Shown in pieces: positions 1-64,000 of a stretch of 64,000 bases of DNA. The stretch comes from Candidatus Dormiibacterota bacterium. Lineage in GTDB: Bacteria > Chloroflexota > Dormibacteria > Aeolococcales > Aeolococcaceae. Each line of letters begins with the position of its first letter. Positions within the stretch are counted from its first letter, which is position 1. The notes under the pieces are model-generated. The model was not told where the DNA came from. It did no database searches and was given only the letters and a program-made list of their open reading frames with translations. Location of the stretch: NCBI GenBank assembly GCA_963709585.1, contig CAVPXI010000006.1:160001-224000 (forward strand), written 5' to 3'. Made by a program: the position numbers and the translations under genes.

Positions 1-1
1 G

Positions 2-358
2 ATGCTGGACATCCTCGTCGTGCTCGCCCCGCTGGCGGCGTTGTGCTCGGCGCTGCCGGACACACGCCGCTATGCCGCCACGTGGCTCCGTCTGTTCATG
101 GTTGCCGTATTCATGCAGTCCATCCAATTGATCATTCTGCGGGTCGCGATGTCGGTCGGCTTCGGTACCGGGAGCGGTATCGCCGAGAGTCTGTTCGCGC
201 TGGCGATACTCTGGATCGTTCTCAAGGTACCGGGAACGCTGCATGCGGCAACCCACGTCGAAACCAAGGCGCACACAGCGATGCGGCATGTGCAACGGTC
301 GATGCACAGGGCGCTGGCGCCGGCACATCACGTCGTGCGCCACCGGACCGCGCTGTGA
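2..358 (+). CDS. TrbL/VirB6-like conjugation membrane protein, C-terminal part (5' truncated by window)
   Basis: 'VLAPLAALCSALPDTRRYAATWLRLFMVAVFMQSIQ' resembles the VirB6/TrbL-family TM core; GTGA overlap with a downstream M23 peptidase. Confidence 0.55.
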   Translation: MLDILVVLAPLAALCSALPDTRRYAATWLRLFMVAVFMQSIQLIILRVAMSVGFGTGSGIAESLFALAILWIVLKVPGTLHAATHVETKAHTAMRHVQRSMHRALAPAHHVVRHRTAL

Positions 359-862
359 TTCGCGCTTTCGCGGCACTCACCGCGGTGATCGCCGTCGGCC
401 TCGGCGGCGGCACTGCTCTCGCGAGCGGTGCGAGCAGTGAGGCGGCAGGCGTTGCGTTCGTCAAACCGCTGACCCACGCATGGATCTCGCAGGGGTTCGG
501 ATGCACGAGCTTCGCGTTCGAACCCGTCGACCGCGCGTGTGCCGGTGGGCACTGGCACTCGGGGATCGATCTGGCAGCGGCCCGCGGCACTCCGGTGATG
601 GCAACGCTCCCCGGCATCGTCACGGTCATCGTGTCGCCAACGGCATACGGGCTCCACGTGGTCATCGATCACGGCGGCGGATCTGAGCAGCCTCTACGGT
701 CACCTGGACACGGTGGTGGTCGCCAGTGGCGACGTCGTCGCCGCCGGCCAGGTGATCGGAACCGTCGGATCGACCGGCAACGCGACCGGACCGCATCTGC
801 ACTTCGAGATCCGGCGCGATGGGATCGCCGAGGATCCGCGCCTGGACCTCGCGCTCCCGTGA
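355..862 (+). CDS. M23 family peptidase (peptidoglycan endopeptidase), single-base frameshift near 681
   Basis: Signal peptide and HSGIDL (HxxxD) in first frame; after removing one base reads LSSLYGHL...GSTGNATGPHLHFEIR to TGA 860-862. Confidence 0.85.
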
Positions 863-867
863 GGCTC

Positions 868-1494
868 CTATCCGGTGGGCACGCTCGTCGCGCTGCGGGT
901 CTCGGCGGCGCTGCGGCGCGCCTGCTTCCACACGACCCAGATCCGCTGCACGGCGGTGACGTTGGTGAGGATGGCGAGGATCCAGAGCGCCCAGATGAGC
1001 AGTGGCGAGATGACCAGCCCGATGACGGTGATCACGACCCGCTCAGGGCGGGCCAGGAGTCCGCCGTCACCGTTGAATCCCAGGGACTGGGCGCGTGCGC
1101 GCACGTAGGACACGAGCAACGATCCCGTCAGCGCGAAGACAACGAGCATCGGCTCGAGCGTGTGATGACCGTGAAAGACGAAGTAATAGAGAAGCGCGAT
1201 GGATGTCATCGCCTCCGCGTAGCGGTCCACGGTCGAGTCGAGAAACGCTCCATAGCTCTGCTCGCGGCCGCTGACGCGAGCGAGCGCACCATCGAGGATG
1301 TCGAATCCGCTGGCGATCAGCAGGAGCACGCCGCCCGGCAGGAGAAACCCCAGAGCGATCAGGACCGCGGAGCCGGCGCAGATGCACAGCCCGAGCATCG
1401 TCAGGATGTTCGGAGTCAGGTGCAGCGCATGAAGGGCAGGAACGACGCGACGCGCGCCGTTCCTAACCCAGTCCTGGAGCCTGGACGTGAACAC
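868..1494 (-). CDS. pgsA: CDP-alcohol phosphatidyltransferase (phosphatidylinositol phosphate synthase-like)
   Basis: TPNILT and DILDGALAR...GAFLDSTVDR CDP-alcohol motif, SYVRARA; operon with ino1 and pimA. Confidence 0.85.
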   Translation of the reverse strand: MFTSRLQDWVRNGARRVVPALHALHLTPNILTMLGLCICAGSAVLIALGFLLPGGVLLLIASGFDILDGALARVSGREQSYGAFLDSTVDRYAEAMTSIALLYYFVFHGHHTLEPMLVVFALTGSLLVSYVRARAQSLGFNGDGGLLARPERVVITVIGLVISPLLIWALWILAILTNVTAVQRIWVVWKQARRSAAETRSATSVPTG

Positions 1495-2632
1495 CGGATG
1501 CCACCGTGCTCGCGCCGGCGCGTTCACGCGCCACGCGATACACGTCGAGGACCTCGTCGACCACGTGCTCCCAGTCATACAGTTGCGCTTTGGCGAGCCC
1601 ACGCTCGCTCATCGCCACACGTCGTGCCGGGTCATCGATCAGCGCGCCGAGCGCCGCCGCCCACTCCTTGGCATGGCGCGGCGGGACGAGCACCCCGTCC
1701 ACGTCATGCAGGATGACGCTGCTGAAGCCGGGGATCGACGATGCGATCACCGGAACGCCGCTGGCCATTGCTTCGAGCAGCACGATGCCGAAGCTCTCGC
1801 CGCCGGTTGCCGGAGCGCAGAAGATGTCCGCAGACGCGTAGTACCTCGGGAGCAGTTCAGCGGACACCCTGCCCGCGAACTCGACGTCGGGGATGCCCAT
1901 CGCGGCGACCTGACTCTCATACCCCCAGCGCATCGGACCGTCGCCGACCACGACCAGCCGCGCGTCATCGCGAACGCGGCGCAGCTGGCCGTAGGCCTCG
2001 AGCAGCGTCGGCAGCCCCTTGCGCGACTCGAGACGCCCCACGAAGAGGATCGTCGTCTTACCGGGCGCGCGCAGCTCATCGAGCTGGGGATGCCTGGGAT
2101 TGAACCGGGCGCAGTCGATGCCGTTGGGAACGACCCGATACTCACCCTCGAAGTACCGCGCGATGAAATCGCGCGCGGGCGCGCTCACGGCAACGTGGAC
2201 GTGGAGGCGGTTGAAATAGCGCTTGAGAAACGGCCGGCCGTAGTAGTAGCCGAGGTTGCGTCGCGCCATCGCGTGGAATGTGCCGACGTTCGCGCCGCTG
2301 TGGAAGCGCAGCACGGTTATCGGCAACGAGGGCACGAGCGGCTCGTGATAGTGCACGACGTCGAAGTGATTCTCGTCGAGCAAGGCCCGCACGCGCCGCA
2401 CCAGGTGGAACGACAGCGCGATACGGGCCACCGACCCATTGGTTCGCACTGGCACGCTCCGTCCGATCCGTACGTACCCGGGGATGCCGTGGTCGTCTCC
2501 GACGCGGCTCGACGGCGCGAGCACGGTCACGTCGTGGCCGCGCGCCCGCAGCTTTGCCGAGAGGTGCCGGACGTGCTCGGTCACTCCCCCCGGGTGCATG
2601 AAGTCGTACGGGGAGACGAGACAGATCTTCAT
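1463..2632 (-). CDS. pimA: GT4 glycosyltransferase, phosphatidyl-myo-inositol alpha-mannosyltransferase-like
   Basis: MKICLVSPY..PGGV N-terminus, GRLESRKG, GGESFGIVLLEAMA; ATGA overlap with the acyltransferase. Confidence 0.85.
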   Translation of the reverse strand: MKICLVSPYDFMHPGGVTEHVRHLSAKLRARGHDVTVLAPSSRVGDDHGIPGYVRIGRSVPVRTNGSVARIALSFHLVRRVRALLDENHFDVVHYHEPLVPSLPITVLRFHSGANVGTFHAMARRNLGYYYGRPFLKRYFNRLHVHVAVSAPARDFIARYFEGEYRVVPNGIDCARFNPRHPQLDELRAPGKTTILFVGRLESRKGLPTLLEAYGQLRRVRDDARLVVVGDGPMRWGYESQVAAMGIPDVEFAGRVSAELLPRYYASADIFCAPATGGESFGIVLLEAMASGVPVIASSIPGFSSVILHDVDGVLVPPRHAKEWAAALGALIDDPARRVAMSERGLAKAQLYDWEHVVDEVLDVYRVARERAGASTVASGVHVQAPGLG

Positions 2633-3588
2633 TGCGTCGCGGGAGCCGTCCAGATGCGGTCGAGGACGTGCCATTGCTCGGGATGCTCGCGGATCGCCTC
2701 CTCGAAGATTCGCAGCAGCATCTGCGCAGTCTTGCGCACCTCGGCATCCCTTGGAGCATCCGGGGAATAGCGGATCTCGGGATGCACCATGGCAGTGACC
2801 CGATAACGGTTGCGGAATAGCACGATCGGGACGATCGCGGCGCCGGCTCGAATGGCGATCTCGACCGTCCCAATGGGGATCGGCGCCGGCTGGCCGAAGA
2901 ACTCGAGCGGCTCGCCGTTGCCGATGAGGTCGCGGTCGAGAGCCATCGCCACGACACCGCCGGAGCGGAGCACCTTGAAGACCTCGCGCATCGACGCGGC
3001 GCCGAGCCGGCGGGCGACCTGGGGATCGCCTTCGCGCATTGCCTGGGTGTCGATCGGGATGATCTGGACCCCCTGGGCCCTCCGTGCTCCGACGACCCGG
3101 TCGAAGAGCTGTTTGGGACGGAGCACCTCGGCGAGCAGCGCCATCTTGCCGCCCATCTTGTTCCAGCCCGCGAGACCGACCTCCCACGACCCGAAGTGCA
3201 TCGACGCGACCACGACGCCATTGCCGCGCGCGATGGCATTCTCGAAGTGGTACAGGTCTTTCATGTCGATCCGCGACGGCAGGTCGGTTCGTCGCGACGA
3301 CATCTCCATCACGTCCACCCAGCAGTGGGTGAGATTGCGGACGTTGCGGCGAATCAGGTGCTTGAGGTGCCGGTCGCCGATGGCGGGAACGATATGGCGG
3401 AGGTTGTCGCGCAGGCCGTCGAAGCGGCTCGGCACTGTGGCCAGCAGCGCGTCGGCGGCGCGGTCCCCAAGCCAGTACGACACCGATTGCGGGAGCGCAC
3501 CGACCAGGGCCTCGGCACCGCGGTAGGCGTAGTACGGCAGCATCGGGTCGCGCGCAACCCGCTGGCGGGCGCGCGGCTCCACCGTCAT
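2629..3588 (-). CDS. Lipid acyltransferase (PIM acyltransferase PatA / LpxL-like family)
   Basis: HFGSWE (HxxxD/E), ALDRD, HPEQWHV motifs; start uncertain (3543-3606). Confidence 0.8.
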   Translation of the reverse strand: MTVEPRARQRVARDPMLPYYAYRGAEALVGALPQSVSYWLGDRAADALLATVPSRFDGLRDNLRHIVPAIGDRHLKHLIRRNVRNLTHCWVDVMEMSSRRTDLPSRIDMKDLYHFENAIARGNGVVVASMHFGSWEVGLAGWNKMGGKMALLAEVLRPKQLFDRVVGARRAQGVQIIPIDTQAMREGDPQVARRLGAASMREVFKVLRSGGVVAMALDRDLIGNGEPLEFFGQPAPIPIGTVEIAIRAGAAIVPIVLFRNRYRVTAMVHPEIRYSPDAPRDAEVRKTAQMLLRIFEEAIREHPEQWHVLDRIWTAPATQ

Positions 3589-3633
3589 GTCGCCGGCCTG
3601 CGTCAACGCCGTTGGCTCCCGATCGCCCGGCGG

Positions 3634-4794
3634 TTAATTCGTCGCGGGTGTGGCGGGTTCCGCCTCCGCAGCTTCGGGCAGCACGGCGGCAACGCGGCCG
3701 TTGCGCCGCCCTCCCCCCGTCTCGACGCCGGCGATGAACTCCTCGGTCGCCCGGTGGGCGTCGTCGTCGGAGACCTGGCGTGGCGGCGACTTCATGAAGT
3801 ACGACGCCGGACCCTCGAGCGTGCCGCTGAGGCCGCGATCGAGCCCGAGCTTGCAGCAGCGCACCGCGTCAATGACGATGCCCGCACTGTTTGGCGAATC
3901 GTGCACCTCGAGCTTCAACTCGACACTGAGCGGCACGTCGCCGAAGGACTTGCCTTCGAGGCGGATGAACGCCCACTTGCGGTCGTTGAGCCAGGGCACG
4001 TAGTCCGACGGTCCGATGTGGATGTGATCCTTCTCCATCGGCGTCGCCAGCTGCGACTGCACGCTGTTGGTCTTGCTGATCTTCTTGCTCATCAAACGCT
4101 CGCGCTCGAGCATGTTGAGGAAGTCGGTGTTGCCGCCGAAGTTGAGCTGGTAGGTGTTCTCGAGCTCGACGCCGCGCTCACGAAACAGGTGGGTGAGCAC
4201 GCGATGGACGATCGTGGCGCCGACCTGCGACTTGATGTCGTCGCCGATGATGGGTACGCCTGCCTTGCGGAAACGCGCCTGCCAGTAGTCCTCGCGGGCG
4301 ATGAACACGGGCATGCAGTTCACCATCGCGCACGGCGCCTCGAGGATCTGCTCGGTGTACCAACGGGTTGCAGCCTCGCTGCCGACCGGCAGGTAGTTGA
4401 CCACCACGTCGGTGCCGGTGTCCTTGAGCACCTGGGCGATGTCGACCGTGGATCCGGGAGCCTTGGTGATCACTTCGGACAGGTACTTGCCGAGCCCGTC
4501 GTGGGTCATGCCGCGCAGAACCGGAATGTTCAGCTTCGGGACGTCGCTGAATTTCACGGTGTTGTTGAGCCCACTGAAGATCGCTTCGGAGACGTCCTTT
4601 CCGACCTTTTCCCTGTCGATGTCGAAGGCCGCCGAGATCTCGATGTCCGAGATGTGGTAGCCGCCGAGGTCCACATGCATGAGACCCGGGACGGTGTCGT
4701 CCGGATCCGCGTGCTTGTAAAACTCGAGCCCCTGGACGAACGACGAGGCGCAGTTGCCCACGCCGATGATCGCGACTTTGACTTTCTTGCTCAC
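3634..4794 (-). CDS. ino1: myo-inositol-1-phosphate synthase
   Basis: [36 protein letters not shown] motifs. Confidence 0.97.
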
Positions 4795-5177
4795 GACACG
4801 CCCTCGTGTACCGGTGTTGTTGATGTGATCTCGGCGGGCACCCCTGCGGAGGAGATCAGCCGAGCGAAGCTCTTGAAATGAGAGGCGATGGCATCGCGGT
4901 CGAGGCGGCAGAACACCTCTCGACCTTCGCGCCGGGTCCGGATCACCTCGGCCTTGCGGAGGATGCGCAGATGCCAGCTCATGCGCGGCTGGCTCACCTG
5001 GCAGAAATCGGCGAGCTCGGAGACACGCATCTCGGCGGTGGTCGCGAGCCGCTCGACGATGAGCAGCCTCGTGGGGTTGGCCAGCCCCTCGAAATGGACC
5101 GAGAGGTCACTCGCTCCCTTGGCGATGCTCCCCGGAAGTGCGCGGCGTGGCGGCCGCGCCGGTGTGTCAGAACTCAT
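4791..5177 (-). CDS. ArsR/SmtB family transcriptional regulator
   Basis: [10 protein letters not shown]...[13 protein letters not shown]...RREGREVFC; GTGA overlap with ino1. Confidence 0.9.
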
Positions 5178-5187
5178 AAAGGAACCT

Positions 5188-5209
5188 TTCATAAAGGATT
5201 GCTTATGAA
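5188..5209. promoter_or_regulatory. Probable ArsR operator, inverted repeat TTCATAA-N8-TTATGAA
   Basis: Perfect AT-rich 7-bp inverted repeat just upstream of the ArsR gene in a GC-rich genome. Confidence 0.65.
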
Positions 5210-5248
5210 TGGTAAACGACCCGGGCCGCCGAGCGCAACCGGGGTGGG

Positions 5249-5476
5249 TTAGGCCCGGGGTTCCTCGTCCCCGTCGGGCACCCGCGTCTCGCCGATCGGA
5301 GCCGCTATCTCCTCGGCAATCGGGTCGTCCGGCGCGACCTGGGCCTCGCGGTCCTCGTAGGACGGGAGGATCGCCGCGAGCAGACGGAGGATGACGACGC
5401 AGACGAGGATCACGACCACGAAAGCGACGACCGCCAGGCCGATGCCGCCGAGCACGGATCCGATGTCGAGGAGCAT
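5249..5476 (-). CDS. Small single-TM hypothetical protein with acidic tail
   Basis: MLLDIGSVLGGIGLAVVAFVVVILV...; fills intergenic gap. Confidence 0.6.
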   Translation of the reverse strand: MLLDIGSVLGGIGLAVVAFVVVILVCVVILRLLAAILPSYEDREAQVAPDDPIAEEIAAPIGETRVPDGDEEPRA

Positions 5477-5485
5477 CCGGGAAGG

Positions 5486-6049
5486 ATGGCAGGCACGACT
5501 ACGATCGATCCGATGACCGAGGTGCCCGGCCCCGCCGAACTTCCCGCGTCGCTGACCATTCGGCGCGGCAGGATCGTGTTCCGTGCCCGGAGGCCGGTCG
5601 CGCTCGTCCTGCCGCTGCTGGCGGTGACCGAGATCGCCGGCGTGATCTGCCTGCTCATCGGCGCCACGATCGGCTGGTTCATCATGGCCGCCCCGCTGAT
5701 CGGACTGGCGACCACCGCAGTCGTCCTCCGTCCGGCCTTGGAGCTGACCCGCGACGGCCTCGTCCAGCGCCAGTACCCCTACAGCAGCCTCACGCGCTGG
5801 GACGTCATCGCGGAGGTCGGCATCGCCAGGGCGGGAAACCGCGTGATCCTCGCGTACAAGCTCGTCCCCGACATCCCTCCACCCCGCCATCAGCCCGCGG
5901 CGGATCTGCTTCGGGCGGTCAACGCGCCCTACGACGGTGGATGGTTCGCGGATTCGCTCGCCGGTGGTCCCGACGAGGCGCTCGCCGTGGTCACCCGCTA
6001 CCTCAAGGACCCGGGCCTTCGGGCGATGCTCCCGGTCACGCGTCGCTGA
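5486..6049 (+). CDS. Hypothetical membrane protein (2 TM plus bacterial PH-like domain)
   Basis: Two hydrophobic helices then LELTRDGLV...WDVIAEV. Confidence 0.65.
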   Translation: MAGTTTIDPMTEVPGPAELPASLTIRRGRIVFRARRPVALVLPLLAVTEIAGVICLLIGATIGWFIMAAPLIGLATTAVVLRPALELTRDGLVQRQYPYSSLTRWDVIAEVGIARAGNRVILAYKLVPDIPPPRHQPAADLLRAVNAPYDGGWFADSLAGGPDEALAVVTRYLKDPGLRAMLPVTRR

Positions 6050-6980
6050 CCGGTCGGCGCGCCCGAGTCCTCGATCGTCGCGGCGAACGGTCCCGACGAG
6101 GTTGGTGGCATACGGCGGCGAGGCCGACGGCTCGGTCCATGTCCACGCTGGGGTCGTCGGGCAGCGCCCAGACGATATCCGAGGCCAGCCACTCCCTCGT
6201 GGCCGCAACCGGAGCCGGGGCTGGGGCTGCAGGCGCAGCCGATGGTTCGGGCTCGACAGCGCGCTTGATCCGCTCGACGGCGCCCGGGGCGACTCTTCGA
6301 ACCAGCGCGGCTGGGACTCGAATCAGTTGCGACCGGGAGGGCCGAGCCGGGAGTGGTTCGGCCGGCATCACCGCCGGCGGCTCCGTGGCCATCGCCCCCT
6401 CAGGGAAGACACGGACCATGAGGCTGACCTGGTCGAAGACGGTGCGGAGCAGCGCGATCAGTGCCGGCGGCGTGAACTCCATGAGGTGGGATCGGGCGAG
6501 GAGATGTCCGTCCGGGACGTGGTCGATCGACCACAGCCGGTTCGGGGTGCCGACAAACGCGACGCCGCCGTCATTGAGCAACTCCGCCATCCCTCGGACG
6601 AAGGCGAATGGATCGACAACGTGTTCGAGGACCTCGGAGCTCGCAACCAGGTCATATGACCTGGGCGCGCAGACGTCCGGCAACGGCTTCATCAGGTCCG
6701 CGACGAAGAATCGAACGCCGGGTGCGCCGAAGTTTTCGGTGGCATACTCGATGGCCGCGGGGGAGTTGTCGATGCCGTCGACGGTCGCGCCGGCCCGAGC
6801 CAGCAGCGCGGCGCCGTAGCCCGTCCCGCAGCCGAAGTCAAGCGCGCGCATCCCGTCGGTGACAAGGTTCTCGGCGATCCACTCGTAGACGCCCTCGTGG
6901 CCTGCCGATGTGATGTCTCTCGTCGCCGACGGAACGTATCTGTCCTGCCCGTCGGCGGTCGCGAGATCAACTTCGGTCAT
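6036..6980 (-). CDS. Class I SAM-dependent methyltransferase
   Basis: LDFGCGTGYG, SSEVLEHV, GTPN. Confidence 0.9.
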   Translation of the reverse strand: MTEVDLATADGQDRYVPSATRDITSAGHEGVYEWIAENLVTDGMRALDFGCGTGYGAALLARAGATVDGIDNSPAAIEYATENFGAPGVRFFVADLMKPLPDVCAPRSYDLVASSEVLEHVVDPFAFVRGMAELLNDGGVAFVGTPNRLWSIDHVPDGHLLARSHLMEFTPPALIALLRTVFDQVSLMVRVFPEGAMATEPPAVMPAEPLPARPSRSQLIRVPAALVRRVAPGAVERIKRAVEPEPSAAPAAPAPAPVAATREWLASDIVWALPDDPSVDMDRAVGLAAVCHQPRRDRSPRRSRTRARRPVSDA

Positions 6981-7141
6981 GGCGCCGGAAGCTTACCTGC
7001 CGAGGTGCGTCGTCGAAGGTTGTCCTGGCTACTATTGGCAGGCTCGGCTGGCAGACACCGCGGCCATACGCGGCTCTCGGTCGCTGGGGGTATCACCCTC
7101 GACGTCAGGGAGGCCGGCGACAAGGCCAAAACCCCTTACAT

Positions 7142-7218
7142 CCCAGGGTAGCCAAGTGGTCAAGGCAGCGGTCTGTAAAACCGTGTACCGATGGTTCGAA
7201 CTCCATCCCCTGGGACCA
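7142..7218 (+). tRNA. tRNA-Tyr(GTA), archaeal/eukaryal type (C1:G72, A73, short variable loop)
   Basis: Acceptor CCCAGGG/CCCTGGG plus A-CCA; D arm GCC..GGC; anticodon arm GCGGT-CTGTAAA-ACCGT; 5-nt variable loop GTACC; T arm GATGG-TTCGAACT-CCATC (8-nt loop). Confidence 0.9.
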
Positions 7219-7273
7219 CCACATACCCCGAGACGACTCCTGCGCCGTCCGGCCGGTGCGGAGTCCGCGGTTA

Positions 7274-7849
7274 CTAGGGTCCGCCGTCGTATTGGACCTC
7301 TTGCGCACTGTTGCGGACGTAGAGGAAGACGTGTTGCCCAGGAGGGACATCGCCTCCTGCGAACTGCCCCGTCGCGGGATCGCGCAGAAGTATCTGGCTG
7401 CCCCCGATGAGCTTTCGGATGTGCGCGATTCCGCCGATCGTCCATGTGACGATGGCGCCCGCGTGCGCGTGGCTCAATGCGGCGAGCGGGCCCGTGGCAC
7501 TCCCCGCAAACGCATACCACCCGGTGCCACCCGGACCCGTGAAGTTCCAGTAGCAGATGGTGTTCCCGGCGGGGACGTAGCTCTGCTCGTCGCCGCACGA
7601 CGCCGTGAACGCGACGTTGATTTCCAGCGACGCGATGACGATGTGGCCGGCAACGGGAAACGCTGTGGGAATAGGCGTTGGGGTTGGAGCCGGTGTCGGG
7701 GTCGGAGTCGGAGCAGCGGTGGCTGTCGGAGTGGGAGTTGGCGTCGGGGTTGCGGTTGGCGTCGCCGAGGGAGTCGTGCTGCTCGCCCCGCAGCCCGCGA
7801 GGATCATCGCGCCACCGACTGCAAGTCCCTGGATTGCGCGCCCGTTCAT
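7274..7849 (-). CDS. Lipoprotein with Pro/Thr linker and degenerate sortase-like domain
   Basis: Lipobox LAGC, (PT)n linker, GHIVIASLEIN...GPGGTGWYAFAGS...GAIVTW sortase-like pattern. Confidence 0.65.
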   Translation of the reverse strand: MNGRAIQGLAVGGAMILAGCGASSTTPSATPTATPTPTPTPTATAAPTPTPTPAPTPTPIPTAFPVAGHIVIASLEINVAFTASCGDEQSYVPAGNTICYWNFTGPGGTGWYAFAGSATGPLAALSHAHAGAIVTWTIGGIAHIRKLIGGSQILLRDPATGQFAGGDVPPGQHVFLYVRNSAQEVQYDGGP

Positions 7850-7971
7850 CGACAGGACGACATGATCCTGAAAGATCCGGTTACGAAGATGGCGCCGCAG
7901 CCGAGCGCCAACGTGCGACTGATCGCGTTGGTCCCTCGCCGGTGCGACGACCGGTGCGGATGAAACGCATG

Positions 7972-8637
7972 TCAGGGACAATTCCACGGTCCATCGACGC
8001 TGAGCGTGGCACCCGGCACCGTTGCGTTGTTACCCGCGGAGAGCTGGAGGATGGCAGACACCGTGCCCGACCGGCCGTCGCTGCCAGTCACCGTCAGGAC
8101 GCCCGCGACTGACTGCCAAAGCGCGGCGGTGTCGTACTGCTCGACCGGGACTCCGTCGACCAAACGGCGGAATGCGCTCGTACCGTCCTGCTGGACGGCA
8201 AGCTTCGGCACATCGCCTGTCGTACCGAGTGGGTGAGGCCACGGTGGCAAGTCGTACGTACCGGGGTTGACAAAGGCGCCATTGAGTTCGATGTAGAGGA
8301 AGAACGCGTCCGAGCTTTGGCCGGCCAGTCGGACTACCGCCTCGAGGACATGGCCAGACACCGAACACGTGGAACTCGCATCCGGAACCGGGCCGGCGCA
8401 TTCGTTGAACGCGCCGGCCAGCTCAAGCTGATGCAACGAGCAGTTCAGCGGTGTTGGTGTCGGACCTGGCGCGGCGCCGGCCCGATGGCTTTGAATCGGT
8501 GGAACGTCATGGCGACCGATGCCGGTCAGAATCCACGAGACGCCGCCAAAGACCACCACCAAGCCGACGAGCCAGACCAAGGCCGAGCGCCGAGCTGAAC
8601 CGCCGCGCTCACCGCTGTCGCGCGCTGTGCCTGTCAT
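7972..8637 (-). CDS. Hypothetical membrane-anchored exported protein
   Basis: N-terminal TM, PTPT linker, beta-rich domain with cysteines. Confidence 0.65.
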   Translation of the reverse strand: MTGTARDSGERGGSARRSALVWLVGLVVVFGGVSWILTGIGRHDVPPIQSHRAGAAPGPTPTPLNCSLHQLELAGAFNECAGPVPDASSTCSVSGHVLEAVVRLAGQSSDAFFLYIELNGAFVNPGTYDLPPWPHPLGTTGDVPKLAVQQDGTSAFRRLVDGVPVEQYDTAALWQSVAGVLTVTGSDGRSGTVSAILQLSAGNNATVPGATLSVDGPWNCP

Positions 8638-8756
8638 TGCGGAGCGTGAATACCCTCAGTTGACCGGCCGTAAGGTAGCGCTGACCGGCCTGGGACGCGT
8701 ACGCCGAGTGTTCGACGTAGACACTGTTGACTCGGGTCGGTGCCGTTTGGCGGACT

Positions 8757-9518
8757 TTAGGAGATCTTGCGGCGGTAGATGCCTATGGCGAGGGTGTACG
8801 CGACAATGAGGATGCCGACACACCAGGCAAGTGCGATCCAGATGTCATTGCCGACCGGCTGCTGTGTGAACACAGCGCGGATCGCATTGACGATGGACGT
8901 CACCGGCTGGTGCTCGGCGAAGGCGCGCACCGGGCCGGGCATGGTGGCGGTCGGCACGAATGCCGAGCTGATGAATGGCAGGAAGATGAGCGGGTACGCG
9001 AATGCGCTCGCACCGTCCGCGGACTTCGCGGAGAGACCGGGGATTACGGCGATCCACGTCAACGCAAGGGTGAACAGGATCAGGATGCCGGCGACCGCGA
9101 GCCACGCCAGCACTCCCGCCCCCGAGCGGAAGCCCATGAGGAGGGCGACGAGCACGACGACCACAATCGAGATCAGATTGGCGACGAGCGAGGTCAGCAC
9201 ATGCGCCCACAGCACCGACGACCGTGCGATCGGCATGGACTGGAATCGCTCGAAGATGCCGCTCTTCATGTCCAGGAAGAGGCGGAATGCGGTGTACGAG
9301 ATGCCCGATGCGATGGTGATGATGAGAATGCCGGGCAGCAGGTAGTTCACATACGACGCCGACCCTGACTTGATCGCGCCGCCTAACACGTAGACGAACA
9401 GCAGCATGAAACCGATCGGCATGACCGTGGTCGTGATGATGGTGTCCACGCTGCGCGTGATGTGGCGCAGGGATCGTCCCAGCAGGACGGCCGTGTCGCC
9501 GAAGAAATGCTTGGTCAT
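8757..9518 (-). CDS. ABC-2 type permease (DrrB-like)
   Basis: GIFERFQSMPI, ISSAFVP, QPVT motifs; about 6 TM. Confidence 0.93.
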   Translation of the reverse strand: MTKHFFGDTAVLLGRSLRHITRSVDTIITTTVMPIGFMLLFVYVLGGAIKSGSASYVNYLLPGILIITIASGISYTAFRLFLDMKSGIFERFQSMPIARSSVLWAHVLTSLVANLISIVVVVLVALLMGFRSGAGVLAWLAVAGILILFTLALTWIAVIPGLSAKSADGASAFAYPLIFLPFISSAFVPTATMPGPVRAFAEHQPVTSIVNAIRAVFTQQPVGNDIWIALAWCVGILIVAYTLAIGIYRRKIS

Positions 9519-10390
9519 CGTTGTTTCTCTCTCGTTGGTGCCGACGCCCCGGTCATTGCCGGAGGGGCTTCCTGGCCGTTGTCACCGACGATCGCGAAGA
9601 AGACGTCCTCGAGGGTCGGCTGCTTCTCGATGTATTCGACTTTGGCGGGCGGGAGCAGTTGCTTCAGCTCGAGCAGCGTGCCGTTCACGATGATTCGGCC
9701 CTCGCGAAGAATTGCGATCCGGTCGGCGAGGTGTTCGGCCTCCTCCAGATACTGCGTCGTGAGCAGAACGGTCGTGCCCTGCTCGGCAAGTTCCTTGACG
9801 GCCTGCCACACCTCGATTCGCGCTTGTGGGTCGAGCCCGGCAGTCGGCTCGTCGAGAAAGATGACCTGCGGTTCTCCGATGAGGCTCATCGCGATATCGA
9901 GGCGGCGGCGCATTCCACCCGAATACGTCGACACCTTCCGATCGCCCGCGCCAGTCAATGAGAAACGCTCGAGCAGCGCACGCGCGATCGTGCCCGGGTC
10001 GTTGAGGTGCCGCAATCGCGCGACGAGCGCGAGGTTCTCCCTCCCGCTGAGGATTTCGTCGACGGCCGCGAACTGTCCGGTGAGGCTGATGGATTCCCGC
10101 ACCTCTGCAGCTTGCGTGACGACGTCGAAGCCGTTGACGCGGGCAGTTCCCGCGTCGGCCTTGAGCAGCGTGGACAGGATCTTCACGATCGTGGTCTTGC
10201 CCGCCCCGTTCGAGCCGAGCAGGGCGAAGATGCTGCCCCGCGCAACGTCGAAGTCCACGCCACGCAGCACCTCCAGCGTCTTGTACGACTTCTTCACGCC
10301 TTGCACGTGGATCGCCAACCCCCGGATGTGGTCTTCCGTGACGCCCTCGGGAATCTCGGTCACGCTCCCCACGGGCGTGGCGGCGTTCAC
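9515..10390 (-). CDS. ABC exporter ATP-binding protein (DrrA-like)
   Basis: GSNGAGKTT, YSGGM, LDEPT, TTQYLEEA. Confidence 0.95.
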   Translation of the reverse strand: MNAATPVGSVTEIPEGVTEDHIRGLAIHVQGVKKSYKTLEVLRGVDFDVARGSIFALLGSNGAGKTTIVKILSTLLKADAGTARVNGFDVVTQAAEVRESISLTGQFAAVDEILSGRENLALVARLRHLNDPGTIARALLERFSLTGAGDRKVSTYSGGMRRRLDIAMSLIGEPQVIFLDEPTAGLDPQARIEVWQAVKELAEQGTTVLLTTQYLEEAEHLADRIAILREGRIIVNGTLLELKQLLPPAKVEYIEKQPTLEDVFFAIVGDNGQEAPPAMTGASAPTREKQR

Positions 10391-11265
10391 AGCGCGCCCG
10401 CTGGAGCGATGCTCGCGACCGCCCGCCGGATGGTGATATCGCCGAACGAGGTGCGGGCACGGATCTCAACCGAAGGTTCACCCGCCTGCGGCCGCGTCGC
10501 GTCCTCGAGTTCATTTAGCACCCTCCCGAAACTCGTGTGGAGGTCCAGCCACGCGGCGACACCCCGATGGATACCGATATCCACCCTGCCCATCGACGTC
10601 TGCGCCGCAACGGTGCCGCGCTCCACCTCGCCGAGGCGAACGTCGCCATTGGCGGTCTTGGCAACCACCGTCGCGCGCGAACGGTCGACGGAGATCGAGC
10701 CGTTGGCCGTGACCACTCGTAGGTCTCGTACGACGTCGCCGATCCTGGCGTCTCCATTGCCGCTCTTGATGACTGCGGTGCCATCGACGGCGCCGATCCG
10801 GACCGCACCCGCACCGGTGAAGATCTCCGCGTCGCCCGACACGCTGTGCACGAGGATGTCGCCCGCACCGGTGCTGAAGCGCGCAGGGCCGGATTGCTCA
10901 ACCTCGATGTCACCGACCCCGATTCCGAAACGGCATTCCCCGAGCGAGCCGGCGCAATGCAGGGCGGCGACGCCGACATCCCCGCGAAGCTGCGAACCCG
11001 TCGGCAACTCGACGCGGACGTCGATGGACTCGCCGCCGCCACGCGGCGTGTAGCGGCGCCACCCTTTCGGCGACTTGATGAGCAGTCGACCGTCGGAATA
11101 CTCCACACGCGTCTGCTCGGCGGCCGCCACATCCGACTGCTTGTCGGGGTTGGTGGGAAGGATCTCGACACTCGTGTCCGACCGGTCGCTGGCCATGACC
11201 CGGACGTCGCCGACGCCGATCTCAATGGTCACTGTGATCGGGTTGGGGGTGGTGAAGGTAGGCAC
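10387..11265 (-). CDS. DUF4097 beta-strand repeat protein
   Basis: Repeated (T/S)xxGDI/V units; SD AAAGGAG before GTG. Confidence 0.88.
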   Translation of the reverse strand: MPTFTTPNPITVTIEIGVGDVRVMASDRSDTSVEILPTNPDKQSDVAAAEQTRVEYSDGRLLIKSPKGWRRYTPRGGGESIDVRVELPTGSQLRGDVGVAALHCAGSLGECRFGIGVGDIEVEQSGPARFSTGAGDILVHSVSGDAEIFTGAGAVRIGAVDGTAVIKSGNGDARIGDVVRDLRVVTANGSISVDRSRATVVAKTANGDVRLGEVERGTVAAQTSMGRVDIGIHRGVAAWLDLHTSFGRVLNELEDATRPQAGEPSVEIRARTSFGDITIRRAVASIAPAGAL

Positions 11266-11287
11266 GAATTCTCCTTTGACTGGCGGA

Positions 11288-11815
11288 CTAGCGAACCCAG
11301 CCCGTGAAGCGACCGGCACCGCTGGCCGCGCGCCCACCCGGGCGACGACCGGGATCGGCTCGATCCAGAGCGGAGCCCGCCGCACGGACGAGCCAGGCGT
11401 TGACTGAAAGACCCTCGCCGTTCGCGGCCCGCTCCACCCGCACCTTCAGGGTGTCAGGTATGCGCAGGTTGATCCGCGAGACGCCACCATCGTCGGTGTC
11501 GTCCGCGCTCCGCTCAGGGGAGGCGGGCGTGTCATAGGTGAGGTCCGCGAGATCGTCGCCCGCGGGCTCGACGGGCGCGGCGGTCACCACGAACTCGAGG
11601 TTGCGTCCGCGGAGGCGCAATTCGACCGACCCCGGCGCGAGCTCCACGGTGATCTCCGCCGCTGCCGCCCCGAGTGCGTCCTGCAATGCGAGGCGGATGG
11701 CTGCATCAAGCGGAGCAGCGAGGCGTTCGGCAAGGGCGCGCGCCTCGTCTCCCCCGGCCTCGGCGGTCTCCGCGAGCTGTTGGTGAATGCTCTCGATATA
11801 GGGGCGCAGGTCCAC
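11288..11815 (-). CDS. Ribbon-helix-helix (HicB-like) DNA-binding regulator
   Basis: RINLRIPDTLKVRVERAANGEGLSVNAWLVRA RHH; typical first gene of DUF4097/ABC cassettes. Confidence 0.85.
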   Translation of the reverse strand: MDLRPYIESIHQQLAETAEAGGDEARALAERLAAPLDAAIRLALQDALGAAAAEITVELAPGSVELRLRGRNLEFVVTAAPVEPAGDDLADLTYDTPASPERSADDTDDGGVSRINLRIPDTLKVRVERAANGEGLSVNAWLVRAAGSALDRADPGRRPGGRAASGAGRFTGWVR

Positions 11816-11821
11816 GACGCC

Positions 11822-11851
11822 ACTATGGCACCACGAGTGATGCCATGTCAA
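11822..11851 (-). promoter_or_regulatory. Sigma70 promoter (TTGACA-N18-CATAGT, extended -10) overlapped by an operator palindrome
   Basis: TTGACA 11851-11846, CATAGT 11827-11822; ATGGCACCAC-GA-GTGATGCCAT at 11825-11846; GTG start 6 nt downstream (leaderless). Confidence 0.8.
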
Positions 11852-11897
11852 GCCTATTTGAGCCAGATTGGCGCCCAACGTGGCGCCACAGGGTGCT

Positions 11898-12941
11898 CTA
11901 CGGCGTCAGCACGACCTTGAGGGCCTCGCGCCGGTCGAACAGCTCGTAGCCCAGCACCGCCGCGTCCAGGCGCATGCGGTGCGAGATGATCGCGTCCGGC
12001 TCAACCGCTCCACTCGACACCATGGCGAGCGCGACGTCCCACCGGCCGATGATGTTCGCGGTGCCGCAGAACTTGAGGTCGATCGCCTTGACGAACATGG
12101 TGCTGAGGGGGAGTTCGACCTCGTGGTCGGCATGCACTCCGATGATGCTGATTCGCCCACCGGCGCGGGCGATGTCGATCGAATCGATGAGGGCGGCCAC
12201 CTGCCCCACGCACTCAAGGACGGCGTCGGCGCCGCGACCGCCGGTCCGATCCTGCACGAAGCTCGGGACGTGCACCGCGTTCGCGTCCACCGCTACGGCG
12301 CCGAGTGTCTGCGCCATCTCGAGTCGCTGCGACACCGTGTCGACCGCATAGATCGTCGACGGCTCGAATGTGCGTAACCCGAGGATGGCCATGAGGCCGA
12401 CAGGGCCGCAGCCGACAACGGTCACAACGTCTCCTTTTTCGATTCGTGCCTCGCTGGCGCAGTCGAAGCCGGTCGTGAAGATGTCGCCGACGAAGAGCGC
12501 CCGCTCGTCGCTCATCGAGTCGTCGATGGCATGGAGAACGAGGTCGGCGTTGGGGACACGCACGTACTCCGCCTGAGCGCCGGCAACGTCGCCGAAGAAC
12601 GATCCGTATCCGAAGACACGCTGGTCGGGACAGCGGCTGAAGAGCCGCCGGCCGCAGTACCAGCACTCGCCGCACGGAATCGTGAACGAGCCGACCACCC
12701 GATCGCCCTCCACGAAACGACGCACACCGCCGTCGACCGCCTCGACCACCCCGACGAACTCGTGCCCCAGGACGCTGCCGGGGCTCATGCCCGGGATCCT
12801 TCCGTGCACGACGTGGAGGTCGCTCCCGCAGATCGCGGCTTTGGTGACGCGGACCAGCGCGTCACCCGGCTGCTCGATGCCCGGCTTCGGCACGTCGACG
12901 ACCTCGACCGCACCGAAACCCTTGAAGACAAGGGCGCGCAT
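11898..12941 (-). CDS. Zinc-dependent alcohol/formaldehyde dehydrogenase (MDR family)
   Basis: ICGSD, GHEFVG, CGECWYC...C, GCGPVG. Confidence 0.95.
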   Translation of the reverse strand: MRALVFKGFGAVEVVDVPKPGIEQPGDALVRVTKAAICGSDLHVVHGRIPGMSPGSVLGHEFVGVVEAVDGGVRRFVEGDRVVGSFTIPCGECWYCGRRLFSRCPDQRVFGYGSFFGDVAGAQAEYVRVPNADLVLHAIDDSMSDERALFVGDIFTTGFDCASEARIEKGDVVTVVGCGPVGLMAILGLRTFEPSTIYAVDTVSQRLEMAQTLGAVAVDANAVHVPSFVQDRTGGRGADAVLECVGQVAALIDSIDIARAGGRISIIGVHADHEVELPLSTMFVKAIDLKFCGTANIIGRWDVALAMVSSGAVEPDAIISHRMRLDAAVLGYELFDRREALKVVLTP

Positions 12942-12966
12942 CCTCAGCGTTCCCCGCGAGCGCTGA

Positions 12967-13260
12967 TCAGTGCGCCTCTTCCTCGGCGGCGCGACGCTGG
13001 ATCACGCGATCCCGCAGCTCATCCTCGAGCTGGCCGGCGTGCTCGACGTCGCGCCGGAGCCAGAAAGGAATTCGCTCGGGCTCGCCTGCCGCAAGCGCCT
13101 TCGCCTGAGCGTCGAGGTAGGCGCGGAGCGCGGCGTCGACAGCGGTCGAGAGGTCGGCGCCGCCCGCGGTCAGAGGCTGGACGAGGTCGCTCGCGACGAC
13201 CACGCTGTTCGCCGGCGCGGTCGGTGGCCTCGACCCGAAAAGACGCCCGAGCCACGACAT
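12967..13260 (-). CDS. Small hypothetical protein (possible RHH-like)
   Basis: MSWLGRLFG...DLSTAVDAALRAYL; TACACT -10 box 6 nt upstream. Confidence 0.6.
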   Translation of the reverse strand: MSWLGRLFGSRPPTAPANSVVVASDLVQPLTAGGADLSTAVDAALRAYLDAQAKALAAGEPERIPFWLRRDVEHAGQLEDELRDRVIQRRAAEEEAH

Positions 13261-13326
13261 GCGCCGAGTGTACGCAGTCGCGAGCTTGTTCCTCAGCACC
13301 GGGGTGCTCCGCGCTACCGTACACGC

Positions 13327-13962
13327 GTGGCCGAGACCGTGGAGACGACCCTGCGACTCGAATGGACGGGGGATCCTGACGCGGATCGGCTCATCAGCGA
13401 GAACCCCACCGCGCTCCTGATCGGCTTCTGCCTCGATCAGCAGGTGCCGATCGAGTGGGCCTTCCAGGGTCCACTGCGCATGCGGGAGCGGTTGGGGACC
13501 ATCGATCCGGTCGAGGTCGCGCGCATGGACCCGGCCAAAGTCGAACGGGCGTTCCAGACGCCGCCCGCGCTCCACCGATTCCCGGTGAGCATGGCGCAAC
13601 GGGTCTACGGGCTCTGCCAGGTCATCGCATCCGAATACGGCGGCGACACCCCGCGGATCTGGACCGAGGCTCAGGACGCGAAGGAGTTGCAGCAGCGATT
13701 CGCCGCGCTGCCCGGTTTCGGTGCCGCCAAGGCCCGGATCATGGTCGGCGTCGTCGCGAAGCACCTGGGCGTTCGGCCCGCGGGATGGGAGAGTATCGCC
13801 CCGGACTGGCCCACCCTGGCGGACGTTCGCACGGTCGCGGAACGCGAGCAGTACCAGGCGCAGAAGCGTGCCTTCAAAGCCGCGCTTCGGGCTGAGGCCG
13901 CAACCAAGGGAGACACGGGGAGGAAGCGGCCCGCGAAGGCGGTCGGTGGTGGCCGGCGCTGA
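13327..13962 (+). CDS. HhH-GPD superfamily base-excision repair-like protein
   Basis: LLIGFCLDQQVPIEWAF, LHRFP.SMA, LPGFGAAKA HhH motif. Confidence 0.88.
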   Translation: MAETVETTLRLEWTGDPDADRLISENPTALLIGFCLDQQVPIEWAFQGPLRMRERLGTIDPVEVARMDPAKVERAFQTPPALHRFPVSMAQRVYGLCQVIASEYGGDTPRIWTEAQDAKELQQRFAALPGFGAAKARIMVGVVAKHLGVRPAGWESIAPDWPTLADVRTVAEREQYQAQKRAFKAALRAEAATKGDTGRKRPAKAVGGGRR

Positions 13963-14605
13963 GATCACCGTCTTCGAGGACGGCGGTGTCCGCGTCGTCA
14001 AGATCGGTCCGATGGGACCGTACGGGAACAACGCGTACGTGGTCCGCGACGTGGCGGCCGGAGCAGCCGTGCTCGTCGACATGCCGCTCGACGAGGAACC
14101 GTTGCTCGCCGCAATCGCGGCCGAGGGCGGTGTCCAGACGGTCATCGCAACCCACTGGCACCCCGATCACTGGATGACCTACGACGCCGTCCGTGCAGCC
14201 ACCGGCGCGCCGGTTCTGGTCGGCAGCAGCGAGGTCAGGATTCCTAAGGAGCGCATCGACGGCCGCCTCGATGACGGCGCGGAGGTCACGGTCGGCAGCG
14301 CGCGGATCGGCGTGGTGCACACGCCCGGCCATACGCCGGGCAGCATCTCGCTGCGCATCGGCCGCGCCGTGATCACGGGCGACACCCTGTTCGACGGCGG
14401 CCCGGGCAGGACGAGCGCGCGCGGCGACCTGGAAACGATCATGGCGAGCATCACCGCCAGGTTGCTGCCACTGCCGGAAGAAACCGTCGTGCTTCCCGGT
14501 CACGGCACGACCACGACGATCGCCGCCAGTCGCGCCGGCGTCGCGGCGTACCAGCGCCACCCCAAGCCCGCCGGCTACTTCGGGGACGTCGAGTGGGGTG
14601 ACTGA
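13949..14605 (+). CDS. MBL-fold metallo-hydrolase (glyoxalase II-like)
   Basis: THWHPDH, HTPGHTPG, TGDTLF, PGHG. Confidence 0.92.
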   Translation: MAGAEITVFEDGGVRVVKIGPMGPYGNNAYVVRDVAAGAAVLVDMPLDEEPLLAAIAAEGGVQTVIATHWHPDHWMTYDAVRAATGAPVLVGSSEVRIPKERIDGRLDDGAEVTVGSARIGVVHTPGHTPGSISLRIGRAVITGDTLFDGGPGRTSARGDLETIMASITARLLPLPEETVVLPGHGTTTTIAASRAGVAAYQRHPKPAGYFGDVEWGD

Positions 14606-16115
14606 AACGGGATCCTCACCCGGCGGGGTCACCTCCGCCGACTCCGAGGGCCTGCACCTGGGCACGGCCCGTGGGCGGTGGGTGCTCACCGCGACGGTGC
14701 TCGGCAGCGCGATGGCGCAGCTCGACGCCACCGTCGTCGGGATCGCGCAGCCGGCGATCGGCAAGGAGTTCCACGCTCAGATCTCCGGCTTGCAGTGGGT
14801 GTCCGCCGGATACCTGCTCACCGTCGCCGGCCTCATCCTTCTCGCCGGCGCGCTGACCGATCGTTACGGACGCCGGCGCATCTTCGTCATCGGGGTGACG
14901 TGGTTCGCAATCGCATCATTGATCTGCGCGACCGCACCCAACATCGGCCTGCTCATCGCAGCACGCGCTCTGCAGGGTGTCGGCGGCGCGCTGCTCACGC
15001 CGGGAAGCCTCGCCATCCTCGAGGCATCGTTCGCCCAGCAGGAGCGCGGCCGCGCCATCGGCGCCTGGTCGGGCCTCGGCGGTGTGGCCACCGCACTGGG
15101 ACCCTTCGTCGGCGGGTTTCTGATCACGGCGGTGTCGTGGCGGTTGATCTTCCTGATCAACTTGCCGATCGCCGCCGCCGTGATCATCATCGCGATGCGC
15201 CACGTTCCCGAATCGCGCGATCCAAACGCCACCGGTTACATCGACTTCGCCGGGAGCGCGCTCACCGTGGTCGCGCTCGTCGGGATCTCCTATGGGCTCA
15301 TTCAAGGGTCGAGCGGCAACTGGGCGTCGTCCGTGGTTCTTGGAGCTCTTCTCCTGGGAGTCGTCGCGGCCGTCGCCTTCGTCATCGTCGAGTTGCGCGT
15401 GCGCGCCCCGATTGTGCCGCTCGACATCTTCAAGTCCCGCCAGTTCAGCGCGACCAACGGGGTGACGCTGCTGATCTACGGGATGCTCGGGGGGATGTTC
15501 TTCCTGCTGCCCATCGAGCTCCAGCAGGTTTCGCACTACGGTCCGACCGCCGCGGGCGCGTCCCTGCTGCCCATCACATTCATGCTCTTCGCGCTCTCGT
15601 CGCGGTCGGGCGGGCTCTCGGCGCGCATCGGCCCGCGCCTGCAGATGTCGGTGGGGCCGATCGTGGTCGCCGCCGGACTGGCGCTCTTCGCGCGAATCAA
15701 TGCCGGGGGAAATTACCTTCTCGAAGTGCTGCCCGCAGTGCTGGTGTTCGGCTTCGGGTTGGCGATCACGGTCGCACCGCTGACCGCCACCGCCATGTCA
15801 TCGGCGCCTCCGGAGCGCAGTGGCCTGGCCTCGGCGGTCAACAACACCGTGGCTCGCACCGGGAGCCTGCTGGCGGTGGCGCTGCTCCCGGCGGTCGCCG
15901 GGATCACCGGCGACAGCTACCTGCACCCTCCGGTGTTCGAGACCGGCTTCCAGCACGCCGCCCTCATCGCCTCGGTGATCTGCGCGGCCGGCGGTTTGCT
16001 CGCCGCAGCCACGATTCGCAATCCACGCCGGCCTCCGGCACCTCAGGCGCGTCTCACCCCCGAGTATCACTGCGCCGCCGACGCGCCACCCTTGCGCGCC
16101 CACACTCGAAGCTAG
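14598..16115 (+). CDS. MFS DHA2-type efflux transporter
   Basis: LDATVV, GALTDRYGRRR, WRLIFLINLP; about 14 TM. Confidence 0.95.
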   Translation: MTETGSSPGGVTSADSEGLHLGTARGRWVLTATVLGSAMAQLDATVVGIAQPAIGKEFHAQISGLQWVSAGYLLTVAGLILLAGALTDRYGRRRIFVIGVTWFAIASLICATAPNIGLLIAARALQGVGGALLTPGSLAILEASFAQQERGRAIGAWSGLGGVATALGPFVGGFLITAVSWRLIFLINLPIAAAVIIIAMRHVPESRDPNATGYIDFAGSALTVVALVGISYGLIQGSSGNWASSVVLGALLLGVVAAVAFVIVELRVRAPIVPLDIFKSRQFSATNGVTLLIYGMLGGMFFLLPIELQQVSHYGPTAAGASLLPITFMLFALSSRSGGLSARIGPRLQMSVGPIVVAAGLALFARINAGGNYLLEVLPAVLVFGFGLAITVAPLTATAMSSAPPERSGLASAVNNTVARTGSLLAVALLPAVAGITGDSYLHPPVFETGFQHAALIASVICAAGGLLAAATIRNPRRPPAPQARLTPEYHCAADAPPLRAHTRS

Positions 16116-16150
16116 CCTCGGCGCGTTGACCCCGCTCCCCGGTACCGTGA

Positions 16151-16795
16151 CTACGGGAGCAGCACTCGAATCAGCGTTCTTGACAGCCATTGTTGATAGC
16201 GCTGCGACGACCAGCCGCGGACATCGCGAAGGAGCCGGTTGACCTCCGGGCTCGTGAGCGTCCAGACGATCGTCGCCGCTTCATCGACATTCATGTGCTG
16301 ACGGAGCGCGCCGTTCGCCGCGAGCCACTCGGTGAACGTCCGAAGCTTGCCGAACCGGTTCTCCTGCATGCGCGTACGCAGATCCGCGACATCCGGGTCG
16401 ATCACCGCGGCACTCTGCATCACGTCGTCGATCGGACGGACGCGTTCGATACGCGCCACGATGTCGGCGGCAAAGCCGGCGAGCATCTGGCGCCGGTCCG
16501 ACATCGTGCGCAGGGCGCGTGGACCCTCGCCCGCGAGAACGTCAGATCCCTCGGTGCTGCCGGTGACCCGAAGGTCAATGAGCGCGGAGAGCATGCCTTT
16601 CTTCGTGCCAAAGATGGCGTAAATGGTGTCGACGGCGACGCCGGCACGCGCCGCGACGGCGTCGATGGTGGTCGCCACGTATCCGCGCGCTGCGAACAGA
16701 TCTCCCGAGGCTTCGAGTATCCGCAGCCGCGTCTGCGCTGCCTGCTCGGCGCGTACCCGAGACCGGTAGGGACGGCGGCTCTTGACAGATGCCAC
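16151..16795 (-). CDS. TetR family regulator
   Basis: TTIDAVAARAGVAVDTIYAIFGTK. Confidence 0.93.
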   Translation of the reverse strand: MASVKSRRPYRSRVRAEQAAQTRLRILEASGDLFAARGYVATTIDAVAARAGVAVDTIYAIFGTKKGMLSALIDLRVTGSTEGSDVLAGEGPRALRTMSDRRQMLAGFAADIVARIERVRPIDDVMQSAAVIDPDVADLRTRMQENRFGKLRTFTEWLAANGALRQHMNVDEAATIVWTLTSPEVNRLLRDVRGWSSQRYQQWLSRTLIRVLLP

Positions 16796-16801
16796 AGGTT
16801 T

Positions 16802-16840
16802 ATCCTAGCATTGGTGTATTCATCCTAGGTTGACTAGGAT
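16802..16840. promoter_or_regulatory. Probable TetR operator ATCCTAG-N5-CTAGGAT plus extra half-site
   Basis: Inverted repeat 16822-16840 and ATCCTAG at 16802-16808, between divergent tetR and 16867 gene. Confidence 0.65.
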
Positions 16841-16866
16841 CAGACTACGTCCGGGAGGAACCATCG

Positions 16867-17172
16867 ATGTATGCGTTCACACAGGATCTGCCGATCACGA
16901 CTGATGTCTATGCACGGATCATGGAGGGCATCGGGCCGGCGCCGGCTGCCGGATGCGTGATACACGCGGTGGTCCGCATCGATGGTGGCTTGCGGTACAT
17001 CGACATCTGGGAGTTGCGGGAAGCATGCGATCGCTTCCTCGAGGAGCGCGTGCATCCCGTGCTGCAGGCAGCGTTCACTGCCGCCGGGTCAAGCCTGCCG
17101 CCGGAGCCGGCCCGAAACGAGATGGAGCTTGTCGACGTGAACGTCTTCCCGCAGACGGTCGACGTCGCCTGA
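16867..17172 (+). CDS. Small hypothetical protein (dimeric alpha-beta barrel/ABM-like)
   Basis: SD GGAGG; GLRYIDIWE.REACDRF pattern. Confidence 0.75.
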   Translation: MYAFTQDLPITTDVYARIMEGIGPAPAAGCVIHAVVRIDGGLRYIDIWELREACDRFLEERVHPVLQAAFTAAGSSLPPEPARNEMELVDVNVFPQTVDVA

Positions 17173-17180
17173 CCAACACG

Positions 17181-17252
17181 TACCCGCACGGGGAGTTGAA
17201 CCCCGGTTACCACCTTGAAAGGGTGGTGTCCTGACCGCTAGACGATGCGGGC
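17181..17252 (-). tRNA. tRNA-Glu(TTC)
   Basis: GCCCGCATCGTCTAGCGGTCAGGACACCACCCTTTCAAGGTGGTAACCGGGGTTCAACTCCCCGTGCGGGTA; CCA not encoded. Confidence 0.95.
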
Positions 17253-17331
17253 GCGAGCGCCAATCTTAGGTTCGCGCGAGGACGCCGTCGCCGGCAGCGA
17301 AGCGAACTCGGTGCGCCGGTATACTCGCGGC

Positions 17332-17790
17332 ATGCCTGTCCGAGAGATCGTCGGCAAGACGGTGGGCTTCGGCCTCGTGGCCGCCGCGCTGATCGTCGGC
17401 GGGATCCTGGACCTGCTCGGCGGCCATGTCTACAACGATTATCTGAACACCGCGCTCGGGATCATCCTGATCGCCATGGGGCTGGCCACGGGCGGTCTTG
17501 GCACCTTCCTGATCGCCGGCATCCTCTATGAGGACAAGCTGCGCAGACAGGACGAGGCGGTCCACATCACGCCGCGCGGGACGCCGCCCGCGCCGCCACC
17601 GCCGTGGGGAATGGCCGACGTCGGCAAACCACCTGGGGTGGTCCGTGTTGGTGATGCCGCCACGTCGTCAGGTGGCGGAGGAGCTCCACGAGTGATGGCA
17701 GTTGCGGTCTCGAACCTCGACGCGCCGATGCTCATCGTGGGGCTGCTGGCGTGGACGATCCTGACTCTGGTGCTGTTCGCGCCGCGCTGA
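17332..17790 (+). CDS. Hypothetical membrane protein (3 TM)
   Basis: Hydrophobic segments; TATACT 6 nt before ATG. Confidence 0.7.
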   Translation: MPVREIVGKTVGFGLVAAALIVGGILDLLGGHVYNDYLNTALGIILIAMGLATGGLGTFLIAGILYEDKLRRQDEAVHITPRGTPPAPPPPWGMADVGKPPGVVRVGDAATSSGGGGAPRVMAVAVSNLDAPMLIVGLLAWTILTLVLFAPR

Positions 17791-17800
17791 GCTCGCCCTA

Positions 17801-19234
17801 GTGCCCGATGCGCGGGTCCGCACCCGCTTTGCGCCCTCGCCCACCGGCGCGCTGCATTTCGGCTCGGTTCGCACGGCCCTGTTCGCTTGGCTCGCCGCCC
17901 GGCATGCAGGCGGCGATTTCATCCTCCGGATCGAGGACACCGACCAGGAGCGCTACATCCCCGGCACCGAGGCGCTGATCCTCGAGACCCTGAGCTGGCT
18001 CGGGCTCGACTGGGATGAAGGCCCCGAAGTCGGCGGCCCGTATGCGCCGTACATCCAGTCGCTGCGCATCGCCGCCTATCGCGAGCATGCGGACCGGCTC
18101 GTCGCCGGCGGCAAGGCCTACTGGTGCACGTGCACGCCCGCACGCCTCGCCGCGATGCGCGACGCGCAGCGTGCCCGGTCGGAGCCGACGCGCTACGACC
18201 GTCGGTGTCTCGCGCGGCAGGCTGAGGTTGCCGTGGAGCGCGCCGCCGGCATGCCCGCGGTGGTCCGGCTGCGGATGCCCGACGGCGTCACCGAATGGGA
18301 CGACATCGTTCGTGGCCATGTGAGCTTCGCCAACGCGGACATCGATGACCAAGTCCTGCTCAAGTCCGACGGCTTTCCCACCTATCACCTCGCCGTGGTT
18401 GTCGACGACCACGACATGGAGATCAGCGACGTGATCCGCTCCGACGAGTGGATCCCGTCGACGCCCAAGCACCTAGCGCTGTACGCGGCGTTCGAGTGGG
18501 ATGCTCCGCGCTTCGCGCACGTTCCGGCAGTGCTCGGCCCGGACCACCAGAAGCTCAGCAAGCGTCGCGGCGCTCGCAACGTCCTCGAATACGGCGAGCT
18601 TGGCTATCTCCCCTCGGCCATCGTCAATGCCATAGCGCTTCTCGGGTGGTCATCGGGCGACGAGCAGGAGGTATTCACCCTCGACGAGCTGCGCGAGCGG
18701 TTCACGCTCGAGCGCGTCAACGCCGCGGCGGCCGTGTTCGACCCGAAGCGGCTCGACGATCTCAACGGCATTCACATCCGGCGCATGACCACCGACGAGC
18801 TGGTCGAGGCACTCGAATATCACCTGCCCGGCACCAGCAAGGAGACGCGCCGGTCGCTGATACCGATGCTCCGCGAGCGGATGGTGACCCTTGCGGACGC
18901 AACTCGCCTCTGCGCGCCGCTGCTCGGGGAGGTCGCGCTCGACCCAGACGTCGAGTTCCCGCCGAAGAAGGTCGATCAGGCAACCGCGGTCGCGATGATC
19001 GACGCCTGCATCGCCGCGGTGAACGACGGAGGTCTCGAGAACCACGACGCGATGCTCGAGCGGATTCGCACCGTGGCCGACGGTGCCGGCGTGAAGTCGC
19101 GGGACGCCTTCCGCGTCCTCTACGTCGCCATTCTCGGTGCGCCCGCCGGACTGCCGGTGATCGAGGCTATGGCGTTTCTGGGCAAGGACAGATCGCTGCA
19201 GCGACTCCGCGAGGCTCGCGCCCGGCTCGGCTGA
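17801..19234 (+). CDS. gltX: Glutamate--tRNA ligase
   Basis: RFAPSPTG.LHFGS, RIEDTD, PTYHLAVVVDD, KLSKR. Confidence 0.97.
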   Translation: MPDARVRTRFAPSPTGALHFGSVRTALFAWLAARHAGGDFILRIEDTDQERYIPGTEALILETLSWLGLDWDEGPEVGGPYAPYIQSLRIAAYREHADRLVAGGKAYWCTCTPARLAAMRDAQRARSEPTRYDRRCLARQAEVAVERAAGMPAVVRLRMPDGVTEWDDIVRGHVSFANADIDDQVLLKSDGFPTYHLAVVVDDHDMEISDVIRSDEWIPSTPKHLALYAAFEWDAPRFAHVPAVLGPDHQKLSKRRGARNVLEYGELGYLPSAIVNAIALLGWSSGDEQEVFTLDELRERFTLERVNAAAAVFDPKRLDDLNGIHIRRMTTDELVEALEYHLPGTSKETRRSLIPMLRERMVTLADATRLCAPLLGEVALDPDVEFPPKKVDQATAVAMIDACIAAVNDGGLENHDAMLERIRTVADGAGVKSRDAFRVLYVAILGAPAGLPVIEAMAFLGKDRSLQRLREARARLG

Positions 19235-19247
19235 CTCGCTCGGCGGA

Positions 19248-19768
19248 TCAGAGACCGCCGCCGTCGATGCTCGACCCCACGCGGTGCTCTTCGGTTTTGG
19301 GATGGCGACTCCGGGCGGCTCGATGCGCTGTGGGCGCATGGGCGTGAGGATCGCGGCGGGATCGCGCTGCCGGGGCAGCAGGACCGTGCGCCTGGCGTCG
19401 AGGCGCTGAAGGGACGGGGGCTGAGGGTGCAGGAGCTGAGGGCGCAGGAGCTGAGGGCGCAGGAGTGGACGGTTCCGGCGCCGCCGGCCCGGTGCCGTGG
19501 GCCCCGGTTCGGCATGGCCGTGATGGTGCGCGGACGAGCTGATCCGAGCGGCAAGGCGTTCCGCCAGGAGCACGGCCGCACGATCCAGGCCGGTTGCGTG
19601 GCCCGCCACCGCGACGGCGATCACGATCGCGCTCACCGGCCAGAGCGCCGAGAGCAACGAGAGCCCGGAGAGCACACCGAAGGCGGCAAGAATCGGATGG
19701 CGGCGAACGTAGGAAGGCGGAGCGGCAGCCGGCGCCGGGGTTGAGGAACGGTCGTCTGTAATGGTCAT
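19248..19768 (-). CDS. Hypothetical membrane protein with Pro-rich tail, frameshift near 19488
   Basis: N-terminal RRHPILAA TM segments; shifted frame gives (PAPSA)3 and TGA at 19250-19248, avoiding overlap with gltX. Confidence 0.55.
19421..19465. repeat. 3 x 15-bp tandem repeat CTGAGGGYGCAGGAG (coding PAPSA)
   Basis: Direct inspection. Confidence 0.9.
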
Positions 19769-19983
19769 GTCACGAGGCTACGTGGCGGCGCAGGACAGCT
19801 CGCGGACCAACATCAATTCAGGTCTGACGGTCCCGTTCCGGGGTCGTTACCACGCTGTGACGCTCTCGTGGACAGAGTGAGCGCGATGTCGCGACACAAT
19901 CGAGCTGCCGGTCGTGGGGGCTGACGTCGATGTGACAGGAGGTCATTGCCAGTGTTCAGGGGACAGCCGCTTCGTGACGTGAC

Positions 19984-21837
19984 ATGAGTGAGATGACGGT
20001 GGCGCGTCCGCCGGTTCTCATGACACGAGCACGCGCCCAGATCGACCGGTGGAGCGGTCCCCAGCGGCTCTTCGTCTTCTCGGTCTGTCTCGGCCTCGTC
20101 GGCGCGGCGCTGTGGTTGCTGCCTCTCCGCGACGTCCAGCGTGTGACGATCATCGGCGCGATCCCGTGGTGGGCCGAGCTGGCCACCTGCTACGTCACCA
20201 GCCTGCTGTTTGTCCAGGTGCACGTGCATCGAGAGGTGTCCACGCTCTCGCTGACAGAGATCCCGGTCGCGATGGGACTGTTCCTCATCGATCCCCATCA
20301 GCTGCTCGGCTGCTACGTGGTGGGCGTGCTGCTCGCGAGCTGGACGCGGCAGCGGCGGATCCGCTGGGTCAAGGATTTCGCCAACGCGACACTCGACGTT
20401 GTCTACATCGGGGTCGCCGTGCTCGTCTTCAATGCGGTGGGGCCGGTTCCGGGCGATCCGCTCGCGGTGCACAGCATCGTCGCGTTCGCGGCGGCGATGA
20501 TTGTGGCCGGCTGGCTCGTCTACCCCATCGCCCTCAACGCGGGCACCACGATCGCCCAGGGCCGGCTCAATGTTGGTGAAGTGGTGCGCGCGTACCTCTT
20601 CCAGGTCATCGCGACCACGTCGAATGCTTCGCTCGGGATCGTGGCGCTGATGATCCTGACGACGCGCCCAGTGCTCGCATTCGCCCTGGTGGCACCGGTG
20701 ATGCTCGTGCTCGCCGGACAGATCGCCGCGGGCGAGAGCCAGCGTCGTGCCGATCGCAATGAGTTCCTCTACCGCACCACCGAGATCCTGCACTCGACGC
20801 GTCAGGTCGGCGAGCGTGCCGGCGAGCTGTTGAACGGCATCACCAAGATGTTCGGCGTCGAGCGAGCCGAGCTCGTGGTCATCCCCGAGGTGCGCGGACC
20901 GGCGGTCCGTTTCAACTCCACCGGAGATGACGACCACGCGCGGGCCACCACATCCGATCTGACCTTCGCGGAGCAGGAGGTGCTCAACGAGTTGCGCACC
21001 ACGGCGATCCTCAGCGGCCCGGTGACCAGCGATCAGTCGCTCGGCCTTGCGCTTGCGGAACGCTCCGCGAGCGCCGGGACCGTGGTCGTGCTCCGCGGAC
21101 TCGAGGGCCCGCAGGGGATGCTGCTGCTGCTCAATCCGAGACGTGGCGTCACGCTCGGAGCCCACGAGCAGAGCCTGCTCAGCACCGTTGCCGGACTCAT
21201 CAGCGTGGCGCTCGAAAACGGACAGCTCGCCGAGGCCATCAAGGCGATGTCGGTCGAAAAGGCGGAGCTGGCACGCAGGGCGTTCTACGACCCGCTGACG
21301 CAGATCGCGAACCGGTCGCTGTTCATCGAGACGGTCACCACCTCGCTGGCGCAGCTGGCCAGCTCGCAGCGTCCGATTGCCGTGATGTTCATCGACCTCG
21401 ACGGTTTCAAGGAGATCAACGACACCTTCGGGCATGCCGTGGGCGATCGCGTGCTCAGCGCGGTGGCCGCGCGCCTGCGCGTACAGGTCCGCAAACTCGA
21501 CATGGCGGCGCGCATCGGCGGTGATGAGTTCGGCATGCTCCTCGACGGCATGCGCCACTTCAGCGACGCGGCCGTGGTCGCGGAGCGGATCATCGAAACG
21601 CTGCGGCGGCCGATCCCGATCGGCGATGCGATGGTGACCATCGGGGCGAGCGTCGGTGTCGCGGTCGTGGAGGATGCCGCGGATGTGCTCGATCCCGAAG
21701 AGCTGATGCGCCGCGCGGACATGGCGATGTACCTCGCCAAGCGACAGGGCAAGGATCGCTTCGTCGTGTTCGACGAAACGGCTCGGACCCCGGTGATCGC
21801 GAGAGTCCCCGAGCCGGCGCGGCTGGCCACGGGCTGA
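19984..21837 (+). CDS. Membrane diguanylate cyclase (multi-TM sensor + GAF-like + GGDEF)
   Basis: YDPLT, DLDGFKEINDTFGHAVGD, intact RIGGDEF, ADMAMYLAK. Confidence 0.93.
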   Translation: MSEMTVARPPVLMTRARAQIDRWSGPQRLFVFSVCLGLVGAALWLLPLRDVQRVTIIGAIPWWAELATCYVTSLLFVQVHVHREVSTLSLTEIPVAMGLFLIDPHQLLGCYVVGVLLASWTRQRRIRWVKDFANATLDVVYIGVAVLVFNAVGPVPGDPLAVHSIVAFAAAMIVAGWLVYPIALNAGTTIAQGRLNVGEVVRAYLFQVIATTSNASLGIVALMILTTRPVLAFALVAPVMLVLAGQIAAGESQRRADRNEFLYRTTEILHSTRQVGERAGELLNGITKMFGVERAELVVIPEVRGPAVRFNSTGDDDHARATTSDLTFAEQEVLNELRTTAILSGPVTSDQSLGLALAERSASAGTVVVLRGLEGPQGMLLLLNPRRGVTLGAHEQSLLSTVAGLISVALENGQLAEAIKAMSVEKAELARRAFYDPLTQIANRSLFIETVTTSLAQLASSQRPIAVMFIDLDGFKEINDTFGHAVGDRVLSAVAARLRVQVRKLDMAARIGGDEFGMLLDGMRHFSDAAVVAERIIETLRRPIPIGDAMVTIGASVGVAVVEDAADVLDPEELMRRADMAMYLAKRQGKDRFVVFDETARTPVIARVPEPARLATG

Positions 21838-21868
21838 GGCACAGGCCGGCTGCATCTACGATGGGCGG

Positions 21869-22663
21869 GTGACACCTCCACGCTGCCTGTCCATCGCCAC
21901 ATCGGATTCCGGTGGTGGCGCGGGGATTCAGGCGGACCTGAAAGCGTTCGCCGCCGCCGGCTGCCACGGGATGACCGCGATCGTCGGGGTCACGGCGCAG
22001 AACACCACGGCGGTCCTAGCGACGTACGCGCTGCCCGCGTGGGTCATCACCGCGCAACTCCAGGCCGTGTACGACGACATCGGTGTCGATGCGGCCAAGA
22101 CCGGCGCCCTGCTGTCGGCTGAGGTGATCGTCGCGGTCGCGGACTTTCTCGGGCGCCACCCCACAACGCTGGTCGTCGATCCAGTCCTCCGCGCCAGCAC
22201 CGGGGCGGCCTTGCTGGACCCCGAGGCGTTCGAGGTGCTGATCGGATCCCTGCTGCCGCTGGCGACGGTCGTGACTCCGAACCTCGTCGAGGCGCGTGCC
22301 CTCGCCGGCGCCGACGGCGATCGCCGGACGCTCGCCGAGCGGATCGTCGCTCGCGGAGCGCGCGCCGTGCTCATCACCGGTGGCGAGGGTGAGGGCTCAG
22401 ACCTGCTCTTCGACGGCGCCGAGCACCTCGAGATCCCCGTCGCGTGGGTGGCGGGGACGGCGACCCACGGGACCGGGTGCACGCACTCGGCGACGCTCGC
22501 CGCGGAGCTCGCCCTCGGCACACCGCTGGCCGACGCCGCCCGTAGCGCCGCCGCGGTCACCGCTGCGGCGATCGCTCAGGGGCTGGTGGGGATCGGTGCG
22601 GGCCGTGGACCGGTCGCCGTCGCTCAGGCCTCGGGGACCAGCCAGCGGGTGCGGACGAGGTAG
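21869..22663 (+). CDS. thiD: Hydroxymethylpyrimidine/phosphomethylpyrimidine kinase
   Basis: SDSGGGAGIQADLK, TAQNT, VTPNL.EA, HGTGCT. Confidence 0.93.
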   Translation: MTPPRCLSIATSDSGGGAGIQADLKAFAAAGCHGMTAIVGVTAQNTTAVLATYALPAWVITAQLQAVYDDIGVDAAKTGALLSAEVIVAVADFLGRHPTTLVVDPVLRASTGAALLDPEAFEVLIGSLLPLATVVTPNLVEARALAGADGDRRTLAERIVARGARAVLITGGEGEGSDLLFDGAEHLEIPVAWVAGTATHGTGCTHSATLAAELALGTPLADAARSAAAVTAAAIAQGLVGIGAGRGPVAVAQASGTSQRVRTR

Positions 22664-23346
22664 ACGAGCAGGCCGATTCCGACCAGGTCGACGAGGAGCA
22701 GGATGGGTCCGAGATTCAGCCCGTTACCGAACGCAAGGCCGTTCAGCGGCGTGAGGGCTTCGACGGGGGGGATCCGGGCCGCGTCGAGACCCTGACCCGA
22801 GTTGACTGCGGCCACCGCGTTCGCAAGCGGCGCGAACGGCGGCGGATCATCCGATGTCTGGGTATGGATTGCGCCGGTGGCGCCCGACGGGCCGGTGGCG
22901 CCGGTTGCATTCCCGCCGCTCGGGTGGCTGCCCGCTGAACCGCCAGAGGACGCGACCGGCGGTGAAGTCGGGGTGCTCGTCGGCCCTGGGGTTCCGGCCG
23001 GGGTCGGCATAGGCGTGGGCTTGGGCGCGGGCGCGGGCGGGGGTTTCGAGCCGCCGCCACCACCGTTGTTGCTACTGCTGGGCGGGCCCGACGACGGATT
23101 CGAAGCGGTGCACCACTTAGTCGGTTTGGGGCAGCAGGTCGCACTCGTGGTGAAGTAGACGCATGGCGTCGGTGATGGCGGCGTCGCCTTGAGGGTTCCC
23201 GTGACTAGGGGAGCCGGGTTGCCGGCCGCAGCCGCACCCGAAACCCCTGCAAGCACGAGCGCGAAAACGCCCGGAAGCAGCGCCATCGCCGCCCGGCCCC
23301 TCGGGCGCGGTGGTCGTGTCAGCTTGCTCAGTACGTTTGCATCCAT
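22624..23346 (-). CDS. Exported Cys/Pro/Thr-rich protein with C-terminal membrane anchor
   Basis: Signal-like TM, CVYFTTSATCCPKPTKWC, low-complexity linker, C-terminal TM plus RTR. Confidence 0.6.
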   Translation of the reverse strand: MDANVLSKLTRPPRPRGRAAMALLPGVFALVLAGVSGAAAAGNPAPLVTGTLKATPPSPTPCVYFTTSATCCPKPTKWCTASNPSSGPPSSSNNGGGGGSKPPPAPAPKPTPMPTPAGTPGPTSTPTSPPVASSGGSAGSHPSGGNATGATGPSGATGAIHTQTSDDPPPFAPLANAVAAVNSGQGLDAARIPPVEALTPLNGLAFGNGLNLGPILLLVDLVGIGLLVYLVRTRWLVPEA

Positions 23347-23472
23347 TGACGTGCTCCAACAGTGGTCTTAATACCTCCCATCCGAGATGGGAGTCGGCGT
23401 GTCGTCACGGTGCCGCGAGGCCCCGTTCACAGCGTTCACATCGGAGCGGGGCATCCGCATACGATTCGGCCG

Positions 23473-24216
23473 GTGTGCACGATCCTGCTGGCCTGGCGAT
23501 GCCTCCCCGGCGCGCCGGTCGTGCTCGCGGCGAATCGAGATGAGCTGATCGCCCGTCCGAGCGCGCCCCCCGGGATCCTGCAGGCGAGCCCGCTGATCCT
23601 CGGCGGCCGGGACCTGGTCGCCGGAGGCACCTGGCTCGCGGTGGCCGAGGACGGCAGGATCTGCGCCGTCACCAACCGGCACCCTGGCGACGGGCCGCCG
23701 GTCGCGCCCGACCCGTCGCGACGGTCGCGGGGAGAGATCCCGGTCATGCTGCTCACCGCCGATCCTGCCGACATCCCGGCTCGCCTCGCCGGCCTCGGGC
23801 CGGGGGTCTACAACCCGGTCAACGTGCTCTGGCTGGATGCGGATCGCGCGCTGGTCGCCCATGTCGACGACTCGGGGCCGGTGCGGGTCGTCGACCTCGC
23901 CCCAGGCCCGCACGTGCTCACCACCCGCGATGTCGACGACGCGACCGATCCCAAGGTCGCGATGCTGTCCGCTGGAGTGGATCGCGCGCTGGCTGCAGGC
24001 GGCGATGCTGACGGCATCTTGAAGGGGTTGCGCGCGATCCTCGCCGACCACACGTCGGCGACCGATTCGCCGGTCGATGCGGCGTGCATCCACGGCGATG
24101 TCTACGGGACGGTGTCGGCGTCGACGGTGATTGCCGGAGCCAACCGCATCACCTATGAGCACGCACCGGGTCGTCCCTGCGTCACACCCTTTGCGACGGT
24201 GACGGCGCCCTTCTAG
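23473..24216 (+). CDS. NRDE/TANGO2 family protein
   Basis: MCTI...AANRDE, GRDLVAGGTWL, YGTVSAS. Confidence 0.92.
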   Translation: MCTILLAWRCLPGAPVVLAANRDELIARPSAPPGILQASPLILGGRDLVAGGTWLAVAEDGRICAVTNRHPGDGPPVAPDPSRRSRGEIPVMLLTADPADIPARLAGLGPGVYNPVNVLWLDADRALVAHVDDSGPVRVVDLAPGPHVLTTRDVDDATDPKVAMLSAGVDRALAAGGDADGILKGLRAILADHTSATDSPVDAACIHGDVYGTVSASTVIAGANRITYEHAPGRPCVTPFATVTAPF

Positions 24217-25873
24217 TGACTGCCGTGGGACGCGAGGATCGTCTTGATGAGCAAGCTGACCATCGCGATGATCGCGTAGCCGCGCACCGTCCAGAGTGCA
24301 ATCAGGCGACCGCGCGACTTGACGGGTTGGGTGAGCAGGGCGAGTGATGGCATCCGCCAGGTCTCACGGTCCTCGAGCATTCGCGGATCCGGCGGCATCG
24401 CTCGCCGAGCTCGAAGGTTGATGGCGATGGCGATCACCAGTCCGACCACCATGAGGGCCGCGAGCACCAGGAACAGTCGCGCGACGTCGATGTTCGGGAG
24501 GATCGTCGATACCACGAGGATGACCGAGAGGATCAGGAGCACGCCCAGGATCAGCGAGGCGAGCAGGTTGAACCACGTCTTGTTGACCCAGGGACCGAGC
24601 ACGTCTCGGTCGTTGCACAGGAACAGAAGGAAGAGGCACGCGCTCGGAAGCATGACGCCCGCCAGAGCCTGCACCGCGGTGGTGACCAGACCGAGCGGCA
24701 CACCGGGGAGGAGGACGAACACAGCCGCCAGCACCACGAGCCCGTGAACATCGCGTAGAACAGCCTGGCTTCGCGCCACGACCTGTGCAGCGAATTGCGG
24801 ATCCCGAAGGTGTCGCCGAACGCGTACGACGTCGAGAGCGTCACAGCGCTCGCACCGACGATCGACGCGTCGATCAGCAGGATCGAGAAGATCGCGCCCA
24901 CCGCCGGGCCCACATGATCCTTGAGGCTCCTGGCGAGTTCGTATGCGTTGCTGAAGGCATTGACATTCCCAGCCCCCATACCGCTGCGACTGAACGCGAA
25001 CGCGGTGGCGATCATGATCGCGGACGCGCCGATGACGACGACCAGCGCGCCGATCACTGTGTCTGCACGCTCGTACGGAATCCATCGTGGTGTGATGCGC
25101 TTGTCGACGACGTTCGATTGCTGGAAGAACAGCTGCCACGGCGTGATCGTGGTTCCCACGATGGCGACGATGAGGAGCACGCCATCGGATTTGAAGCCAC
25201 CCTGCACACCGGGGACGATGAAGTGCTGCACGACCGGACCCAGCGTCGGATGACAGAGCAGCATCAACGGGATGCACAGCAGGTTGCCGAAGAGGATCAC
25301 GAACATCAGCCGTTCCCACGTCTCGAAGCGTCCGGTGACCGTGATGCCGACAAGGAGCAGGCCGGCGAGCGGGACCGCGACCCAGGCGGGAACCCCGAAG
25401 TACTGAGCGCCCAGCGATATGCCGATGAACTCCGTGGCGATCGTGAGGAAGTTGAGCACGAAGAGATCGCTAACGGCGAAGCGACCCCAGATCTTGCCGA
25501 AACGCTCGAAGATGAGCCGGCCATGCCCGACGCCGGAGACAGCACCGAGGCGAACCACCATCTCCTGGTTGACGACGAGCACCGGGATGAGCAGCAGCAA
25601 CGTCCAGAGTAGGCTCGTGCCGTAGTCCTGTCCGGCTGCCGCGTACGTCGAAACGCCGCCTGCGTCGTTGTCCCCGACCATCACGATGAGACCGGGACCG
25701 ACGATCACGGCGAGCGCGAGGAGCCTGCGACGCCACGAGCGCGCACCGGACGGGTCGTGCTCTCCGATGGTCCCGAAGGCGCCGCGGATGTCGCCGTGAT
25801 GTGCGTCGTCCAGTATCACCTTCGGACGGCGCGCCACCTTGGCGGCCGCCTTGCGAGCCTTCTCCTGCGCCAA
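24213..25873 (-). CDS. NRAMP-related divalent metal (likely Mg2+) transporter, frameshift near 24742
   Basis: GPGLIVMVGDNDAGGVSTY, QEMVVRLG, GTTITPWQLFFQQ; C-terminus continues in 24213..25319 frame. Confidence 0.88.
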
Positions 25874-25877
25874 TTCG

Positions 25878-26004
25878 GACCTCCCACCGTCGATGACGGC
25901 AAGACTGAGCGGGCCTGTCCGCTCAGGAGGTCACGAGTGCTTCGCTACCTCGACGCGGGCCGGCCCGTGCGTTGCCGGGACTGGGGACTGTCGCCGCCGT
26001 CCAT
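25878..26004 (-). promoter_or_regulatory. Putative attenuator: 19-aa uORF plus SD-sequestering structure
   Basis: uORF 26004-25945 MDGGDSPQSRQRTGRPASR*; GACCTCC (25932-25926) pairs with SD GGAGGTC (25884-25878), enclosing two hairpins. Confidence 0.6.
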
Positions 26005-26081
26005 GTACTAGTGGATACACCCCAAAAATGTGGTTGCCGTGCCCGAAGTGTACAACCCGCGCATGACCCGAAGGCCAGGGG

Positions 26082-27350
26082 TCAGTCTCCGTCGGCCTCG
26101 GCGCGACGCCGCCACGCGTTGGGCAGCATCGCCCCGAGCACATCATCGACGGTGATGACGCCGATGACCCGATTGTCGTCGTCGAGCACGGCGACGACCG
26201 TGAGGTTGAAGTCGGCCATGCGTCGCGCCACCTCTGGGAAATCATCGTCGACGCTCACCGACGCATTGCTGTGCTCGACAAGCTCCGAGATCCGCATCGT
26301 GCCATCGGCGCGGAGTAACTCGATGAGCGCAACCGAACCTGCGAGGTGTCCGTCGTCGAGCAGGAAGACATCGGCGACGACCTGCGGCAGCACGTCGGCG
26401 GCGCGCACCGCCGCGAGCGCGTCCGACACGCTTGCATCGGGGGCGACCGACACGAAGTCGGGGCTCATCAGTCCGCCCGCGCTGCTCTGTCCATAGCTGA
26501 GCAGCGCGCGCACCTTCGCCTGCTGCGACGGCGGGAGCAGCGACAGGATCGGCGCACGTCGCGGCTGATCGAGCTCGGTGACCAGGTCGGCGGCGTCGTC
26601 GGGACCCATCTCCGCCAGCACCGCGGCCGCTTCCGCGTCGGACTTGTCGCGAAGAAACTCCACCTGGTGCTCGGTGTTGAGCTCCTCGAACACATCGGCC
26701 TCGAGTTCGGGATCGCCGTGCACGGCCGAGATGATCTCTTCACCCTCGTCATGGGACGCGGCTTCGACGAGGTCTGCGATCTGCGCGGGGTGCAGGCGGC
26801 GCAGACGCCGAAGTGGCATGAGCAACCGCGACGTGGGCACGTGGCCGACGAAGGGCTCGACCGCCGCCCAGTCGACGAATCCCTGATTCTCGACGCGACC
26901 ACCGAGGAACCGGGCGCGCAGACCACGGGCGCGGGTGTCGACGCCGGCGACCACCCATCTCGAGTTCTCGTAGCCGAGCTCGATGTCGTGGGCGACCACA
27001 AGCCGGCCGGCATCCACCGCGATCAGCCGGCGGCCGAGCACGTCGTCACCGAGCAGGACCTCGCCCTGGCGTCGCTCGAAGTGGGCAAGGTTGAGGTCTT
27101 CCCCCGCGAGCTGGACGCTGCCCGGTCGCATCGCGGCGATCCGGTCGCGAGGGATGAACAACTTGCGCCCCGCGATGCGCCCGACGAGACCGGTCACCGG
27201 CGGGTAGCCGCCCTCCGCGAATCGTGCGATGACGTCGTCCACCCGGCCGAGCCGGCCACCCGCTCGATCGACAAGTGGGCGGTGCAGGATTCCCGTAAGT
27301 GCCAGCCGGACCGTTTCGGTGGCTGGCTCCCCGGCGTCTGAGGTCGACAT
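26082..27350 (-). CDS. Soluble MgtE N-terminal/CBS domain protein (PRC-barrel-like N-terminus, no TM domain)
   Basis: LHPAQIADLVE, MGPDDAADL, SAGGLM, GVITVDDV. Confidence 0.9.
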   Translation of the reverse strand: MSTSDAGEPATETVRLALTGILHRPLVDRAGGRLGRVDDVIARFAEGGYPPVTGLVGRIAGRKLFIPRDRIAAMRPGSVQLAGEDLNLAHFERRQGEVLLGDDVLGRRLIAVDAGRLVVAHDIELGYENSRWVVAGVDTRARGLRARFLGGRVENQGFVDWAAVEPFVGHVPTSRLLMPLRRLRRLHPAQIADLVEAASHDEGEEIISAVHGDPELEADVFEELNTEHQVEFLRDKSDAEAAAVLAEMGPDDAADLVTELDQPRRAPILSLLPPSQQAKVRALLSYGQSSAGGLMSPDFVSVAPDASVSDALAAVRAADVLPQVVADVFLLDDGHLAGSVALIELLRADGTMRISELVEHSNASVSVDDDFPEVARRMADFNLTVVAVLDDDNRVIGVITVDDVLGAMLPNAWRRRAEADGD

Positions 27351-27553
27351 ACCGCGCTCAGTCTGCCATGTCGCGAGCCGCCCCGTCTGTCCGCGCGATG
27401 TCCGGACCCGCCGACGATGCTTCCAGGGTGTCTGTGTCCGCCTGGCTGGCCCGCCACCCTGCCCCCGTCACCCCTACACTGGCTGAGGCCGCCCGCGGGC
27501 ACGGACCATTCCGTTCCCTCACGAGGCCTGGCCGGGAGGGATGTTTCGTGGGG

Positions 27554-28153
27554 GTGACCGACGCTCCGTGGACGCTGGGCGTGTGCGCCCCGGACCGCAG
27601 CCGCGCCATTCTCGTTGTGACCGTGGACGGCGAACTCGCCGTGGCGGTGCGCGACGTCGTGCCCCGAGGCATGGCCGTGGTTCGCGACGCTCGTGCCGAG
27701 GACGCCGGCGATATCGCCGCAGCCTGCCTGCCCTGGCCCTGGATGGTGATCGGCAACGCGGTCTCGCTGACACCCGCCCTGGCCACCGTCCTGCGCGAAC
27801 GGCCGGTGCTCACCTACTGGCTCGGCAGGGCGCCGGCCGGGCTGCCGGAACACGCGCGCTGCTTCGACCGGCCTGCCGTGCTGCTCGACGTCGTCCGAGG
27901 TGCGTTCGCCGCGAACGTCGGCGGGATGCACCTCGCGCCGGGAAGCGGTGTCGAGCTCGGCGACGGCACGCTGCTTCGCGGTGCGGCGCTCGAGTCGCTG
28001 GTAGCGGCGTACCCGGGCGGATTCGCCCTGCCCGCGCGCAACTTCCGGGCGGTCGCCGATGCGCTCGCCAGGCATGACGCCGGGTGGGCCACCGAGCGTG
28101 ACCACAACGATCGCATGACACTGGTCCCGTCGGCTGTTGCGGTGCGGCGGTGA
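27554..28153 (+). CDS. Hypothetical protein, pseudo-receiver plus compact wHTH-like domain
   Basis: AILVVTVDGELAVAVRDVV receiver-like beta1-alpha1 without catalytic residues; start uncertain (27368-27554). Confidence 0.5.
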   Translation: MTDAPWTLGVCAPDRSRAILVVTVDGELAVAVRDVVPRGMAVVRDARAEDAGDIAAACLPWPWMVIGNAVSLTPALATVLRERPVLTYWLGRAPAGLPEHARCFDRPAVLLDVVRGAFAANVGGMHLAPGSGVELGDGTLLRGAALESLVAAYPGGFALPARNFRAVADALARHDAGWATERDHNDRMTLVPSAVAVRR

Positions 28154-28818
28154 GAGCCAACCCGGAGGTCCTGATCCTCGAGGACGACGCCGAGACGCTC
28201 GATGAGCTGCAGAGTCACTTCACCCGCAAGCTGTTCCACCCGCTCGGCGCGCGCAGCGCGTCGCGTGCGCTCTCCTTGCTCGAACACAACCGATACTCGA
28301 GCAGACCGGTGCTCGCGATCATCGACTGGGATCTCGGCAAGGCTCCCGACCGCAGCGCGAGCAGTGGCGACGTCCTGTCGCGACTCGCCCGCGAGCTTCG
28401 CGAGTGCCCGGTGATCGTGTACTCCCAGAACATCGACGCGTTCAACGTCCGGAGCCAGATCCAGCGCTCGCATCCCCGCGCCCTGCTCCATGACAAACGC
28501 GACGGTGACGCGTCATTGCTCGAGCGCATCGACAGGATGCTCGACCGCACCGTCGGCGACCTCCGCATTCACGACGGGACCGTGGTCGTGCATCTCCCGA
28601 CCCGCGATCAACACCACCACCGCGAAGCGATCCGGCTGGTGGTGCACCACCCCGACATCGTGACCTTCCATTCCGACACCGCGACCAAGGCGGTGCGCCG
28701 CTTCGGTGAATGGCTGCACAGCCACGGCTCGGCGGTCCGGCTCGTCAGTCACGGCAACCGTAAATACCGCCTCAACGTGACCCCGACCGAGGGAGCCGCT
28801 CCCGACATCGAAGCGTGA
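28150..28818 (+). CDS. Response regulator (intact receiver plus short wHTH-like output)
   Basis: LILEDD, AIIDWDL, VYS, HDK conserved receiver residues. Confidence 0.8.
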   Translation: MRANPEVLILEDDAETLDELQSHFTRKLFHPLGARSASRALSLLEHNRYSSRPVLAIIDWDLGKAPDRSASSGDVLSRLARELRECPVIVYSQNIDAFNVRSQIQRSHPRALLHDKRDGDASLLERIDRMLDRTVGDLRIHDGTVVVHLPTRDQHHHREAIRLVVHHPDIVTFHSDTATKAVRRFGEWLHSHGSAVRLVSHGNRKYRLNVTPTEGAAPDIEA

Positions 28819-30126
28819 ATCTCAGCCTGGCCGAGATCGCCGAGCTGCCGCTGGCCGCGGCCCTGGTCGACGCCGCTGGAGCGGTGATCGCGCGCACCCC
28901 GGAGTGGGACGGGCCGGGGCCGGGCGCGGTCTCGTACCCGGTGCGCAGCGTGCGCCTGGTGGTTCGGACCCAGCCCGCGTCCCCTCAGTGCGATGAGCTG
29001 CTCAGCCGCCTGCTCGACTCGATCGAACTCGGCGGCCCTCGCGCTCAGCGGCGCCCAGGCACAGCGCGTACGCATGCTCGGAGGATCCCTGCGACTCGTT
29101 GCGGGTCGTGAGCCCGGTGGGTGCGGGAGCACCGATGACGTCATCGAGCTGGCCCGCGCGGGGATCACCGCTCGCACCGGCCTTCGCGTCGATGCGAGCA
29201 CCGGACCCGCCCGTCCGGTGCTCGGTCCCGAGGTCGCCGCGTTGGTGCTCGTCCAGTTCGCGGTCAACGCGGAGCGTCATGACGGGGCGACCGCCGTCCG
29301 GATCGAGGTCGACCGCACGACCTTCCGTGTCGTCTGGCACCACGCCGGGCTGGCGCCGCGGATCGCGACGGCGCGGCGCAGGGCCAACCGCGAGCGGTGG
29401 GGCCTCGGCTTCGCGCGGATCGCGGCCGACGCGATCGGGGGCACGGTCTACCCGCCCAGGGCCACCGGTGACGAGTTCCTGGCCGCGACCCTCGAGCTCG
29501 GCGTTCGCCGCCTGGCGCTGCCCCTCGCGGCCGTCCGAGCGGGTCTGGTCTGCCGTGCCACGCGATCCTGGGACGAGGAGACCGGGCTGGCACCGGGCAG
29601 CGCGACCGGACCGGGGTCGAAGCTCGCGACCATCCAGGCAGCGGCATGCTCGGTGCCGGGACGGATCGTCGCCGATGCCGGCTTCAGCGCACGCGCCGGC
29701 CTCGGCGCGCTCTGGGTGGCTGTGCCGCCAGACGACTCCGCGGTGCGGGCCCGCGAGGTGGTCACCGGCCTGACCCACGAGCGGGCGCTCTCCGAGCACA
29801 TCGACGAGCCCGCTCGGTCGACCATCGGCGGCCTGGCTTTGCTGCTTGCAACCTTGCTGGGTGAACCGATGCCGCGGCTTCCGCTCGCCGCCTGGACGCG
29901 ACGGATGCTCGAGCTGGGTCCGGCGTTTGGAATCGGCGGCGCGATTCCCGAATTCGACGGCGTCGGCGCGATCGACCCGCAGGTCGTCGCCCTGCTTGCG
30001 GCGTCGAGTGACGGATTCGAGGTCGACGGCGACCGCCTCTGGCTCCGGGTCCGCGAGCGGTGCCGCGAAGACGCTGCGGTACGGGTGCTGCTCAGGCCAG
30101 GTGAGAGTCGGATCCTGCTGGGCTGA
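28815..30126 (+). CDS. Degenerate sensor-kinase-like protein, frameshift near 29026
   Basis: PAS-like start LPLAAALVDAAG.VIART..W; N-box-like LVQFAVNAERH; G2-like WGLGFAR..ADAIGG. Confidence 0.55.
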
Positions 30127-30829
30127 TCATCGGCGTGGCCGGGGACCGCAGCAGGAGCGACGTGATCGCCGCGAGGAGCGGGTGCGCTGCGCGTTCGGGG
30201 GCACTGGCGCCCGCCTCTTCGAGCGCCGCGTCCAACCTGAGGAGGTCCGCCGCCAGCACCCGCACCGCGGCGTGGATGATCGCCGCCGGGTCGCCGGCGT
30301 CCGCCGCCTCCCAACCGTTGTCGGCAGTCGCCGGGGGAACCTCCGGTGCGTACTCCACGCCGTCACGCGCTCCGGTGAGGTATGCGGTCGCCCAGACGTC
30401 GTAGCCGAGTGCCTCCGGGTGGCGGATGCGCGCGGCGAGACGCCGTAACGGGTCGGGCTCGCCGCCAATCAGCGCGGCCTGCTCGACGAGCCGGAACACG
30501 AGCAGCTTCTGATACCGGGCCACCCAGTATCGAGAGACACCAGCAGTGAGCAGCCGGGAGAGCCGTACCTGGGCAATGCTCACCCTGGTGATCGCCGTAC
30601 CGCCGCCATCGGGAACGAGCACTTCGACATCGCGGCCAACGTCCCAGACGCCACCAAGGAGGCGGACGATCGACGTCGGGCGCCAGACTTCCGCGGACCC
30701 GTCCCACCAGTCGACCGGGACATCACCGAACGACCGCTCACCAGTACTCGTCAGGAGGGCCTGGTGCAGCTCCTCCCGCGGGCGCGTGGCCAAGAGCGAC
30801 CAGCCGTCGGGAAGTGCGTGTGTGGTCAT
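30092..30829 (-). CDS. Hypothetical protein
   Basis: 245-aa ORF with globular composition (MTTHALPDGWSLL...). Confidence 0.6.
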   Translation of the reverse strand: MTTHALPDGWSLLATRPREELHQALLTSTGERSFGDVPVDWWDGSAEVWRPTSIVRLLGGVWDVGRDVEVLVPDGGGTAITRVSIAQVRLSRLLTAGVSRYWVARYQKLLVFRLVEQAALIGGEPDPLRRLAARIRHPEALGYDVWATAYLTGARDGVEYAPEVPPATADNGWEAADAGDPAAIIHAAVRVLAADLLRLDAALEEAGASAPERAAHPLLAAITSLLLRSPATPMISPAGSDSHLA

Positions 30830-31231
30830 CGAAGTTGGTACTGGGATGTGGAGGGAACGCATGCTGTGAAGCGGCGCGATGCCGTGACCTGGCGTGCAGT
30901 ATGCCCCGGATCCTCCAAAAACGGTGTACTGCAGCCGACATATCCGCGCCGCGAGCGGCTCCTCGTTCTCTGGCGGCCGGCGACCTCGTGTGCGGCAGAG
31001 GCTGGAGGCGGTGCCAGCCTCTGTAGAACAAGCATATCGTTGCGCTCGACCTCGGGTGACGGGCTCCGCGGCCGACGCACGCGGCCACAGCACTCCGATC
31101 CTCAGCAAGCGACAACAAGCGCCGCCGGTGCCGGGCCTCAGTGAGCCACTGAAGAGCGCGCCATGTGCGCGGCGGCGCGACGCCCGTGGACGACGGCGCA
31201 TCCGCTACGAGCACAGGCGGTGCCCACTACC

Positions 31232-31329
31232 GGCAGAGGTGGTGGTGACGCCGGCTCACCGCGAATCTCGCAGCGAGCGCAGCGAGCGAACGCTGAGCGA
31301 GGGAGCCGGCGTCCGCCGCCGCCTCTGCC
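31232..31329. repeat. REP/MITE-like long inverted repeat
   Basis: GGCAGAGGTGGTGGTGACGCCGGCTC ... GAGCCGGCGTCCGCCGCCGCCTCTGCC with internal GCGAGCGCAGCGAGCG. Confidence 0.6.
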
Positions 31330-31350
31330 CACCGCGTGCGGCGCAAGTGG

Positions 31351-31780
31351 CTAAGCAGGCGGAGGCGCCGTCGTCCACCACGCGTCAACGTCGCCATGCC
31401 ACGTCGTCGCGCGATGCAGCGCGCGAACGACTGTTTTGATGTTGCCGCGAACGTTGAAGTCGCCGACGACTTCGCAGTACCGAGGGTCGAGGAGCGAGAC
31501 CAGGTCGGTGAGGACGATGTTCACGACGTCCTCGTGGTAGACATGCTGATCGCGGTACGCGTTGATGTAGAGCTTCAAGGATTTTTAATTCCACGCAGCG
31601 CGGACCCGGCACATAGCGGATGTGCAGGGTGGCGAAGTCCGGGAATCCCGAAATCGGGCAGAGGCACGTGAACTCGGGGATCGTGAACTGGATCGTGTAG
31701 TCGCGCTCCGGGGTGCGGTTGTCGAACGCCTCGAGTCTCGCCTCGCCGATCGCGCGCGTTCCGTACAGCTCCTCGCTCAT
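31351..31780 (-). CDS. queF: preQ0 reductase (type I), frameshift in A5 run at 31582-31586
   Basis: EFTCLCP..G.PDFA, VELK(S)LKLY, HE, FNVRGNI. Confidence 0.92.
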
Positions 31781-32499
31781 TGCTCGGCCCCGCGCAAGCG
31801 TGCGCGCAGCGCCGCGAGCGGAATCGGCGCGAACTTGGTGTCCCGGTCGAAGGTGTCCACCCCCTCGACGCGCTTGAGGGCGGTGACCAGCGCGTAGGTG
31901 ATCGGCGTAGCGATGACTTCGTACAGCACCTTCACGATCCACACATCCCGAATGATGATGATCAGCACCGACCAGGGCTGGATGCCGGCGAACGCCAGCG
32001 AGATGAACACCGCGCTGTCAACTCCCTGACCGACGAGCGTCGATCCGATGGTTCGCGTCCAGAGGAAGCGGCCGCTGGTCGCGACCTTCAATCTCGCCAT
32101 GACGAACGCGTTGAGAAATTCCCCGAGTAGATATGCGCTCAGCGACGCGAGCACGAGGCGCGGGCTCTCACCGAGCACGCGTGCGTACGCCGCCTGGTCG
32201 CTGTAGTGCGGATCGGCGGGAACGGCGATTGCGGCGGCGATGAACAGCACGACGATGATGTTCGCGAAGAAGCCGGTCCAAATCACCGTGCGCGCGACGC
32301 GGTATCCCCACACCTCGGTGAGCACGTCCCCGAAGAGATACGCGAGCGGGAAGATCACGATTGCCGCGGGCACCGAGAACGGCCCGACCGCGGCGATCTT
32401 GACCGCGAGGATGTTCGATGCCACGAGCGTCGCGACGAAGAGCGATGAGATCGTGAGCAGCAGCGGGCTCGGGGGGCGCGTCGGGTTCGGCGGTGTCAT
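31777..32499 (-). CDS. yhhQ: Queuosine precursor transporter (YhhQ/COG1738)
   Basis: [30 protein letters not shown]; ATGA overlap with queF. Confidence 0.92.
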
Positions 32500-32529
32500 G
32501 GGGAGTCGCACAGCGTAGAAGATCTCGCG

Positions 32530-33393
32530 GTGAGCAGACGCGGCCTGGTGCTCTTCGTGGCGATGTGCGTGATCTGGGGTATCCCGTACCTGCTCATCAA
32601 GGTCTCGCTCGAGGGCCTCGGGCCGATCGACCTCGTGTTCGTTCGGTTCGCGCTGGGGGCGCTGCTGCTCGTCCCGATCGCGCTCACCCGTGTCAAGGTC
32701 CGTCCGATTCTCGGCCGGTGGGGATGGATCGTCGCCTACACCATCATCGAGATGGGGGTCCCGTGGGTGCTCCTGTCCGATGCGGAGTTGCGCATCTCGA
32801 GCTCGCTCTCGGGACTGCTGGTTTCGACGGTGCCGCTCATCGGCGTCGTGATCGGGCTGCTGACGCGGAGCGGGGAGCGCCACGGGTGGCGCCGGATCCT
32901 CGGACTCTGCGTCGGGCTCGTCGGGGTCGGCGTGCTCGTCGGTTTCGATGTCTCGTCGTCCACCTTCGGTGCGGTCGCCGAGGTCCTGGTGGTCGCGATC
33001 TGCTACGCCATCGGGCCGTACATCATCAACAGGAAGCTGAGCGACCTTCCCGCCCTCGGGGTGATCGCGAGCTCGCTCCTGCTTGCGGCCGTCGCCTACG
33101 CGCCGGCTGCGATCGTCCAGTTCCCGCATGCGTGGCCCTCAGGGCAGGTGATGGCCGCGGTGCTCACGCTCGGCGTGGTGTGCACCGCTCTCGCGTTCCT
33201 GCTCTTCTTCGCTCTCATCGGCGAGATCGGGCCGGTCCGCGCGACCGTGATCACGTACGTGAACCCCGCGGTCGCGGTGACGCTCGGGGTGCTGTTGCTG
33301 CACGAGCCGCTGACCGGCGGCATCGCCCTCGGGTTCGCCCTCATCCTGGGCGGATCGGTGCTCGCCGCGCGGGCGGCGCCGTCACGGGCCTGA
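32530..33393 (+). CDS. EamA/DMT family transporter
   Basis: IWGIPY, ITYVNPAVAV; about 10 TM. Confidence 0.92.
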   Translation: MSRRGLVLFVAMCVIWGIPYLLIKVSLEGLGPIDLVFVRFALGALLLVPIALTRVKVRPILGRWGWIVAYTIIEMGVPWVLLSDAELRISSSLSGLLVSTVPLIGVVIGLLTRSGERHGWRRILGLCVGLVGVGVLVGFDVSSSTFGAVAEVLVVAICYAIGPYIINRKLSDLPALGVIASSLLLAAVAYAPAAIVQFPHAWPSGQVMAAVLTLGVVCTALAFLLFFALIGEIGPVRATVITYVNPAVAVTLGVLLLHEPLTGGIALGFALILGGSVLAARAAPSRA

Positions 33394-33400
33394 CCCCGGG

Positions 33401-36037
<2,637 letters not shown>

Positions 36038-36079
36038 GGTCGGTTAATACCACCGCCCGGCGGCGGCTAACCTTGTGCG

Positions 36080-36817
36080 ATGCGTTTGACGGTGCTCGGC
36101 AGCGGCAGCGCGTTCAGCACCTGCGGCTGCAACGCCGGGTACCTCGTCGACGGACGCGTGCTCGTGGACTGCGGCGCGCCCGTGCCCGCACTGATTCGCC
36201 GTGCGGCCACGTCGATCGACGCGATCTCGCTGATCCTGCTCACGCACTTCCACGCGGACCACTGCTTCTCGCTGCCGACCTTGCTCGGTGCCAGGGCGTT
36301 CGCGGGCACCCCCACGCCGGGCGCGCTGGCGATCGCCGGACCGGTCGGGACGCGTGAGTACGTGTCGCGCCTGCTGGGTGCCGGCTACGGCTCGCACATC
36401 CAGCACGACGTCGACGTCAACGTCGCCCCCGAGTACGTGGTGCTGCAGGAGGGCAGCGACGTCGAGATTGCCGGCTATCGGGTGCAAAGCCATGCGGTGG
36501 TGCACAGCACCGGCCCGTCACTTGCGTACCGTTTGAGCGACACCGCGGGTGCCTCGGTCGGGTTCTCCGGTGACAGCGAGCTGTGCGCCGGGCTCCGCCG
36601 TTCGATCGCCGGATGCGACCTCTACGTATGTGAGTGCACCGGGTGGGACGGCCCGACTCCCGGCGGTCATCTGTGGCGCGACGAGGTCGCGGAGCTGATC
36701 GCCGAGAATCCGAGCACGCGGTTTCTGCTGAGCCATCTGAGCGAACGCCGCCACCTGCCGGGCGCACTTGTCGCCCACGACCTGCTCAGCCTGGAGATCG
36801 CCTCGGCCGCAAGGTAG
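36080..36817 (+). CDS. RNase Z-like MBL-fold hydrolase
   Basis: LGSG, THFHADH, FSGDS, ECT, HL. Confidence 0.85.
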   Translation: MRLTVLGSGSAFSTCGCNAGYLVDGRVLVDCGAPVPALIRRAATSIDAISLILLTHFHADHCFSLPTLLGARAFAGTPTPGALAIAGPVGTREYVSRLLGAGYGSHIQHDVDVNVAPEYVVLQEGSDVEIAGYRVQSHAVVHSTGPSLAYRLSDTAGASVGFSGDSELCAGLRRSIAGCDLYVCECTGWDGPTPGGHLWRDEVAELIAENPSTRFLLSHLSERRHLPGALVAHDLLSLEIASAAR

Positions 36818-39077
36818 CCTGGCGGAGCGCTCGTCGCCAGATCCGGAGCGCCTGCGCTCGCTCGGACGGCGTGGCGCCGGATGCGCTGAACTCGGCGCGC
36901 GCGGTCACGTTCGCGAGCTCGCCGAGCGCCGCTCGAGCCCGGGGTCGAGCCCGGGCAAGCCGCGACGCAAATGCCCGGTGGGTCTCGGCTGATCGCCGGT
37001 CGACCCCGGAGATGACCCCTAGGGTCTCCACGCGCTTCCAGGCGCCGGCCAGTGAGCGCGGCAGCAGCATCCAGAGCAGCGCCGCGGCGATCAGGACGAC
37101 GATGCCGCCGAGCGCCGCCAGCGAGATCATTACCGACGCCGGGAGGGATGCGTGGCCCTTCGGAGTCTGGGTCACCTTGGGAGTGCCCACATCCGCAAAG
37201 CCGGGCTTCGGGGTCTTGCCCGAGGCGCTGGTCGGCACGGGAGTCGGCGTCGCGATACCGGCGCCCAGCTGGCCGCGGGGGAATGGTTGATAGTTGCCCT
37301 GGCCGGATGGCGGCGTCGGCTCGAAGGGGATCCACCCGTAGCCGGGAAAATACGCCTCGACCCAGTTGTGGGCGTCACTCGTGGTCACCTCTTCCTGGCG
37401 CTGGCCGGCGCGCCCGCTCTGCGCCCGCGCTGTTCCGGGACCGTATCCACCCACCAGCCGGGTCGGGATCTTGAGGCTGCGCAGCATCGATCCCATCGCC
37501 GACGCGAAGTACTGGCAATAGCCCTTGTGGCTCGTGGTCAGGAAGTAGACGACGTTCCAGGTGTTGGGGTCTGAATTCTGCGGTGGGTTCAGCGTGTATT
37601 GGAAGAGGGCGGGATCACGCAGGTGCTGCTCGATCGCGACCGCCTCGTCGTACGGATCCGCCGGCACCCCCTTGATCCACTGCAACGCGAGGCTGTGGAT
37701 CGCCTCCACACCCTGGCTGACGTCGTCGAGCATCACCGTGTACTGGCGCGTCCACCCCGGATAGTTCGTGCCCGCGGCGCTCAGCTGCGCCGCGGTGGCG
37801 GTCGGGATGTACGCGGTCGTGGCGATGGTGGTGCCCGCGACGATGTCGTGATTGAGTTGCACCTCGTCGACGCTGAGCAGCTGGTTCGCATCAGGTCCCC
37901 CCAGCGTTCCGTACGCGGTGCCCGGAAGGTTGGCTGATGCGGGGTCGCCCGTGAATGGGGCGAGCGGTTCCTCACCGGTCGCGTGCGGCTGCATGGTGAG
38001 CGTTGCCGTGATCGTCTGTTCGCTGCTGCCGACGCCACCGTCCGCGAGATTCGTGTCCCGCGGCAGCGGGCCCGGGGAATACAGGACCCCATTCCCACTG
38101 CCATTCTCTGGATACCAGCTGCCGTTGACGAATTGGGTGTCGTCGGCAATCCGGATGTAGACAGGGGCGATGGTATTGACCGAGTACGTCATGACGAGTT
38201 GCGGATGGCTGGTGAGCGGGCCGCCGAGGGTCACCGACGGGCTGAAGCCGATGGTGTCGGCACCGCCCACCGTGGTGGTCCCGGTGCCTCTCGGGTTCGA
38301 GCCGCTGCCGAGCCCGTGGGGGAAGAGCCGCGCCGAGATGTCCGTCGTCGACACCGGAGGGAGCAGCAGCGCCACGATGGTCAGCACCACCGCAACCCCC
38401 GCCGCGCTGCTCCCGAACCGCCAGCCGAGGCCGTCGAGCGCGGTGATGCGCGACGCCGCCCAACGATCGCCCAGGGATCCCAGGTAGGCGGCGGCGACCA
38501 CCGCGAGCGCGAGCACCACCGCGATCGTCTCGGGCAGGGCGATGGGGTCAGGGTCCTGCGCGTTGACGACATTTGTGGCAAGAACCGAGAAGACCGGAAT
38601 CACCGCGAGAACGCCCCGATGTTCGCGCAGGACCATCCATCCGAGCCAGTACCCGCAGAGGAAGAGGATCGCGCACAGGCCCACCGTAAAATCCCAGTCC
38701 TGTGTCGAGGCGAGCCCGGACACGAGCGCGCTCAGATAGTGCCCGGCGATAACGCCCGCGGTCTGGCCTGGAACAGCCGGCATCGCCGCGAGTGTCGTCG
38801 GGACGATGGCCGCGAGCCCGAGAAATGGGGCGGCGACCGCGGCGGCGATGCGCGGGGCGCGCGCCTGGGCGAGCAGCGCCGCCTCGATCACCGATGTGAC
38901 CGCGACCACGATCGCGCCGCCGCCGCCCTGAACCCAGCCGGCGGCCAGCACCGCCCAGGCCGTCGCCGCGATCAGGGCGACGCAGAGGACCGCTGCTATC
39001 TCGAAGCTGTAGCTCCTGCCCGATGCGGTTCGTGCCCGATCGCGGAGTTGGACGGTGCGGTCGACGTAGGCGTCCAT
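36786..39077 (-). CDS. Membrane transglutaminase-like protein (TgpA-like)
   Basis: Multi-TM N-terminus; GYCQYFA, AHNWVE, WIPFEPTP. Confidence 0.92.
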   Translation of the reverse strand: MDAYVDRTVQLRDRARTASGRSYSFEIAAVLCVALIAATAWAVLAAGWVQGGGGAIVVAVTSVIEAALLAQARAPRIAAAVAAPFLGLAAIVPTTLAAMPAVPGQTAGVIAGHYLSALVSGLASTQDWDFTVGLCAILFLCGYWLGWMVLREHRGVLAVIPVFSVLATNVVNAQDPDPIALPETIAVVLALAVVAAAYLGSLGDRWAASRITALDGLGWRFGSSAAGVAVVLTIVALLLPPVSTTDISARLFPHGLGSGSNPRGTGTTTVGGADTIGFSPSVTLGGPLTSHPQLVMTYSVNTIAPVYIRIADDTQFVNGSWYPENGSGNGVLYSPGPLPRDTNLADGGVGSSEQTITATLTMQPHATGEEPLAPFTGDPASANLPGTAYGTLGGPDANQLLSVDEVQLNHDIVAGTTIATTAYIPTATAAQLSAAGTNYPGWTRQYTVMLDDVSQGVEAIHSLALQWIKGVPADPYDEAVAIEQHLRDPALFQYTLNPPQNSDPNTWNVVYFLTTSHKGYCQYFASAMGSMLRSLKIPTRLVGGYGPGTARAQSGRAGQRQEEVTTSDAHNWVEAYFPGYGWIPFEPTPPSGQGNYQPFPRGQLGAGIATPTPVPTSASGKTPKPGFADVGTPKVTQTPKGHASLPASVMISLAALGGIVVLIAAALLWMLLPRSLAGAWKRVETLGVISGVDRRSAETHRAFASRLARARPRARAALGELANVTARAEFSASGATPSERAQALRIWRRALRQATLRPRRSPG

Positions 39078-39081
39078 GCCG

Positions 39082-40276
39082 TCAGCCGGTTGCCGACGCG
39101 CGCTCGCCCGACCCGAGCACATCGCCGCGACGGACCACCCACCAGTCGAGGGCAAGGCGCCACGACGCCGGTATGCGCAACGCCTGTCCGGTAGCTCCGA
39201 ACGACGTCGGCTCGATGAAGATGCAGAGATGGCGCTGGCCGCGGGTGGCGCTGTCGACCAGCGCCTCCACCCAGGCGCTCGAACGGTTGGGGGTGATCAC
39301 CACCATGCCGCCGCGTCCACGCCAGCCGTCGCCGTACTTGCTGATCGTCTCGGCCAGACTCCGCACCCCGTCGTCGGTGGCGAGCGCGAGAAAGTCGAGG
39401 AGCCGGAGGCGCTGCACCTCGCCGCGCCCGGCGCCGAAGTTCGTGGCGTTGCGCGAATTGGTGACCAGGCCCACGGCCTGACCGCGCCGGATCGCCCCGT
39501 GCAGCACCGACGCGGTGATCGAGATGGCGTATTCGATCGAGGAACTCAATGCCGGTGCCGGCATGCACGCCGCGTTCGAGGTCGAGAACGATGAGCAGGT
39601 CGGCGCTCTGGCCGGTGTCGAACGTCCGGCTGATCAATCTGCCGGTGCGCGCGGTCGACGCCCAGTGGATGCGGCTCAGCCCGTCGGTTGGGGCGTAATC
39701 GCGGATGGTCGAGACGTCGGGCGGCACGTCAACCGGCTGGCCGCGATGCGCCTCGGCGACACCGTTGCCACTCCATTGCGGCACGCTGTGCAGAAGCGCG
39801 TGAATCGCCGGGTAGACGACCACCTCGTTCTCGGGCGCGACCCGGATACGTCGCGGAAAGAGCCCGAAGGGGTCGCCGAGGCGCGCCTCGAGCGGACCGA
39901 AGTGATGCACACCGCGGAGGTTGAACATGCCCCGCGCGGTCCAGGTGACCGTCCCGCCGGCAGCCAGCGCGAAGGCACGTCCGGGCGTGTAGCCGGGGAG
40001 CTTGGTGCCGTCGCGAACCTCGCAGTAGGGAAGGCGAAGCCCGCTTTCATTCTTGACCGTGAAGGTCTCCTCGAACGGCTCACCCATCATGAACGACCCC
40101 TGCGGCGATTCGCGAGTGACCCGGAGCTTGCGGGCGAGCAGGCGAGACCAGACGTAGGCCACCGCCAGGAGCAGTACGAGCACGTACGCCAATGTGTACG
40201 CAAGACGGACGCCGGTGATCCCGGCAAAGAATGCGAGGACCGCCACGCACGCGATCAGCGGCACGCGCGCGGTCAC
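39082..40276 (-). CDS. DUF58 protein, frameshift near 39543
   Basis: DPFGLF, IRDYAPTDGLSRIHWASTAR; continues in 39082..39564 frame. Confidence 0.9.
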
Positions 40277-40307
40277 GACGCGCTCCGGGCGCGCGCCGCG
40301 ATGCCGG

Positions 40308-41264
40308 TCACGCCAGGCGCCGGCCCGTCATCGGCACCGACTCCGTCGCCAGCACCTCGTCAAGCACCGAGGCGGCGGTGAGACCGCGCAGTTCGGCATT
40401 GGGCCGGAGCATGACCCGATGCTCGAGCACGTTGGCGGCAATGTCCTTGATGTCGTCGGGGAGCACGAAATCGCGACCGGCGAGCGCTGCACGGGCCTGT
40501 CCCGCATGGAGCAGGCCGAGCGTGCCGCGAGGGGAGGAGCCGAGCGATACGTCTCGGTGCTCCCGGGTGCGCCGAACGATGCGCACGCAGTACTCCTTGA
40601 GCGACGCGTCGCAGTAGATGCCGCGGCACACCTCCTGCGCCGCCTTGATCTCGTCGGCGTCGGTGACCGGTGTGAGCGCTTCCAGCGGGCTGCCTGACTG
40701 GAAGCGATCGAGCATCGCCACCTCTTCGTCGGCGGGAAGGTACCCGAGGCGCAACTTGAGGAGGAAACGATCGACCTGCGCCTCGGGGAGCGGGAACGTT
40801 CCACCGAGCTCGATGGGGTTCTGCGTCGCCAGGACCATGAATGGCTCGGGGAGTGGATGGCTGGTGCCGTCCACGGTCACCTGCCACTCCTCCATCGCCT
40901 CGAGCAGCGCCGACTGGGTTTTCGGCGTCGCTCGATTGATCTCGTCGGCGAGCAGCACCTGGGCGAAGATCGGTCCCCGGCGGAACTCGAAGGTTTGCGC
41001 CTGCGGGTTGTAGACGCTCACCCCGGTCACATCACCGGGAAGCAGGTCCGGGGTGAATTGCACCCGCTCGAAGCTGCACCCGCTGCTCCGGGCCAGTGCC
41101 TTGGCCAGGAGCGTCTTGCCGGTGCCCGGAACGTCCTCGATCAGAAGGTGGCCGTGGCACAGAAGCCCCACGATGCAGAGTTCGATCTCCGCTTCCTTCC
41201 CGACGATGACCGTCCCAAGGCTCTCCCGCAGACGCCGTGCCATTGCCTGGACATCGACGTTCAT
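40308..41264 (-). CDS. moxR: MoxR family AAA+ ATPase
   Basis: EDVPGTGKT, DEINRA, ATQNPIE, LPEAQVDRF. Confidence 0.95.
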   Translation of the reverse strand: MNVDVQAMARRLRESLGTVIVGKEAEIELCIVGLLCHGHLLIEDVPGTGKTLLAKALARSSGCSFERVQFTPDLLPGDVTGVSVYNPQAQTFEFRRGPIFAQVLLADEINRATPKTQSALLEAMEEWQVTVDGTSHPLPEPFMVLATQNPIELGGTFPLPEAQVDRFLLKLRLGYLPADEEVAMLDRFQSGSPLEALTPVTDADEIKAAQEVCRGIYCDASLKEYCVRIVRRTREHRDVSLGSSPRGTLGLLHAGQARAALAGRDFVLPDDIKDIAANVLEHRVMLRPNAELRGLTAASVLDEVLATESVPMTGRRLA

Positions 41265-41452
41265 GGTGATCCTCGCGCCTTCTCAACCGGGCTGGTGAGT
41301 CAGTTGACCTTGCCCGGAGTATACGGTCGTCGGCTACAGTTCCAGCATCACCCAACAGGGTGACCGGCACGACCGCGCCAAAGCGTTGTATAACTGCACC
41401 TTGAGATCCATGGCTGGGGTCTCCATACGCGGACGGTCTGGAGGAGGAGGAA

Positions 41453-41710
41453 TTGGCAGAGCGCGAGGAAGAGATCCTCACAACTGGCGAAGCGGCGGCA
41501 CTCTGCGGTGTGTCCCGTTCGACGCTCCGTCGCGCCGTCGCTCAGGGTCACTTGCGCGCCTGGCACACGCCCGGAAAGCACCTTCGGTTCACGCGCGCCG
41601 CGTGTCTGGAGTTCGCGCAATCACTGGGCAGGGTCGACCTCATCGGCCAGTCCTATCGCGAGGTTCCTGTTACCGGGCAACCCGCGCAGGCAGGGGTCGT
41701 CGGGGGCTGA
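41453..41710 (+). CDS. Excisionase-like (MerR/HTH_17) DNA-binding protein
   Basis: LTTGEAAALCGVSRSTLRR...TPGKHLRF; strong SD GGAGGAGG. Confidence 0.85.
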   Translation: MAEREEEILTTGEAAALCGVSRSTLRRAVAQGHLRAWHTPGKHLRFTRAACLEFAQSLGRVDLIGQSYREVPVTGQPAQAGVVGG

Positions 41711-41735
41711 TCCGCGATCCTGCCGGGTGTCGCCT

Positions 41736-42245
41736 CTAGCGTTTTCCGGACAGCAGGCCGCCGACCGAGCCACCGAACAGAGCGAGCAGGTCGCCGCTGA
41801 AGAGATTGCCCAGGTCCATCGGGCCGAGGTCGATCAGGTGATGGCTGTTGGTGGCGAGCGACGCCGCGATGGTCGATGACTCCTGGAAGAAGGTGTAGAC
41901 CGCGCCGACCGCAATGAAGCCGACGGCGACGACGATGCCCTGGTAGAGACCGAAACGGCCCGCGAGCCTCGCGGCGAGCCAGCCGCCGAGGATCACCGCG
42001 AGGAGGGTCGCCACACCGACGACGCCACCGTCGAGGCTGCCCGATGAGCCGAAGGCCGCGTTGGCGGCGATGAGCCCGGCGTTGCTGATGACCAGGAGGG
42101 CGACCTCGCCGACCAGCAGCCCGACCAGGCAGTGACGCCAGGAGATCGTGTGCCCCGAGTAGACCGCCGCCGGGGCCGGCGAACGCCGCGAGCCGGTGCT
42201 GGCCGACGTCTGCCGCCGCTTCGGAGACCGCGTTTCGGTGGCCAT
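41736..42245 (-). CDS. Hypothetical 4-TM membrane protein
   Basis: Hydrophobic, GG.LAAR motif; TATACT -10 box 7 nt upstream. Confidence 0.7.
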   Translation of the reverse strand: MATETRSPKRRQTSASTGSRRSPAPAAVYSGHTISWRHCLVGLLVGEVALLVISNAGLIAANAAFGSSGSLDGGVVGVATLLAVILGGWLAARLAGRFGLYQGIVVAVGFIAVGAVYTFFQESSTIAASLATNSHHLIDLGPMDLGNLFSGDLLALFGGSVGGLLSGKR

Positions 42246-42322
42246 CGCGTGGAGTATACGAATCTGTCGCCAGCCGGCCGCGATCGGTTTTCGCGGCAGC
42301 GCGGCATCTACGCTGCGCTCGC

Positions 42323-43924
42323 ATGACAACCCTCGTCCGCGCCGCGCCAGCGCCACCCGCGCCCGCAGCGCCAAGGCCGCCGGGACGCCTGCTCGCCTGG
42401 CTTTCGGATCCGCGCAGCGCGCTGCTGGCGGCGGCCCTGCTCCTGAGCGGCGCCGTCGGTCTCGACGCGCTGAGCGACCCGGATGTGTGGTGGCATATCC
42501 GGCTCGGCGACTGGATCATCGCCCACCACCAGATTCCGGCCGGCGAGCTGTTCGCCTACACGGCATTCGGCAATCCGCTGGTTGCGCACGAATGGCTGTC
42601 GGAAACGATCTTCGCCGCCCTGGCTGCGGTCGGAGGATTGCTCCTGGTCACCGCGCTGATGGGGCTCGTGGCCTGGAGCGCCATGGTCGCCACCGTGCTC
42701 CGCGGTCGTCTTCGCGGCGCCGGTCCGGTGGTGCTCGCAATCGGACTTGCCCTTGGCGCCCGTGCCGCGGAGCCGGTGCTCGGCACGCGACCCCAGGTGT
42801 TCACCTTTGCGCTGGTCTGCTGGACGCTCTGGATCGCCGAGTCGTACCTGCGCTCCGGCGGCCGGCGCCGGTGGTTGCTGCCCCTGCTGTTTTTGCTGTG
42901 GGCAAACCTGCATGCCGGTTTCATCGCGGGCATCGGCTTGCTCGTGATCGTCGTCGTCGTCGAGGCCGTCAAGCGACGGTGGTCGATCGGGGCCGTCGCG
43001 TCGCGGCAACACATCACCGGCCTCGCCGTCGCCGTGGGCGCTTCGGCGCTCGCGGCATGCCTCAACCCGTACGGACCGTGGCTCTACATCTTCGCTGCCA
43101 CGACCGGTGCCACCGAGCGCCAGAAGGGCATCATCGAATGGCAGTCGCCCAACTTCGCGGACCCGGCGATGTGGGTGCTTCTCGCGCTCCTGCTCAGCTT
43201 CGCGGCGCTCACCGTCACGGTCCTTGCCCGTCCATCGTTGCGGCGTCACTTCGAGCTTCGCGACTTCGCGCTCGCCGCGGTCGGTGCGGCGCTCGCGCTC
43301 ATGTCGGTGCGCAACACCGCCATCTGCGTCGCGGTGATGATCCCGGCATGGACGGCGATGGCTGCGGGGTTGCTGCGTTCGCTGGACATTCGCCGCTCGC
43401 GGCAGTCTGCGGGGGCGCGATCACGACGCGCTGCGCCGGTCATGGGTGCGGCGCTGATCGCGATCGGCGTGTTCGGTGTCGGCGCCGTCGGGGCACGGGT
43501 CGCGCGGAGCGCATCGCCGCAGGGGATCGCCGCCGCATATCCGGCGTGCGCGACCGCGCTGCTCGCGCGCAGTCCCACCACTCAGCGCGTGTTCACCGCG
43601 TATGGGACCGGCGGCTACGTGATCTACCGGCTCTGGCCGCAGGCATCCGTATATGAGTACGGGGAATCGATATCGCTCGGCACCGCGGTCTTCGACCGCT
43701 ACCTGCGCATCGCCGCCGGTGTGACCACAACGCCGACCGCGTTGCAGTTGCTGGCGTCGAGCGGCACCACCGCGGTGCTCTCATCGAGGGGCGCTCTCAC
43801 CGACGAGCTCAGCGCCACGCCGGCGTGGACGCTGAGCGTCGACGACCACGGCATGCTCCTGTTTCTCCGTGGCGACCCCTCGTGGGCGATGGGCGCCTCC
43901 TGCGCGACTGCCGCGCCGGGCTGA
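42323..43924 (+). CDS. Multi-TM putative GT-C glycosyltransferase
   Basis: DPDVWWHIRLG, HEWL, RPQ, WANLHAGF, NPYG, IIEW motifs. Confidence 0.75.
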   Translation: MTTLVRAAPAPPAPAAPRPPGRLLAWLSDPRSALLAAALLLSGAVGLDALSDPDVWWHIRLGDWIIAHHQIPAGELFAYTAFGNPLVAHEWLSETIFAALAAVGGLLLVTALMGLVAWSAMVATVLRGRLRGAGPVVLAIGLALGARAAEPVLGTRPQVFTFALVCWTLWIAESYLRSGGRRRWLLPLLFLLWANLHAGFIAGIGLLVIVVVVEAVKRRWSIGAVASRQHITGLAVAVGASALAACLNPYGPWLYIFAATTGATERQKGIIEWQSPNFADPAMWVLLALLLSFAALTVTVLARPSLRRHFELRDFALAAVGAALALMSVRNTAICVAVMIPAWTAMAAGLLRSLDIRRSRQSAGARSRRAAPVMGAALIAIGVFGVGAVGARVARSASPQGIAAAYPACATALLARSPTTQRVFTAYGTGGYVIYRLWPQASVYEYGESISLGTAVFDRYLRIAAGVTTTPTALQLLASSGTTAVLSSRGALTDELSATPAWTLSVDDHGMLLFLRGDPSWAMGASCATAAPG

Positions 43925-43967
43925 TCCCTGCTCCAGCTGCGGCGCTGCAGGAGTACGGTCGACGACC

Positions 43968-44561
43968 ATGCGACTGATCGGCGTCACCGGGGGAATCGCA
44001 ACCGGCAAGAGCACCGTTGACCGGATGCTCGCCGACCATGGCGCGATCGTCATCGACGCCGACGAGCTCGCCCGCGAGGCGGTGCGTCCCGGCGAGCCCA
44101 CCCTCGACGAGGTGGCAACACGCTTCGGACGGGATGTGATCCGGCCCGACGGCACCCTCGACCGCGGCCGCGTCGGCGAGATCGTGTTCGCCGATGCCGA
44201 GGCACGCCGCGACCTCGAGCGGATCACCCATCCGCGGATCATGGAGTTGATGCAGGAACGCATCGCCGCCGCGCTCGCAAGTCCGGTGCCGCTGGTCGCA
44301 GTCGACGTCCCATTGCTCTTCGAGAGCGCGCGCGAGGCCATGTTCGAAGGGGTGCTGCTCGTCTACGCGCCGCGCGACGTGCAGCTCCGGAGGCTGCGCG
44401 AGCGCAATGGCCTCGACGAAGACGCTGCGCTGCAACGTCTCGCCGCCCAGCTGCCGATCGACGAGAAGCGCGACCGGGCGACCTGGATCATCGACAACAG
44501 CCACGGCATCGACGCGACGGCGCGCGCCGTCGACCTCTGGTGGGCGACCGCCGTCAGATAG
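43968..44561 (+). CDS. coaE: Dephospho-CoA kinase
   Basis: GVTGGIATGKST, IDAD, HP, DVPLLFE, IDN. Confidence 0.96.
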   Translation: MRLIGVTGGIATGKSTVDRMLADHGAIVIDADELAREAVRPGEPTLDEVATRFGRDVIRPDGTLDRGRVGEIVFADAEARRDLERITHPRIMELMQERIAAALASPVPLVAVDVPLLFESAREAMFEGVLLVYAPRDVQLRRLRERNGLDEDAALQRLAAQLPIDEKRDRATWIIDNSHGIDATARAVDLWWATAVR

Positions 44562-45207
44562 CCGCGCGCCCTGCGAGGCCGTCGAGCAGCATCTCGAGCA
44601 TCTGCGTCTCGTCGCCGGCGAACGCCGCGGGAGCGTCACGGCGCAGGGTGCCCATCACGTAGCCGCTGAGCACCATCTCGGCCGCGCCGAAGACCACGTA
44701 GCTGGCAAGCTGGGGATCAACGCCGGCACCGACTTCGCCACGGTCGCGTGCTCTGCGGATGATCTGCTCGATTGCCTCGAAAGCCACCATCACGGTGCCG
44801 ATATCGTGCGATTCGAGAAACTCGTACGAGCAAGTCACCTCGTTGATCATCACGGTCATCAAGTCGGGCTCGCGTCGGTAGACCTCGACCCAGAAGTGCA
44901 CCAGCAGGCGCATCTGCTCGCGGAAGCCGACGTCCGTGTCGCCGACCTCGTGGAGGTAGGTGACGTACTGCGCCCAGCGCTCGGTGAAGATCGCCGCGAG
45001 GATGTCCTCCTTGTTGTGAAAGTAGTGATAGACGAGCCCGTACGCGATGCCGGCGTGCTCGGCGATCTCGGCGACCTTCGCACCGTGGAACCCGGACCGA
45101 GCGAACACCTCGGTGGCAGCGGCGATGATGCGTTCACGCGTCTGCGCGCTCCGCGTGGTTCGAGGCGCGTGGCGCGGCGTTTGCGCCGCCTGGCCGGCCG
45201 GGGTCAT
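44554..45207 (-). CDS. TetR family regulator
   Basis: IAEHAGIAYGLVYHYFHNKE. Confidence 0.93.
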   Translation of the reverse strand: MTPAGQAAQTPRHAPRTTRSAQTRERIIAAATEVFARSGFHGAKVAEIAEHAGIAYGLVYHYFHNKEDILAAIFTERWAQYVTYLHEVGDTDVGFREQMRLLVHFWVEVYRREPDLMTVMINEVTCSYEFLESHDIGTVMVAFEAIEQIIRRARDRGEVGAGVDPQLASYVVFGAAEMVLSGYVMGTLRRDAPAAFAGDETQMLEMLLDGLAGRAAI

Positions 45208-46373
45208 GCGATCGCCCCGGCTGCGCGCAGTGCGGCGAGTTGATCGGCTCCATCGCCGGCCTCGGTAAGCACCTCCTCGGTGTGCTCACCGTAACCCGGC
45301 GCCGCGCGCCGGTAGGCGGCCGGAGAATCCGTCAGGCGGATGGGAAAGCCGGTCTGCGCCGTCGGTCTGCCCTCACCGGCGTCCAGGCGCATCCCGCGGC
45401 TGCGCACCTGAGGATGCTCGAAGGTCTCCCCCACATCGAGCACCGGCTCGACACACACGTCATGACCTGCGAGCGCTTCCTCCCATTGCGCGCGCGTTCG
45501 CGTGCGCAGCACCGCCTGGACCGCCGCGACCGTGCGCTGTCCCGCCTCGCCGTCGACGAGGCCGTTGCCGGCGAGCTCGGGCAGGCCGATCACCTCGACG
45601 AACGCACCCCAGAATTTGGGCTCGAGCGCTCCGACGGAGAGGTACCCGTCGGCGCACGCGTAGATCCGGTAGCAGGGATACCGGCCGGTCAGCATCCCGT
45701 CGCCGGGTGCCGGCGCCTCGCCGGTGGCGAACAGCTGGGAGGCGTGCACACCCGCCCAGCTGATCAACCCGTCGACCATGGAGACGTCGCAGTGCTGACC
45801 CCTGCCGGTGCGAGCCGCGTGGTGGAGCGCGATCATGATCGCGAGTGCGGCGTGGAGCGCACCGCCGCCGAGGTCTCCCACCTGCAGGCCCGGCATCGCC
45901 GGAGGGTCATCGGCATTGCCCCCGAGCAGCAGCACGCCGGCGACGGCCGCGTAGTTGAGGTCATGGCCGGCACGGTCGCGAAACGGTCCATCTTGACCAT
46001 AACCGCTGATGCTGCAGAGCACCAGCTTCGGATTCACCTCCCGGAGGTCGGCGAACCCGATGCCGAGACGGTCCATCACCCCGGGGCGAAAGCTCTCCAC
46101 GACCACGTCGGCGGTCTGTGCCAGGCGGAGAAACGCCTCACGCCCCAAGGCGTTCTTGAGATCGATCGCGACCGAGCGCTTGTTGCGGTTGAGCGGGTGG
46201 AACATCGCCGAGGAGGCGTCGACGAGCGGTGGCATCCAGCGCATGTAGTCGCCACCGGCCGTGTCCTCGACCTTGATGACATCGGCGCCGAAATCCGCGA
46301 GCAGCACTGTGCAGAACGGTCCTGGGAGCAACCTGGTCAGGTCGAGGACTCGAACGTCGTCGAGTGCCGGCAT
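45204..46373 (-). CDS. CaiB/BaiF family III CoA-transferase/racemase
   Basis: LLPGP, NRNKRS, FRPGVM, GHDLNY. Confidence 0.94.
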   Translation of the reverse strand: MPALDDVRVLDLTRLLPGPFCTVLLADFGADVIKVEDTAGGDYMRWMPPLVDASSAMFHPLNRNKRSVAIDLKNALGREAFLRLAQTADVVVESFRPGVMDRLGIGFADLREVNPKLVLCSISGYGQDGPFRDRAGHDLNYAAVAGVLLLGGNADDPPAMPGLQVGDLGGGALHAALAIMIALHHAARTGRGQHCDVSMVDGLISWAGVHASQLFATGEAPAPGDGMLTGRYPCYRIYACADGYLSVGALEPKFWGAFVEVIGLPELAGNGLVDGEAGQRTVAAVQAVLRTRTRAQWEEALAGHDVCVEPVLDVGETFEHPQVRSRGMRLDAGEGRPTAQTGFPIRLTDSPAAYRRAAPGYGEHTEEVLTEAGDGADQLAALRAAGAIA

Positions 46374-46490
46374 GGTCGCGCGAGTGTAGCAATCACTCCA
46401 CGCCCTCGATTCGCGCAATTACTGTGTTAGATTCGTTCTCGGGGTTGACGTGATGAGCAACGCGAACGTCCTGTTGAGTGAGGCTCGCTG

Positions 46491-47018
46491 ATGGACGAGC
46501 TGGTCATCAAGGTGCCCGCGCCGTTCAGCGGCATCGAGGATCTGGGATTCTCCGCACGCTACCCGGCGCAGGAGCGAAGCGAGCCGCTGCGGGACATCCC
46601 GCTCTTCGTCGAGGGACCGGCCGGTCCGATGCAGATGCTCGTGGAACGTCTCGCGCTCTTCAGCGACAAGGAGCGCATCGTCGGTTCGCTCGCCGCTGAC
46701 GACCAGTACTCGTGGACCGCGCCCGTGCAGCTGACCGACCAGGTCTGCGTGCTCGCGTTCCAGGACCGGAGCATGCGCGCGGGCGACGCGCTGCTCGAGC
46801 CCGCCGAGACCGCCCAGGCCGTCCGCGGCTACGTCTGGAACCTGGTGCGCCCGATGGCATTCACCTTCCTTCGTGACTGCGTGCGCATCGGCGGCCTGCG
46901 CCTCTCAGAGCGCATCTTCGTGGTGATCGACACCGGCCATCCACCGTCGGTGGACATCGAGCTGCAGCGCTCGTCGATCAGCCCCGAGAACGGCAACCGG
47001 CTGCTGTTCGCCCTCTGA
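46491..47018 (+). CDS. Hypothetical protein
   Basis: 175-aa ORF with genome-typical codon use and SD-like GAGG. Confidence 0.7.
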   Translation: MDELVIKVPAPFSGIEDLGFSARYPAQERSEPLRDIPLFVEGPAGPMQMLVERLALFSDKERIVGSLAADDQYSWTAPVQLTDQVCVLAFQDRSMRAGDALLEPAETAQAVRGYVWNLVRPMAFTFLRDCVRIGGLRLSERIFVVIDTGHPPSVDIELQRSSISPENGNRLLFAL

Positions 47019-47029
47019 CCGGGGTGGCC

Positions 47030-47485
47030 TCAGCCCGAGGCAGGCGTCGGGGTCCCGGTCGGCAGCGGCGTTGAGTTCGGCGGGGTCGTGGGGACCGGGG
47101 TCGGCGTCGGGGTGGGCGTCGGGGTCGCGCCGACCGCTGTCGGGGTGACCCTGGGGGTCGGTGTCGGGACCGCGGTCGGCGGGAGCGGTGGCGTCGGGCA
47201 GCCCTGGAGCTGTGCGCTGAATGGAGTCGGCGTCGCTACCTGTGTCGGAACCGGCGTGGGCGTCGCCGTCGGAGTCGCCTTGCCGCTCACCGTGGGCTTC
47301 GGCGTGGCGGTCGGCGCCGGGGTCGGGGTGACCACGTACGGCGTGTACGACGGGCAGGGAGGCGCCGACTGCAGAGGGGTCCCATGGGATGCGGATACTC
47401 CCAGCGAGATCGCCACGGCCACCGCGCCGATGAGGATCGTGACCACGAAGGTGACCGCACCCCACTCACGGCGAAGCGCGTTCAT
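47030..47485 (-). CDS. Membrane-anchored Pro/Thr-rich protein
   Basis: N-terminal TM then (PT)n; ATGA overlap with galU. Confidence 0.65.
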   Translation of the reverse strand: MNALRREWGAVTFVVTILIGAVAVAISLGVSASHGTPLQSAPPCPSYTPYVVTPTPAPTATPKPTVSGKATPTATPTPVPTQVATPTPFSAQLQGCPTPPLPPTAVPTPTPRVTPTAVGATPTPTPTPTPVPTTPPNSTPLPTGTPTPASG

Positions 47486-48345
47486 GCCGCGCCCGCCCCG
47501 TCGATACGGGCCACGGCGTTGCGGAACTCGGGGTGCTCTCGCGCCAGGCGCATGTTCGTGGCCAGCCAGCCGGCAGGGGTTCCGACGTCGAGAAGCTCGC
47601 CCTCGAACTCCAGGCCCCAGACGTCCCCTGCCTCGAGCATGCGCCCGATCGCGTCGGTGAGCTGGATCTCGCCGAGGGCGCCGGGCTTGGTCTCGCGCAG
47701 CGCGGGGAAGATCGCCGGGGTCAGCACGTACCTGCCCATCACGGCGAGGTCACTCCTTGCCTCCGCGGCCGGCGGCTTCTCGACCAGGCCGCTCAGCCGG
47801 TGGAGCTTGCCACGCAACTCGGCGATCTCGGCGCAGCCGTACCTCGAGATCTGATCGTTGGGCACGCGCATCAGTGCAAGGATGGACGTCCCGAGCTCCT
47901 CATGCGCGTTCCAGAGCTGGCGCAGCAGGGGCGGCTCCGCCAGGGACAGGTCGTCGGGAAGCATGCAGAGGAAGGTCCGCCCCCCCACCGCGCTCGCGGC
48001 ACACAGCACCGCGTCGCCGAGACCACGCGGCGAGGCCTGACGAGCCACGGTGATCCTGCTCAGATTCCCCGCCCTGCGCACGGCTTCGAGCTCTGCCATC
48101 TTGCCGCGCTCCTCGAGCAGGCGCTCGAGCGGAAGATCCGGGCGCAGGTGCGCGGCCAGCGCCTCCTTGCCCTCCGCCAGGACGAGGATGATCTCGTCGG
48201 CGCCGGAGGCGACCGCCTCCTCGACCGCCCACTGGATCACCGGGCGATCGAGAACCGGGAGCAACTCCTTGGGAAGCTCCTTGGTGGCAGGGAGAAAGCG
48301 CGTCCCCAGGCCCGCGGCCGGGATCACACATGGTCGCAAGTCCAC
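47482..48345 (-). CDS. galU: UTP--glucose-1-phosphate uridylyltransferase
   Basis: PAAGLGTRFLPATK..PKE, GLGDAV, VEKP, GEIQLTDAI. Confidence 0.95.
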   Translation of the reverse strand: MDLRPCVIPAAGLGTRFLPATKELPKELLPVLDRPVIQWAVEEAVASGADEIILVLAEGKEALAAHLRPDLPLERLLEERGKMAELEAVRRAGNLSRITVARQASPRGLGDAVLCAASAVGGRTFLCMLPDDLSLAEPPLLRQLWNAHEELGTSILALMRVPNDQISRYGCAEIAELRGKLHRLSGLVEKPPAAEARSDLAVMGRYVLTPAIFPALRETKPGALGEIQLTDAIGRMLEAGDVWGLEFEGELLDVGTPAGWLATNMRLAREHPEFRNAVARIDGAGAA

Positions 48346-48402
48346 GGCGGCGCATTGTCGCCGGTCGGGACGCGGCCGTGCACCCCGTTACCCTTGCGCG
48401 AT

Positions 48403-50289
48403 ATGCCTGACACCCGGATGCTGCTCATCGAGGCCGTGCGGCGTGCGCTCGACGATCTCGGCGTGGACGCTGCGTTCGAGGTGGTGGTCGAGCGCTCGGC
48501 GCGCCCCGAGTTCGGCGACTGGTCGACGCCGGCGCCACTGGGCCTGGCGCGCATCCTCCGTCGCGCGCCCGCCGCGATCGCCGCCGACCTTGCGGCCCGC
48601 CTCGAGGCGGCGCCCATGCCCCGGGTGCACGCATGGACCGTGACCCCGCCGGGGTACGTCAACGCCCACCTCGACGTCCGCACCTGGACGGAGTCGGTGC
48701 TCGCCGTGGCGGCCGATCTCGAGACGACCGGCAGGCTCGAGCTGACCAACGCCCGGGCGTCCGCCGCCGGGAAGACTCTCGTCGAGCACACCGCCACCAA
48801 CCCCAACAAGGCGGCGCATGTCGGCCACCTGCGCAACGCGTGCATCGGAGACACGGTCGCGCGTGTGCTCCGGCGCACCGGCCATGCCGTCGAGGTGAAC
48901 AACTACATCGACGACACCGGCGTCCAGGTTGCCGACGTTGTGGTCGGAATTCGCGAGCTCGGCATCGAACCGAAGCCGGACGAACCGTTCGATCAGTACT
49001 GCTCGCGGGTCTACATCGCGGTGTCCGCGCGGTATGAGACCGATCCCGAGCTGCTCGACCGGCGACGCGTCGTGCTCCGTGAGGTCGAGGAGGGGGGCAA
49101 CCCGACGGCGGTGTTCGTCAAGGAGGTCGCGAGGCGGATCGTCAACGCGCACCTCGCCACCATGCGCCGGTTCGACATCGCCTACGACCTGCTGACCTGG
49201 GAGTCCGACATCATCGCCCTCGGGTTCTGGCGCCAGGCCTTCGAGCTGCTCCGGGAGTCCGGTGCGATCGTGCTCGCCGAAACCGGGAGGCTAGCCGGCT
49301 GCTGGGTCATGCCCGCCGAGACTGCCGAGGACGATGGCGATGACGACACCAAGGTTCTAGTCAAATCTGACGGTATCGCGACGTATACCGCGAAGGACAT
49401 CGCATACCAGCTCTGGAAGTTCGGCTTGCTGGGACGCGACTTCCATTACGCTCAGTGGGAGGGCGATCCGACTCTGGTGACCACGTCGGCCCTGCCGCAG
49501 CCGGACGGACCCCTCGCGCACTTCGGCGCTGCGCAGCGGGTGATCAATGTCATCGACGCGCGTCAGGCGTACCCGCAACGGGTGGTGCAGCGCGCCCTGC
49601 GCCGGCTGCACCACGAGCGCGAGGCGGACAACTCGATCCACCTGAGCTACGAGGTCGTGGCCCTGACCCCGGCGGCCGCCGCCGAGCTTGGCGTCGAGAT
49701 CGAACAGGGTCGCGACAGCGTCGCACTGAGTGGGCGGCGTGGTATCGAGGTTCGCGCCGACGACCTCCTGGATCGCGCGATTGCGCGCCTGCGCGCCAAC
49801 GCCCGCGACGTCGCGACCGCGACCCTGGTCGCCGCGGGAGCGGTGCGCTACTACCTGCTCAAGTTCTCACTGAATCAGATCATCGCCTTCGATTTCGACG
49901 AGGCGCTGCGTGTAACCGGGGACACCGGCGTGTACCTGCAGTATGCGCACGCTCGCGCTGCCGGCATCCTGCGGAAGGTCGCCGATGACGGCACGACCAT
50001 CCAGGTGCCTGAGGTGCTGCACCCGGCCGAGCGCGAGTTGCTGCACAGCATCGAGGCGTACTCCCGCGCGCTTACCGAGACCGCGCTCGCGCTCTCGCCG
50101 TCGCTGCTGACCACGTATGCGTTTGGCCTGGCGTCGGCCTTCAGCGACTTCTACGAGCACACCCCGGCGATCGTCCGTGAGGAGGACGCGCGGGCGCGGC
50201 GGTTCCGGCGTGAGCTGGTCGCCGCGACGCGAGCGACGCTCGCCGATGCCCTGCACAGTCTCGGCATGGGTGCGCCGGACCAGGTCTGA
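48403..50289 (+). CDS. argS: Arginine--tRNA ligase
   Basis: EHTATNPNKAAHVGHLRN, YTAKD, YLQYAHAR, DALR domain. Confidence 0.95.
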   Translation: MPDTRMLLIEAVRRALDDLGVDAAFEVVVERSARPEFGDWSTPAPLGLARILRRAPAAIAADLAARLEAAPMPRVHAWTVTPPGYVNAHLDVRTWTESVLAVAADLETTGRLELTNARASAAGKTLVEHTATNPNKAAHVGHLRNACIGDTVARVLRRTGHAVEVNNYIDDTGVQVADVVVGIRELGIEPKPDEPFDQYCSRVYIAVSARYETDPELLDRRRVVLREVEEGGNPTAVFVKEVARRIVNAHLATMRRFDIAYDLLTWESDIIALGFWRQAFELLRESGAIVLAETGRLAGCWVMPAETAEDDGDDDTKVLVKSDGIATYTAKDIAYQLWKFGLLGRDFHYAQWEGDPTLVTTSALPQPDGPLAHFGAAQRVINVIDARQAYPQRVVQRALRRLHHEREADNSIHLSYEVVALTPAAAAELGVEIEQGRDSVALSGRRGIEVRADDLLDRAIARLRANARDVATATLVAAGAVRYYLLKFSLNQIIAFDFDEALRVTGDTGVYLQYAHARAAGILRKVADDGTTIQVPEVLHPAERELLHSIEAYSRALTETALALSPSLLTTYAFGLASAFSDFYEHTPAIVREEDARARRFRRELVAATRATLADALHSLGMGAPDQV

Positions 50290-50518
50290 GGACGTCCCGC
50301 CCGGTGTAACGGCGATATGTGCGTGTCGTCACACGCCATCGGCGCCGATCATACGATCGTGTAACGACGGCACCACGGAGTATCCGATCCCGATCGTGCT
50401 GATGGGCCAGGCTCCATAGGGTGTGGCCGAAGCGCACAACGACTCCTCGCTGCACGCCATGCCCTTCACGGGCAACCTAATGGCGCAGTGGGGTGCGAGG
50501 CGCAAAAGAGGACCTCAT

Positions 50519-52513
50519 ATGATCCGACGCCTTTCGTTGATGCTGTCGATCGCGGTGACCATCGGGCTCTTCGCGACGACATCGCGCGTCTTCCTCGCCT
50601 CGCAGGCAGTTGCGAATCCTCATGCCCACGTGATGGTGATCGCCGAGGAAAATCACGCGTACTCATCGATCATCGGGCAGTCGGCCGCTCCGTACATCAA
50701 CAGCCTTGCCAGCACCTACGCACTGGCGACGAATTCGTATGCGAGCACTCACGATTCCCTTGGGAATTATCTCGGACTGATCAGCGGCAGCATCCAGGGC
50801 GTTCCGTTTGGCACCGATAAAACGCCACTCTGCTACCCGTGCTCCGCTCCGACGCTCACCGACGAGCTGACCCACCAGGGAACATCGTGGAAGGCGTACA
50901 TGGAATCGATGCCGGCCACCTGCGACACGACCCTTGGCTCATCAGGCAACTACGCGGCACGCCACAACCCATTCGTGTACTTCTCGGGTGTGACCACCAC
51001 GCCCGCAGAGTGCAACAGCGTGGTTCCCTTCACAACCGCACAGATCGCGACCGACCTCAACAGCAGCGCCGCGCCCGACTTCGTGTGGATGACCCCGAAC
51101 CTCGTCGACGACATGCACAGCGGCACGATTCAGGCGGGCGACGCGTGGCTCCAGAGCACGATGGCCACGGTGCTGGCTTCGGCCTGGTACCAGGACAACG
51201 GCGTGGTGATCATCACCTGGGACGAGAGCGCCGGCTCTGACAGCTCTGGGTTCAACGGTACCGTCGGTGGCCACATCGCCACCATCGTTGTGTCGAAATC
51301 GAGCCACGGATCCTGGAGCGCCGGCCTGAACCAGTACGGGACGCTCCGTGCCATCGAGGAGACGTATGGAGTCGGACTGCTCGGTGCCTCGGCGGACATC
51401 GCCAACGGCGATCTCTCAGGTGCGTTCGCCGGCGGCACGCCACCACCGCCAACGCCGACGCCAACGGCGACGCCGACGCCGACGCCGACGGCAACGCCGA
51501 CCCCCTCGCCTTCTCATTCCCCCGCACCGACACCAACCGCCTCGCCGACGCCCGCCCCGCCCGCCGGACTCAAGCCCGAGCTATCAGGACTGCTGGATCG
51601 GCAGCATGCGCCCGCGCTCCAATTGGCGCCTGATCTCGGTGGTTGGGTCGTCAATGTGACCTGGGCTTCGCTGCAGCCAACGCAAGGGGGTCCCATCGCC
51701 GCCAACAACGCCATCGATCAAGCGATCGCGCTGATCCGCAGCAATCCCGCATACGCGCATATGCATCTGCGCTTGCGAGTGACTGCAGGAGTTGGGTCGC
51801 CGGACTGGGTCAAAACTCTTGGCGGTGCGCCCGTGTACATCTACAACAACACGGACAGCGTGGGCGGCACCGTGCCTCGCTTCTGGACTGCCCCCGTCGA
51901 GCAGGCGTATGCGAGCTTCCAGACGAGCCTCGCCGCGAAATATGACAACGCTCCGGAGATTCAGGATGTCTCCATCACCGGCTGCATGACCATCTACGCG
52001 GAGCCGCTGATTCGCGAAACCTCGAGCGCTCTGACGGTCAGCGATCTTCTCGCCGCCGGCTACACATTGGCCGCTGACGAGCATTGTCAGGACCAGGAGA
52101 TCATCGCTCACGAAGCCTGGAACCACACGCACTCCAGTCTCGCCTTCAATCCGTACCAGGTCATCAACGCCAACGGAACCACCGGAGTGGACAAGGTATT
52201 CACGCAGAGCCTCATGGGATATTGCCGTCAGATGCTCGGCTATCGCTGCACCCTTGGCAACGATTCGATCCGGACTCCGATCAACACCCTGGGCCCGAAC
52301 TATCCGGCGATGTATGCGTCGATACAGGCTGCAGGTCCGACCAGCTTCTTTCAGACCTCCACCCTTGCGAGAGTCGGCAACCTCCAGCTCACCATCCGCT
52401 GGGCGATCAGCCAGGGCGCGAGCGATGTCGAATTGCCAAGTGGCTATGGAACGACGCTCTCGTCAAGCACCATCGGGTGGGACGACCTCGCGCTGAGCGG
52501 GAACGCAACCTGA
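50519..52513 (+). CDS. Secreted phosphoesterase fused via PT linker to a glycoside-hydrolase-like domain
   Basis: EENH, WKAYMESMP, YAARHNPF, DDMH, ITWDE; C-terminal W..LQP..G, P.W, VPRFW..Y..F...LA.KYD GH-like pattern. Confidence 0.8.
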   Translation: MIRRLSLMLSIAVTIGLFATTSRVFLASQAVANPHAHVMVIAEENHAYSSIIGQSAAPYINSLASTYALATNSYASTHDSLGNYLGLISGSIQGVPFGTDKTPLCYPCSAPTLTDELTHQGTSWKAYMESMPATCDTTLGSSGNYAARHNPFVYFSGVTTTPAECNSVVPFTTAQIATDLNSSAAPDFVWMTPNLVDDMHSGTIQAGDAWLQSTMATVLASAWYQDNGVVIITWDESAGSDSSGFNGTVGGHIATIVVSKSSHGSWSAGLNQYGTLRAIEETYGVGLLGASADIANGDLSGAFAGGTPPPPTPTPTATPTPTPTATPTPSPSHSPAPTPTASPTPAPPAGLKPELSGLLDRQHAPALQLAPDLGGWVVNVTWASLQPTQGGPIAANNAIDQAIALIRSNPAYAHMHLRLRVTAGVGSPDWVKTLGGAPVYIYNNTDSVGGTVPRFWTAPVEQAYASFQTSLAAKYDNAPEIQDVSITGCMTIYAEPLIRETSSALTVSDLLAAGYTLAADEHCQDQEIIAHEAWNHTHSSLAFNPYQVINANGTTGVDKVFTQSLMGYCRQMLGYRCTLGNDSIRTPINTLGPNYPAMYASIQAAGPTSFFQTSTLARVGNLQLTIRWAISQGASDVELPSGYGTTLSSSTIGWDDLALSGNAT

Positions 52514-52607
52514 TTCGTCGTTGCAGTTGACCCTCGCACCGAGCGAGTAACCAGCCCCGGCGATGCGATCCATCGCCGTGGGCTGGCGGGCAACTCCTAG
52601 AAGGCGA

Positions 52608-53792
52608 TCACGGCTCCAATGCGACCAAGGCATACGCGCCTTGAGTCGCGAAGTTGAAGGTGCAGATGTAGACCCGTCCATTGGCGATCACCGCGCTCCC
52701 CGTGAACTCTCGCCCGGCGGGGCTCCCCACGCTGCCGATCCGCGCGCCCGTGCTGCTGTTGTACATGACCAGACTGCTGATCTCCGGGAAGTCGACGTAC
52801 ACAACACCGTTGGCGATGCTCGGCGCAAAGAGCTGCCCGAGTGAATCCGGCTGTGACCACACAGTGCGGCCGGTCGAGGCATTGAGAGCGAATGTGCCGG
52901 GGTAGGTGCCCAGGGCGGTGACGAAGACCAGTCCGCCGGCGACAGCGGGGGCGCTGATCGACGAACCGATTTTGTTTGAGTGCCACAGCATTGCTCCGTT
53001 GCCGGCGGAGAGCGCATACACAGCGCATCCACTCACGAGGAGGCTCGACCCCGAGACGGTCACCGCCGATTCGCCACAGCTGTCGACGAAACGCGTCCAG
53101 ACGAGTGCGCCGGTCTGAGCATTCAGTTTGTAGACATCACCAGTCCCCGGGGACCCGATGAACAGCCAGTGGCCATCGGTGCTGACCGCGGGGGTCGCCA
53201 ACGGCGGGCCGCCGGACCGTCCGCAGTGGACACATGTCTTCCACAGCATCGTGCCGGTTGTGGCGTTGATCGCGACGACCACCCCGTCCGAACCGCCCGC
53301 GAAGACGATGCCTTGATACGTGGAAGGTGGCGTCGTGTAGAGATCACTTTGCAGGCACGCGACGGTGCTTCCAGCGGTGCTGATGGCTGCGGTTCCCGGA
53401 TCATCGAGGCCGACCCAGACCTTGGCGGCCGCGAAGGCCGGGGCGGTGGTCTGCTCTCCGGTGTTGCATGCATTTCCCGTCCAGTTGATCGATCCGGTCA
53501 CGGCGTTGATCGACTGGACCGATCCGTCGGGCGACGCCGCCAGATACACCGCGCCGTTGGCCACCACGGGGTCGGGTCCGGTACCGATCGGCGTGTCGAA
53601 TGCGGGTACCAAATGGCTGACGTTGGAACGACTGAGCGTGGTTTCGAAAAGGTTGGCATTGGTGTGCTGAGCGTTGAAGCCGGCCTGCGTCCAGTTCACA
53701 CCCGATGTGGCGGCGACTGCACCGACGCTCCCCGAGAGCGAGACGATGCCGGCGACGAGCGCTGCGGCGTTCCCCAGTCTCAGACGGTTCAT
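52608..53792 (-). CDS. Secreted PQQ-like beta-propeller protein
   Basis: Signal peptide; repeated A(I/L)NAxTGxxxW blades. Confidence 0.88.
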   Translation of the reverse strand: MNRLRLGNAAALVAGIVSLSGSVGAVAATSGVNWTQAGFNAQHTNANLFETTLSRSNVSHLVPAFDTPIGTGPDPVVANGAVYLAASPDGSVQSINAVTGSINWTGNACNTGEQTTAPAFAAAKVWVGLDDPGTAAISTAGSTVACLQSDLYTTPPSTYQGIVFAGGSDGVVVAINATTGTMLWKTCVHCGRSGGPPLATPAVSTDGHWLFIGSPGTGDVYKLNAQTGALVWTRFVDSCGESAVTVSGSSLLVSGCAVYALSAGNGAMLWHSNKIGSSISAPAVAGGLVFVTALGTYPGTFALNASTGRTVWSQPDSLGQLFAPSIANGVVYVDFPEISSLVMYNSSTGARIGSVGSPAGREFTGSAVIANGRVYICTFNFATQGAYALVALEP

Positions 53793-53989
53793 CGTCCCCC
53801 CCTCCGTGACGCGATCGCTCGGGACCAGTCATCCGACGTCGTGTGAGCCCGTCCGTGGGATCGCCGCGGTGACTCGTGAGCGCAGGCTGACGGTTATCGC
53901 CGCGAATGCTACGCTCCAGCACTGGCTCGCGGCGCCGGCGCGGCCCGTCGGCCACGAGCAGTGTGACGGGACCCTTCCGAACCGCCCAT

Positions 53990-54066
53990 GCCCCGTTCGT
54001 CTAGTGGCCCAGGACACCGCCCTCTCAAGGCGGAGACCATCGGTTCGAATCCGATACGGGGTACCA
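53990..54066 (+). tRNA. tRNA-Glu(CTC)
   Basis: GCCCCGT acceptor, CCGCC-CTCTCAA-GGCGG anticodon arm, GTTCGAATC, encoded CCA. Confidence 0.95.
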
Positions 54067-54238
54067 GACTTCCGTGGCGCGTGGACATGTATCCGTGCAT
54101 CCGGCGATCCACGTTCGCGAGGTCGTCGACCGGATGCTGCGATGAAGGTCACGAGGCGCATCCGAGGCGTAACAAGATGGATGCACCTGCCGCGATTGGG
54201 CCCGTCCTGCGACTACGCTGTGGTCCTGGCGCCGCTTC

Positions 54239-54961
54239 GTGGGTGCCGAGGAGTTACCAACGTTGGACAAGCTGAAGCCGTGGCAGCGGCTCTCACGGAA
54301 ACAGTCGGGCGACGCCGGGTCGGCCGACGGGGACCATGACGGTCTGGGCAAGTGCCTGGACGGCGAATGCTCCAAGCCTGCGACCTGTCGCTGCACGTAT
54401 GTCGACCGCCGTCAGGTGAGGTGCGGCACGACCTGGTGCGATGAGCACAGCAGGATCGTCCTCGGCCTTCCATACTGCCGCCGCCACGCGACGGTTGCCC
54501 CCTCTCTGTCGAACGGCTTCTTCACCCACATGCTCCCCGACGTCGAGAACCGCGCGCCGTCCCTCGCCACCTGGGTCGGCGGCGAACTGGACACTGCGGT
54601 GCGCATCGCGCTCACCGCCGACGCCCCCCACAAGGACGCCTACGTGGTCAGCGGTGCGGTGCGTCCGGTGCGCGTCCCGGGAAGCACGATGCCCGTCTGG
54701 CTCCGCTCATGGACGCTCGTCGACAGCACGGGCGTCCTTCAGCACGTGTCCATCGAGGTCGATGAGGAGGACGATCGCGCCGTCGTGGTGCGCGTCGCCG
54801 GCGAGCCCATGGGGCGCCACCAGCCGCCGTGGATCGGCCGCCCACGCACCGAGTCGATCGAACCCGAGCTCGACGCCGCGGCGCGACAGGCGTTCCGCAT
54901 CACGGTGATGCACGACATCGAGCTCGGATTGCTGGGTGCTCGCATGGAAGTCGCTTCCTGA
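54239..54961 (+). CDS. Hypothetical protein with N-terminal Cys/His zinc finger
   Basis: CLDGEC....CRC.YVD....CGTTWCDEH......PYCRRH. Confidence 0.7.
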   Translation: MGAEELPTLDKLKPWQRLSRKQSGDAGSADGDHDGLGKCLDGECSKPATCRCTYVDRRQVRCGTTWCDEHSRIVLGLPYCRRHATVAPSLSNGFFTHMLPDVENRAPSLATWVGGELDTAVRIALTADAPHKDAYVVSGAVRPVRVPGSTMPVWLRSWTLVDSTGVLQHVSIEVDEEDDRAVVVRVAGEPMGRHQPPWIGRPRTESIEPELDAAARQAFRITVMHDIELGLLGARMEVAS

Positions 54962-54995
54962 TCTGATCCGCCTGCGGCGCTATGCTTGACGCCGC

Positions 54996-55097
54996 ATGTT
55001 TGCAACCACTGCACCCGGCCTCTCGGTGGTGATCGGCCTCCCCATCGCGTTCGTGCTGCTCGCCGCCGGAGCGTGCCTGACGCTCTTCATCCTCTGA
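54996..55097 (+). CDS. Putative 33-aa single-TM peptide
   Basis: MFATTAPGLSVVIGLPIAFVLLAAGACLTLFIL*; TATGCT -10 box upstream; below ORF-track cutoff. Confidence 0.5.
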   Translation: MFATTAPGLSVVIGLPIAFVLLAAGACLTLFIL

Positions 55098-55123
55098 ACT
55101 CGGCCGGCTCCTAGGATCGGGGC

Positions 55124-55657
55124 TCAGGCCAGCGAGACGAGCTCGACGTCGACCACCAAGGTTGCGTTGGGCGGCACATTCGCCGAGGAATTCCCGGCCG
55201 CTCCGAACCCCAGCGCCGGCGGGACGACCAGCCGCCGGGTTCCACCAACTCGCATGCCGGGCACGCCAAGTCTCCAGAACTCGAGCGTCGACGGGTTCGC
55301 GAGCTGGAGAGCATTGGCCGGCTGGTTCGCTCCCCGGGTGGTGATGATCTGCTTCCCGGTCGAGAGCCAGACCGTGAACTGGACGTTCACGTTGGCGGTG
55401 GCCTTGGCGACCGCACCGCAGCCGAGGCTCAGATCGGCGAACTGAAGCCCCGACTGGCCGGATTGGAGCGGTGTCGAACTCGCGAAGGAGTCCGAGGCCG
55501 AGACCGGACGCGGCGTGGAGCAATTGGGCGGTACCGGGGTGATGTGGCTGCTCACGGGCACCGCGTTGCCACACGCGGCGAGCGCCAGAACCGCCAGCGC
55601 GGCCCCGGCCAGAGTGCCCGCGAGACGGCGGCGCAGAGTGCCGAGGTGGTGAGGCAT
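55124..55657 (-). CDS. FKBP-type peptidyl-prolyl isomerase lipoprotein
   Basis: Lipobox LAAC; GMRVGGTRRLVVPPALGFG...VPPNATLVVDVEL. Confidence 0.9.
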   Translation of the reverse strand: MPHHLGTLRRRLAGTLAGAALAVLALAACGNAVPVSSHITPVPPNCSTPRPVSASDSFASSTPLQSGQSGLQFADLSLGCGAVAKATANVNVQFTVWLSTGKQIITTRGANQPANALQLANPSTLEFWRLGVPGMRVGGTRRLVVPPALGFGAAGNSSANVPPNATLVVDVELVSLA

Positions 55658-55727
55658 CGGCGGCGAATCGTACCCCGACGCCGCGTACAATCGAATCAGC
55701 CCATCTCTTCAAGGAGCCCCAGCAACC

Positions 55728-55925
55728 ATGGCAAACACGATCAAGGAATCCAAGGGTGTCGCCTCCCAGCGTGACATCCTCACCCACGTCCGGTGCCCGA
55801 TCTGCAACAACCTCATGCGTCAGAACGAGATCGGGGTGGAGATCGCATTCCGGCACAGCCGCCGTCCCGGAGAGCCCCGGCGCGAGCGGATCATCAAGCA
55901 CACCAAGAACTGCAAAGCCGCGTAG
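55728..55925 (+). CDS. Small basic zinc-binding protein (65 aa)
   Basis: TACAAT promoter, SD AAGGAG, CPIC...HTKNC. Confidence 0.75.
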   Translation: MANTIKESKGVASQRDILTHVRCPICNNLMRQNEIGVEIAFRHSRRPGEPRRERIIKHTKNCKAA

Positions 55926-55958
55926 GGCAGCGCTGATGCGGGCGTGGACCAGCGCGTA

Positions 55959-56609
55959 ATGGCCATCGAAGTCCCGCTGTTTCCGCTCGGCACCGTGCTC
56001 TTCCCGCACATGCCCATGTCGCTTCACATCTTTGAGGAGCGCTACAAGACGATGATGCGTGACTGCCGCAGGTCATCGACGACCTTCGGCATCGTGGCCA
56101 TCCGCTCGGGCCAGGAGACGGGCAGCGGCGCGGTCCCGTTCGAGGTCGGCACCCTGGCGCAGCTCGACGAGATCGAGGAGCTCCCGGACGGCGGGTACAA
56201 CCTCGTGGTCGTGGGAGCATCGCGCTTTCACATCGATGCGCTCAGCCACAACCGGCCGTATCTCGTCGGAACGGTTCACTACCTCCAGGACGTCCCGGCC
56301 CCGGCGGGCGACACCGAACGCCTCGCATCAGCGGTGACCTCGGCATTTCGCGGGTACGCCGGGCAGCTCCGCGGGATCGGTCAGGAAGATGCTTTCGAGT
56401 TCGGTGTGCCCACCGACCCGGAGTTGCTGTCGTATCTCGTCGCCGCCGCGATGCAGGTCGAGACCGCGCAACGGCAGCGCTTGCTCGAGATCGACGGCAC
56501 CGCAGAGCGGCTCGCGGCCTGTCTGCGCCTGCTCCGCCGTGAAGCGGCGCTCCTCGACCGCATGCTGGTTCGCTCGAAGGACCACGCCGGCACCTCCAGC
56601 CTCAACTGA
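55959..56609 (+). CDS. Lon N-terminal substrate-binding domain protein
   Basis: PLFPLGTVLFP...LHIFEERY, GASRF. Confidence 0.92.
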   Translation: MAIEVPLFPLGTVLFPHMPMSLHIFEERYKTMMRDCRRSSTTFGIVAIRSGQETGSGAVPFEVGTLAQLDEIEELPDGGYNLVVVGASRFHIDALSHNRPYLVGTVHYLQDVPAPAGDTERLASAVTSAFRGYAGQLRGIGQEDAFEFGVPTDPELLSYLVAAAMQVETAQRQRLLEIDGTAERLAACLRLLRREAALLDRMLVRSKDHAGTSSLN

Positions 56610-56611
56610 AC

Positions 56612-57379
56612 GTGACCATCGCAGAGCGGTTCTCCCTCGACGGACGCGTCGCCCTTGTCACCGGTGGGAGCCGGGGCATCGGACTGGCGATCGCCACAGC
56701 GCTCGCCGAGGCGGGGGCAACCGTCGCCCTCAACGCCCGTCATGCGGACGCGTGCGAGGCCGGGGCGGCGCAGATCATCGCCGGCGGCGGCACGGCGATC
56801 GCCGTGCCCGGACACGTCGGTGACGCCGCGACCTGCGAGGCGATGGTCGCGGGTGTGATGCTTCAAGCGGGACGGCTCGACATTCTGGTGAACAACGCCG
56901 CAACCAACCCCCAGTTCGGGCCCATCCTCGACGCAGACGAGGGGGCGATCAACAAGATCTGGGACGTCAACGTCATGGGTCCGATCCGGCTCACCCGCCA
57001 CGCGGTCGCCGCGTGGATGCGCGAGCACGGTGGCAGCGTCATCAACATGGCGTCGGTCGCGGGGATACGCCCCGAGGCCCTCACCGGCGCTTACAACGCC
57101 AGCAAGGCCGCACTCATCACGCTCACGCGTACGCTCTCGCGGGAACTGGGACCGCTCGGGATCCGGGTCAATGCGATCGCCCCGGAACTCGTCGAAACCA
57201 AGCTCGCGCGCTACCTCGTGGAAACCCCCGAGGTCCACGAGCGCATCCTTGCGCAGACCGCGCTCGGCCGCCACGCCGTTCCCGACGAGATCGCGGGCGC
57301 CGCGCTGTTCCTCGCATCGGACGCAGCGTCGTTCGTGACCGGGTCTGTCCTGGTCGTCGACGGAGGATGGAGCGCGTAG
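56612..57379 (+). CDS. SDR oxidoreductase
   Basis: TGGSRGIG, NNAATNP, YNASK. Confidence 0.94.
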   Translation: MTIAERFSLDGRVALVTGGSRGIGLAIATALAEAGATVALNARHADACEAGAAQIIAGGGTAIAVPGHVGDAATCEAMVAGVMLQAGRLDILVNNAATNPQFGPILDADEGAINKIWDVNVMGPIRLTRHAVAAWMREHGGSVINMASVAGIRPEALTGAYNASKAALITLTRTLSRELGPLGIRVNAIAPELVETKLARYLVETPEVHERILAQTALGRHAVPDEIAGAALFLASDAASFVTGSVLVVDGGWSA

Positions 57380-57447
57380 GCGAAACATTCCCATGTCGCG
57401 AATGGGAGAATCGCGAAGAGACGAGGGCACTCGGAGGGTTATCAGCA

Positions 57448-59023
57448 ATGTCGAACGACCAGGGACTCGGTTTTACGCTCAGCCGGCGGGCCGAGCTCAA
57501 TCCAGATGCCACCGCCCTCATCTTTCGCGAAGAACAGTGGACCTATGCGCAGCTCAACCAGCTCACCAACAAGCTGGCTCACGGGACTCCATGCGCTGGG
57601 TGTGAACCCCGGCGACCGGGTCGGCTTCCTCGGGCTCAACCACCCTCGCTTTCTCTTCACGCTGTTCGCGGCGGCAAAGCTCAATGCAATCTTCGTGCCG
57701 CTCAATTTCCGGCTGACGGGCCCCGAGCTCAGCTTCATCATCAGCGACGCGGGGATGCACACCCTCGTGTACGAGGAGGCGTTCGCGTCCATCGTCAACT
57801 CGATCCGTGGCGACCTGAGCGTGCAGGAATACGTCTGCGCCGTCGAGCAGAGCGGCGCGCGTGGCTTCGACTCACTGCTGCACGATCAGCGCGACACCGA
57901 GCTCGACTACCCGGTTGCGATGAGCGACGTTGCGCTGATCATGTACACCTCGGGGACGACCGGCCGTCCGAAGGGCGCGATGCTCACCCACGGCAACGTC
58001 ATCTGGAACAACATCAACGCGTTGCTCGCTGACGATGCAACCTCCCAGGAGATCACCCTCGTGGTCGCGCCGCTGTTTCACATCGGCGGGCTGAACGTCA
58101 CGCCGCTTCTCTGCTTGTTGAAGGGAGCGACCGTCGTGATGGAGCAGATGTTCGAGCCGGGCATGGTGCTCGAGAACATCGAGAAATACCGTGTGACGTC
58201 GATGTTCGGCGTGCCTGCCATGTATCTGTTCATGGCCCAGCACCCCGACTTCGCCACGCGCGATCTGAGCAGCATCCGCGTCCTGTCGTGCGGCGGCGCG
58301 CCGGTACCGGAAGCGCTGATCAAGATCTACGCTGCGCGCGGCCTCCCATTCAACCAGGGCTACGGCCTCACCGAGACAGCTCCGTTCGCATCCTTCCTTC
58401 CGTCGTCAATGGCGACACAGAAGCTCGGTTCCGCGGGCATCGCGCCGTTCTTCACCGACGTCAAGATCGTCGACGACGACGGCCACGACGTCCCCGACGG
58501 CGAGCGCGGCGAAATCGTCGTTCGCGGCCCGAACGTGATGAAGGGCTACTGGAACCGCCCCGACGCCACCGCGGAGGTACTCGTGGACGGGTGGTTCCAC
58601 ACCGGTGACGTGGGAACTCGTGACGCCGACGGCTACTTCTTCATCGTCGATCGCAAGAAGGACATGATCATCAGCGGCGGCGAGAACGTATATCCGGCCG
58701 AGATCGAGGACGCGCTCTACCGGCACCCCGGTATCAAGGAGGTCGCGGTCATCGGCGTGCAGCATGCGAGCTGGGGCGAGACGGTGCGCGCCGTGGTGGT
58801 GCGCAAGGACGGGGTGTCACTCACCGAGCAGGAGGTCATCGAGTTCTCGCAGGACAAGCTGGCTCGATACAAGCAACCCAAGTCCGTCGTCTTCGTCGAC
58901 GTGCTGCCGCGGAATCCCGCGGGAAAGGTGCTGAAGTTCGATCTCCGCGAGAAGCACGGTCAACCCATCACCGAAGCCGCGTCACCCACCGCGCCCGAGG
59001 GGGCCGCAACCACCGCGGGATGA
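57448..59023 (+). CDS. Long-chain acyl-CoA ligase, frameshift near 57584
   Basis: YTSGTTGRPKG, GYGLTE, TGD, DRKKDMIISGGENVYP; N-terminus MSNDQGLGF in another frame. Confidence 0.92.
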
Positions 59024-59033
59024 GCCCGCAGAG

Positions 59034-60986
59034 CTACGTGATGTCGATGACGAGGCGAGCGCCCGATAGGTAGTACGCGTCGAACGGCGCGTTCTTGCGC
59101 AGCGTGATCTTGAAGATCAGGCGACCGGTGTTGCGCACCATCGGGAGCGGCACCACCGACGCGACCACCTGCCCCGGCGGCATCACCGCGACGTTCGCCG
59201 CGCCGTTGACGCCGCTGAACTCGACGTACAGCGTCGTCGATCCCGCGTAGCCGATCACCGTCGCCGGGCTTCCCGTGACGGAGTTGGGGAACGCCATGTC
59301 GAAGACCAGGCGGAAGTCGTTGGGATGCTCACCGTAGCGAACGTCAGCCACCGAGAACCCGCTGCTCCCTGTGCCGAGGGTCTTGGCTCCGGTGAGTTGC
59401 TGCGGCGTCGGCGCTGCGGGGATGATGGCGGTGGGCGCGGGAGCGGGGGTCGCGACCGGGAGCGGCGCCGTCGTGGGCGGTGTGGTGGCGCGTAGCGTCG
59501 GCGTCGACCTGGGAATGTTGGAGGCGACCAGCGGGCCTGTGGTGGTCACCTGCCTGCCGATGAGCAGACCGACCAGCATCAGGAGCACTGTCACGGCGCC
59601 AAACAGCCACAGGCGCCGGTCGCGATCGGCTGCCCCGACCGCGGGACCACCGAGCGGCAGCACGTGACGACCGGTCACCGGTTGGGCCGGGTTCCACCCA
59701 CGGCGATCCGACCGCTGCGAGTGGAGGCGGCGGACGTGACGTCCCGGAACCGGTAGAGACGCCGGCTCTGCGTTGACCCCGAACTGCGTTTCGTCCCCTG
59801 GAGAATCCGCGATGTCGATCTCGGGGGTGGGCATAGGGGCGACAACGGCGCTGAGATCCTCGACCGTAGCCGCAGCCGCCGGGTCCGCTGGGATGGGCGA
59901 GCGTTCCTGTGGAGCCGCGAGGCCGGCCACCTCGTTGAGCACGTCGGCCAGCTCGAGCGGCGCCGCGGCTTCGTTCGTCTGGCCTGGGTCGTGCACCGCG
60001 GGCACGTCGGAATCCGGCGAGTCGTTCTCGACGACCGCCTCGCTCGACACCGGCTCGGCGGTGATGCGCGCCATGAACCGGTTGACTCGTTTCGATTTGA
60101 CCGGTGGCGGCGGTGAGGCCTCGACGGCTTCAGGGGCGGCTTCGGCCACGATCGGCGCGGTGTCGCTCCAATGCTGGGAGCGAGCGCGCTGATTCCATTT
60201 CGGTGCGCCCACGCCGCTGACGATCTCAACTCCCGAATCGAACTTCGACCCCGCTCCACGCCGGAGCGCGAGGCGAACCGCGAGCGCGTCGCGGAGGCGC
60301 TGGAACGCGTTCGGCCCGGCGACCAGACGCGGTGCTGCCGGCACAGGTGCCGATGTGGACAGGTCGGGTGGTTGCGGCTCGGTTGAGGCCTGGGGCGGCT
60401 GCGGCGCGCGGAACGCGGCTTCATCCCGCGGGCGAGCGTCCGGCTGCGGCTCGGCGTCGAGGTCGGCCGTCGGCTGGGGGTAGGGCATGATCATCGGTTC
60501 GGGGGCGGAAAATGCGTGCACCGGGGGCGGCGCGGGGATCGTGGTTGCGATCTGGTCGATGGTCTCGTCCCAGAGTAGGAGTTCTGGCGGATCGGCGACC
60601 GCGATGGTCGGCGAGCGTTCGCCGATCAGTTCGCGGGGCTGCGCCTGGTCGTGCCCTTTGCGCGGCGACCATGGCAACGCGGCTCCGCGTTCCGCGCCGA
60701 ACCACGGTGGAGCCTCGACTGAAGCCGGTCGGTCGTGGCGCACAGGTCCTTCGGGCAAGTCGTCCTCCTCGGCGATCAAACCGATCTGGCTGAACAGGTC
60801 GTGCACGGCGTCGTCGGGCACGTGGACGCGCGCGAGATCCCCGATGCGCCCCGATTCCTCGCGGAGGTGGCCGATCGCCGTGCGGCAACGTTCGCACGCG
60901 ACGAGGTGCGCCTCGAGCTCACCGGTCGGCTCGGGGTCGAGCTCGGCGTCGATGTAGCTGCTGAGCGCGAGGAGGCTGCACCTCAT
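59034..60986 (-). CDS. Zinc-finger (zf-HC2) anti-sigma factor-like protein with long disordered region, TM and extracellular domain
   Basis: LSSYIDAEL...HLVACERC (HxxxCxxC); TM; VRYGEHPNDFRLVFD AMIN-like C-terminus. Confidence 0.75.
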   Translation of the reverse strand: MRCSLLALSSYIDAELDPEPTGELEAHLVACERCRTAIGHLREESGRIGDLARVHVPDDAVHDLFSQIGLIAEEDDLPEGPVRHDRPASVEAPPWFGAERGAALPWSPRKGHDQAQPRELIGERSPTIAVADPPELLLWDETIDQIATTIPAPPPVHAFSAPEPMIMPYPQPTADLDAEPQPDARPRDEAAFRAPQPPQASTEPQPPDLSTSAPVPAAPRLVAGPNAFQRLRDALAVRLALRRGAGSKFDSGVEIVSGVGAPKWNQRARSQHWSDTAPIVAEAAPEAVEASPPPPVKSKRVNRFMARITAEPVSSEAVVENDSPDSDVPAVHDPGQTNEAAAPLELADVLNEVAGLAAPQERSPIPADPAAAATVEDLSAVVAPMPTPEIDIADSPGDETQFGVNAEPASLPVPGRHVRRLHSQRSDRRGWNPAQPVTGRHVLPLGGPAVGAADRDRRLWLFGAVTVLLMLVGLLIGRQVTTTGPLVASNIPRSTPTLRATTPPTTAPLPVATPAPAPTAIIPAAPTPQQLTGAKTLGTGSSGFSVADVRYGEHPNDFRLVFDMAFPNSVTGSPATVIGYAGSTTLYVEFSGVNGAANVAVMPPGQVVASVVPLPMVRNTGRLIFKITLRKNAPFDAYYLSGARLVIDIT

Positions 60987-61504
60987 AGGGCGATCTCTCG
61001 ATAGATCGAACCGAACTCCCGGCGCGCGGCCGCGACCAGCCGGGCTGCCGCCTCGGGCGAGCACTCCAGCGCCCTCGACATCTCGCTGTAGTCGAGACCG
61101 CACAGATCGCGGAGCAGCAGCGCCGCCCTTCGGTCGAATCCGAGCATGGCAAGGGCGCGCTTGACGGTGTTGATGCGACCGGCGCTGACGTCGTCGACCT
61201 CGACGCGAATCGATCCGGAGCCACGCCGGAACATCCGGCCGATGCCCTGAGGGCGGGGTGGAAAGCGCTGACCGTGCCGGCATGCGCGGGTCACCGCGCG
61301 ATAGAGGGCCGCCCGGCCGTCGACGCGCAGACGCGCGGGTGGGTAGCGGCTCGCGTGATGGATGCCGCCGGCGACGTACGCCACCGCGTCGGCCTGGTGA
61401 TTCACCAGGTGGGTGGCAAACGTGACGAGATCATCGAGCTGCTCGCGTGCGGTAGCGGCAAGCTCGCGCGCCTCGGGAGCGATGTGTGCTGAGACGTTGA
61501 TCAT
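60983..61504 (-). CDS. ECF sigma factor-like protein (region 4 clear, region 2 divergent)
   Basis: RAALLLRDLCGLDYSEMSRALECS; ATGA overlap with anti-sigma. Confidence 0.7.
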   Translation of the reverse strand: MINVSAHIAPEARELAATAREQLDDLVTFATHLVNHQADAVAYVAGGIHHASRYPPARLRVDGRAALYRAVTRACRHGQRFPPRPQGIGRMFRRGSGSIRVEVDDVSAGRINTVKRALAMLGFDRRAALLLRDLCGLDYSEMSRALECSPEAAARLVAAARREFGSIYREIAL

Positions 61505-61578
61505 GACGTTTGCGCTGTTGGGGCGCGGAGTACGGTCGAAGAATAGCCGGGACTCCGCTCTGCGGTCAAGGCGCGAGA

Positions 61579-62316
61579 TCAAGACGAAGTGTGCACCAAC
61601 TCCCCGCCGGTGATCCCGGGCGGCCGTTCGAGCCCGGCTCGAAGCCACGCGGTCGCGGGCATGCCGATGTCGGCGACCCAGATGGCGCCGGCGTGACTCG
61701 CGCCATCGCCTCCCTGCAGACCGCGCTTCATCGCGGTCAGCGTGCAGGTCAGGGTGGCCTGCACCGTCGGGTCGAACGCCTCCCCGGTCGTGGCATCCAG
61801 ACCGCTCGGAACGTCGACGCTGAGGACTGGAATCCCGGACCGGTTGAGCGTTCGGATCGCGCTCGCCTGGGGCTCGCGGGGCGCGCTGCGCAACCCGGTG
61901 CCAAGGATCGCGTCAATCACCAGTTCGGCTCCCCTCACGACGCGGCGAACGGCTGCAGGGTCCGCGTTCACCACCACGTCGACGCCGCAGGAGCGCGCCG
62001 ACACGACGTGATCGCGCACGACACCGGTCACCTGCGCCTCATCGCCGAGCACGGCCGCCCGTACCGCACATCCCCAGGTCGCGAGATGTCTCGCGGCGAC
62101 CAGTCCGTCGCCTCCGTTGTTGCCATACCCGGCGACAACGCCGACACCGGACGGCCGCCCCAGATGGCGCCACGCACACCGCGCAACCTGCCATCCGGCG
62201 ATCTCCATGAGCTGGAGCGTGGACACGCCGCACTCCGCGGCCGCGGCGTCGAGGCGCGCCACGTCCTCCGACGTCAGCTCGCCGAGCCCTCCGTCGGTCT
62301 CGGGGCTCGCGCTCAC
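61579..62316 (-). CDS. nnrE: NAD(P)H-hydrate epimerase (stand-alone YjeF_N)
   Basis: LMEIAG, GNNGGDG, DAILGTG, DVPSG, DIG. Confidence 0.92.
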   Translation of the reverse strand: MSASPETDGGLGELTSEDVARLDAAAAECGVSTLQLMEIAGWQVARCAWRHLGRPSGVGVVAGYGNNGGDGLVAARHLATWGCAVRAAVLGDEAQVTGVVRDHVVSARSCGVDVVVNADPAAVRRVVRGAELVIDAILGTGLRSAPREPQASAIRTLNRSGIPVLSVDVPSGLDATTGEAFDPTVQATLTCTLTAMKRGLQGGDGASHAGAIWVADIGMPATAWLRAGLERPPGITGGELVHTSS

Positions 62317-63083
62317 GCCAGCTCGACCTCCACGGTGTCACCCGCGCGCGGACCACCGACAGCCACGGCGCCGGTGCCGTGGCCGGCAATCTCGAGGTGA
62401 CCGGCGCTGCCGATCAACGCGCTCGATCCGGCGGCGATCTGCGCGTATGTGGCAACCATGGCGGCGGAGCGGCCACCCGGCCAGGTGACCGAACGGACGG
62501 CTGCGCCACCGAAGTCGCCGGCGCGGATGGTCGTGATCGCGTTGCCAAAGTGGTCGACCACGACGACCCTCCCGGTGATGCGGTTGCCCACCCGCACCGC
62601 GAAGGCGCCGGCGAGGACGACCGGGTCGTCGATCGGATCGCCGGGGACGTCGAACCGTTCCTTTGATGACAGCTCCGCCGCGAAGGGCGCGAAGACGTCG
62701 CGACCGTGGAACGTCGGCGACGCGTCCCGCGCGATGTCGATGCTCACAGCCCGACGATCCTCCGGCGGGGTCTCATCCCAGAGGTACGACACCAGACCGT
62801 TGTCCGGAGCGACGCAGCGGGTGCTGCCCACTTTGATGGCGATTGCGCGTCGCTCCGTGCCGACGCCCGGGTCGACCACGGCGCAGAACACGGCTCCTCC
62901 GCTGAAGGCCCGCGCCAGCGCCTTGAGCTGGTACGCGCCCGCGAGCACATCTCCAAAGGAAATCCCATGCGTTCCCTCGACACAGATGGCGTGGGGGTCG
63001 ACACGCAGGGCAGCGCCGGTGAGCGCCGCCGCATATGCGTCGTCGCGTCCGAAGTCGGTGACGAAGACGATCGGCTGCCGCAT
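62313..63083 (-). CDS. SAM hydroxide adenosyltransferase (DUF62)
   Basis: TDFG, VVDPGVGT.RR, PDNG, TFHGRDVF, DHFGN. Confidence 0.93.
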   Translation of the reverse strand: MRQPIVFVTDFGRDDAYAAALTGAALRVDPHAICVEGTHGISFGDVLAGAYQLKALARAFSGGAVFCAVVDPGVGTERRAIAIKVGSTRCVAPDNGLVSYLWDETPPEDRRAVSIDIARDASPTFHGRDVFAPFAAELSSKERFDVPGDPIDDPVVLAGAFAVRVGNRITGRVVVVDHFGNAITTIRAGDFGGAAVRSVTWPGGRSAAMVATYAQIAAGSSALIGSAGHLEIAGHGTGAVAVGGPRAGDTVEVELA

Positions 63084-63108
63084 GGCGGACTTCGCTACCG
63101 TACCAGCG

Positions 63109-63500
63109 ATGGAGAATCCGCCGAGCGCCCCCGAGCAGGTACCGGTGGCGGCGGCCACGGAGGACCGCGCGCGCCGAAGAAGGCCGGTCTGGGGGATGCC
63201 GGTCGCGGTGATCGCGCTGGTCGTGATCGTGGTGCTGTTCGTTGTCGGCTTCACCGGGCTCTTCGCCAACCCGGTGCGATCGGTGAGCTCCGACGGGACT
63301 ACGACGCTCTCAGGAAGCTTCGAGCCCTACCAGTGCAACCCGGCGAGCTGCGACGGGTACATCTCCGCCGGGGCACGCAGCGTGTTCGTGGTTTTTCCGC
63401 ACGGATGCGCACCGCCTCAGCGCGCCGCGACGATCACCGTACCGGCAAACCCGCGCCGGATCTGGGCAACGCCTCGTACCGGGCGACCGCCTGCCCCTGA
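63109..63500 (+). CDS. Small membrane-anchored exported protein, frameshift near 63442
   Basis: MENPPS..., TM, Cys pairs; continues TGKPAPDLGNASYRATACP* in another frame. Confidence 0.55.
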
Positions 63501-63524
63501 ACGGCTACTCCCAGCGGAGGCTCT

Positions 63525-64000
63525 TTACGCGGCGGGTGCGATCCCTGTCAGGCGCCATCCACGATGGGCCACCAGCCAGCCCCCATCAGCCACCTCGTGA
63601 GCCTCGTCGTCCGCGGCCGTGTCGACCGCCGGGTCGCGCTCGAACGTCCAGTCCTGGGTGCCCGAGGTGCTGCCGTTGATGCTGAAACGGACGACGGCTC
63701 GCTCCCGACCGTTCGCGACGGTTGCCGCTGTGACTTCCGCCGACACGATGTCCGCATCCAGCGCGGGCGCTCCGTCGTTATGGGCGTCCTGGAGCACGCG
63801 AAACGCATCTCTGGCGATCAGCAGAAAGCGATCGGGGCTGAACTCGGGGTCAATACGTGTCACCGACTTCGAGATCGAGGCCAGGAACGGCTGCTTCGCC
63901 ACGTTCGTGAAACTCACGGTCGAGGTCGGTGAGCATCGTGGTGTCCAGCGCGTCGAGTTGCGCTTCGTCGGCCTCACGTTTGGCGAGACGGCTCCCGATC
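63525..64000 (-). CDS. Tim44-like domain protein, C-terminal part (truncated by window)
   Basis: DPEFSPDRFL..AR.AF..LQ.A, AVVRF, WTFER, WRLTGI. Confidence 0.65.
   Translation of the reverse strand, partial: SGAVSPNVRPTKRNSTRWTPRCSPTSTVSFTNVAKQPFLASISKSVTRIDPEFSPDRFLLIARDAFRVLQDAHNDGAPALDADIVSAEVTAATVANGRERAVVRFSINGSTSGTQDWTFERDPAVDTAADDEAHEVADGGWLVAHRGWRLTGIAPAA

Follow-up and report, generated by a model that had tools for sequence, protein, structure and literature searches.

That tRNA recognition can be domain-specific has its textbook case in tyrosine identity, on which the most-used orthogonal pair in genetic code expansion also relies. Bacterial tRNA-Tyr carries a G1:C72 pair and a long variable arm, which is read by the S4-like domain of bacterial tyrosyl-tRNA synthetase (TyrRS), whereas archaeal and eukaryotic tRNA-Tyr carries C1:G72 and a short arm. 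The 64,000-nt stretch of DNA analysed here (the window) comes from a high-GC bacterium and contains, at 7142-7218, a tRNA-Tyr gene of the second kind, which raises the question of what this gene does in such a host and how it came to be there. In the reading that we favour, with a probability of roughly 0.88, it is the only tRNA-Tyr of its genome, has archaeal/eukaryal identity and, together with an archaeal-type TyrRS, has replaced the native pair, likely by way of a two-gene cassette.

The gene at 7142-7218 (+ strand) is confirmed as a real tRNA-Tyr(GTA). ARAGORN calls a tRNA-Tyr with anticodon GTA at exactly these coordinates, and Rfam RF00005 scores the region at 63.3 bits (E 2e-13), exceeding the gathering score of 29 bits, when it is searched by itself; a scan of the entire window with default filters and the gathering threshold overlooked it. 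It is a type I tRNA with the archaeal identity set. The 5' acceptor strand, CCCAGGG (7142-7148), starts with C1 at 7142, and the 3' strand, CCCTGGG (7208-7214), ends with G72 at 7214; both C1 and the C1:G72 pair are kept in 16/16 aligned relatives, the discriminator A73 (7215) is invariant across the alignment, and most relatives' copies share the encoded CCA end (7216-7218). In the D-arm (7151-7166) a stem of 3 bp, GCC/GGC, closes a loop of 10 nt, the anticodon GTA (7175-7177) sits within the loop CTGTAAA (A37), and the variable loop, GTACC (7185-7189), is 5 nt long, without a variable arm. Indeed, each feature named in the first-pass annotation of this DNA (GTA, C1:G72, A73, encoded CCA and a 5-nt variable loop) is present. 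Among 16 related tRNAs, 99.7% of the cells of the cloverleaf are paired and both sides change in 12 of 20 pairs, values reached in 0 of 500 shuffles. Furthermore, the tRNA is found in 85 of the 101 genomes of family f1, to which this genome belongs, at E<=1e-15. Its neighbours are methyltransferase and ABC transporter genes, with no integrase among them. A SAH-riboswitch-like match upstream (20.2 bits, gathering score 37) is treated as chance.

The T-loop as assembled, TTCGAACT (7195-7202), has 8 nt, a length that had been suspected of being an indel error, and rightly so. In contigs from four soil-metagenome runs (X1, X2, X4 and X6) there is one base fewer, the base at 7199 being omitted in every covering contig: at depth 133/133 in X1 (three contigs), 41.8/41.8 in X2 (three contigs), 3.93/3.93 in X4 (one contig covering 6929-7222) and 25.9/25.9 in X6 (one contig). 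One X1 contig, with zero differences over 7200-7500, shows a single A at 7199/7200. In 30 loci of relatives, the T-loop is 7 nt long in 25 (21 TTCGACT, 2 TTCAACT and 2 TTCGAAT) and 8 nt long in 5. Since the contigs of four runs and 25/30 relatives have 7 nt, the true T-loop has 7 nt, and the two A at 7199/7200 include one that was inserted in assembly. No substituted letters occur within 7142-7218 in the contigs of the four runs; therefore the anticodon and positions 1:72 and 73 stand, and GTA, which the first-pass annotation had marked for checking, is free of variants at contig level. A pattern scan of the genus genomes gave about as many non-tRNA matches as a reversed control, and missed this genome and G074 owing to the 8-nt loop.

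The host genome is a metagenome-assembled genome (MAG) of 3.5 Mb with 67% GC, 88.8% complete, and the window tRNA, on a 337-kb contig with GC equal to the genome's, is the sole tRNA-Tyr among its 49 tRNA genes. The genome has two class-Ib synthetase genes, one TrpRS (TIGR00233, 306 bits) and one TyrRS of 375 aa, the latter on another contig (C14:309292-310419). This sole TyrRS is of archaeal type. It passes the archaeal-type model NF006330 with 395.2 bits against a cut-off of 220, a model passed in the control genomes solely by four archaea, and its best TIGR00234 (tyrS) score, 82.6-88.2 bits, lies under the cut-off of 113.8. Pfam detects PF00579 alone (residues 32-351 of 375) and no S4 domain, in line with the absence that had been anticipated. 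Its alignment with the solved TyrRS 2cyc, presumably that of Pyrococcus horikoshii, runs from end to end (residues 5-362, E 4e-118, 398 bits, with about 53% of the residues identical when counted by hand), and the two enzymes share their length of 375 aa, the KMSKS motif and an HLGT variant of HIGH; 2cyc differs in its archaeal host and in having its relatives in a separate Thermococci clade. P. horikoshii is named among the archaeal TyrRS structures in a review (PMC9976931). Matches extend to further archaeal/eukaryal TyrRS structures, including 1j1u at E 4e-45. Placement by protein clusters reads 'TyrRS, archaeal-leaning clusters', and the named cluster representatives are Brassica TyrRS 2, a Daviesbacteria protein, an 'archaeon' and a Micrarchaeota protein.

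The genome thus holds C1:G72, A73, GUA, a short variable loop and an archaeal-type TyrRS without an S4-like domain, the marks of archaeal/eukaryal-type tyrosine identity, and neither a long-arm G1:C72 tRNA-Tyr nor a TIGR00234-passing TyrRS; the separate canonical pair that would have made the window gene a pseudo-tRNA is not found in it. Because the MAG is 88.8% complete, it might in principle lack a second pair that the assembly missed, the sole counter being that TIGR00234 exceeds its cut-off in 0 of the 25 genomes searched of its genus (g1). The archaeal-type TyrRS is present in 24/24 other genomes of the genus and, as the tRNA also recurs in 85/101 family genomes, the archaeal-type pair is not a binning artefact.

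The host is a bacterium, as its tmRNA and the bacterial character of its RpoB show. Wherever they are named, TyrRS homologues (61-96% identity) belong to Candidatus Dormibacteraeota/Dormibacteria, a phylum placed in Bacillati by the NCBI taxonomy, and these homologues, a size of 3.52 Mb and 67% GC set the host apart from the CPR. The Dormibacteria with the archaeal-type pair have genomes of 2-4 Mb and 63-72% GC and come from soil. The switch to an archaeal-type pair that had been proposed for this non-CPR, high-GC bacterium is therefore borne out by a sole tRNA-Tyr and a sole, NF006330-type TyrRS. NCBI labels on binchicken/SMAG MAGs ('uncultured Gammaproteobacteria', 'Actinomycetes', 'Saccharimonadales', 'Binatia' and 'Planctomycetales') were discarded, as they clash with GC content and tree position, and several such loci are identical to Dormibacteria genomes.

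The pair is a property of one family. In the class sample, 57/63 genomes of f1 and 0/187 of four other families have the archaeal-type TyrRS; in the phylum sample, which spans >80 families including f1, the counts are 15/17 in f1 and 0/383 in the others. Enzyme and short tRNA co-occur in 18 of the 22 sampled genera of f1, and the four genera without the archaeal-type TyrRS (g5, g7, g14 and g19) are those without a strong tRNA match. TIGR00234 scores above cut-off in these four (1/1, 1/1, 1/1 and 6/8 genomes, respectively), and the bacterial TyrRSs of g5, g14 and g19 form a single clade (100/99) adjoining that of family f2, which marks them as native. Long-arm tRNA-Tyr was located by RF00005 scan in the sole two genomes fetched, one of f2 and one of g19; both tRNAs have G1:C72, a variable arm of 12-14 nt, the loop CTGTAGA (G37) and no encoded CCA. 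Compared with this canonical pair, which f2 and the four genera hold, the pair in our genome decodes the same UAY codons with the same anticodon and A73, and differs in an enzyme below the TIGR00234 cut-off, C1:G72, the missing arm and A37.

Plain RpoB identity to this genome gave no clear order of the genera, which we therefore ordered by an RpoB tree. Genus g25, which branches earliest, carries the archaeal-type pair, as do genus g13 and the main clade, and g5+g19 and g14, with native, vertically inherited bacterial TyrRS, branch between them, so that the distribution within f1 requires 2-3 changes, not one. The TyrRS branching order (g25, g13, then the rest) mirrors the species order. The bacterial TyrRS of G119, a genome of g12, was considered as a case of both pairs coexisting and rejected as contamination: it lies on a 3.4-kb contig in a genome with 6% contamination, at 44% identity, on a long branch outside the class's clade.

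How a new synthetase and its tRNA might have entered together is suggested by their arrangement in relatives. In 16 genomes from 7 genera of f1, tyrS is preceded on its own strand by a tRNA match at a distance of 25-1467 nt. Among the loci of the best 80 of 581 matches, tRNA-Tyr lies upstream of tyrS in 13/34 high-GC loci and 4/27 low-GC (CPR) bacterial loci, and next to it in 0/19 archaeal loci. That many genera and some CPR have the tRNA immediately before the TyrRS gene points to transfer of a two-gene cassette. In this genome the cassette is broken, and in four single- or few-contig genomes of the genus the genes are 0.7-2.5 Mb apart. CPR loci and Dormibacteria genera are alike in the arrangement itself, and a T-box-like leader precedes the tRNA in the CPR locus L109 (71.4 bits against a gathering score of 93). 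T-box control of the Dormibacteria pair was rejected, since no leader was found upstream of either gene: at E<=1 a T-box match precedes neither the tRNA of four Dormibacteria cassette loci and of the high-GC cassette locus L137 nor the tyrS gene of this genome, and RF00230 has no match at E<=10 in window 6900-7500.

The tRNA might instead have been made locally after a TyrRS had arrived alone, from a duplicate of the native tRNA-Cys(GCA), or of another type I tRNA like it, through a GCA-to-GTA change and the acquisition of C1:G72/A73, a course of events that we regard as unlikely. The genome's own tRNA-Cys is the best non-Tyr match to the window tRNA over the whole length (55/73), above the short tRNA-Tyr of CPR and that of Thermococcus, and nt 7-41 are identical at 32/35 positions, with an identical D-stem and a near-identical D-loop. 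However, the UNN-reading tRNAs of this genome have a common anticodon stem-loop pattern and the same type of D-arm occurs in its tRNA-Gln, so the resemblance to tRNA-Cys may be convergent. Another lineage, G300, and some CPR keep a long-arm tRNA with C1:G72, most simply explained as a flip of the first pair, which would show that a resident tRNA can adapt locally. Against this, two genomes, G298 and G301, have tRNA-Tyr identical to the window tRNA at 66-67/73 positions and a TyrRS in the same clade as that of this genome (99/95); their RpoB identity of 62-71% to this genome's, judged to lie below the within-class range (66-85%), makes them by sequence lineages outside the class. Joint transfer is the better fit both to such a near-same tRNA alongside the same enzyme clade and to a tRNA directly upstream of tyrS over large parts of the TyrRS tree. 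A single local recruitment, in the first bacterial host, could still have occurred.

Also to be weighed is a transfer straight from an archaeon, Thermococcus-like or DPANN, into Dormibacteria, of TyrRS with or without its tRNA, the CPR enzymes having been acquired independently. The best structure match is the archaeal-type 2cyc, at 398 bits and about 53% identity, against 359 bits for the best non-Dormibacteria representative, and Thermococci and DPANN TyrRSs branch just outside the bacterial clade; several independent archaeal-to-CPR transfers were inferred by Mukai et al., 2017 (PMC5370408). Yet in the TyrRS trees, which sample the best 80 of 581 matches to a CPR-like query and under-sample archaea, the high-GC sequences (35 and 15, respectively) group with CPR lineages (97 SH-aLRT and 87 UFBoot/97 SH-aLRT, respectively), among them Daviesbacteria, Microgenomates, Peribacteria and WWE3, and Thermococci form a separate clade (100/100). 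Within these best 80 of 581, the nearest relatives of this TyrRS thus appear, with moderate support, to be CPR bacterial versions. The adjacency of the genes, in 4 CPR and 0/19 archaeal loci of the same set, argues in the same direction. The tRNA body also looks bacterial rather than archaeal: over the whole length it matches Thermococcus tRNA-Tyr at 50/73 positions and short CPR tRNA-Tyr at 54 and 52, and its A37 and bacterial-style D-arm, near-identical to the D-arm of the genome's tRNA-Cys, are unlike the G37 and the D-arm of Thermococcus tRNA-Tyr. A direct archaeal source therefore seems to us quite improbable, and because the TyrRS appears nearest to CPR versions and the tRNA body shares only 50/73 with Thermococcus, the immediate donor was probably another bacterium. 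The 'cross-domain replacement' of the first-pass annotation survives as a description of the enzyme type and probably not as one of a direct archaeal origin, the TyrRS appearing nearest to CPR and the tRNA body not archaeal-like.

A pseudo-tRNA, a tRNA of a mobile element or a contaminating piece of archaeal DNA at this position, with the true tRNA-Tyr unassembled, might be read from its abnormal 8-nt T-loop, the 88.8% completeness and partial tRNA copies in some relatives, as at integration sites, but this is highly implausible, given that the 8-nt loop is an assembly error, that the 337-kb contig has the genome's GC, that the tRNA is kept with compensatory changes and fits the sole TyrRS present, that a bacterial TyrRS occurs in 0/25 genus genomes, and that the neighbours are methyltransferase and ABC transporter genes without an integrase.

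Together, these observations are best accommodated by replacement of the native pair. The window tRNA would be the cell's working and sole tyrosine tRNA, with C1:G72, A73, G34-U35-A36 and no variable arm, and by analogy with established archaeal TyrRSs it would be charged by the genome's sole TyrRS, the 375-aa enzyme without an S4-like domain, presumably through these same elements. The lineage would have lost its native TyrRS and G1:C72 long-arm tRNA, which sister lineages retain. The new pair most likely came as a two-gene cassette with tRNA-Tyr directly upstream of tyrS, and a synthetase with foreign identity rules could take over by bringing its own tRNA. Many related genera, at least one other high-GC lineage and some CPR still have the cassette whole; in this genus its two genes have since become separated.

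For genetic code expansion in E. coli, the standard orthogonal pair is TyrRS/tRNA-Tyr from Methanocaldococcus jannaschii. Our pair resembles it in C1:G72, A73, the anticodon and the lack of a variable arm, and the TyrRSs are homologous (1j1u, E 4e-45). It differs in the longer 375-aa form of the enzyme (306 aa in M. jannaschii), in having probably evolved inside bacteria, and in the encoded CCA, A37 and bacterial-style D-arm. By analogy, the pair may be orthogonal to bacterial TyrRS and is, as first suggested, a reasonable candidate orthogonal pair. Dormibacteria pairs would combine archaeal identity with adaptation to bacterial translation and moderate temperatures, which may make them candidates for new orthogonal pairs.

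Archaeal tyrosine identity in bacteria is already known from the CPR; the Dormibacteria case appears to be new. CPR have tiny symbiotic genomes and live in close contact with DPANN archaea, a lifestyle that made the sole published bacterial exception seem a special case. The published account (Mukai, Reynolds, Crnkovic and Soll, 2017, Life 7:8; PMC5370408) deals with tRNA-Tyr of archaeal identity in the CPR. In the available part of its text, the pair is reported only in Parcubacteria, Microgenomates, WS6 and WWE3, an operon is described for TrpRS-A only, and the words 'Chloroflexi' and 'non-CPR' are absent. We found no report in the literature of archaeal tyrosine identity in Dormibacteria or other non-CPR bacteria. 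The two systems are alike in a TyrRS without an S4-like domain and a C1-G72 tRNA-Tyr in a bacterium, some CPR tRNAs also lacking a variable arm. Here, by contrast, the hosts are soil Dormibacteria of 2-4 Mb and 63-72% GC, and the pair is fixed over most of a family whose sister genera have the native pair.

The pair being fixed in most of a free-living, high-GC soil family with 2-4 Mb genomes, the tyrosine-identity barrier would have been crossed in ordinary bacteria too, and several other high-GC lineages likewise appear to cross it. The intact tRNA-tyrS cassettes suggest a route, in which the synthetase brings its own tRNA. More tentatively, and with somewhat less than even confidence, tRNA-Tyr and tyrS may form a self-sufficient mobile 'identity cassette' that moves among distant bacterial phyla, having reached at least four high-GC lineages besides the CPR and Dormibacteria; without cross-reaction, two pairs could coexist for long until either is lost, which would explain the patchwork within one family. 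If true, nature would repeatedly have carried out the 'orthogonal pair swap' engineered in E. coli. Family f1, in which sister genera hold either pair, is also a natural experiment that could serve to examine the swap of an essential decoding component.

ARAGORN places a tRNA-Tyr gene with the anticodon GTA exactly at 7142-7218 (+), and the Rfam tRNA model scores this region, searched alone, at 63.3 bits (E 2e-13). The gene has the acceptor stem CCCAGGG/CCCTGGG (7142-7148 with 7208-7214; C1:G72), discriminator A at 7215, an encoded CCA at 7216-7218, a D-stem of 3 bp with a D-loop of 10 nt, the anticodon at 7175-7177 within the loop CTGTAAA, a variable loop of 5 nt (7185-7189) and, as assembled, a T-loop of 8 nt (7195-7202). 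Every feature read in the first-pass annotation (GTA, C1:G72, A73, CCA and both loop lengths) is present in the window sequence. The same 63-bit gene was overlooked by the default speed filters of Rfam in a scan of the whole 64-kb window, and fast-mode Rfam tRNA inventories may undercount. The window also holds two ordinary tRNA-Glu genes, at 17180-17252 (-) and 53990-54066 (+), with TTC and CTC (63.9 and 62.7 bits). A SAH-riboswitch-like match at 6996-7072 (+), 70 nt 5' of tRNA-Tyr, is probably due to chance (RF01057, 20.2 bits versus a gathering threshold of 37, E 0.22).

The extra nucleotide of the T-loop stems from an assembly error. When contigs (not raw reads) of four soil-metagenome runs were aligned to 6900-7500, the base at 7199 was absent from every covering contig, at depths of 133/133 in run X1 (three contigs), 41.8/41.8 in X2 (three contigs), 3.93/3.93 in X4 (one contig, 6929-7222) and 25.9/25.9 in X6 (one contig). 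A single A also stands at the T-loop site in an X1 contig that shows no differences from 7200-7500. The contigs of the four runs show no further differences inside tRNA-Tyr, so the anticodon and identity positions stand. Among 30 relatives' loci, including L041 from the unpublished genome G042, the T-loop is 7 nt in 25 (21 TTCGACT, two TTCAACT, two TTCGAAT) and 8 nt in five, the window counted among the latter. Together, the contigs and relatives bear out the earlier guess of an indel, and the suggested check of 7195-7202 and the anticodon, made here at contig level, removes one base at 7199 and leaves the anticodon unchanged. Furthermore, on the same contig outside the window (C6:54303-54372), ARAGORN reports a tRNA with a two-base "anticodon" (tt) and a 6-nt anticodon loop, most likely a tRNA-Lys(TTT) minus one homopolymer T, which fits an indel-prone assembly.

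The genome (3.52 Mb, 24 contigs including C6, 67% GC, estimated completeness 88.8%) carries 49 tRNA genes and a tmRNA according to ARAGORN, and a listing of its tRNA-Tyr genes, one of the checks suggested at first pass, returned the gene at 7142-7218 as the only one. Its two class-Ib synthetase genes are adjacent on contig C14. One encodes TrpRS and passes the trpS model (TIGR00233, 306 bits). The other, C14:309292-310419, encodes a TyrRS of 375 aa that lies above the cut-off of the archaeal-type model NF006330 (395.2 bits versus 220) and under that of the tyrS model TIGR00234 (88.2 versus 113.8). Among 14 control genomes, only the four archaea exceed the NF006330 cut-off. The search for the S4 domain, also suggested earlier, found none by Pfam, the sole match being PF00579, the catalytic and anticodon-binding family. 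The protein aligns end to end with the solved TyrRS 2cyc (375 aa; E 4e-118, about 53% identity by hand count) and also matches other archaeal and eukaryal TyrRS structures, the M. jannaschii enzyme among them. The archaeal-type tyrS and the bacterial-type trpS are convergent with 4 nt between them (C14:309292-311596; L002:1408-3712 in the extracted locus). Other genomes of the genus have, on the strand opposite tyrS and no more than about 0.3 kb from it, a weak match resembling that of this TrpRS.

The host is a bacterium outside CPR. Its genome has a tmRNA and a bacterial RpoB, and its tRNA-Trp starts with A1 and ends with U72-G73, the bacterial Trp identity in the table of a review (PMC9976931). 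The 120 best TyrRS homologues share 61-96% identity, and those with a named source are Candidatus Dormibacteraeota or Dormibacteria, the phylum of Candidatus Dormibacteria being placed under Bacillati at NCBI. The sequencing runs in which the stretch occurs come from soil and peat metagenomes. Among the loci L074-L076, L081, L082, L084, L110, L111, L118, L121, L126, L127, L130 and L140, several submitter MAG labels ("uncultured Gammaproteobacteria", "Actinomycetes", "Saccharimonadales", "Binatia", "Planctomycetales") are at odds with the GC content and with placement in the tree, and L121 is identical to the Dormibacteria genome G047.

The archaeal-type TyrRS occurs in all 24 other genomes of the host genus (g1) and, above the cut-off, in none of 16 from the sister family f2. 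Sampling across the class places it in 57/63 genomes of the host family (f1) and in 0/35, 0/43, 0/98 and 0/11 of families f2, f3, f4 and f5; among 400 other genomes sampled across the phylum, the counts are 15/17 for f1 and 0/383 outside it, across more than 80 families. A strong tRNA-Tyr match (E<=1e-15) is present in 85 of 101 family genomes. Eleven of the other 16 comprise every sampled member of genera g5, g7, g14 and g19, which are also without the archaeal-type enzyme, and the remaining five are incomplete genomes (52-86%) from genera that otherwise have the tRNA. A TyrRS passing TIGR00234 is encoded in g5 (1/1), g7 (1/1), g14 (1/1) and g19 (6/8), in 0/25 genomes of g1 and in no other f1 genus save for one g12 genome (G119), whose bacterial TyrRS is a contaminant (3.4-kb contig, bin 6% contaminated, 44% identity at most to class members). 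These tallies take in the unpublished genomes G027, G032, G036, G042, G066, G092 and G121.

The long tRNA-Tyr from one f2 and one g19 genome is of the textbook bacterial type, with G1:C72, A73 and a variable arm of 12-14 nt. These genes (L057:11-95, L067:10-93) have the loop CTGTAGA (G37) and no encoded CCA; in the window tRNA, position 37 is A and the CCA is encoded. In g5, g14 and g19, the bacterial TyrRS sequences form a single clade (100/99) beside f2 and so are native. With the native pair in f2 and g19, the window's lineage has replaced both tRNA-Tyr and TyrRS. Together, the sole tRNA-Tyr, the NF006330-type TyrRS and the native pair in sister lineages support the switch to an archaeal-type pair in a non-CPR, high-GC bacterium that the first-pass annotation had proposed.

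A careful RpoB tree (35 rows, 1175 columns) resolves f1 as (g25, ((g5, g19), (g14, g13, main clade))), with the archaeal type in g25, g13 and the main clade and the bacterial type in g5, g19 and g14, so that two to three changes of pair are needed. In the TyrRS tree, which includes one unpublished row (G042), g25 branches first, then g13, then the rest. Either of two histories fits this pattern: two or three moves of the cassette between related lineages, or a single gain followed by coexistence of both pairs, neither interfering with the other, through several splits until one of them disappeared. No genome with both pairs was found among the 101 family genomes sampled.

By coordinate comparison, tyrS is preceded on its own strand by tRNA-Tyr, at a distance of 25-1467 nt, in 16 genomes from seven genera, g22 (8/8 with both coordinates), g23, g10, g11, g20, g21 and g24, and in g13 a 3' half-copy immediately precedes tyrS. 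The two genes are separated in g1, g12, g25, g6 and g16, by 0.7-2.5 Mb in four few-contig g1 genomes. Among the best 80 of 581 TyrRS relatives, with 1.5 kb of flank, tRNA-Tyr is upstream of tyrS in 13/34 high-GC, 4/27 low-GC (CPR) bacterial and 0/19 archaeal loci. Adjacency is probably the older state, since it is spread across the TyrRS tree. In the Peribacteria-labelled CPR locus L109, a T-box-like leader (1115-1376; RF00230, 71.4 bits versus a gathering threshold of 93, E 9e-14) is followed by tRNA-Tyr (1412-1487) and then archaeal-type tyrS; no such leader was found in the Dormibacteria loci searched, before the host tyrS or before the window's tRNA-Tyr. Some relatives have, 2-36 kb away from the complete gene, a partial tRNA-Tyr copy consisting of its 5' or 3' half (G003 C1:895651-895688; G083 C24:105933-105983; G068 C2:550668-550709; G060 C2:549528-549566; G050 C16:919538-919586, the last adjoining tyrS on its 5' side). 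Such copies may have been left behind by integrating elements or by cassette break-up.

For the origin of the enzyme, species-representative genomes were scanned with a CPR-like query alignment, and the best 80 of 581 relatives were taken. In a quick tree (93 rows), all 35 high-GC bacterial TyrRS form a single clade (96), nested in a 62-row clade (97) whose remaining members are low-GC CPR bacteria plus a single Woesearchaeota, with Thermococci and other DPANN TyrRS outside. In a careful tree (51 rows), the high-GC clade is recovered at 99/95 and in 98% of bootstrap trees, and is joined to CPR lineages at only 87/97. Given this grouping, the immediate donor looks bacterial, a moderately supported reading of trees in which archaea are under-sampled. 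Of the cross-domain replacement once considered possible, the archaeal type of the enzyme stands, and the immediate source appears to lie nearer CPR. Beyond Dormibacteria, the high-GC clade includes five further genomes (G297-G301), whose RpoB identity to the host is 53-71%, compared with 66-85% within the class; 9/13 relatives of G297 have the archaeal-type TyrRS.

All five carry a tRNA-Tyr with C1:G72. Those of G298 and G301 are almost identical to the window's (66 and 67 of 73), that of G297 shares its acceptor and anticodon arms and has a 4-bp D-stem, and that of G299 is short and more divergent. In G300, a high-GC bacterium that does not belong to the class, the tRNA-Tyr combines C1:G72 with a retained long variable arm (L157:1469-1551) and may be an adapted resident tRNA. 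After these lineages, the nearest sequences are the host's own tRNA-Cys (55/73; 32/35 over nucleotides 7-41), which would allow local recruitment from a Cys-like tRNA, the native long-arm type (55, gaps included), a CPR short tRNA-Tyr (54) and tRNA-Gln; a Thermococcus tRNA-Tyr matches at 50/73. The window's tRNA shares A37 with CPR and typical bacterial UNN-codon tRNAs, and G37 is found in native Dormibacteria and Thermococcus tRNA-Tyr. By A37 and the similarity pattern, the tRNA body is bacterial in style. The cassette and the near-identity of the tRNA across lineages favour its import with the enzyme over local recruitment.

Mukai et al. (2017; PMC5370408) described an archaea/eukarya-type TyrRS with C1-G72 tRNA-Tyr in CPR phyla and presented it as the first evidence of this kind from bacteria. 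In the text of that paper, "Chloroflexi" and "non-CPR" do not appear and an operon is given for TrpRS-A only. The bacterial-versus-archaeal tRNA-Tyr rule is still stated in the 2023 tRNA identity review (PMC9976931) and a 2026 paper. A full-text literature search, with subscription journals and supplements outside its scope, found no report of an archaeal-type Tyr pair in non-CPR bacteria, including Dormibacteria. Together, these data confirm the tRNA-Tyr and support its interpretation as half of an archaeal-type pair, a candidate orthogonal pair in which the identity elements that TyrRS reads are inferred. Compared with the system described in CPR, the kind of system is known and Dormibacteria are an unexpected host group, to which the tRNA-tyrS cassette and the patchy distribution of the pair within a single family are added here.
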